Counted from the first letter of the stretch, positions 1-32,000 are shown. The stretch is 32,000 bases of DNA from Candidatus Electrothrix sp. GW3-4 (GCF_037902255.1 NZ_CP147990.1:3720001-3752000), one strand, 5' to 3'. Translations and numbers: made by a program. The notes: a model not told the origin generated them from the sequence alone.

Positions 1-105
1 AGTCAAAAAAAATAACGTATCAAATTTGTTATATATTGAACATTGATCAGTTAGCTTTGTCACTCGACAGGAACAGCAAAAAAATAGGAAGAAGAGGAAC
101 GCCGC

Positions 106-690
106 ATGAAAACTTTCAAACCAATTATTGTCTTTATACTTATGCTTCTGGTGGTGGATTCCGCAACCGCACAGGAGGTGCAGAGTGTAGTGCGAAGTCC
201 TCTGGGCGGTATAGCTGTCGGCCCTTCAGGGCTAGCAACTGCTGTAATACATACCCGACCTTACTGCTGCCCATCAACCGCACTGGAAGTATATACTGAT
301 GAAATAGTAGGAGAGGAGAATCTTCAATGGGTGCTGTTTGGATTCAGCGTCCCGATAGAAAAAAGCATGAGGGAAATATCCGGGGTTGAGGTATGTTATG
401 AGATTAAGTCTGATCTGCCAGGACGGACATATATCTCCCAGACAAGATTAACTGATATGAGTACCCCTGATGCAGCATATGTGCAGGTTGATGACAGCAC
501 AGATCGTACAGAACTCGGCCCGCAATGCTATATAAGCAACGGCCATTTTAAGCCTGACGGTTCCGTTGCTTTGCATCTGAAAGTCGTCTTTGGAGATCCC
601 GATGATACAATTACGATAGGCAGCACGAGGCTGCTTATAACTCATTCTTCGCCGCCGCTTGTAGCTCCTATGATGCTGCTTCTGGACTGA
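106..690 (+). CDS. Hypothetical secreted protein with 4 conserved Cys including a vicinal CC pair (paralog A of a tandem pair)
   Basis: 194-aa ORF with purine-rich GAAGAGGAA upstream. N-terminal signal peptide (MKTFKPIIVFILMLLVVDSATA/QE). About two-thirds aa identity by eye to the ORF at 839-1378. No family recognised. Confidence 0.7.
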   Translation: MKTFKPIIVFILMLLVVDSATAQEVQSVVRSPLGGIAVGPSGLATAVIHTRPYCCPSTALEVYTDEIVGEENLQWVLFGFSVPIEKSMREISGVEVCYEIKSDLPGRTYISQTRLTDMSTPDAAYVQVDDSTDRTELGPQCYISNGHFKPDGSVALHLKVVFGDPDDTITIGSTRLLITHSSPPLVAPMMLLLD

Positions 691-749
691 CTTGGAAAAA
701 AGAGAAGTAGAATCCGGTTACTCTATTCATAGAAAAGAATCATTCCACA

Positions 750-772
750 GGAAGCGAACTGCTTCCCTTTGT
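750..772 (+). terminator. Weak hairpin between the two paralog genes (GGAAGC-gaact-GCTTCC followed by CTTTGT)
   Basis: 6-bp perfect stem read directly from the sequence. The T-tract is poor, so terminator function is uncertain. Confidence 0.3.
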
Positions 773-838
773 CAAAAAAACAACTGGTATTATCAGGTAA
801 CGATAAGAGCTGAAAAACAAGAATAAGAGGAGAACAGC

Positions 839-1378
839 ATGAAGATTTTATTTAAATCAATCGTCGTCATCGCGCTTATGATGTCAGCGGCAGGGTCTGC
901 AACAGCGGAGGAAGTGCAAAGTATAGTGCAAAGTCCTCTGGGCGGTATAGCTGTCGGCCCTTCGGGACCGGCAAGTGCTGTGATATATACCCAACCTTAT
1001 TGCTGCCCTTCAACGGCACTTGAAGTACGTGCCAATAGCGTAGTGGGTGAGAATGATTTTCAATGGGTGAATTTCGGCCTTAGTCTTCCTATAGAAAACA
1101 ACATGAATGCAATATCCGAGGTTGAAGTTTGTTATCAAATTATATCTGCCCAGTCTGGAAGCACATATATCTCCCAGACAAGATTAACTGATATGAGTAC
1201 CCCTGATGCAGCAACAGTGAAACTTGATGACGGAACTGATCGCACTGATCTCGGCCCCCAATGTTACGTGACAAATGGTAACATTACCCCTGAGGGGACT
1301 ATTACGCTAGCACTGAAAGTCGTCTTTGGCGATACTGAAGATGCAATTATTATAGGTAGTACCAGGCTGCTGTTCTGA
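839..1378 (+). CDS. Hypothetical secreted protein with 4 conserved Cys including a vicinal CC pair (paralog B of a tandem pair)
   Basis: 179-aa ORF with SD AAGAGGAG 6 nt upstream. Signal peptide ending SATA/EE. Shares the motifs SPLGGIAVGPSG, PYCCPSTALEV, TYISQTRLTDMSTPDAA, LGPQCY and KVVFGD...IGSTRLL with the ORF at 106-690. Confidence 0.75.
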   Translation: MKILFKSIVVIALMMSAAGSATAEEVQSIVQSPLGGIAVGPSGPASAVIYTQPYCCPSTALEVRANSVVGENDFQWVNFGLSLPIENNMNAISEVEVCYQIISAQSGSTYISQTRLTDMSTPDAATVKLDDGTDRTDLGPQCYVTNGNITPEGTITLALKVVFGDTEDAIIIGSTRLLF

Positions 1379-1577
1379 TTTAAACATAAGCGGAGCCCTC
1401 CTCACAAATTCTGTCAACATTAACCAGAGAATCTTTAAACTGACACCGGATGAGTGATCGCCGAATCCTCCTCTGTCTCGTGCGAGACTTAATGCTTGCA
1501 GCAATGGGGTACCGAAAAAAATAACGGGTGGATTATTCAAAATCCAGATAGAAATTAACCAGGCATCTTGCTCCACT

Positions 1578-1724
1578 ATCCTGCTGGTGGAGCAGAACGC
1601 CCGGCTGGCGCTGAAATTTGCTCAGCGTGGTTATGTGCTGGAGAATGGAAAACTGGTCCTGGAGGGTAAAGCCGAGGACCTACTGGATGATCCGGCGGTG
1701 AAAAAGGCGTATTTGGGGGCCTAA
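1578..1724 (+). pseudogene. livF: 3' remnant (last ~49 codons) of a livF-type branched-chain amino acid ABC transporter ATP-binding gene
   Basis: In-frame translation is ILLVEQNARLALKFAQRGYVLENGKLVLEGKAEDLLDDPAVKKAYLGA*. This matches the conserved C-terminus of LivF/HAAT-family ATPases (ILLVEQNA...RGYVLENG...AYLG). The Walker A/B and signature regions are absent, and upstream sequence in the same frame has no similarity or start codon. Confidence 0.8.
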
Positions 1725-1809
1725 AGGTTTCCGTAGCGGTGGTTGATGACCAAACCGAAAAAAGAACGGATGTATGCGCTACAGCATTGCTCCATGCCAA
1801 TCTCAAGCA

Positions 1810-1845
1810 CGACGAACTACCCGTTTCGTCGCCTTTCTCTTTTAT
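1810..1845 (+). terminator. Candidate intrinsic terminator left behind with the livF remnant
   Basis: CGACGAA-ctacccgt-TTCGTCG (7-bp stem) followed by the T-rich CCTTTCTCTTTTATC, about 85 nt after the livF stop. Confidence 0.35.
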
Positions 1846-1987
1846 CTCCCCTTACCTCCACCTAACTCCATCCTCTGGACAAACAAACACGGCGTACAAA
1901 AATAACACTTCCCTCTTGTCGAGGTAAAAAAAATTGTACTTCGATAGTATTTATGCTATCCTAAAGAAAAAAGGTTAGTCTTTACTC

Positions 1988-2009
1988 ATGCTATGTGATC
2001 ACATAGCAT
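1988..2009. repeat. Perfect 22-bp palindrome ATGCTATGTGA/TCACATAGCAT (candidate operator), with an extra ATGCTAT half-site at 1953-1959
   Basis: Read directly: the two 11-nt arms are exact reverse complements. Lies in the AT-rich non-coding stretch about 190 nt upstream of the ORF at 2200. Confidence 0.85.
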
Positions 2010-2199
2010 CCCTCGGTAACCATATAAAAAAACAACACTGCGTATCGATTTCTTTACAATAGATTATTCTGAAATAAACTTGAGCCTTGCTCAGCACAGA
2101 TTGTCAATTTTCAATTAGGCCAAGGCATCCATTGAGATTAAAAAAATTAAACCACTTCTCATTTACTCAATTGAGTTCGATACTGACAGGGAGAACGAC

Positions 2200-2400
2200 A
2201 TGAAAACTACCGTTTACTTTGGTCGAGTGAGATCTGATTTTTTCTTCAAGGGAATCAAAGGTGCAAAGCAGTATGTAAAGGGTCAATGGGTTGCAGGTGA
2301 CCTGCGGCATGTCATGGGACGGCGTGTATTTATGGCAGACGGTTTTTTCCTCAATCCCCAGCGCTTTGACAAGATGAAGGTATCCAGTATGGCCAGTTGA
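2200..2400 (+). CDS. Doubtful small hypothetical protein (66 aa)
   Basis: ORF with GGGAGA 6 nt upstream of the ATG. No recognisable family. An 83-aa ORF on the opposite strand (2167-2418) covers the same DNA, so either or neither may be real. Confidence 0.3.
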   Translation: MKTTVYFGRVRSDFFFKGIKGAKQYVKGQWVAGDLRHVMGRRVFMADGFFLNPQRFDKMKVSSMAS

Positions 2401-2726
2401 AACGCAGGCTCTCACCATCAGGAGAAAAAATTTTCAGAAATTGCTCAGGGTTGCCTAAGCAATGTATAAAGCGTGCGTATCCTTACACCCGATATCCTGA
2501 ACAACAAGATATTTCTCCTGGGAACGGTGTGAATTTTTTACCTCTGCCACAACAAAAAAAATACACTTACCAATAAATAACATTATCAAACAGTTACTCC
2601 TCCCAGAAAAAGATTGACTTGGACATTCAAGTATGATTCTTTAGTATAATTACTTATCGCGTTGAGTTGCTGGATAAATATTACACACCCAACAACGACA
2701 GCGACAACAAGGCGGGAGGATAAAAA

Positions 2727-3218
2727 ATGTTACACTTGAAAAAAGAAGACGACTATAACAATAGGGTTATTGAATTAATCTACGCATGCCCACTCAATCA
2801 AAAAAAAGGAACTTGTCCATTAAAGAGAATAAGAACAAAAGATTTTGATAAAAAAATAAAATGGCTAAAGAATTTATCTCTGGCCACAAAGAAATCCATA
2901 TATCAATACCATTTGATATGCTATCTCAAAAATAAATCAACAGAAGGAGAATTATTCCCTCAAAAAACACTAGAGGAAAAAGGGGACATTACTGTCAGCA
3001 AGAAGGCAAAAAGCATGGCTTCAAAATGTAAAAGAAAAATATCCTGCTTAGAGGGGAAAAAAAGAAAAATTTGCGAAGCAAAAAGATGCCTTCTGGAGTC
3101 GGCACTCTACATAAGATTTAACGATCAGGAATCTTGCAATTATCATTATTCTGTTGGTGGCGATTCTTTTTGTTCGTGCCCTGTACGCAAAGAAATTTTC
3201 AAAAAATATGAGGCATAG
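2727..3218 (+). CDS. Hypothetical Lys-rich, Cys-rich protein (163 aa) in a low-GC island
   Basis: Strong SD GGGAGGA 7 nt upstream of the ATG. About 30-35% GC versus about 52% in the flanks. Several Cys in CPL...CPL, C-x6-C, C-x4-C and CSC arrangements. No signal peptide and no family recognised. Confidence 0.6.
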   Translation: MLHLKKEDDYNNRVIELIYACPLNQKKGTCPLKRIRTKDFDKKIKWLKNLSLATKKSIYQYHLICYLKNKSTEGELFPQKTLEEKGDITVSKKAKSMASKCKRKISCLEGKKRKICEAKRCLLESALYIRFNDQESCNYHYSVGGDSFCSCPVRKEIFKKYEA

Positions 3219-3428
3219 AGAACCAACGAAGCAGATGCAGATGCAGAGATCTGGCACCTTCAAAAGAAGGCATCCATCAAGAAAACAACCAGCTAGCACC
3301 TACCTTGCCATCAACCACATTCTTCTTCGCTGGGCTGATTCCGGTCCAGAAGACCTCAAGTAACAGACCGCAACATCTAACCAACAAGCAAAAAAACGCC
3401 CGGTTGAGTACGCAAAAATTCATACATC

Positions 3429-4919
3429 CTACAGCGATGATTGTTGTCCGTTCATCTCCCTGTACAGCTTCAAGGCCATCACTCCGACAATCATCACACC
3501 TGAGACCAGAACCGCCCAAAGCAACCAACGCCCCCAAGGCATGTCCTGAGCCACTTCAAGCCTCGCCTCACCTCCAAGGACTTTCTGTGCCCCAGTCTGC
3601 GCAGGCGCAACCAGTTTTTTTTCGTTCTGCGGATCAACGACCTTGAGCAGTCGATCTACCTGGGAGCCTGCTGCTTCCAAGCCTACCCGTCCGTAGGCCA
3701 GAGTATACGGTTTCTTTCCCTGAGCCAAAAAGACTAATTGTCCGGGCAGCCACCCCAGTTCCAAGGTCGGCGCCTGATCAATAGCGCTGTTCGCCTCAAG
3801 CTCCAGCCGCCAATACCGGTCAGTGGTGCGCTTGATGGCGATGGTCCCGCTGTCCAAATTCAGACCATCAACGGTCAGTCTATAGACCAACACGGAGGCC
3901 CGTCGCCTCCAGGAGGCCTCTTGATCTGCTCTGGAGAAAACCGCAACCTGAGACAGAGCGTTCTGCTCAGGCAAGCGAATATTAAGTTGATCCACTGGAA
4001 AAAATCCTTTGCTGTCATACTGGTACCGCAATACCCCCTGTTCAGTAACCGGCAAGGCTTCACCAGTCAATGAGAACATCGTGCGGGGAAAGGACTGTGT
4101 TTCCCTATTATATCCAGCTTTGACGCCGGTCACCCTCACTCCGTTTTCCCCGGCAGGCCAAGAAATACGGAGATAGGTCTTACGATGGACACCTTGGGGG
4201 ACAGCAATCCTTTTCCGCAGCAGGGTATGGCCGCCAAAACGAAGTTCTGCCAAGGCAACTAAGCGAACCTGCGTCTGCCAGCTGTTCAGGTCATTACTCG
4301 CATCCACCTGCACCGAGGTAGAAAATTGTTCACCCTGCCCCTCCCAGGCAAACTCCAGCCAGTCCGCAGGATATTCCAGCCCGCTGGTATCCAGGATATA
4401 GGCCGTAACGATCTGGTTGCCCCCACCCGGAACATTCTGGCGAATATCAATAATGGTTCCCTGGCTATTGGTGGCAATGTGGAGATCAGGAGGCGAGCCG
4501 CTGCGCCCCCGCCTCTCACTGAGCAAGGGGAAAAAAGGGAGGGCCTTGGCCGGTCGTTTTGTTTCCTTGCTGACCTGAGGCCGGAGGAGATGCGGCACAG
4601 GATGACTGGCGTTAAAGACCCGCAGATCGCCGAGATCAGCCCTGGTACAGCCCTGATAAACAGCCGCCGGGATGTCCAGTCCGTAAATAGCATGATTGCC
4701 GCTGATTGTCAGGTCCATACCATAGGCAAAGTCCTCCCGCTGCAAGGGACGCTCGTTGCCACCGGCTTGAACAGAAGAACCGCATGCAAGAAGAAAAACC
4801 AATATCAAAAATTCCCCAAAATTCCTAAAAAACAACCTCTCGGTTTCCCCTGAGGTCCCGTAGGGGCGACCGGCTGGTCGCCCTATAATATCCCCCATAA
4901 TCTCTCCAAATAAGTTCAT
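3429..4919 (-). CDS. DUF3999-like envelope protein (N-terminal signal/lipobox-like LLAC, C-terminal TM anchor)
   Basis: 496-aa ORF. ATGA start/stop overlap with the upstream gene, and SD GGAGGAGG 6 nt upstream. Hydrophobic N-terminal segment FLILVFLLACGSSVQA and C-terminal helix WLLWAVLVSGVMIVGVMAL. Family call is from remembered architecture and pairing with DUF2339, not from a search. Confidence 0.8.
   Translation of the reverse strand: MNLFGEIMGDIIGRPAGRPYGTSGETERLFFRNFGEFLILVFLLACGSSVQAGGNERPLQREDFAYGMDLTISGNHAIYGLDIPAAVYQGCTRADLGDLRVFNASHPVPHLLRPQVSKETKRPAKALPFFPLLSERRGRSGSPPDLHIATNSQGTIIDIRQNVPGGGNQIVTAYILDTSGLEYPADWLEFAWEGQGEQFSTSVQVDASNDLNSWQTQVRLVALAELRFGGHTLLRKRIAVPQGVHRKTYLRISWPAGENGVRVTGVKAGYNRETQSFPRTMFSLTGEALPVTEQGVLRYQYDSKGFFPVDQLNIRLPEQNALSQVAVFSRADQEASWRRRASVLVYRLTVDGLNLDSGTIAIKRTTDRYWRLELEANSAIDQAPTLELGWLPGQLVFLAQGKKPYTLAYGRVGLEAAGSQVDRLLKVVDPQNEKKLVAPAQTGAQKVLGGEARLEVAQDMPWGRWLLWAVLVSGVMIVGVMALKLYREMNGQQSSL
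4861..4885. repeat. REP-like GC-rich palindrome variant (GGGCGACC-ggct-GGTCGCCC) embedded in the 5' coding region of the DUF3999-like gene
   Basis: 8-bp perfect stem read directly. Translates on the minus strand as GRPAGRPYG. The arm GGGCGACC recurs next to the palindrome at 20591-20628. Confidence 0.6.
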
Positions 4920-7759
4920 AATGCCTCCTCCTGTTCAATCCGCGCAGGGGGTAAGGGTGCAAAATAGCCGATGATCATCAGCAGAACACCGACGGCTAAA
5001 AAGGAAACAATTCGCTCCACAGTACCGCTGTTCGCCAGATCAACCAGGAAGAGTTTGGCCACCGTGCTAGCGACCAGCACTACCCCAATTAACCACAAGA
5101 CCCGGTGTTTCAAACGATGCGCTGTCACCATCAAAATCAGAGAAAGGACTCCCCAGAGAATAGCAAGTGCGGCCTGATAAAGCTGGGAGTCCAGCATGGG
5201 TGCAAAATCAAAGCGGACACCAGCCAAGTGATGTACTGAGCGTGCCAAAAGGGTGTTCAGCCAGATGAAGAGCGTGCCTCCTCCGAGAGCAATAAAAAGA
5301 GAAGATGGAATTACCTCCGTCAGAAACTTTTGGTGATGCAGCAGCCAACCCGCCATCAAAATCAAGACAATAAGTTGGCTCAGTTCAAGAGGATTGACAA
5401 GAGGGATGAACGGCAGGGGTGGGGCATTACCGGAAACAAGAAGAGACCCGGTCAACAACCAAAGCCAGGAAAAAAAGAGAAGGCATCCTGAGCCCTGTTC
5501 ATCGTACTGCGCACCATATTCAGAAAAAGGCCATCGCCTGGAAGGTTGACAGCCTTGGACTAAGCGCACTATCCCCATGGGGATAAGGCCCCAAAGGAGA
5601 AAGGGCCAACAGCTGGTGCGGCCTGCCGTTCCCATCCTGCTCGCAAAATCATAAACGTGCCAAACTGTCTCAGCACTCATGAGCAACGTTAACAGAAGAT
5701 AGCTGCCGACATGGATGCAGGAGAGAAAACCCTGATACAGCCACTCACGTCCTTTGTACAGACAGTAATAAAGGAGAAAAAAAGACAGCGGCCAAGCCAA
5801 CCAGCCAAGATGAGAAAAAAAATGCCTGCCAGATATAATGCCGTAGAACAAACTGTACCAATCTATTCCTTCCGTACTGACTAACAACATTACCGGCAGC
5901 AATCCCAAACTCGGCCAGGCCGCTATGGGCCAGGAAATCCGCCGCGCCAGCGTGATCATGGCCGCACAACTCAACCCAACAAAGAGCAGCACTGCATAAT
6001 TTTGGTAGATATAGTAGGGAACGAGTTGGTAATTCAACTCATTGATCCCACCGCCGAACCACCAGATGACACCCCAGACAAAGAGGAGAAGATGGTGAAA
6101 GCCTTCAAACTCGCTCAGATTCTCCGCCCGATAGAGATACCAGGAGGAAAACAGGGCAGAGAGACTGATGATCAGGCAACCTAGATAGACCCCGTTGAAC
6201 AGGATTATCCGCTCATCAGCAGGATGGGTGCCAGCCAGGAAGAAGAAGGCCGCGACCAGCTGGAGCAGGGCCCCGAAATTCCTGGGGAGTATCCGATTCT
6301 GACGCACACCCAGCCAAATCAAGGCTGCCCCCTCCAGGGCCCATGTCACCGCTGTCCATCTGCCGCTCAGGGCCAGGGGCACTGCCAGGGTGACAAAGAC
6401 GATCCCCAGGGCGAGAAAGGCCTCGGTCAGGGTACGCATGCCCTGGCGCAGCCGTTCATTGCCCCTATTCCAGAGGAACCGTGCCAATCCGACATAAAAA
6501 AGGCTGGTCAACAGGGCGCTGATCGCCAGCCCGTATTTGATGTCTTTGACCAGGGCCGTCTGGAGGGAAAAACAGATAATTGGGGTACCGAAGACCAAGG
6601 TGCCATCCACGTAGCCCCGCAGCTTGGGAGGTTGACGGAAGGCGAACAGGACCCCGATCAAGGTGAACATCAGGAAAAAGAGGATAAGGAAGGGTTCTGT
6701 GCTGGCAAAATAGCGGGGCTCATAATTCCTCACCCCCCATGCACTACCAATCCCCAGGGTAAAGAAAAAGCCGAGCAGGTTGAGGACCCGCCAGGCCTTG
6801 AACCAGGCAATGATCAGGATACCGGCATTGAGCAGGGCATAATAACTGAACAGAGCCACGTGGTTGCCGCTATCGGTAGAGAGCAGGACCGGGGCCAAAA
6901 AGCCGCCAATCGCCCCAAACAGGGCCAGGGGTTTGGCATCCTGAAGCAGGGCCAGGGCCGCAGAGGTACAGACCAGCCCCACCATAATGGCAAAGGCCAG
7001 ACCCTCCGGCAATAAGGCATAGAGCTTAAAGGCGGCAAAGACATCAAGAAAAAGCAGGCCAATGCCGCCGCCCTGCATCAACAGGGCGAAACCTGCTCTC
7101 TTGAGCCGCAGCTTCCAGCCAAAGAGCAGCATGGCGATCCCGGTCAGAGCTACGCCAAGCAGGCGCAACTCTATGGGCAACATTTCGCGTTCCGCAGCAT
7201 ATTTGAGAAGAAAGGCAACCCCAAAGAAAAGGACCAGCAGCCCCACCCGCAGCACCACATTGCCCTGGGTGAAAAAGCTCCAAAGGGAGACAAGCATCCG
7301 CTCAAGCGGGTCGGCAATAGGTGCTGTCGGCGGCGTTGAAGGAAAAACAAAGGTGGGAGGATGTACCGATTTATCCAGGATAGCCCCAGGCATTTCTGCC
7401 CTGCTCTGCCCCCCCGGTGTTTCCTCGGCTTTTACTGGACGGGTCTCCGCAGGAACGGATGTTTTCTCCAGGGGCGTTGCTTCCGCTGGCTGACGAATAG
7501 GGCTTTGTTTTTTTTCTGCCCTTGCTGGAGATTCGGCAGCAGCAACAGGTTGCGTTAACGTTTTTTCACGATATCGGAGAAGGGTCTCAAGCTCCTTGAG
7601 CCGCTTTTCAAGCCGACCTAATGCACCCTTCTGGATAAAGTTTCTCGCCAGCAGAAAACCGAGTACCATGCCGACAAACAACCCTTTAACATCATCGAAG
7701 ATCCCGGCGAACAGGATACCGCCCGCAATGGTGCTGATAATCGTTTTGATCCTGCCCAC
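4916..7759 (-). CDS. DUF2339-like large polytopic membrane protein
   Basis: 947-aa ORF. Starts with a short N-terminal TM, then a coiled-coil segment (LGRLEKRLKELETLLRYRE) and a Pro/Ala/Glu-rich linker. More than 20 predicted hydrophobic helices follow to the C-terminus. Architecture is typical of PF10101-type proteins as I remember them. Confidence 0.85.
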   Translation of the reverse strand: MGRIKTIISTIAGGILFAGIFDDVKGLFVGMVLGFLLARNFIQKGALGRLEKRLKELETLLRYREKTLTQPVAAAESPARAEKKQSPIRQPAEATPLEKTSVPAETRPVKAEETPGGQSRAEMPGAILDKSVHPPTFVFPSTPPTAPIADPLERMLVSLWSFFTQGNVVLRVGLLVLFFGVAFLLKYAAEREMLPIELRLLGVALTGIAMLLFGWKLRLKRAGFALLMQGGGIGLLFLDVFAAFKLYALLPEGLAFAIMVGLVCTSAALALLQDAKPLALFGAIGGFLAPVLLSTDSGNHVALFSYYALLNAGILIIAWFKAWRVLNLLGFFFTLGIGSAWGVRNYEPRYFASTEPFLILFFLMFTLIGVLFAFRQPPKLRGYVDGTLVFGTPIICFSLQTALVKDIKYGLAISALLTSLFYVGLARFLWNRGNERLRQGMRTLTEAFLALGIVFVTLAVPLALSGRWTAVTWALEGAALIWLGVRQNRILPRNFGALLQLVAAFFFLAGTHPADERIILFNGVYLGCLIISLSALFSSWYLYRAENLSEFEGFHHLLLFVWGVIWWFGGGINELNYQLVPYYIYQNYAVLLFVGLSCAAMITLARRISWPIAAWPSLGLLPVMLLVSTEGIDWYSLFYGIISGRHFFSHLGWLAWPLSFFLLYYCLYKGREWLYQGFLSCIHVGSYLLLTLLMSAETVWHVYDFASRMGTAGRTSCWPFLLWGLIPMGIVRLVQGCQPSRRWPFSEYGAQYDEQGSGCLLFFSWLWLLTGSLLVSGNAPPLPFIPLVNPLELSQLIVLILMAGWLLHHQKFLTEVIPSSLFIALGGGTLFIWLNTLLARSVHHLAGVRFDFAPMLDSQLYQAALAILWGVLSLILMVTAHRLKHRVLWLIGVVLVASTVAKLFLVDLANSGTVERIVSFLAVGVLLMIIGYFAPLPPARIEQEEAL

Positions 7760-8242
7760 CTTTCTCTCCTATTTTCGCGAGTTCATAATGGGATGACAGC
7801 AGCTGATACGCTGCCAACCGTACATCCTGTTCTCACTCTCGTCAGTGCAATATACCAGAGATCAGCCTCTGACGCTAAAAAAGTTACTTCCTGCCAGATA
7901 AAGTAGATAGTAAATAGCTGGCTCAATACAATCGCCCCTATCTCATGTAGTTAAAATTGACATTTCAACAGGTTCACAACAGTTAAGATGTAGATTATTC
8001 AGGGCAGAACACGTACAGAACAGCTGTACAGCTCTATACAGCGATTGAATCTCTTTGTTACGTATTGCATATTAAAAAAAAAACTGTCAATATCCATCTA
8101 TTCCACTTCTTTTCACAAAAAATCCTTTTGCTTCCCACAAAGGTAGCGATCACACATAACCATATAATCACAAGGAGGTACAACCAACGAAAAAATAACC
8201 AAAAAAATTACTCCGCATTTTTTCAAAAAAAGGAGGAAAAAA

Positions 8243-11200
8243 ATGCAACGCAGAAAGCTTTTACCATTTTCTCTCTGTGCCCTTTGGTACTGTAGTTCCC
8301 CTGCTCAGGCCGCCCTGAACGACGTGGCTGTTTTCGCGCCTGACGTCGACAACTGGATGACGGCCCAGCAACAAAAGGAGCTGGCCACCTATCTCAAATC
8401 CCCTGGTCTCCGAGGTGATAAATCAGATCACTTGCCATCACCCGGTCAGCAAACAAAAATCTACAATCATACCAGACAAGAAAATCTTGTCTCCTGGATG
8501 CAGCAACGGATGTCTGATGGCAAATCAGATGTCCTGCTGATCATTGATCTGGCACCCGCCCAGATATTTCACGACAACGACAACTCCCTGGCCGAGGCAT
8601 GGATGGAAAACGGCAATATGCTGATCTGGACCGGTTCGGAGCCCTTTCGTTCCTCTGTTGATGCTGGAGGTGCCGTGACCGACCATGCTACTGACGGGAT
8701 AAACGACGGTGCCAATAAGGTGCTGGATATTAAAGGAGAAAACCTGTGCATGGGCTACTCTTCTGTTCCCCAACAAGAAACCAGTGTTGCATCGGCTGCA
8801 TCTGATTTTTATGACTACCTGCCCAGTCTGAACCTGAATTACACTGGCCAGGACATGCGTTCGCTCAGCTATGTTGATGTGTTGACCGAGGCAGAGAACG
8901 TGGTCTCCCAGGATGACGCTCCTGCTCTGGTCATTGACGAGATATTCGCCGAAAACAGTGACCTTCAGGATACGGCCCATGTCTACGAAAGCGATGCCAT
9001 TGTCCTGACCATGCGAGCAACGGAAAATGACCGCAAGGGCCAGGGAGGTCAGTACGCACAATTTTACTGTTATAAGGGCCTGATCGACGGGGTTGATTCC
9101 AACGAACATCGCAAGCCGGTACTCTATGAATTTCTCCATAACTGGGTAGCCAAAGATGTCGATCTGATTCATGTCCAGGCCGGAGCAGTTGACGGAGATG
9201 GCAGCGAAGCAAAACCCTATGGAACCATTCAGGCGGGTGTCAATGCGGCCGGTGAGTTTTCCAGAGACAGAGTGGTCGTTATGCCCGGCGTCTATAATGA
9301 ACAGATTAAGATGAAACGCAGCGTCAAGCTGATCAGCGCTGGGGGTGATCTACGCGGAACTCTCGTTGGTCACCTTGATGAATTCAACAATCCCGAACTC
9401 GACCTCACCTATAATACCTTTCCTCAGATTAATGCAAAAAAAGGGTTGGTCAGAGCGCAAGCTACCATCATTGACGGAACCGGGCTGTCTACAAATAAAC
9501 CCCTGCTCAATTTCCCGAAAGGGGCAACATTAGGGACCTGGCTGGACGGTTTTACCATCCAGAATATGCCCGCAGTGGATCAGAGCCTGTGCGGACATGC
9601 ACGGACCATCCAGAGCCGGGGTGCTTCTCCCTTTCTTATTGAAAATATTATCCGGAATAACGGCAGTGCGGGCTTTGAGGCCTCTGCTGTCTTCAAGACC
9701 AACAGCACCGGTGTTTCGGTTGCAGATGATATCTGTCAAAATGACGACTTCCGCTATGATAATGTCCTCTATGATGCCCATCCAGCTCTGATCAACAACA
9801 TCATCGGCTCGAACGACGGTCCCAACCTGAGCGACGACTATTATGCCTACAGCATTATGTACCATAATGAAGCCTTTAAAAGCGGTTATTTTGGTGATGA
9901 TCTGCCAGAACCCTTTTATGATGCCCCAGGCATCAAGGCACAACACGGGGCTCATTCCTATATTTACAATAACGCCGTCTATGACTCATCAAAAAGCGGC
10001 ATTGATGCCCGGCGTGGTGTCAACGAATTGACCTGGGAAAATAAGGTGGATCGTCCAACCCGGCCCGTTATTCTTGACAACTACGTGCTCAACTCGGGCA
10101 CAGCAAATATTCAAGAAAACGGAGCAGGTATCGGTGCTCTCAATATCGGGGGGCACGATCCCTACTCTGACCAGGATCTCTATCAGATTATAGACGGTAA
10201 TTTCATCCACACCGCAGCCCAAGGAGCAGTCGGTTGCCTCTATAATGATGACGAAGATGGCGGAACCACCACGATTCCACAAAGCAATGTCGGCTATGTC
10301 GTCATCAACAATAATACCGGAACACAGGCAAGCACCGCAGGTATAGAAATACACGGCTGTGCAAATGTCTTTGAAATCTTTCACAACGAGATGACCGCCA
10401 ACACCAGGGCCGGTATCGGTATAGCCTTTGATGCCAAAGTCGGCGATATTACCGATAACTCACTGCATGCAAACGGCATGGCTGGCATCGGCATGAAAGA
10501 CGGTGCCCAGGTTGCAGCTATCAGGAATAACTCCTTGCTCAGCAATGGAGCCGCAGGAATAGGGCATAACGGGTCCGCCAAACGAGTCGTGGTCGGCGAG
10601 GAAGTAGGTAATACCATTGAATCGAATGGAGCTGCTGGGATCGGCATGATACATGCTGAGGTCGATCTGATTTCCATGAATACTATCCGCTTTAATGGTG
10701 CTCCTGGAATTACGGTAACTGAAGACTCCGATGTTGGGCTTATTGAGGGCAGCGCTGCAACAGAGGGGCCTGAACGGTTGTCGCAGAACGGAAGAGGAGA
10801 CCTTCAAGATCCTATTACTTCCAGTTTCACCGCTGGCTTAGTTGTGTTGAATGAAGGTTCTACAGCCAATATATCCAATCTTATTGTTGAAGGGAGCGGC
10901 ATGGTGAATGTCATGTTGGGTCCCGGTACCACTGTGACTATGGATGGGTGCATAATCAGAAATAATTATCGACAAGGACCAAATCTAAGGATTGATGGCC
11001 GAGCAACGGTGACCAACAATATTTTTGAGAATGCCAGATATCCGGGAGTTGGAATTTTTAACGAGGATGCATTTGTTTCCTTCAACAATAATATTGTTTC
11101 CAAAACCGGAACAGCAGGAATAATCATAAATGGTGGACCTACTATTGAGTCATTTATTGGTAACCAGATCCTTGATGCCGGAACAGCAGGGCTCTTGCTG

Positions 11201-12220
11201 GGTTCGATGACCGGCGACCTGCATATTGTTGATTCCGACATCAACGGCAGTGGAACAATTGGAATCCTGTCCACGGGTATGTCTCAGAATATTACGATTA
11301 CCGATTCAACCATTAACGACAACGGTGCACCAATAATGGCTTATAACGTTGCCAATGTAGAGGTGTCCAATTCGATTATTAAAGACAACTGGGCCGGAAT
11401 GGGTCTGTTTAATGATGATAGTCCAGCTGCCACCTGTATTGTTTCCAACAGTATTTTTGACAACAACGTATGCGGACCGGATATACAAATGAACGGAGGA
11501 AGCCTATTTGCGGTATACGATACGACTGTATCAGGGACGGGGCCGTCAGGGAGCGATGGTGGTCATGCTATCCGGGCAATTGGCGTAGATTCTGTCGATG
11601 TGGCGAGTTGTGACCTTCGGTCATGGAGTACCGGAATCCAGGTCAAAGGAGCGGAGCAGGCTCATGTGAGCAAAAGCCGAATAAGAGCCAGATGGCCAAT
11701 CTGGTTCGAAAACAGTCACGGCACTGTGACAAATACCATAACAGGTACGAACAGTGATGGTTACCTCTTCTTTAATTCAACCGTTAATTTATATAATAAC
11801 ACAATGTATGGGGGAACCAGCAAGTGGACTCCTGATGGGTCGGGAGACAAAAACCAGTATGGCTTTAAGGCAAAGGATAATTCGGTTGTACATGCCTACA
11901 ATAACATCGTAACCGGAGTACAGTTTGGCTTCTTGGCTCTAAGTGGCTCTGTTGTCACTGCCGACTACAATCTTATGCATGGTAACCAGTTTAATCATTA
12001 TGCGGGTACGGGTAATCCGGGAGTTGTGCATTGGGGTGCGAACAATATAGTCAATACTGATCCAGAGATGGTCGATCCTCTGAACGATGATTTTCACCTG
12101 AAGTCCTCATCTCCGGCTATTGATGCTGGCAGCAACGACCTGGGAGTGACTGAAGATATGGATGGAGATGCCCGTCCGCAGGGGAATGGCGTTGATATTG
12201 GTGCGGATGAGATTCTTTAG
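8243..12220 (+). CDS. Secreted giant right-handed parallel beta-helix (PbH1/NosD-like) repeat protein with a choice-of-anchor-Q-like C-terminus
   Basis: 1325-aa ORF with strong SD AAGGAGGA 7 nt upstream. Signal peptide MQRRKLLPFSLCALWYCSSPAQA/A. A DUF1565-like beta-helix entry motif (GDGSEAKPYGTIQAGVNAAG...VVVMPGVYNEQI) is present. Many about 22-aa N-x-I-x-x-N-G-x-AGIG repeats occur (clearest at 10381-10720). C-terminal motif is DPLNDDFHLKSSSPAIDAG...DMDGDARPQGNGVDIGADE. Confidence 0.9.
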   Translation: MQRRKLLPFSLCALWYCSSPAQAALNDVAVFAPDVDNWMTAQQQKELATYLKSPGLRGDKSDHLPSPGQQTKIYNHTRQENLVSWMQQRMSDGKSDVLLIIDLAPAQIFHDNDNSLAEAWMENGNMLIWTGSEPFRSSVDAGGAVTDHATDGINDGANKVLDIKGENLCMGYSSVPQQETSVASAASDFYDYLPSLNLNYTGQDMRSLSYVDVLTEAENVVSQDDAPALVIDEIFAENSDLQDTAHVYESDAIVLTMRATENDRKGQGGQYAQFYCYKGLIDGVDSNEHRKPVLYEFLHNWVAKDVDLIHVQAGAVDGDGSEAKPYGTIQAGVNAAGEFSRDRVVVMPGVYNEQIKMKRSVKLISAGGDLRGTLVGHLDEFNNPELDLTYNTFPQINAKKGLVRAQATIIDGTGLSTNKPLLNFPKGATLGTWLDGFTIQNMPAVDQSLCGHARTIQSRGASPFLIENIIRNNGSAGFEASAVFKTNSTGVSVADDICQNDDFRYDNVLYDAHPALINNIIGSNDGPNLSDDYYAYSIMYHNEAFKSGYFGDDLPEPFYDAPGIKAQHGAHSYIYNNAVYDSSKSGIDARRGVNELTWENKVDRPTRPVILDNYVLNSGTANIQENGAGIGALNIGGHDPYSDQDLYQIIDGNFIHTAAQGAVGCLYNDDEDGGTTTIPQSNVGYVVINNNTGTQASTAGIEIHGCANVFEIFHNEMTANTRAGIGIAFDAKVGDITDNSLHANGMAGIGMKDGAQVAAIRNNSLLSNGAAGIGHNGSAKRVVVGEEVGNTIESNGAAGIGMIHAEVDLISMNTIRFNGAPGITVTEDSDVGLIEGSAATEGPERLSQNGRGDLQDPITSSFTAGLVVLNEGSTANISNLIVEGSGMVNVMLGPGTTVTMDGCIIRNNYRQGPNLRIDGRATVTNNIFENARYPGVGIFNEDAFVSFNNNIVSKTGTAGIIINGGPTIESFIGNQILDAGTAGLLLGSMTGDLHIVDSDINGSGTIGILSTGMSQNITITDSTINDNGAPIMAYNVANVEVSNSIIKDNWAGMGLFNDDSPAATCIVSNSIFDNNVCGPDIQMNGGSLFAVYDTTVSGTGPSGSDGGHAIRAIGVDSVDVASCDLRSWSTGIQVKGAEQAHVSKSRIRARWPIWFENSHGTVTNTITGTNSDGYLFFNSTVNLYNNTMYGGTSKWTPDGSGDKNQYGFKAKDNSVVHAYNNIVTGVQFGFLALSGSVVTADYNLMHGNQFNHYAGTGNPGVVHWGANNIVNTDPEMVDPLNDDFHLKSSSPAIDAGSNDLGVTEDMDGDARPQGNGVDIGADEIL

Positions 12221-12253
12221 TCTCTGCTCAAAGCGCGCCGAATAAGCCATGAG

Positions 12254-12298
12254 AGTATCTGCTGATTTTCACAACTGTTAAGAGGGTCAGCAGATACT
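12254..12298. terminator. Hairpin between the convergent beta-helix gene and tex (AGTATCTGCTGA-21 nt-TCAGCAGATACT)
   Basis: 12-bp perfect inverted repeat read directly. The loop is long and no clear U-tract follows, so it may be a bidirectional terminator or an RNA-stabilising element. Confidence 0.45.
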
Positions 12299-12307
12299 AC
12301 TTATTGA

Positions 12308-14488
12308 CTATGAAGAACCTGAGCCGCAATGACGCAGGGAAAGTGCAATCCTTCTCCGCTGCTGATCAATCTCCAGCACCCGCACCGTCACCTGCTGCCC
12401 CACCTTGACCACCTCAGCAGGATCTTTGACAAAGCGATCCGCCAGCTGGCTGATATGGACGAGGCCGTCCTGATGCACTCCGATATCAACAAAGGCCCCA
12501 AATTTGGTCACATTGGTAACAATGCCGGGCAGGCGCATTTCTTCAACCAGATCATCCATAGAATTGACCCCTTCAGCAAAGGAAAAAGCAGAAAACTCCT
12601 GACGCGGATCACGTCCCGGTCGAGCAAGTTCCTCGAGAATATCACGCAGAGTGGGAAGACCGAGGGCCTGGCTCCCTCCTTTCCCACTGTCCTTGCTGAC
12701 GTATCTTTGCAGATCAATCCGATCCCGCAGATCCTTCTTCTTCATCAGCTCGCCGACCGTACAGCCCGCATCCGCAGCCATTTTCTCCACTACGGCATAC
12801 CGTTCCGGGTGGACAGCAGAGTTATCCAGGGGATTTTTTGCTCCATGAATACGGAGAAAGCCTGCGCATTGCTCAAATGCTTTCGCCCCCAGACGAGGCA
12901 CCTTGAGCAGTTGTTTACGACTGACAAACGGCCCCTGCTCCTCCCGCCAAGCAATAATCTTGGCAGCCAGACCCGGCCCCAGGCCTGAGACATAGGTAAG
13001 CAACTCCAGCGAGCCGCTATTCACCTCCACCCCGACCGTATTGACGCAATGCATCACCACGTCATCCAAGGCCTTTTTCAGGGCTGCCTGATGAACATCA
13101 TGCTGATACTGCCCTACCCCGATGGAGGCAGGATCAAGCTTGACCAGCTCGGCAAGCGGGTCCTGAAGACGTCGGCCTATGGAGACCGCCCCCCTAACCG
13201 TGATATCATGGTCAGGGAACTCCCGCCGAGCCACCTCAGACGCCGAGTAGATTGAGGCCCCGCTCTCGTTTACCAGGGTGACAAGGATCCCCTTATCCAG
13301 CCCCAGGCCCCGGACAAACTGCTCTGTCTCCCGCCCGGCTGTGCCGTTACCAATGGCAATGGCCTCAATTCGATGTTTCTGGCACAGTGTTGTGATGGTT
13401 CGCCCGGCCTCATCCTGCTGCTTCGTACCGTGGGTGGGATAGACTGTGGTAAAATCCAGCAACTGCCCCTGCTCGCTGAGGCAGACGAGCTTGGCTCCGG
13501 TACGAAATCCCGGATCAAGGGCCATAACCCGTTTTTGCCCCAGAGCCGGAGCCAGCAGCAATTCCTGAAGATTATCAGCAAAGACGGTAATGGCCTCCTG
13601 ATCTGCCCGCTGCTTGAGGTCCGCCCGCAGCTCGTTTTCCAAAGAAGGCCCCAGTAGTCGCTTATAGCTGTCCTCAACGGCTATAAGCAACTGCTCACGG
13701 AGCCTGCCTTGGGACGAAAACCTCCTTTTGACCAAAGCAAGGGCGGCATCCTCATCCGGTCGGATCGTGAGACGCAGGACCTTTTCCGCTGCACCGCGAA
13801 ACATGGCCAGTAAACGATGGCTGGGGGCTTTATGTGCTCTTTCCTGCCAGTCAAAATAATCCCGATATTTTGCTCCTTCCTCCTGCTTTTTCTTCAGCAC
13901 CGAGGAACGAATCTCCGCCTTATTGGCAAAAAGTCGGCGCAGATCGGTCCGCAGATCAGTATCCTCGCTGATCCATTCTGCTATGATATCCCGAGCCCCG
14001 GCCAGGGCCTCTTCCTCTGTGTGGACTTCTTTCTCGGGATCAACAAAATCAGCAGGCAGGATTGTCCTATCCTGACCAGTAAAAATAGCCTGGGCCAAGG
14101 GCTCAAGCCCCTTTTCCTTGGCCATCGACGCCCTGGTTTTGCGCTTCTGCTTATAAGGAAGGAAGATATCTTCCAAGGTGGTGAGATCTTCTGCCTTGCC
14201 CAATGCCTGTTCTAACTCAGGGCTCAGTAATTCCCGAGTAGCAAGAGAGTCCAACATGGTCTGGCGCCGCTTCTCCAAAGCGGCAAGCTCAGCCAACTGG
14301 TCACGAATGGCTGTAACCTGGGTTTCATCGAGAGAACCGGTTACCTCCTTCCGATAGCGGGAGATAAAGGGAACGGTGGCGCCTTCTTCAAGAAGTTGGG
14401 CTGTGGCAGCTACCTGCTGGGAAGTAATTTGCAGGGCTTGCGATATACGATGCGCGATACGTTGGTGTTGTTGCTGATTTTGGGACAT
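12308..14488 (-). CDS. tex: Transcription accessory protein Tex (YqgF/HhH/S1 domain RNA-binding protein)
   Basis: 726 aa. N-terminal VPFISRYRKEVTGSLDE motif, central YqgF-like region and C-terminal S1 domain (GIVTNVTKFGAFVDIGVHQDGLVHISQL). Full-length collinear resemblance to Tex/YhgF. Confidence 0.95.
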   Translation of the reverse strand: MSQNQQQHQRIAHRISQALQITSQQVAATAQLLEEGATVPFISRYRKEVTGSLDETQVTAIRDQLAELAALEKRRQTMLDSLATRELLSPELEQALGKAEDLTTLEDIFLPYKQKRKTRASMAKEKGLEPLAQAIFTGQDRTILPADFVDPEKEVHTEEEALAGARDIIAEWISEDTDLRTDLRRLFANKAEIRSSVLKKKQEEGAKYRDYFDWQERAHKAPSHRLLAMFRGAAEKVLRLTIRPDEDAALALVKRRFSSQGRLREQLLIAVEDSYKRLLGPSLENELRADLKQRADQEAITVFADNLQELLLAPALGQKRVMALDPGFRTGAKLVCLSEQGQLLDFTTVYPTHGTKQQDEAGRTITTLCQKHRIEAIAIGNGTAGRETEQFVRGLGLDKGILVTLVNESGASIYSASEVARREFPDHDITVRGAVSIGRRLQDPLAELVKLDPASIGVGQYQHDVHQAALKKALDDVVMHCVNTVGVEVNSGSLELLTYVSGLGPGLAAKIIAWREEQGPFVSRKQLLKVPRLGAKAFEQCAGFLRIHGAKNPLDNSAVHPERYAVVEKMAADAGCTVGELMKKKDLRDRIDLQRYVSKDSGKGGSQALGLPTLRDILEELARPGRDPRQEFSAFSFAEGVNSMDDLVEEMRLPGIVTNVTKFGAFVDIGVHQDGLVHISQLADRFVKDPAEVVKVGQQVTVRVLEIDQQRRRIALSLRHCGSGSS

Positions 14489-14870
14489 ATGAGGGTATCT
14501 GGAAAAATAGGATAAGGGAACGATCAGGATTAATGGTGTAACCGGTTATGGTTATAACGAATTCCTGCGGGAAGGGCAAAGGGATTTTATTTATCTACGA
14601 CTCTGTAAAAAAACATTTATTCAATCGAATAATAAAAAACAATATGATCTTATCATGATCAAGCAAAAAAAATAAATAACAACAAGTTACATCCAAACAG
14701 ATCTCTATTCACTTGAAGCAAAAAGCAACAGCTAGCTACAAGAAGAAGCAATCATCAATTTAATATTCCAACTTATTTTACTTCAACAAGCCCCACTTCT
14801 CCGAAAAAGAGTTGTTCTTGTCTCAAAAAAAGAATAAAAGGAGAAAAACACCAGACCTTCCCCAGACATT

Positions 14871-16646
14871 ATGACATCAATATATAATCTTCGCCAGTAC
14901 CTTGATATCCTCCGCCGAGAAAATGAACTCCTCGTTATCGACACCGAGGTTGATCCCTATCTTGAGATAGCAGAAATCCACCGCCGAGTTATCGCCCGCA
15001 GCGGACCGGCCCTGCTTTTTACCCAGGTCAAAGGCTCCTCCTTTCCAGTGGTCACCAACCTTTTTGGCACCAACCGTCGCCTGGAACTGGCCTTCGGCAC
15101 AAGACCAATGGATTTTGTCGCAGATCTGGTTCGGCTGGCCGAGCAAGCCATGCCGCCAAGTCTTGCCACAGTCAAGCAGGCTGCGCCACTGGCTCTCCAG
15201 GCCCTGAAGATCGGCTTAAAAAACGTCAAACCAGGGGCTGCCCCCATCCTGGAAAACCTGCAACAACCTGCCCGAATGACAGAGTTCCCCATGCTCACTT
15301 CCTGGCATTCTGATGGTGGAGCCTTTGTCACCCTTCCCCTGGTCTATACTGAGCACCCGGACGGCCACGGTCATAATCTGGGGATGTACCGCATCCATCG
15401 CTATGACGATACCAACACGGGCATCCACTGGCAGATCCATAAGGGCGGCGGCTACCATTACAGTGCTGCCGAGGAAAAAAGTCAGGCCCTGCCCATGACC
15501 CTGTTCATCGGCGGCCCGCCAGCCCTGATGCTCTCTGCCATCGCCCCGTTGCCAGAAGATATCCCGGAGCTGATGCTGGCCTCCCTGCTCCAGGGGAAAA
15601 AGCTGGCCATGACCAAGGATCCTCTGGGCGGCCATCGCCTGGTAGCGGAAACGGAATTTGCCATCAAGGGGGTTGTTCCGCCCAAGCTCAGGCATCCCGA
15701 AGGCCCGTTTGGCGATCATTACGGCTATAATTCACTGGCCCACGAGTATCCGGTCTTTCAGACCACCCATCTCTATCATCGTAAGGATGCCATCTATCCA
15801 GCCACCGTGGTTGGTCGTCCCAAGCAAGAGGATTATTTTATCGGCGATTTTCTCCAGGACCTCCTTTCCCCGCTCTTTCCTCTGGTGATGAAAGGAGTGC
15901 AACAGCTGAAGACCTTTGGGGAGGCTGGTTTTCACTGTCTGGCAGCAGCACGGGTCAGCAACCGCTACCCCCGTGAGGCCTTTGCAGCTGGCCTGCGCGT
16001 TCTCGGCGAGGGGCAACTCTCCCTGACCAAATTCCTCATCGTCACAGACGGGAGTCTTGATGTTGCCGACTTTGGTAAACTCTGGACCCATGTCCTGGAA
16101 CGCATCCAATGGGACAGAGATCTTTTTGTCTTTGCCAATGTTTCCCAGGACACCCTGGATTACACCGGCCCCTCAGTAAACAAGGGCTCAAAGGCCATGA
16201 TGATGGGCTTGGGAGAAAAACAACGGGACCTACCCAGGGAATTCAACGGCAGCCTGCCACCGGGTTGTAGCCAACCCAACCCTTTTCTGCCCGGCACTCT
16301 GGTGGTTCAAGGCGAGACCTATGAAAACAGCCCCGACCAGGGAGCACAACTTGCTGCCTGGGACGGAGTAGCTGACTGGCCGGTCATTCTGCTGGTGGAC
16401 TCCACTGCTGAGGCCACGGAAAGCATGCAGGAGTTTATCTGGACCTTCTTTACCCGCTTTGAACCAGCTGCGGATATTCACGGTAAGCACCAACAGGTCA
16501 AACGCTTTCATGTCGGGCTCACACCGCCCATTGTCTTTGATTGCCGGATGAAGCCCTGGTACACCGAGGTACTGGAGGTGGATCAGGCCACCAAGGAGCT
16601 GGTGGATAGCAAGTACAGCACAATCATTCCGGCAAATTTGAGATAA
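14871..16646 (+). CDS. UbiD-family (prenylated-FMN dependent) decarboxylase, long form
   Basis: 591 aa. N-terminus NLRQYLDILRRENELLVIDTEVDPYLEIAEIHRRV and the central HNLGMYR / IHWQIHKGG motifs are typical of UbiD-family enzymes. Substrate not inferable. Confidence 0.9.
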   Translation: MTSIYNLRQYLDILRRENELLVIDTEVDPYLEIAEIHRRVIARSGPALLFTQVKGSSFPVVTNLFGTNRRLELAFGTRPMDFVADLVRLAEQAMPPSLATVKQAAPLALQALKIGLKNVKPGAAPILENLQQPARMTEFPMLTSWHSDGGAFVTLPLVYTEHPDGHGHNLGMYRIHRYDDTNTGIHWQIHKGGGYHYSAAEEKSQALPMTLFIGGPPALMLSAIAPLPEDIPELMLASLLQGKKLAMTKDPLGGHRLVAETEFAIKGVVPPKLRHPEGPFGDHYGYNSLAHEYPVFQTTHLYHRKDAIYPATVVGRPKQEDYFIGDFLQDLLSPLFPLVMKGVQQLKTFGEAGFHCLAAARVSNRYPREAFAAGLRVLGEGQLSLTKFLIVTDGSLDVADFGKLWTHVLERIQWDRDLFVFANVSQDTLDYTGPSVNKGSKAMMMGLGEKQRDLPREFNGSLPPGCSQPNPFLPGTLVVQGETYENSPDQGAQLAAWDGVADWPVILLVDSTAEATESMQEFIWTFFTRFEPAADIHGKHQQVKRFHVGLTPPIVFDCRMKPWYTEVLEVDQATKELVDSKYSTIIPANLR

Positions 16647-16658
16647 TTACAGGTAGGG

Positions 16659-16686
16659 ACACGACGCATCGTGTTCTTTATTTTAT
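16659..16686 (+). terminator. Weak terminator-like hairpin after the UbiD-family gene (ACACGA-cgca-TCGTGT + TCTTTATTTTAT)
   Basis: 6-bp stem plus T-rich tail read directly. It abuts the rluB start codon, so function is uncertain. Confidence 0.3.
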
Positions 16687-17391
16687 ATGGAAAGAATACA
16701 AAAAATCATCGCCCATGCCGGAATCTGCTCCCGGCGCAAGGCTGAAGAATATATTGCAGAAGGCAGGGTCAAGGTTGACGGCCAACCGGTTACTCAGCCG
16801 GGGCTCAAAGTTGACCCCAAGCTTGCCGTCATCACTGTGGACGGCAAGCCCTTGCAGGAAGAAAAAAAAATCTACCTTCTTCTCCATAAACCAAGGGGCT
16901 ACGTCACCACCCTTTCTGATCCCCAGGGCCGCCCGATCGTCACGGATCTCCTCCCTGATATCCGGGAACGACTCTTTCCGGTAGGCAGGCTTGACCTGGA
17001 CAGTGAAGGGGCCCTCCTCCTGACCAATGACGGTGCCCTGGCCAATCAGGTCCTTCATCCTCGTTTTGAGGTCAAAAAAACCTATGAAGCAACAGTACGG
17101 GACCTGCCCAAAAAATCCGAGCTTCGAAGGCTCGAACAAGGTATTGTACTCGACGGTAAAAAAACTTGGCCTGCCCGACTCCGTGTCCTTAAAAAAAAGA
17201 AAGATGTAGCTGTGATTGAGATAATAATCCACGAAGGGAAGAAAAGACAGGTCCGAAAGATGTTCCAGGCGGTTGGGCATTCAGTTATTCGTTTAAAACG
17301 AACGGCCTACGGCCGATTAAGGCTCGAAAATCTGTCCGAAGGAAGATACCGTTTTTTGGATAAAAATGATGTAAAAAAACTTTTTTTGTAA
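16687..17391 (+). CDS. rluB: 23S rRNA pseudouridine synthase, RsuA/RluB family (S4 domain + catalytic domain)
   Basis: 234 aa. S4 domain at the N-terminus (RIQKIIAHAGICSRRKAEEYIAEGRVKVDG). Catalytic motif PVGRLDLDSEGALLLTNDG and the KTYEA... and HEGKKRQVRKMF motifs are present. Confidence 0.9.
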   Translation: MERIQKIIAHAGICSRRKAEEYIAEGRVKVDGQPVTQPGLKVDPKLAVITVDGKPLQEEKKIYLLLHKPRGYVTTLSDPQGRPIVTDLLPDIRERLFPVGRLDLDSEGALLLTNDGALANQVLHPRFEVKKTYEATVRDLPKKSELRRLEQGIVLDGKKTWPARLRVLKKKKDVAVIEIIIHEGKKRQVRKMFQAVGHSVIRLKRTAYGRLRLENLSEGRYRFLDKNDVKKLFL

Positions 17392-17540
17392 AAAAAATTA
17401 AATATCCTCTTTACATCCAGAAGGATACCTGATTAACTACTATTAATAGTAATGATATTTAATGGTTTCTACCAAACTAATTTTAACCCCTCGGCCTTGC
17501 ACTCTACGGCTGCAGGCCCTGCTGTGAAAGGGAGAAGGTA

Positions 17541-17846
17541 ATGAATAAATCGGAACTTATTGAGGCATTAGCCGAAAAAATCGAGCTGCCTGTACGCGAA
17601 ACTGCCGCAATCACCAAGACCATCATTGATGCAATGAGCAATGCCTTGGTTGAGGGAGATTCCATTGAAATCCGTGGATTCGGAAGTTTTACAGTGAAAC
17701 AGTACGGAGCCTACACGGGTCGCAACCCGAAATCAGGAGAAAAAATTAATGTCGCTCCGAAAAAGCTGCCCTTTTTCAAGGTGGGCAAGGACCTGAGAGA
17801 GCGGGTCGATGCAGAAGCAAAACAGCAGGACAGCAAGAAGAAATAA
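17541..17846 (+). CDS. ihfB: Integration host factor beta-like / HU-family DNA-binding protein
   Basis: 101 aa. MNKSELIEALA..., IEIRGFGSF, GRNPKSGEKI and PFFKVGKDLRERV align with IHF-beta. SD GGGAGAAGG upstream. Confidence 0.85.
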   Translation: MNKSELIEALAEKIELPVRETAAITKTIIDAMSNALVEGDSIEIRGFGSFTVKQYGAYTGRNPKSGEKINVAPKKLPFFKVGKDLRERVDAEAKQQDSKKK

Positions 17847-17867
17847 GCCGTTCTCCTTGTACTGCAA

Positions 17868-19208
17868 TTAGCGGGTAATTCCGCCGACCAGATCATATGT
17901 ATGGGCCTCGGTGATTTCTACTGTCACGATATCACCGGGGTTTGCTATCCCATCGTTAATAAAGACACAACCGTCAATATCTGGCGCCTGATATCGGGTT
18001 CGTCCCTCTAAGAGCAAGTCTGTCTCCTGACTCACTCCTTCGACCAAAACGACCTCTTTCCTTCCGACATACTGCTCCAGGCGTTGTGCGCTGACCTCCG
18101 CCTGCACCTCCATAACCTGGGCAAAACGTTCCTCGCGGACCTTTCTTTCCACCTTTTCCGGCAAATCAGCTGCGATTGATCCCTGTTCCGCCTCGTAAGG
18201 AAAAACACCCACATGATCTAATCGCCATCTTTGCAGACAATCAATGAGCTTTTCTATATCATCTTCTGTTTCTCCGGGAAAGCCGACCATCATAGTAGTG
18301 CGCAGGGCACAGTCGGGTAAAATCCGGCGGATCGTGGTGATGAGTTGCTCCAGCTCCTGTTGCCCGTAGCGCCGCCCCATTCTCTGTAGGACAGGACCAC
18401 TGACATGTTGAAAGGGGATATCCAGATAGGGCAGAATACGGGGGTGCTCAGCCATCAACTCAAGGAGCTCTACAGAAACGGAAGAGGGATAGAGGTAGAG
18501 TAGGCGAAACCAGGGGATTTCTGTTTCGGCAAGGAGCTGCTCTAAAAGCGAGACAAGATTCTCCCCGGCTTTGAGATCATCGCCGTAAGCGGTCAGATCC
18601 TGAGCGATCAGAGACAGCTCCTTTACCCCGCCCTGCTCCAGGGCCTTGGCCTCGATAATCAAATCCTGAACAGATCTGCTGCGGAGGTCACCTCGTATCA
18701 TTGGAATCATGCAATAGGTACAGCGATTATCACAGCCCTCGGTGATTTTGAGATAACTGCGAAAAAACGGGGTTGCCAATCTGCGCAGCACACCGCTATC
18801 GGCAAGGAAAGAGGAAGGCCCTTTAAGAAACAAGGAGGGACTGCCTGGGGACCAGCCCTTCACCAAGGACGCGATCTCCAGTTCCTCATCAATCCCGACA
18901 AAAAAATCCACCTCAGGGAGTTCCTCTTGCAGGTCTTTGCCGTAACGCTGGACCATGCAACCGGTGACCACCAATTTTTTCGTTGGGTCATCCTGTTTAT
19001 ACTCTGCAAGGCGGAGGATTTCATCCACAGCCTCTTCCACAGCCGGACGAATAAATCCGCAGGTATTAATAAGGAGCAATTCCGCCTCAGCCGGGTCCTC
19101 CACAGTCGTATATCCTTCGAGCTCAAGCGAGCCGAGCATCATCTCAGAATCGACCAGATTCTTCGCGCAACCGAGGCTTGTCAGGTGCATTTTCTTCTGA
19201 ATTGTCAT
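17868..19208 (-). CDS. rimO: Ribosomal protein S12 methylthiotransferase RimO (radical SAM, MiaB family)
   Basis: N-terminal LTSLGCAKNLVDSE, radical-SAM CDNRCTYC and a C-terminal TRAM domain. The ORF opens at 19226, but the ATG at 19208 (MTIQKK...) follows AAGAGGG and gives a typical RimO N-terminus. The start is uncertain by 18-36 nt. Confidence 0.9.
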   Translation of the reverse strand: MTIQKKMHLTSLGCAKNLVDSEMMLGSLELEGYTTVEDPAEAELLLINTCGFIRPAVEEAVDEILRLAEYKQDDPTKKLVVTGCMVQRYGKDLQEELPEVDFFVGIDEELEIASLVKGWSPGSPSLFLKGPSSFLADSGVLRRLATPFFRSYLKITEGCDNRCTYCMIPMIRGDLRSRSVQDLIIEAKALEQGGVKELSLIAQDLTAYGDDLKAGENLVSLLEQLLAETEIPWFRLLYLYPSSVSVELLELMAEHPRILPYLDIPFQHVSGPVLQRMGRRYGQQELEQLITTIRRILPDCALRTTMMVGFPGETEDDIEKLIDCLQRWRLDHVGVFPYEAEQGSIAADLPEKVERKVREERFAQVMEVQAEVSAQRLEQYVGRKEVVLVEGVSQETDLLLEGRTRYQAPDIDGCVFINDGIANPGDIVTVEITEAHTYDLVGGITR

Positions 19209-19443
19209 TATCCCTCTTACCACCATTTAGCTATTATTAACTCTTTTACCTTTGCCCCACACCCTAGCTTCCTGATTCCACGACCATCATCTCGTCCTTA
19301 ATCCAGAGGACAGTACGGGACAAGACAGCTTTATAATGTCCCGTATAACCTGTCAAGATTTTAATCTCATCCTCACGGCAGGTAAATTCCGGGTGGTTGG
19401 CATATTTTCGACGAGATGTTATGCTCGGGAGATGCAGTTACTC

Positions 19444-19486
19444 CTGCGCGGAATGAAAAATTCTCTGCATTCTTCATCCCGCGCAG
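19444..19486. promoter_or_regulatory. Inverted repeat in the rimO/argF divergent intergenic region (CTGCGCGGAATGAA-15 nt-TTCATCCCGCGCAG)
   Basis: 14-nt arms with one mismatch, read directly. It contains TGAA/TTCA elements loosely reminiscent of ARG-box halves. Function unknown. Confidence 0.35.
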
Positions 19487-19593
19487 CAGTATGAGGAACA
19501 ATTTATGAAGTTACCAGCAGAATTACTTTGCAAAAGCGATGTTTTTTTTATATCAATTATTTTTGGGCTCAATAGCCTGTGTTCTGTTCAGCA

Positions 19594-19631
19594 CAGGCAG
19601 AGGAGGACTTCTCCTGCCAGCCTGTTTTTTT
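19594..19631 (+). terminator. Terminator-like hairpin plus T7 tract inside the argF leader (candidate attenuator)
   Basis: CAGGC...GGAG-gactt-CTCC...GCCTG is followed immediately by TTTTTTT (19625-19631), 22 nt before the argF ATG. An alternative upstream hairpin GCCTGTG(19575-81)/CACAGGC(19592-98) overlaps its 5' arm. Confidence 0.4.
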
Positions 19632-19653
19632 GAACATTAAGATAACTACTCCT

Positions 19654-20574
19654 ATGAATACCCATTTATTAGCGCTCCAGAACTTTACCCAACCACAACT
19701 GCAGGCCTTTCTTGAGCGGGCCGCAGTACTAAAAAAAGAAAAACAGGACGGTCTGCGACATCAGCAGCTTGCCGGAAGAAAAATATGCATGCTGTTTGAA
19801 AAGCCCTCAACCAGGACCAGGGTATCCTTTGAAGCGGCTATGTATGAGATGGGCGGTCAAGTTATTTTTATGTCGGCCAAGGAAAGCCAGTTAGGGCGGG
19901 GAGAGCCTCTCAAAGATACCGCCCGGGTCTTGGCCCGTTACGTCGATGCTCTTGTGGTTCGCACCTTTGGCCAGGAGGTCGTGGAAGAGTTGGCTCTTTT
20001 TTCTGCCGTCCCGGTCATCAATGCCCTGACTGACCTGCACCACCCCTGCCAGATTCTCAGTGATATCATGACGGTGATTGAGCAAAAAGGGGACCCGAGT
20101 GAGTTAAAGATTGTCTGGATCGGTGATGGCAATAATATGGCCAACTCCTGGATTCAGGCAGCTTCAGTACTCGGTTTTTCTTTGACCCTTGCCTGCCCGA
20201 GAGGATATGATCCTGACCCGACCATCCTGGAAGCTGCACAACAGCGGGCAAAGAAAACGATCACGCTGCTCCGGGACCCGGCGGAGGCCATGCAGGATGC
20301 AGATATCGTTAATGTGGATGTCTGGGCATCTATGGGCCAGGAAGACGAGGCAGAGAAGCGGCTGGCTGTTTTTCAACCCTATCAACTTAATAAGGCCCTG
20401 CTCGCACATGCAGCGCCTGATGCCATTGTTCTTCACTGCCTTCCCGCCCATCGGGATGAAGAAATCACCGAGGAAATCTTAGAAGGCTCCCAATGTGTCG
20501 CCTTTGATCAGGCGGAAAATAAAATGCACATGCATAAGGCGATCCTGGAGTATTTAATTAACGGCATGGTCTGA
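19654..20574 (+). CDS. argF: Ornithine carbamoyltransferase
   Basis: Motifs FEKPSTRTRVSFE, HPCQ, the DxxxSMG-type motif and HCLP are all present. The ORF track opens at a GTG at 19579, but the ATG at 19654 gives the canonical length of about 306 aa, and the upstream part overlaps the leader hairpins. Confidence 0.9.
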   Translation: MNTHLLALQNFTQPQLQAFLERAAVLKKEKQDGLRHQQLAGRKICMLFEKPSTRTRVSFEAAMYEMGGQVIFMSAKESQLGRGEPLKDTARVLARYVDALVVRTFGQEVVEELALFSAVPVINALTDLHHPCQILSDIMTVIEQKGDPSELKIVWIGDGNNMANSWIQAASVLGFSLTLACPRGYDPDPTILEAAQQRAKKTITLLRDPAEAMQDADIVNVDVWASMGQEDEAEKRLAVFQPYQLNKALLAHAAPDAIVLHCLPAHRDEEITEEILEGSQCVAFDQAENKMHMHKAILEYLINGMV

Positions 20575-20600
20575 TCGGGCATCAACCCAAGGGCGACCTT

Positions 20601-20628
20601 GTAGGGGCACGGCGCGCCGTGCCCCTAC
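20601..20628. repeat. REP-like perfect 28-bp GC-rich palindrome GTAGGGGCACGGCG/CGCCGTGCCCCTAC between argF and argG
   Basis: Exact 14+14 reverse-complement arms read directly. A close copy lies at 26285-26312. The motif GGGCGACC immediately upstream (20591-20598) matches the arm of the variant at 4864-4871. Confidence 0.85.
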
Positions 20629-20672
20629 AGTATCTCCCGATTCTCCTTTCTACAAAACAATAAACAAACATC

Positions 20673-21869
20673 ATGAGTGTACATAAAATAGTACTCGCCT
20701 ATTCAGGCGGATTAGATACCTCAGTTATCCTGAAATGGCTTGCTGAAGAATACGAATGCCCTATTATTGCCTATTCTGCTGATGTCGGTCAGAAGGAAGA
20801 TTGGGATGCTGTACGGGAAAAAGGCATGGCCACTGGCGCGGAAAAGGTGATCATTTCTGATCTGCGCGAGGAGTTTGTGCGCGACTATATTTTCCCTGCC
20901 TTTCGTGCCAATGCCATCTACGAAGGATCCTACCTTCTCGGCACCTCTTTGGCCCGCCCTATCATCGCCAAAGAGCAGGTCCGCATCGCTGAACAAGAAG
21001 GCGCAAATGCGGTCAGTCACGGGGCCACGGGCAAGGGCAATGATCAGGTCCGTTTTGAACTGGGCTATCTGGCCTTGAATCCTAAACTACAGATCATTGC
21101 CCCTTGGCGAATCTGGGACCTCAATTCCCGCAAAAAACTGGTCGCCTTTGCCAAGGAACACGATATTCCCATTCCGACCACCAAGAAGAACCCCTACAGC
21201 TCAGACGAAAACCTGCTTCATATCAGCTTTGAAGGCGGCATCCTGGAGAACCCCTGGAACGAGCCGGAAGAGGATATGTTCAAGCTCTCTGTGTCCCCGG
21301 AAAATGCCCCGGACAAACCAACCTATATCGAGATGGACTTTGAGCGGGGTGACCCTGTGGCCATCAACGGTGAACGCTTAGGGCCGGTGGAGCTGCTCAC
21401 TGAGCTCAATCGTTTGGGCGGCGCGAACGGGATTGGCCGTCTGGACATGGTGGAAAATCGCTTTGTGGGCATGAAATCACGCGGGGTTTATGAGACACCG
21501 GGCGGGACCATCCTTCGGGAGGCCCATCGGGATCTGGAGACCATCACCTTGGACCGGGAAATTCTGCGCATTCGGGACAGCTTGGTACCGGAGTACGCCA
21601 AGCTGATCTATAACGGCTTCTGGTTTTCTCCAGAGATGGAGATCCTGCAAACGACTATGGATGAAAGTCAAAAGACCGTGAATGGTACGGTCCGCCTGAA
21701 ACTCTACAAGGGCAACTGCATCCCGGTAGGACGTAAATCAGGCAACTCCCTGTACTCAGAGGCACACGCTACCTTTGAGGAGGATGCGGTCTATGATCAG
21801 GTCGACGCTGGCGGTTTTATCCGCCTAAACTCCTTGCGCCTACAAATTCAGGCTTTGAATCGAAAATAG
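20673..21869 (+). CDS. argG: Argininosuccinate synthase
   Basis: 398 aa. N-terminal [12 protein letters not shown]-binding motif and the [13 protein letters not shown] motif, with full-length resemblance to type-I ArgG. Confidence 0.95.
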
Positions 21870-21902
21870 GGTACTCAACTAGAAAAAAGCAAAAAAACAG
21901 AC

Positions 21903-23591
21903 ATGAAAATTCCTTACGGGTTAAGCAATTTCAAAGATGTTATTGAGGAGGGGTATCTTTATATCGACAAAACCTCCTATATAAATACATTAGAAGAGCA
22001 GGGAAAATTCAATATCCTGCTCCGCCCGCGCCGTTTCGGAAAAAGTCTGTTCCTTTCCACCCTCCTGTATTACTACGATACCAACGAAAAGGGTCATTTC
22101 GAGACCCTTTTTTCCAACCTGCACATCGGCGACAACCCGACACCGCTGAAAAACAGCTATCAGGTTCTGTTTATGGAATTCAGCGGCATCGCCGATACCG
22201 ACGCAAAGGCGGTTGAGCAGGAATTCCGTATTGAAGTACAAAAACGGCTGTGCGATTTTCTGCGCCGCTACGGATACCCTGCGGAGAGCCTGCAGCAGGT
22301 GAAAGCGGCTCCTTCAGCAGCCTCGGCCATGAAGATATTTTTTTACTGGACAGTAGATGCAAATATCTACCTCATGATCGACGAGTATGATCATTTTGCC
22401 AATTCCATCTTGGGGACCAGTCTGGAACGCTTTCGGGAAATCGTCGGCAGGGGCGGTTTCATGCGCAGCTTTTATGAAACAGTCAAGACCGCAACTATGG
22501 AAGGTATTGTTGATCGTTTTTTCATCACCGGGGTTACCTCCATTACGCTGGACAGTATGACCAGCGGGTTCAACATCGGCGAGAACATTACCCATCACCG
22601 CCTGTTCAATCAGGTGCTCGGCTTTACCGAAGAGGAGACCGAAAACATTGTCGAGCCGCTGGCGCGGAACTGCGCTCTTGATCGAATTGCGCTTATGAAC
22701 GACCTAAAAAGATGGTATAACGGGTATCTGTTTTCCGATGAACGGACTGAGCGGGTGTACAATGCGGACATGGTGCTGTACTTTGCGAAGAATTTCAATA
22801 GGGAAACCTGCGCCTATCCCAAAGCGATGCTGGACGACAACATCGCTTCGGACTACAAGAAAATCATGCAGCTGTTCGGGATCGGTGATCGGGCGGCGAA
22901 TTTTACAACGCTGGAAAAGCTGCTCACCAACGGAGAGATTATCGGCCTCCATAGCAGAAAGCTTTCTGCGGACAAAAATTTCGAGCAGAATGATTTCATC
23001 GCCCTGTTGTTGTATATGGGTTTTGTGACCATTACCGGTACCTTGCTGAATCGGTTACGTTACGGTATTCCAAACTATGTTATCCAAAAACTCTATTATG
23101 ATTATTTCAGAGAGGAAATCGAACAGCGGGCCAAAATCAGCATTTCAAAAGACGCTATAGAAAATGCTGTGGCCGAACTTGCTCTGCACAACAACATCAA
23201 GCCGCTGACCGAAGAAATCGGCAGAGTCCTCGCTCTGTTCTCCAACCGTGATTTCATGAACATGGATGAAAAGCACATCAAGGCTGTGATTCTGACTCTG
23301 TTATATCAATCTGAGGTGTACTTCATCCGTAGTGAGGCTGAGGTGAACAATCGCTACCCGGATATTCTTCTGCTGGAACGCAGCCCCGTTGAAGTGCCCA
23401 ATCAATTTCTCCTTGAGCTGAAGTTCAGTAAGAAAAAGGATGGGGAGCAGGGATGGCAACGGAAAAAAGAAGAAGGGATCAGGCAGGTGCAAAGATATCT
23501 GGAGCTGGAGGATGTGAGTGCTTTGCCCAAGCTCATGGCTTACTTGCTTGTCACCGACGGAACTAAAATTGAGGCGGTTGCAGTGAGCTGA
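21903..23591 (+). CDS. AAA-ATPase-like domain protein with C-terminal PD-(D/E)XK nuclease-like domain (PF09820 + PDDEXK_9/DUF1703 architecture)
   Basis: 562 aa. The N-terminus MKIPYGLSNFKDVIEEGYLYIDKTSYINTLEE...ILLRPRRFGKSLFLSTLLYYYD is the hallmark of the predicted AAA-ATPase family. The C-terminal part YPDILLLER...FLLELKF fits a PD-(D/E)XK-type D...E-x-K core. Confidence 0.85.
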   Translation: MKIPYGLSNFKDVIEEGYLYIDKTSYINTLEEQGKFNILLRPRRFGKSLFLSTLLYYYDTNEKGHFETLFSNLHIGDNPTPLKNSYQVLFMEFSGIADTDAKAVEQEFRIEVQKRLCDFLRRYGYPAESLQQVKAAPSAASAMKIFFYWTVDANIYLMIDEYDHFANSILGTSLERFREIVGRGGFMRSFYETVKTATMEGIVDRFFITGVTSITLDSMTSGFNIGENITHHRLFNQVLGFTEEETENIVEPLARNCALDRIALMNDLKRWYNGYLFSDERTERVYNADMVLYFAKNFNRETCAYPKAMLDDNIASDYKKIMQLFGIGDRAANFTTLEKLLTNGEIIGLHSRKLSADKNFEQNDFIALLLYMGFVTITGTLLNRLRYGIPNYVIQKLYYDYFREEIEQRAKISISKDAIENAVAELALHNNIKPLTEEIGRVLALFSNRDFMNMDEKHIKAVILTLLYQSEVYFIRSEAEVNNRYPDILLLERSPVEVPNQFLLELKFSKKKDGEQGWQRKKEEGIRQVQRYLELEDVSALPKLMAYLLVTDGTKIEAVAVS

Positions 23592-23675
23592 TCAGTTCCA
23601 CAGCAATTTATAGGGCAACTATCCATCGTTAAAAGTAGAAAATGCCGCCGTGAATAGACTATAAATAATAATTTT

Positions 23676-25085
23676 ATGACAAAACAAGGTACACAACCAC
23701 AAACATCCGGCAAACTCTGGGGTGGGCGCTTTGCCGAGCAGACCGCTGCCTCAGTAGAGGCCTTTACCGAGTCCATCTCCTACGACTGGCGACTGTACCG
23801 GCACGACATCATGGGATCCAAGGCCCATGCCCGCATGCTGGCCAAGCAAGGCTTGATCAGCGACGAAGAACGGGACGCCATCATTGCAGGCCTGAGCGAG
23901 ATTGAACAGGAAATCGACGAAGGCAAGTTCACCTTTCGGGAGGAGCTGGAAGATATTCACATGAATATCGAAAAGGCCCTGACCGATAAGATCGGTGCTG
24001 CCGGAGAAAAACTGCACACCGCCCGCAGCCGCAACGACCAGGTGGCCTTGGATATCCGCCTTTATCTCCGCGATGAAGGCGTCGTGCTGGACCAGCTCCT
24101 CAGCGAGGTCCAGAAAGGTTTCACTTGCCTGGCCCGCACCAATCTCGGCGCGGTGATGCCGGGTTACACCCATCTTCAGCGTGCCCAGCCGGTCCTGCTT
24201 TCCCATCATCTCCTGGCCTATATGGAGATGTTCGGGCGGGATCGGGAACGAATCGCTGACTGCATGAAACGAATCAACATCATGCCCTTGGGCTCAGCAG
24301 CCCTTGCAGGCACCGGCCTGCCCATTGATCGGGAATTTGTTGCCAAAGAACTCGGCTTCCCGACAGTCACCGCCAACTCTATGGACACCACGGCGGATCG
24401 CGACTTTGCCATGGAGCTGCTCTTCTGCCTGACCACCATCCAGCTCCACCTGAGCAGAATGGCCGAGGAATTTGTCCTCTGGTCCTCCAAGGAATTTGAC
24501 TTCATCCGCATCGGCGATAAATACTGCACTGGCTCTTCCATCATGCCGCAAAAGAAAAACCCGGATATCCCCGAGTTAATTCGAGGTAAGGCCGGACGAG
24601 TGACCGGCTCGCTGGTCTCGCTGCTGATGACGGTCAAGGGACTGCCGCTCACCTATAACCGAGACTTGCAGGAAGACAAGGAGCCGCTCTTTGACGCCCT
24701 GGATACGGTCAAGGCGAGCCTCTCCATCACAGCCGAGCTGCTGGCGAACAGCGACTTTGATACAGAACGGATGAAAGCGGCAACCTATGGCGGTTTTATG
24801 ACCGCCACGGATATTGCGGATTATCTGGTGAAGAAGAACATGCCCTTTCGCCAGGCCCACGGCGTGGTGGGCAAAATTGTCGCCCTCTGCCAGGAACGTG
24901 ATATTGAGCTGATTGAGTTGCGCCTGGATGAGCTGCAAGAGTTTTCAGATTTGATAGAGGAAGATATTTTTGATGTCCTTTCCGTAGAAGGCTCGGTCAA
25001 CAGCCGGGTGTCCATAGGCGGTACCTCGAAGTTACGGGTTGCCGAGGCCTTGGAACGTGCGGAACAACAACTGGGGATAGTATAA
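23676..25085 (+). CDS. argH: Argininosuccinate lyase
   Basis: 469 aa. N-terminal [17 protein letters not shown], the fumarate-lyase signature [12 protein letters not shown], and full-length resemblance to ArgH. Confidence 0.95.
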
Positions 25086-26155
25086 TGAAAACAGATATTA
25101 TGAAGCGAAGTTCTCTTGTCTGCGGCTTGCTGAGCGGTCTGCTGCTGAGCGGTCTGAGCGGCTGCGGCTACAAAAATGATCCGGTGGCACCGCAGGCCCT
25201 GGTTCCTGTCCCTATTAATGACCTACGCTATGAGCTGACCGATAAGGGCGCTGTCCTGCATTGGAACTATCCCACCGAGACTGTGGGCGGTGAGGACCTG
25301 AAAGAAATTGATTCCTTCATGCTCTACCGGGCCGAGGTCCCTACTGCTTCCTCCTGCGAGACCTGCCCTGTTCCTTTTGGCAGTCCGATCAAGGTGAATG
25401 GAGGAGTTATTCCTGAGCGTGAGGGAAAAAGGGCGGCCAGTTACGACATTGGTTTCCTGCGACCGGGCCATAAGTATTTCTTTAAGGTACTGAGCCGGAC
25501 CGGCTGGTTAACCCCGTCTGCTGATTCTAACCAGGTCAGTTTTACCTGGGAGACACCGCCAGCAGTTCCGCAGGATCTGATGGCTGAGGTTGGTGACAGC
25601 ATGGTTGCTCTCCAGTGGCAGCCGGTCGCTGCCTATCGTGACGGCAGCAAGGTCGAGAATGAAGAGATTATATACCAGGTCTCCCGCCGCGAAGGCAAGG
25701 GCTCTTTCCAAAATATAGGTAAGTTGCTGACCGAGCCAGAATTTATGGATAGCGAAGTCACCGGAGGCCATGAATACACCTACCGTGTCCAGGCCCTGAG
25801 TGCCTATGATGGTGATATGGTTGCCGGTGAGTTCAGCAAACCCGTTGACGTTGAAATAGTGGATCTGATTGCTCCGGCAACCCCGGAAAACGTCACCACT
25901 GTCCGCATAGCCAGTACGGTCAAGATTTTTTGGGATCAGGGTGCAGAGGCAGACATAGCCGGATATCGGGTATACCGCCGCTTGGGCAATGAAGACGACC
26001 CCACCATGATCGGCGAAGTTAAGGTGCCCTATAATATCTATGAGGATACCGAGGCTCCAGATGAAAATATGTATGTCTATTACTCGGTGAGCAGCTTTGA
26101 CAAGAGTGATCCAGCCAATGAGAGCGAACGCTCTGCTGAGGTAGAGGCTGAGTAA
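25085..26155 (+). CDS. Lipoprotein with about three fibronectin type III-like domains (LptM/LppL-like lipobox N-terminus)
   Basis: 356 aa. The start ATG overlaps the argH TAA by 1 nt. Lipobox LSG/CGYKNDP. Repeated about 90-aa modules with W...Y.V.A / Y.Y.V signatures typical of FN3. Confidence 0.8.
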   Translation: MKTDIMKRSSLVCGLLSGLLLSGLSGCGYKNDPVAPQALVPVPINDLRYELTDKGAVLHWNYPTETVGGEDLKEIDSFMLYRAEVPTASSCETCPVPFGSPIKVNGGVIPEREGKRAASYDIGFLRPGHKYFFKVLSRTGWLTPSADSNQVSFTWETPPAVPQDLMAEVGDSMVALQWQPVAAYRDGSKVENEEIIYQVSRREGKGSFQNIGKLLTEPEFMDSEVTGGHEYTYRVQALSAYDGDMVAGEFSKPVDVEIVDLIAPATPENVTTVRIASTVKIFWDQGAEADIAGYRVYRRLGNEDDPTMIGEVKVPYNIYEDTEAPDENMYVYYSVSSFDKSDPANESERSAEVEAE

Positions 26156-26198
26156 CGCTAACAGCTCAGATTTCTGCCGCAAACACATATGTTTTTCC

Positions 26199-26242
26199 AG
26201 CCGGTTATTGATCACGTAAGAGAGGATCGGTAGCCGGCTTTT
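26199..26242 (+). terminator. Candidate terminator after the FN3 lipoprotein gene
   Basis: Imperfect 15-nt arms AGCCGGTTATTGATC / GATCGGTAGCCGGCT with an 11-nt loop, followed by TTTT. Confidence 0.4.
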
Positions 26243-26284
26243 CCTTAGAACTGCCCGAAAAGAAATCCCTTTGTACAGAACTCT

Positions 26285-26312
26285 GTAAGGGCACGGCGTG
26301 CCGTGCCCCTAC
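26285..26312. repeat. REP-like GC-rich palindrome copy GTAAGGGCACGGCGTGCCGTGCCCCTAC upstream of lysA
   Basis: Near-identical to 20601-20628 (2 substitutions by eye). The stem GGGCACGG/CCGTGCCC is retained. Confidence 0.8.
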
Positions 26313-26376
26313 GGGATACGGGTTTCGCGGGACGGTCACAACACAAACATCTCATCAATAGAAAACAACAGCCACC

Positions 26377-27639
26377 ATGAATCATTTCACCTATAAAAAC
26401 GGCATACTCTGCTGCGAGGACAAACCTGTGCAGGATATCGCCAAGGAAATCGGCACCCCCTTCTATCTCTATAGCACTGCCACCCTGCAGCGTCATTTTG
26501 ATGCCTTTGATTCCGGGTTTGCCGGAATGAAACATCAGACCTGTTTTGCGGTCAAGGCCTGCTCCAATCTTTCCATCCTCAATATCTTTGCCAAGATGGG
26601 CGGGGGGGCTGATATCGTCTCCGGTGGCGAGCTGTTCCGGGCCCTGAAGGCTGGAATTGATCCGCAGAAAATCATCTACTCTGGGGTGGGCAAGACCCGA
26701 ACAGAGATACGTGATGCTCTGGAGGCAGGTATCCTGATGTTCAATGTGGAATCTCCCCAGGAGCTGGATCGTATCCAGGAGGTCGCAGCGGAGATGGATA
26801 TCACCGCCCGGATCGCCTTTCGCATCAACCCGGATGTGGACCCCAAGACCCACGCCTATATCTCCACGGGTCTGGCAAAAAATAAATTCGGTATTCCCGT
26901 GGACGAGGCCTTGGCAGAATATCTGCGGGCCAAGGAAATGGAAAACATCGAGATCGTCGGCGTCAGCTGCCATATTGGTTCCCAGCTCACCCAGATTGCG
27001 CCCTTTATCGAGGCCCTGCGCAAGGTAAAAAACTTTGTTGCTCGACTTGATCAGGAAGGAATCCATATTCAGTACCTGGATCTGGGTGGCGGCGTTGGTA
27101 TCACCTATGATGATGAACAGCCTCCCCATCCTGTGGACTATGCCGCAGCAATCAAGGCGGAACTGGAGGATATGAACCACACCCTGATCCTGGAGCCGGG
27201 TCGGGTCATCACCGGGAATGCCGGGGTATTGATTACCGAAGTTCAATACACCAAGGTCAACAGCGGTGGAGAAAAGGAAAAACGCTTTATCATTGTCGAT
27301 GCCGCCATGAACGATCTTCCCCGCCCTTCCCTGTACAGCGCCTATCACGAAATCCTGCCGGTGCAGGAGCCTGGTGAGGACGCACAAAAGCATGAGGTTG
27401 ATGTAGTCGGCCCCATCTGCGAGACCGGTGATTTCATGGCCAAAGACCGAATGATGCCGGAGGTGCAGCCGGGGGAATTACTGGCTGTTATGAGCTGCGG
27501 GGCCTACGGTTTTTCCATGTCCTCCACCTATAATTCCCGCCCCAAGGTGGCTGAAGTTTTGGTTGATGGCGACCAGTTTCGGGTCATCCGAGAACGGGAG
27601 AGCTATGAGGATCTGATAAGGGGTGAAGATTTGCCATAA
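26377..27639 (+). CDS. lysA: Diaminopimelate decarboxylase
   Basis: 420 aa. PLP-binding FAVKAC motif, DLGGGVGI and EPGR motifs, CETGD, and full-length resemblance to LysA. Confidence 0.95.
   Translation: MNHFTYKNGILCCEDKPVQDIAKEIGTPFYLYSTATLQRHFDAFDSGFAGMKHQTCFAVKACSNLSILNIFAKMGGGADIVSGGELFRALKAGIDPQKIIYSGVGKTRTEIRDALEAGILMFNVESPQELDRIQEVAAEMDITARIAFRINPDVDPKTHAYISTGLAKNKFGIPVDEALAEYLRAKEMENIEIVGVSCHIGSQLTQIAPFIEALRKVKNFVARLDQEGIHIQYLDLGGGVGITYDDEQPPHPVDYAAAIKAELEDMNHTLILEPGRVITGNAGVLITEVQYTKVNSGGEKEKRFIIVDAAMNDLPRPSLYSAYHEILPVQEPGEDAQKHEVDVVGPICETGDFMAKDRMMPEVQPGELLAVMSCGAYGFSMSSTYNSRPKVAEVLVDGDQFRVIRERESYEDLIRGEDLP
27523..27633 (+). repeat. Direct repeat, left copy (3' end of intact lysA)
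   Basis: Aligns without gaps to 28801-28911 with about 10 substitutions in 111 nt (my count), mostly at third codon positions. Confidence 0.9.
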
Positions 27640-28800
27640 GCCGGGCTGGATTGCCGAATCAACAGGTCAAGACAGTGAAAAAGAACAACACCAAAGAGCC
27701 CCAAAAGGCTAGCCGATCCGATGCATCGTTCCTCACCTCTGTCGGGAAAAATATGCTCCCGAATGATTATGCTTCCGTACTGAAAGAACTCAAGGAGCGT
27801 ATTCGATCTGAACGCCTGCGCGTCACCTTGGCAGCTAATTCGGCCTTGATTCTTCTCTACTGGGATATAGGAAAAATCATTGTAGAGCGACAGCAGCAGC
27901 AAGGCTGGGGTGCCAAAATCATTGATCGTATTTCCTTTGACCTCAAGCACAGCTTTCCAGAAATGAGCGGATTTTCGCCGCGTAACCTCAAGTACATGCG
28001 GAAATTTGCCGAAGCTTGGCCGGATCAAACAATTGTGCAACGCACCGTTGCACAAATTCCTTGGCGGAGTAACTTGGCTCTGCTTGAAAAGCTGGATGAC
28101 GTGGATACACGCCTGTGGTATGCCCAAAAAACCGTGGAAAACGGCTGGAGTCGAAACATTCTGGTCATGCAGATCGAAAGCCGTTTGCATGAGCGTCAAG
28201 GGCAGACTGTAAACAACTTTGCTGCCACCCTTCCGCCGCCTGATTCCGACATGGCGACCCAAATCTTTAAAGATCCTTATCTGTTTGACTTTCTCGGCAC
28301 CGCCGACCTTAGAAAGGAACGCGAAGTCGAACAAGCATTAATGGATCATGTGCAGGAGTTTCTCCTGGAAATGGGGGCCGGATTCTCCTTTGTCGGTCGT
28401 CAGATGCTGCTGGAGGTCGGAGATCAGGATTTTCGTCTTGATCTGCTTTTTTACCACCTCAAGCTGCGCTGTTTTGTTGTGGTGGAATTAAAGGCTGTAC
28501 CTTTTGATCCCGGCTTTACCGGCCAACTGAATCTCTACCTGTCCGCAGTTGATGATCTGATGCGGCATCCAGATGATAAGCCGACGATAGGTCTCCTGTT
28601 GTGCAAGAGTAAAAACGAACTGGTGGTAGAATATGCTCTGCGCGGCCTCAACAAACCTATGGGTGTGGCGCAATGGGAAACGCAGCTGACTGAAACCCTG
28701 CCTGATAATTTGAAAGACAGTCTGCCGAGTATTGAGGAAATTGAGGCGGAACTAAAAGGTGAAGTGTAGGGGAAAGCTGTTAATTAAATAGGAAAAACCT
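27634..28800. mobile_element. Candidate minimal insertion cassette (about 1.17 kb, single yhcG-like gene) bounded by the lysA 3'-end duplication
   Basis: Unique DNA between the two direct repeats holds one gene and no integrase, transposase or terminal inverted repeats that I can see. Mobility is inferred from the flanking duplication only. Confidence 0.5.
27651..28769 (+). CDS. YhcG-like PD-(D/E)XK nuclease (DUF1016 family)
   Basis: The N-terminal helical region ...LKELKERIRSERLRVTLAANSALILLYWDIGKII...GWGAKIIDRISFDLKHSFPEMSGFSPRNLKYMRKFAEAWPD is typical of DUF1016. The C-terminal nuclease core is DLLFYH...VVVELK. The start is uncertain: TTG 27651, GTG 27675 or ATG 27753. Confidence 0.85.
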   Translation: MPNQQVKTVKKNNTKEPQKASRSDASFLTSVGKNMLPNDYASVLKELKERIRSERLRVTLAANSALILLYWDIGKIIVERQQQQGWGAKIIDRISFDLKHSFPEMSGFSPRNLKYMRKFAEAWPDQTIVQRTVAQIPWRSNLALLEKLDDVDTRLWYAQKTVENGWSRNILVMQIESRLHERQGQTVNNFAATLPPPDSDMATQIFKDPYLFDFLGTADLRKEREVEQALMDHVQEFLLEMGAGFSFVGRQMLLEVGDQDFRLDLLFYHLKLRCFVVVELKAVPFDPGFTGQLNLYLSAVDDLMRHPDDKPTIGLLLCKSKNELVVEYALRGLNKPMGVAQWETQLTETLPDNLKDSLPSIEEIEAELKGEV

Positions 28801-28926
28801 TCCACCTATAACTCCCGACCCAAGGTAGCTGAGGTTTTGGTTGATGGCGACCAGTTCCGGGTCATCCGGGAACGGGAGAGCTATGAGGATCTGGTGCGGG
28901 GGGAAGATTTGAGTACCTTGCCCTGA
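28801..28926 (+). pseudogene. lysA: Orphan duplicate of the lysA 3' end (last about 41 codons plus its own stop)
   Basis: Translates in frame as [41 protein letters not shown]. The intact lysA ends ...[38 protein letters not shown]. No start codon and no upstream lysA sequence. Confidence 0.85.
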
Positions 28927-29197
28927 GCAGGGAAACGGTTACCTGCATCAGAAATTATGTCGAAATGAATCAAACCGCCCTGAATCCCCCGCTGGCTCCA
29001 GGCCATTCCTCTGCTATCTCCGCCATTCACCTTGCCCCTCCTTCCCGCATCAGGTAATATCCATCTGATGGAAATGTTTGGTGGCCTGCTGATCAGCTCT
29101 GCCATCGGGTTCGGCTCTATTCAGCAATAGCATAAGGAGCGATATCATCGAACAAACACGCTATCAAAAGGAACAACCTGTCCCGTTTTATGAAAAA

Positions 29198-29980
29198 ATG
29201 GGCGCAGGTCCCAATACCCTCCTCCTACTGCACGGGTTTGGCACCAACCGGAAGAGCTGGTATGATGTCGCCCCGACCTTGGCCAAGTCATCAACAGTCT
29301 ACCTCTTTGATCTTATCGGAACAGGTAACTCCCCGGCCCCTGCTGACTGGCCTTATACGATGGAGGCACAGACAGAGATGATGTATGTCTTTATCAGGGA
29401 CAACGACTTGGCGAATATCGTCCTGATAGGGCATTCCTATGGCGGTGGGGTCTGTTTGCTGCTTTTGCAAAAATTGCTTGAGAATGGCTATGATGAGCTT
29501 GTGAAAAAACTTATCTTGATCGCTCCTGCTGCGTATCCTCAACCCTTACCTTTTTACATCGCTCTCCCCCGCATCCCATTGATCGGGAGGACGATCTTGC
29601 AATTCCTCAGCGCTGAATTGCAACTAAAAATAGCATTCAATATCGTATTGAAGAACCGCAAGGTCATTACAAAAGAACGCATAAAACGATATAGCGACAA
29701 TATTCGCCAACCGAGGTATCGAAAGGCCCTGATCAAAACGGCGCTGAACGTTCTTCCCCAGGGAATAGAACGTGTTATTGAAAAGATAGAAAAGATACGC
29801 CTGAGCACCCTGCTGATATACGGGAAAAATGATTCTGTTATCTTGCGAAAAAACCTGGAAAGATTATCATCCAGACTCCCCAACATCGTAACCAAAAAAA
29901 TTATGTACTGCGGTCATGTTCCGCATGAGGAACATCCGCAACTTGTCGCCGATATGATATCAGCATTTTTATGCGAGTAA
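29198..29980 (+). CDS. Alpha/beta-fold hydrolase
   Basis: 260 aa from the first ATG. Oxyanion-hole region LLLLHGFG, nucleophile elbow GHSYGG and C-terminal catalytic His (CGHVPHEEHP). The true start may lie upstream (see findings). Confidence 0.85.
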   Translation: MGAGPNTLLLLHGFGTNRKSWYDVAPTLAKSSTVYLFDLIGTGNSPAPADWPYTMEAQTEMMYVFIRDNDLANIVLIGHSYGGGVCLLLLQKLLENGYDELVKKLILIAPAAYPQPLPFYIALPRIPLIGRTILQFLSAELQLKIAFNIVLKNRKVITKERIKRYSDNIRQPRYRKALIKTALNVLPQGIERVIEKIEKIRLSTLLIYGKNDSVILRKNLERLSSRLPNIVTKKIMYCGHVPHEEHPQLVADMISAFLCE

Positions 29981-30026
29981 TTTCTACCTATCGCTGTCCT
30001 GTTTCATCGACAGATGCTGCCAAACG

Positions 30027-31340
30027 ATGAGAGTTGACAGCCAATACGAGATTAAGAACCAGAAATGGCTCCCCTGTTTTGCAAGTCCCAGGGTTGAGCG
30101 GCAGTTTATGCGGGGATTCAATCTGGAGGCATTAACTGCTGGCCGGGTCGGTTTTTTTATCGTCTCTATCGTCTGGGTTGGCTTTTTCTGGTTTGATCTG
30201 CAAATGCATGAACCGCAAAGATCAAGCGCCTTATTTTTCAGATTCTTTATAGGCGCTCCTCTTCTGTTTCTTGTCTTGGCAGCATTATATTCAAAATATG
30301 CCGTCACTCGATATCAACTCATTATTACTTTCGGCATCATTATCATAGAATCCAGCATATTCTGGATTGTTATTATGATTGATGATTTCAAAGCCATCTG
30401 TGATTCTATGGGGCTGGAACTTCCTCTGCAGGATGCGGACGGAAGAGCGCTCTTTGTTTTTACCTGGCTTCTGGTCATATTCATGGGTTCAATGCTGGTC
30501 CGTTTGAATATTCTCCAATCGGTCTTTAATGGATTGGTTGTTGTTTTTTTGAACGCTCTTACTGTAAAATACTGCCAACCAACCATGATACTTATCATTA
30601 TCTCAATCCCTTTCCTGCTGGCAACTCTGGCTGTCGTCTGGGCAAGCTCCCTCCACCTCCAGCAGATGACACGGCAAAATTTCCGGATCACCAAACTCCT
30701 GGCCCAGAGTATGAATGAGTCCGAAAACCTGCTGCTCAACATCCTGCCAGCCCAGATTGCGGACCGACTCAAAGCGACCCCGGGGACTATTGCCGATGGT
30801 TTCAATAATGTCTCTGTGCTGTTTGCAGACATTGTCGGGTTCACAGTACTATCTGAAAAATATCGACCTGACGTTCTTGTTAATCTGCTCAATAACATCT
30901 TCAGTGATTTTGATAAAATTTCAGAAAAGTACGGGGCAGAAAAAATCAAAACCATCGGCGATGCCTATATGCTGGCAGCGGGCATTCCCAAAGCAAAAGA
31001 CGATCATTATAGTATTGTCGCACATTGCGCCTTGCATATGTTGCAGGCAGTAAAAAAATTTACAGATCCCGAGGGAAATCCAATTCGGATTCGTATCGGG
31101 ATCCATACTGGCCCGGCCATTGCCGGTGTCATCGGTACCCGTAAATTTTCCTATGATCTCTGGGGAGATACGGTAAACACTGCCTCCAGAATGGAATCGC
31201 ACGGCAACGCCGATAAAATTCAGATGACCAAAGAAATGGCTGACAAGTTACGCAGGGATTTCCTCATAGAACCCCGCAATGCAATTGAGGTGAAGGGAAA
31301 AGGAAAGATGCAGACCTTCTGGCTTATCGGTCCTCGTTAA
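30027..31340 (+). CDS. Membrane-anchored class III adenylate/guanylate cyclase
   Basis: 437 aa. The N-terminal about 220 aa carry about 6 hydrophobic helices. The C-terminal CYCc domain has VSVLFADIVGFT, KTIGDAYM, RIGIHTGP and GDTVNTASRMES motifs. Confidence 0.85.
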   Translation: MRVDSQYEIKNQKWLPCFASPRVERQFMRGFNLEALTAGRVGFFIVSIVWVGFFWFDLQMHEPQRSSALFFRFFIGAPLLFLVLAALYSKYAVTRYQLIITFGIIIIESSIFWIVIMIDDFKAICDSMGLELPLQDADGRALFVFTWLLVIFMGSMLVRLNILQSVFNGLVVVFLNALTVKYCQPTMILIIISIPFLLATLAVVWASSLHLQQMTRQNFRITKLLAQSMNESENLLLNILPAQIADRLKATPGTIADGFNNVSVLFADIVGFTVLSEKYRPDVLVNLLNNIFSDFDKISEKYGAEKIKTIGDAYMLAAGIPKAKDDHYSIVAHCALHMLQAVKKFTDPEGNPIRIRIGIHTGPAIAGVIGTRKFSYDLWGDTVNTASRMESHGNADKIQMTKEMADKLRRDFLIEPRNAIEVKGKGKMQTFWLIGPR

Positions 31341-31424
31341 TCTCCCTCTGTGAAAAAAAGGCTGTTCTGCACCGTTGCAAAGGAGCAGAGGCGGTGCCCA
31401 AAAAAACAACATAAAAAAAGAGTT

Positions 31425-32000
31425 ATGAGTATACATGATCTTGCAGGGAAACCGGCCCCGAAATCCATCCTCGTCAATGTCCCGGAGTTAATCTCCGCCT
31501 ATTTCACCCTCAGCCCTGATTGCCAGGAGGCCACCGAGCGCATCAGCTTCGGCACCTCAGGCCATCGCGGCAGCTCCCTGAAGCGGAGCTTCAACCAGGC
31601 CCATATCCTGGCCGTGACCCAGGCGGTCTGTGAGTATCGGCAGGAGGCCGGGATCGACGGCATCCTCTTCATGGGCATGGATACCCATCCCCTGTCCTGG
31701 CCTGCCCAGCTCACCGCCCTGCAGGTGCTGGCTGCCAACAAGGTCCAGGTCCGCATTGCGGCCGGACCAGGAGGAGAGGGCCTGGGCTACACCCCGACCC
31801 CGGTGATCTCCCATGCCATCCTGACCCATAACAGCAAGGACAACGACAAGACCTGCGACGGCATCGTCATCACCCCGTCCCATAACCCGCCTGAGGACGG
31901 GGGCTTCAAGTACAATCCCCCCCACGGCGGCCCGGCTGATACGGACGTGACCCAGGTCATTGAGGCCCGGGCCAATCAGATCCTTGCGGAAAACCTTGCT
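31425..32000 (+). CDS. pgm: Phosphoglucomutase, alpha-D-glucose-phosphate specific (5' partial, runs off the window)
   Basis: Open frame from the ATG at 31425 to the window end; absent from the ORF track because there is no stop. It translates as [27 protein letters not shown]...[10 protein letters not shown]...[28 protein letters not shown]. This is collinear with E. coli Pgm, including the active-site TPSHNP loop. Confidence 0.9.

Follow-up and report, generated by a model that had tools for sequence, protein, structure and literature searches.

A single nuclease gene, yhcG, sits as a recombinase-free cassette in lysA of the cable bacterium Candidatus Electrothrix sp. GW3-4, a new instance of a known but unexplained kind of insertion. 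The window analysed here is a stretch of 32,000 nucleotides of this genome (NZ_CP147990.1:3720001-3752000), and all coordinates are counted from its first letter. Insertions that come with a long duplication of the target were described for restriction genes 25 years ago, and their mechanism is still open. The lysA case provides a minimal test system for them, with a 1.1-kb nuclease ORF, a defined target, and natural filled and empty alleles, and there are hundreds of parallel yhcG cases at the junction of hsdM and hsdS. The finding also ties a very abundant, uncharacterised candidate defence family (DUF1016, PADLOC PDC-S02) to a specific mode of movement.

The yhcG insert near the end of lysA

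The features of the locus are collected in Table 1. The gene order argH-fn3-lysA is syntenic in relatives, and the insert has lysA, an alpha/beta hydrolase gene and an adenylate cyclase gene as its neighbours. The window yhcG thus sits outside any type I restriction-modification (R-M) operon, between lysA and the hydrolase gene. The two copies of the lysA end that bracket it, here called U (upstream) and D (downstream), align free of gaps between 27523-27633 and 28801-28911, with 101 of 111 positions identical (91%; blastn E = 7.6e-42). The original prediction had counted about ten substitutions, and exactly 10 of the 111 positions differ. The left boundary of the repeat is sharp, as there is no match upstream of 27523 and 28801. 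Its initial 11 nt (TCCACCTATAA) are the same in U and D, and identical stretches of 23-24 nt also occur elsewhere in the repeat. As had been noted from the start, yhcG is alone between the repeats: it is the sole gene in the 1167 nt that separate U and D, a single ORF with the domains DUF1016_N and YhcG_C.

Table 1. Features of the lysA-yhcG locus in the window
Feature	Position	Strand	Basis
Working lysA, encoding a 420-aa diaminopimelate decarboxylase that ends in ...GEDLP*	26377..27639	+	ORF; Pfam Orn_Arg_deC_N and Orn_DAP_Arg_deC
Upstream repeat copy U, the final 37 homologous codons of the working lysA	27523..27633	+	Alignment, repeat search, blastn
Substitute tail of lysA, Pro-stop, from left junction and cassette end	27634..27639	+	Junction alignment
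yhcG cassette proper, from ancestral start codon to yhcG stop	27636..28769	+	Limits from the second site in L001/L081
yhcG ORF, 364 aa from GTG at 27675; alternative start TTG at 27651	27675..28769	+	Pfam, PADLOC
AT-rich spacer, 31 nt, yhcG stop to D copy	28770..28800	+	Junction alignment
Downstream repeat copy D, displaced native lysA 3' end, 5'-truncated, without start codon	28801..28911	+	Alignment, L085
Last codons of the native lysA end with its stop, STLP*	28912..28926	+	lysA ends of empty-site relatives

Both forms of the lysA end were present as first described, with the U copy leading to ...GEDLP* at 27639 and the D copy to ...GEDLSTLP* at 28926. As relatives with an empty site show, the D copy followed by ...STLP* is the native end of lysA, displaced by the insertion. 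The insertion had initially been placed exactly at the lysA stop codon. The junction alignments instead put it after ...GAAGATTTG (EDL), five codons ahead of the native stop. In the relatives, the substitute tail of lysA reads CATGAGCCGGGCTGA (HEPG*), giving ...LHEPG* as compared to ...LP* in the window, where a 1-nt indel relative to them results in an earlier TAA. Similarly, the ancestral start of the cassette is ATGA in the relatives and ATAA in the window. The 31-nt spacer is common to the lysA-site cassettes of L082, L166 and L081, and is missing from L001.

Downstream of yhcG, an in-frame TAG at 28789-28791 lies ahead of the D copy, for which no start codon was found in the window; mini-ORFs with a ribosome-binding site and start codon were seen at hsdM-type loci only. 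Read-through or fusion of yhcG into the D copy was considered and rejected, since in the window their frames differ and stops intervene, the two sharing a frame only in L082. In agreement with the original prediction, no integrase, transposase or recombinase was found by a domain search, whether in the insert itself or in the ~5 kb to its left and right, and a repeat search found no inverted repeats at the insert ends. Between lysA and yhcG no promoter or terminator was found, site counts there being equal to those of shuffled controls, and the cassette is probably read from the lysA transcript without a promoter or terminator of its own. Known RNA families were likewise not found in 26100-29400 (no Rfam match, no structured attC-like repeat), and the RNA fold of 28927-29100 is unremarkable (z = -0.5). 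The order lysA-yhcG-lysA' is repeated in the independent assemblies L082 and L166, and is therefore not an assembly artefact.

The ORF of the insert matches DUF1016_N (1e-43, 149 bits) and YhcG_C (7e-64, 215 bits) in Pfam, both far above the cut-offs of ~33 bits, and PADLOC assigns its product to the candidate defence gene PDC-S02 (E = 2e-151). One sequence, P0001, is 100% identical to the window YhcG over 364 aa. The PD-(D/E)XK domain YhcG_C keeps its E..D..ExK motif: across 21 homologs there is no variation at E240, E279 and K281, and at least 90% of them share D264. By homology, then, the window protein is assigned to the YhcG/DUF1016 family with its predicted catalytic motif kept, and the cargo is a candidate restriction-type nuclease with a putative role in phage defence. 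There is no solved structure for YhcG, and an AlphaFold2 model built from 21 close homologs was poor (pLDDT 47). When clustered at 50% identity, the family exceeds 25,000 clusters and is found in bacteria as well as archaea, and relatives with 62-80% amino-acid identity are spread across bacterial and archaeal phyla. A phage as the vehicle of the cassette was rejected, given that only 2 viral contigs carry yhcG relatives, as opposed to 477 plasmid records, 178 of them conjugative.

Bracketed yhcG genes at other loci and in other Electrothrix

The original prediction had proposed a survey of yhcG flanks for duplications of the neighbouring gene's 3' end. Such bracketing direct repeats, searched for within 300 nt, surround 15 of the 75 yhcG loci, which are spread over many phyla, compared to 4 of the 328 ORFs from these loci that served as controls (odds ratio 20, p = 7e-9). 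About 80% of the yhcG loci surveyed are without a detectable bracketing repeat, and a protein-level search for diverged flanking duplicates added no loci to those of the nucleotide search; on plasmid pMC64A the arrangement is a seamless hsdM-ATGA-yhcG-ATGA-hsdS. Elsewhere, the bracketing repeats have lengths of 38-131 nt and are 67-93% identical. In 12 of the 15 bracketed loci the insert measures 1105-1183 nt, and no bracketed insert offers space for a second gene except another yhcG copy.

Nearly all bracketed loci duplicate the 3' end of hsdM, at the hsdM-hsdS junction of type I restriction operons. HsdM upstream and HsdS downstream of yhcG were confirmed in a sample of loci, and an hsdM-like gene end precedes yhcG in about 35 of 80 relatives. 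Repeats of ~59 nt at other yhcG loci were also considered as tRNA ends, which was rejected: ARAGORN found no tRNA, and the repeats are hsdM ends. At hsdM-type loci, yhcG starts with the ATG at which hsdM and hsdS overlap. The cassette there takes over the start codon of hsdS, which is regenerated by the downstream copy. This suggests how accessory genes embed in type I restriction operons with translational coupling unbroken. In L028 a tandem of the form X-cassette1-X-cassette2-X is found, in which the two cassette variants are ~74% alike in nucleotides. In L041, an hsdM-end relic is still located ahead of yhcG, and the target may have been the 3' end of a carbamoyltransferase gene. Furthermore, the pairwise distances of yhcG and hsdM are incongruent. 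For annotation, these findings mean that short 'pseudogene' fragments of gene ends beside DUF1016 genes are insertion footprints and not noise.

The comparison sequences are mostly metagenome assemblies. Two related genomes, L085 and L086, each have just one lysA end (...SALP* and ...SELG*, respectively) and lack yhcG. Such empty sites had been suggested as a check; relatives that lack yhcG and still carry both lysA copies had been named as counter-evidence, and neither L085 nor L086 is of this kind. L085 matches both repeat copies as well as the native tail, with homology over 28801-28934. It is also the closest lysA relative of the filled Ca. E. laxa locus (89-95% identity), and relatives of equal closeness include both filled and empty sites.

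The yhcG body differs among Electrothrix genomes by a dS of 0.11-0.25, as compared to 0.88-0.98 for lysA, and the block of high identity within the cassette covers 27720-28765. Measured by dS, the cassette is 4-8 times younger than the adjacent lysA, and it is likely to have been exchanged horizontally among Electrothrix. L001 and L081 carry the same cassette at a different site, with homology starting from 27636 and, in L001, extending to 28769. Within the U copy, the right 71 nt of L166 and L002 are 98.6% identical, while the sequence just upstream is 82-86% identical, which marks a recombination junction inside this one upstream repeat copy. The bracketed lysA architecture is not an event of this genome only; it is common to several Electrothrix lineages, reshuffled among them by recombination.

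Origin of the two lysA ends

How did a nuclease gene come to lie between two versions of one gene end? The substitutions between U and D had been described as nearly all at third codon positions, with the same peptide encoded by both except for one Ile/Val difference. This is borne out: eight of the ten are at third and two at first positions, the latter being AGG/CGG (synonymous) and ATA/GTG (Ile/Val). In total, 9 of the differences are synonymous, with counts of about 8.5 synonymous and 1.5 nonsynonymous changes (pS 0.32, pN 0.018), and neutral decay of D would give at most one nonsynonymous change in ten with P = 0.0013. Moreover, D and the working Ca. E. laxa lysA end agree exactly in peptide, with 15 synonymous and 0 nonsynonymous differences between them. 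Both results support the earlier proposal that U and D look like functional lysA ends of different lineages. A plain target duplication predicts copies that are initially identical, after which the non-coding copy decays at all codon positions. Since 9 of the 10 differences are synonymous, such a duplication needs either later recombination or an origin from two alleles in addition. In the window, U and D differ from each other at 10 positions, and from any other lysA end at 15 or more. In L082 and L166, D resembles the L084-type allele (the functional L084 end), so that U and D are not the closest pair there. Compared to relatives, U has a pS of 0.58-0.71 and is diverged like the rest of lysA.

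The explanation that we prefer, with a probability of about 0.55 for the whole, is that of a repeat-flanked yhcG cassette that inserts with a long target duplication and spreads by means of homology arms. The yhcG unit would spread as DNA between two copies of one short conserved target segment. These copies would act as portable homology arms, allowing homologous recombination or the repair of a double-strand break, possibly initiated by the nuclease itself, to place the cassette in any genome that has the gene end. Placement would not inactivate the target gene, as the U copy completes the working lysA, and the left junction together with the cassette end supplies a short new tail and stop. 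Recombination between U and D would remove the cassette precisely, putting AGTACCTTGCCCTGA immediately after ...GAAGATTTG with lysA intact, and repeated exchange with the lysA alleles of other lineages would leave U and D differing almost only synonymously.

Counted against this reading is that arms next to the cassette should travel with it, which those of the window and L082 do not. Between these two, the U copies and the D copies each have a pS of about 0.65 at a cassette dS of 0.11, and the cassette-adjacent repeat halves carry 11 differences in 54 nt each, even though the cassette is 96-97% identical. For this pair, simple co-transfer of the homology arms was rejected, as the arms have diverged like lysA and the cassette has not. 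A more general claim would be that YhcG/DUF1016 genes make up a very large class of mobile ORF cassettes, autonomous and free of a recombinase, that invade the extreme 3' ends of conserved genes or the hsdM/hsdS overlap, borrowing and regenerating expression signals by target duplication, and using the target copies as homology arms for nuclease-triggered homing and scarless excision. We put this forward tentatively, and consider it doubtful as a whole.

Integration of the Campbell type (ends-in) was suggested originally, alongside a homing-like event. Here, a putative circle carrying yhcG and a foreign 3' fragment of lysA would integrate by one crossover, giving two hybrid copies, and its excision would regenerate the circle. 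The differences between U and D are those expected of functional alleles from different lineages, and the shared first 11 nt and sharp left boundary fit such a crossover, as do the hybrid upstream copy of L166 and L002, and the part of D nearest the cassette being more decayed in L082, L166 and L081. The X-cassette-X-cassette-X order of L028 is, in addition, the expected outcome of repeated integration. However, the cassette-side repeat halves are predicted to travel with the cassette, contrary to the window and L082, neither an excised form nor a circle junction was seen, and the first acquisition of lysA as a new target in place of hsdM is not accounted for by a circle. Of the original suggestion, the recombination junctions within the repeat stand, but neither copy consistently travels with the cassette, and we consider the Campbell route unlikely.

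A single passive insertion in the Electrothrix ancestor, inherited vertically, is similarly unlikely in our view. The yhcG copies would then owe their low divergence to recombination or gene conversion with one another, and sites that are now empty would have lost the cassette secondarily through the repeats. A single origin fits the junction between cassette and D copy, which has an identical position in the window, L082, L166 and L081, and recombination among these genomes is evident from a mosaic patch in yhcG at 27990-28080, from L081, which looks like a recombinant of two cassette copies, and from the mosaic lysA. However, an old non-coding D copy should be saturated everywhere, while D-D comparisons give a pS of 0.63 at a pN of 0.03-0.09. 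Because these differences are overwhelmingly synonymous, D as a neutral passenger of the cassette was rejected as well. Furthermore, the cassette termini and the variable N-terminal region are diverged approximately as expected for neutral sequence of a young cassette, and the same cassette is present at a second site.

In a one-off illegitimate event, a lysA-yhcG donor would have been anchored by homology at the left end and joined by microhomology at the right (homology-facilitated illegitimate recombination); or else recombination would later have interrupted a tandem duplication, the mechanism put forward for rRNA genes (PMC3457768). While this accounts for a donor-type U, a resident-type D and the single fixed right junction, it requires a prior insertion of yhcG beside lysA in the donor, and leaves unexplained the recurrence at two or more sequence classes of hsdM ends, possibly at a carbamoyltransferase gene, and in tandem. 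We regard it as quite improbable. Finally, it is very improbable that the insert is what remains of a larger integrase-type island in the lysA 3' end, comparable to phage 21/e14 at icd, after deletion of all but yhcG: a substitute end and a native fragment displaced across the insert are the classical signature of such islands, and relatives vary in the region that follows lysA, but there is no integrase in or near the insert, which is one ORF from exact start codon to stop, has nearly the same length in most bracketed loci with no space for a second gene other than yhcG, and supplies an end of only 2-4 codons, the 111-nt copy being resident-like.

Comparison with known systems

Phage 21 and the element e14 integrate at the icd 3' end and bring a substitute for the end of the gene with them; they are 20-40 kb in size, with an integrase and a defined core. 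As in these cases, the working lysA ends in joined sequence with the native 3' fragment displaced across the insert, and the two gene ends differ mainly synonymously; unlike them, the yhcG insert consists of one ORF and has no integrase. Free-standing homing endonuclease genes resemble yhcG in that a single nuclease gene is the whole element, present or absent at one site and diverged far less than the host gene. PD-(D/E)XK is one fold among homing enzymes, and to our knowledge YhcG is not a recognised homing family. Moreover, in classical homing the gene is copied in between flanks that are contiguous, with no duplication of the target, whereas yhcG is flanked by a 111-nt duplication. Integron cassettes, which depend on an attC site and the IntI integrase, share with yhcG the promoterless single-ORF unit, the use of upstream expression signals, and tandem stacking with a repeat for each unit (L028). 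Here, in contrast, attC and IntI are absent, and the repeat reproduces the end of the target gene itself. Transposons and insertion sequences differ by their terminal inverted repeats, their transposase and a short target duplication of fixed length, as opposed to 111 nt in the window and 38-131 nt at other loci.

Accessory genes may also be embedded in type I R-M operons, as is PrrC in the EcoprrI locus. DUF1016, RhuM and GIY-YIG genes sit between core hsd genes (PMC9881135), and most relatives of the window yhcG are indeed located between hsdM and hsdS, unlike the window gene itself. In the literature found, flanking duplications or an insertion route have not been described for DUF1016.

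The closest match is the insertion with long target duplication described for restriction-modification genes (Nobusato et al. 2000, Gene 259:99; Furuta, Abe and Kobayashi 2010, PMC2853133), a type to which the yhcG insertion, by its architecture, appears to belong. The repeats of such insertions vary in length above 30 bp and enclose no transposase or integrase, their mechanism is unexplained with a double-strand break being suspected, and a solitary mcrA gene is a precedent for the cargo (PMC2853133). The window insert likewise has direct repeats of 111 nt and no mobility gene, and its repeat is single-copy at the related empty sites (L085, L086). Its cargo is a candidate nuclease of restriction type, and the repeats often span a stop or start of the target gene, so that this gene survives. 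The original prediction called the unit, if mobile, unusually minimal; the architecture is real, but had already been described under this name. Three differences set yhcG apart from the cases known so far. In the H. pylori cases, identity between the copies is 94-99% and exceeds that to the empty-site sequence (PMC2853133), whereas those of the window share 91% identity, with differences that are almost all synonymous. What is carried is a DUF1016/YhcG nuclease, itself uncharacterised, instead of an annotated R-M system. Lastly, yhcG strongly prefers the hsdM-hsdS junction, where the ORF-exact cassette borrows the start codon of its target.

The lysA repeat, its insert and the native end of the gene

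The two copies of the lysA 3' end (27523-27633; 28801-28911) form a gap-free alignment with 101 of 111 positions identical (blastn E = 7.6e-42), and homology has an abrupt left edge. Eight of the differences fall at third and two at first codon positions (pS 0.32, pN 0.018), and the only change to the peptide is an Ile/Val exchange, which upholds the original prediction of about 10 substitutions, nearly all at third positions and peptide-preserving. As was also predicted, the 1167 nt separating the copies carry only a YhcG-like nuclease gene: they hold a single ORF with the Pfam domains DUF1016_N and YhcG_C and a conserved E..D..ExK nuclease motif, whose product is identical to a protein of the cable bacterium Candidatus Electrothrix sp. 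GW3-4, and the claimed absence of integrase, transposase and terminal inverted repeats agrees with repeat and domain searches of the insert, which found none of these. No promoter-like or terminator-like site was found between lysA and yhcG, and the cassette has a GC fraction of 0.47-0.51 versus about 0.54 for lysA.

Coordinates of the features discussed
Feature	Sequence	Position	Strand	Remarks
lysA	window	26377-27639	+	Pfam decarboxylase domains; C-terminus ...GEDLP*
AT-rich spacer	window	28770-28800		31 nt
Downstream copy and native tail	window	28801-28926	+	continues to ...GEDLSTLP* at 28926
AAA-ATPase_like and PDDEXK_9 nuclease-family gene	window	21903-23591	+	between argG and argH, arginine operon
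Tandem cassettes, L028	Rokubacteria MGBT01000085	4559-7182		hsdM 3'-end copy ahead of each

A metagenome scan with LysA as query yielded 80 loci, and the check for empty sites among relatives proved positive. The lysA of L085 (88% amino-acid identity) terminates in ...GEDLSALP*, followed by neither yhcG nor a second copy, and this end with the first downstream bases aligns to window 28801-28934; L086 is likewise empty, with a homolog of window 31439-31990 directly after lysA. The downstream copy together with STLP* is thus the native lysA end, displaced by the insert. Insertion took place after ...GAAGATTTG, five codons ahead of the native stop, rather than exactly at the lysA stop as had been claimed. 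Filled sites in the relatives L082, L084, L166 and Ca. E. laxa (L002) share a junction in which ...GATTTG is joined to CATGAGCCGGGCTGA (HEPG*); in the window, a 1-nt indel gives LP* in place of HEPG*.

The same yhcG has a second site behind a 232-aa ORF, occupied in L001, L081 (Electrothrix sp. Rat3) and L083. There, homology with the window starts at ATGAGCCGGGCTGA (27636), and in L001 it stops at the yhcG stop codon (28769). By these limits, the cassette is a bare 1134-nt ORF, from its ancestral start codon to its stop.

The stretch after lysA is a variable spot. Window 28927-31438, with genes for an alpha/beta hydrolase and an adenylate cyclase, has no counterpart in L086 and Ca. E. laxa, where a homolog of window 31425-31990 stands after other content; L168/L169 have both genes. 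A segment of ~110 nt at 28955-29065, which matches no Rfam family and folds unremarkably, recurs at ~80% identity beside different neighbour genes in L081 (8054-8162), L083 and L002 (10321-10387). The 30-nt palindromic sequence after argF (20600-20630) is also found upstream of lysA, in both orientations (L002 4637-4667, L166 184-213). The nuclease-family gene of the arginine operon, around which a flanking repeat was looked for and not found, has a counterpart in Ca. E. laxa at 88% nucleotide identity, and in the more distant L090 and L091 argG adjoins argH without it.

Divergence of the lysA copies and exchange of the cassette

Throughout all comparisons of upstream copies, downstream copies and native ends, pS is 0.27-0.75 and pN 0-0.10. 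The window's downstream copy encodes the same peptide as the working lysA end of E. laxa, with 15 synonymous and no nonsynonymous differences, and in L082 and L166 the downstream copy agrees with L084's working end. Owing to this high pS and low pN, and to the matches with working ends, each copy looks like a recently functional end from some lineage, in line with the earlier claim that both evolved as functional lysA ends in different lineages. A simple duplication whose non-coding copy then decayed neutrally is an unlikely origin of the window's pair (P = 0.0013).

Downstream copies are more decayed in their cassette-proximal part: a Tyr has become Cys in L082 and L081, L166 has a frameshift, and L081 has lost 9 nt. 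L166 and L002 share 98.6% identity over the rightmost 71 nt of the upstream copy, against 82-86% over its first 40 nt and the lysA sequence before it; recombination junctions evidently lie within the repeat. Comparing the window with L082, neither lysA copy travels together with the cassette. Among the Electrothrix genomes compared lysA is a mosaic, and the lysA closest to that of the filled E. laxa comes from the empty L085. L081, with its left flank from the second site and its spacer, downstream copy and native tail from the lysA site, looks like a recombinant of two cassette copies. L168-L170 carry lysA with native tail and terminator, then a more distant yhcG (82% nucleotide identity) and a 28-nt repeat remnant.

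The body of lysA has a dS of 0.88-0.98 between the window and L082, L002 or L084, whereas that of yhcG reaches 0.11 (L082), 0.25 (L002), 0.19 (L081) and 0.20 (L001). The high-identity block of the cassette covers ~27720-28765, and the divergence of its non-coding termini and variable N-terminal region approximates the neutral expectation for the same young age. At loci where yhcG adjoins hsdM, pairwise identities of the two genes are incongruent, and YhcG homologs occur on 477 plasmids (178 conjugative) and on only 2 viral contigs. On these comparisons, the cassette has been moved or exchanged horizontally. In the patch at 27990-28080, window and L082 are 98-100% alike and differ by 20-30% from L002, L081 and L001, with flanks at 92-100% identity; this mosaic suggests recombination among cassette variants. 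In Ca. E. laxa OW818652 (L002, 6985-10507), an insertion containing an ion-channel/pentapeptide-repeat gene, among other sequence, cuts yhcG off after residue 328, and a separate 51-nt yhcG fragment lies ~3.5 kb downstream.

Repeats around yhcG relatives

The YhcG family comprises 25,731 clusters at 50% identity (E-value <=0.001). An alignment scan, one genome per species, gave 80 loci from many bacterial phyla and Methanosarcinales, 62-94% identical to the window protein. The expected flanking 3'-end duplications are indeed found at homologs: direct repeats lying within 300 nt bracket 15 of 75 testable yhcG genes, versus 4 of 328 similar-sized control ORFs taken from these loci (odds ratio 20, p = 7e-9), and many yhcG loci gave no repeat in this search. 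The repeats are 38-131 nt long and 67-93% identical, and the insert measures 1105-1183 nt in 12 of the 15. Other than in the window, the repeat is the hsdM 3' end (...IKKNFEELGI*, ...NLKELGYGG*, or a third type in L012), with HsdS downstream of yhcG. At such loci yhcG takes as its start codon the ATG found where hsdM stop and hsdS start overlap in the upstream copy, and hsdS regains its ATG from the downstream copy; an RBS and start are often found at the right end of the cassette, giving a mini-ORF across the downstream copy. Plasmid pMC64A embeds yhcG seamlessly (hsdM-ATGA-yhcG-ATGA-hsdS).

The Rokubacteria locus L028 has the order X-cassette-X-cassette-X, X being a copy of the hsdM 3'-end repeat. 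Since its two cassette variants are only ~74% alike, the arrangement indicates two separate insertions at one site. Their first ~120 nt are 88% alike and the remainder <=74%; the middle repeat copy forms a mini-ORF (MKRITPKLAAAIAANLRELGYGG*). In L067, a 95-nt repeat (5886-5980 and 7233-7326) comprises the hsdM end and the first ~45 nt of yhcG, so its downstream copy may be the remnant of a second cassette. In the Planctomycetota assembly L041 (1-2537), a carbamoyltransferase 3' repeat of at least 440 nt with 97% identity, cut by the contig start, surrounds yhcG; the carbamoyltransferase gene lies on the opposite strand. A relic of an hsdM end is still present ahead of yhcG. The carbamoyltransferase 3' region may be a further target, a case limited by the contig end. 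Differences in the L041 repeat are concentrated at its cassette-proximal end; another Planctomycetota assembly (L031, 1-2074) has repeats of at least 121 nt around yhcG, likewise truncated by the contig start, and repeat identity in the two is 97-98%. L167 (1650-5151) encodes a 599-aa protein of two fused YhcG units (DUF1016_N-YhcG_C twice), with a large serine recombinase gene directly downstream.

Proposed route and comparison with known systems

We favour, at a probability of roughly 0.55, a yhcG cassette of the long-target-duplication type, whose pair of target copies keeps the host gene intact and can act as homology arms. Such arms would allow recombinational spread among lineages as well as scarless loss of the cassette, and repeated recombination with the lysA alleles of other lineages would produce the synonymous divergence between copies. 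Along this presumed recombination pathway the nuclease may itself make the break; lysA and yhcG would be co-transcribed, and yhcG may serve in defence.

YhcG is an uncharacterised PD-(D/E)XK protein, kin of Holliday-junction-resolvase-like nucleases (PMC1189080), and known between type I hsd genes (PMC9881135); yhcG is the PADLOC candidate defence gene PDC-S02. Our search of the literature on YhcG/DUF1016 turned up neither an account of flanking duplications nor one of an insertion route. "Insertion with long target duplication" is known for type I-IV restriction genes, including solitary mcrA, with repeats of >30 bp and variable length, often across a stop or start codon, without mobility genes, with empty sites in relatives and by a mechanism that is unknown (PMC2853133); tandem duplication followed by recombination has been discussed as an alternative route (PMC3457768). 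Classical homing makes no target duplication and by this defining criterion differs from the duplication-flanked insert, which also falls outside the definitions of integrase islands, transposons and integron cassettes. It is the structure of insertions with long target duplication that the window displays.
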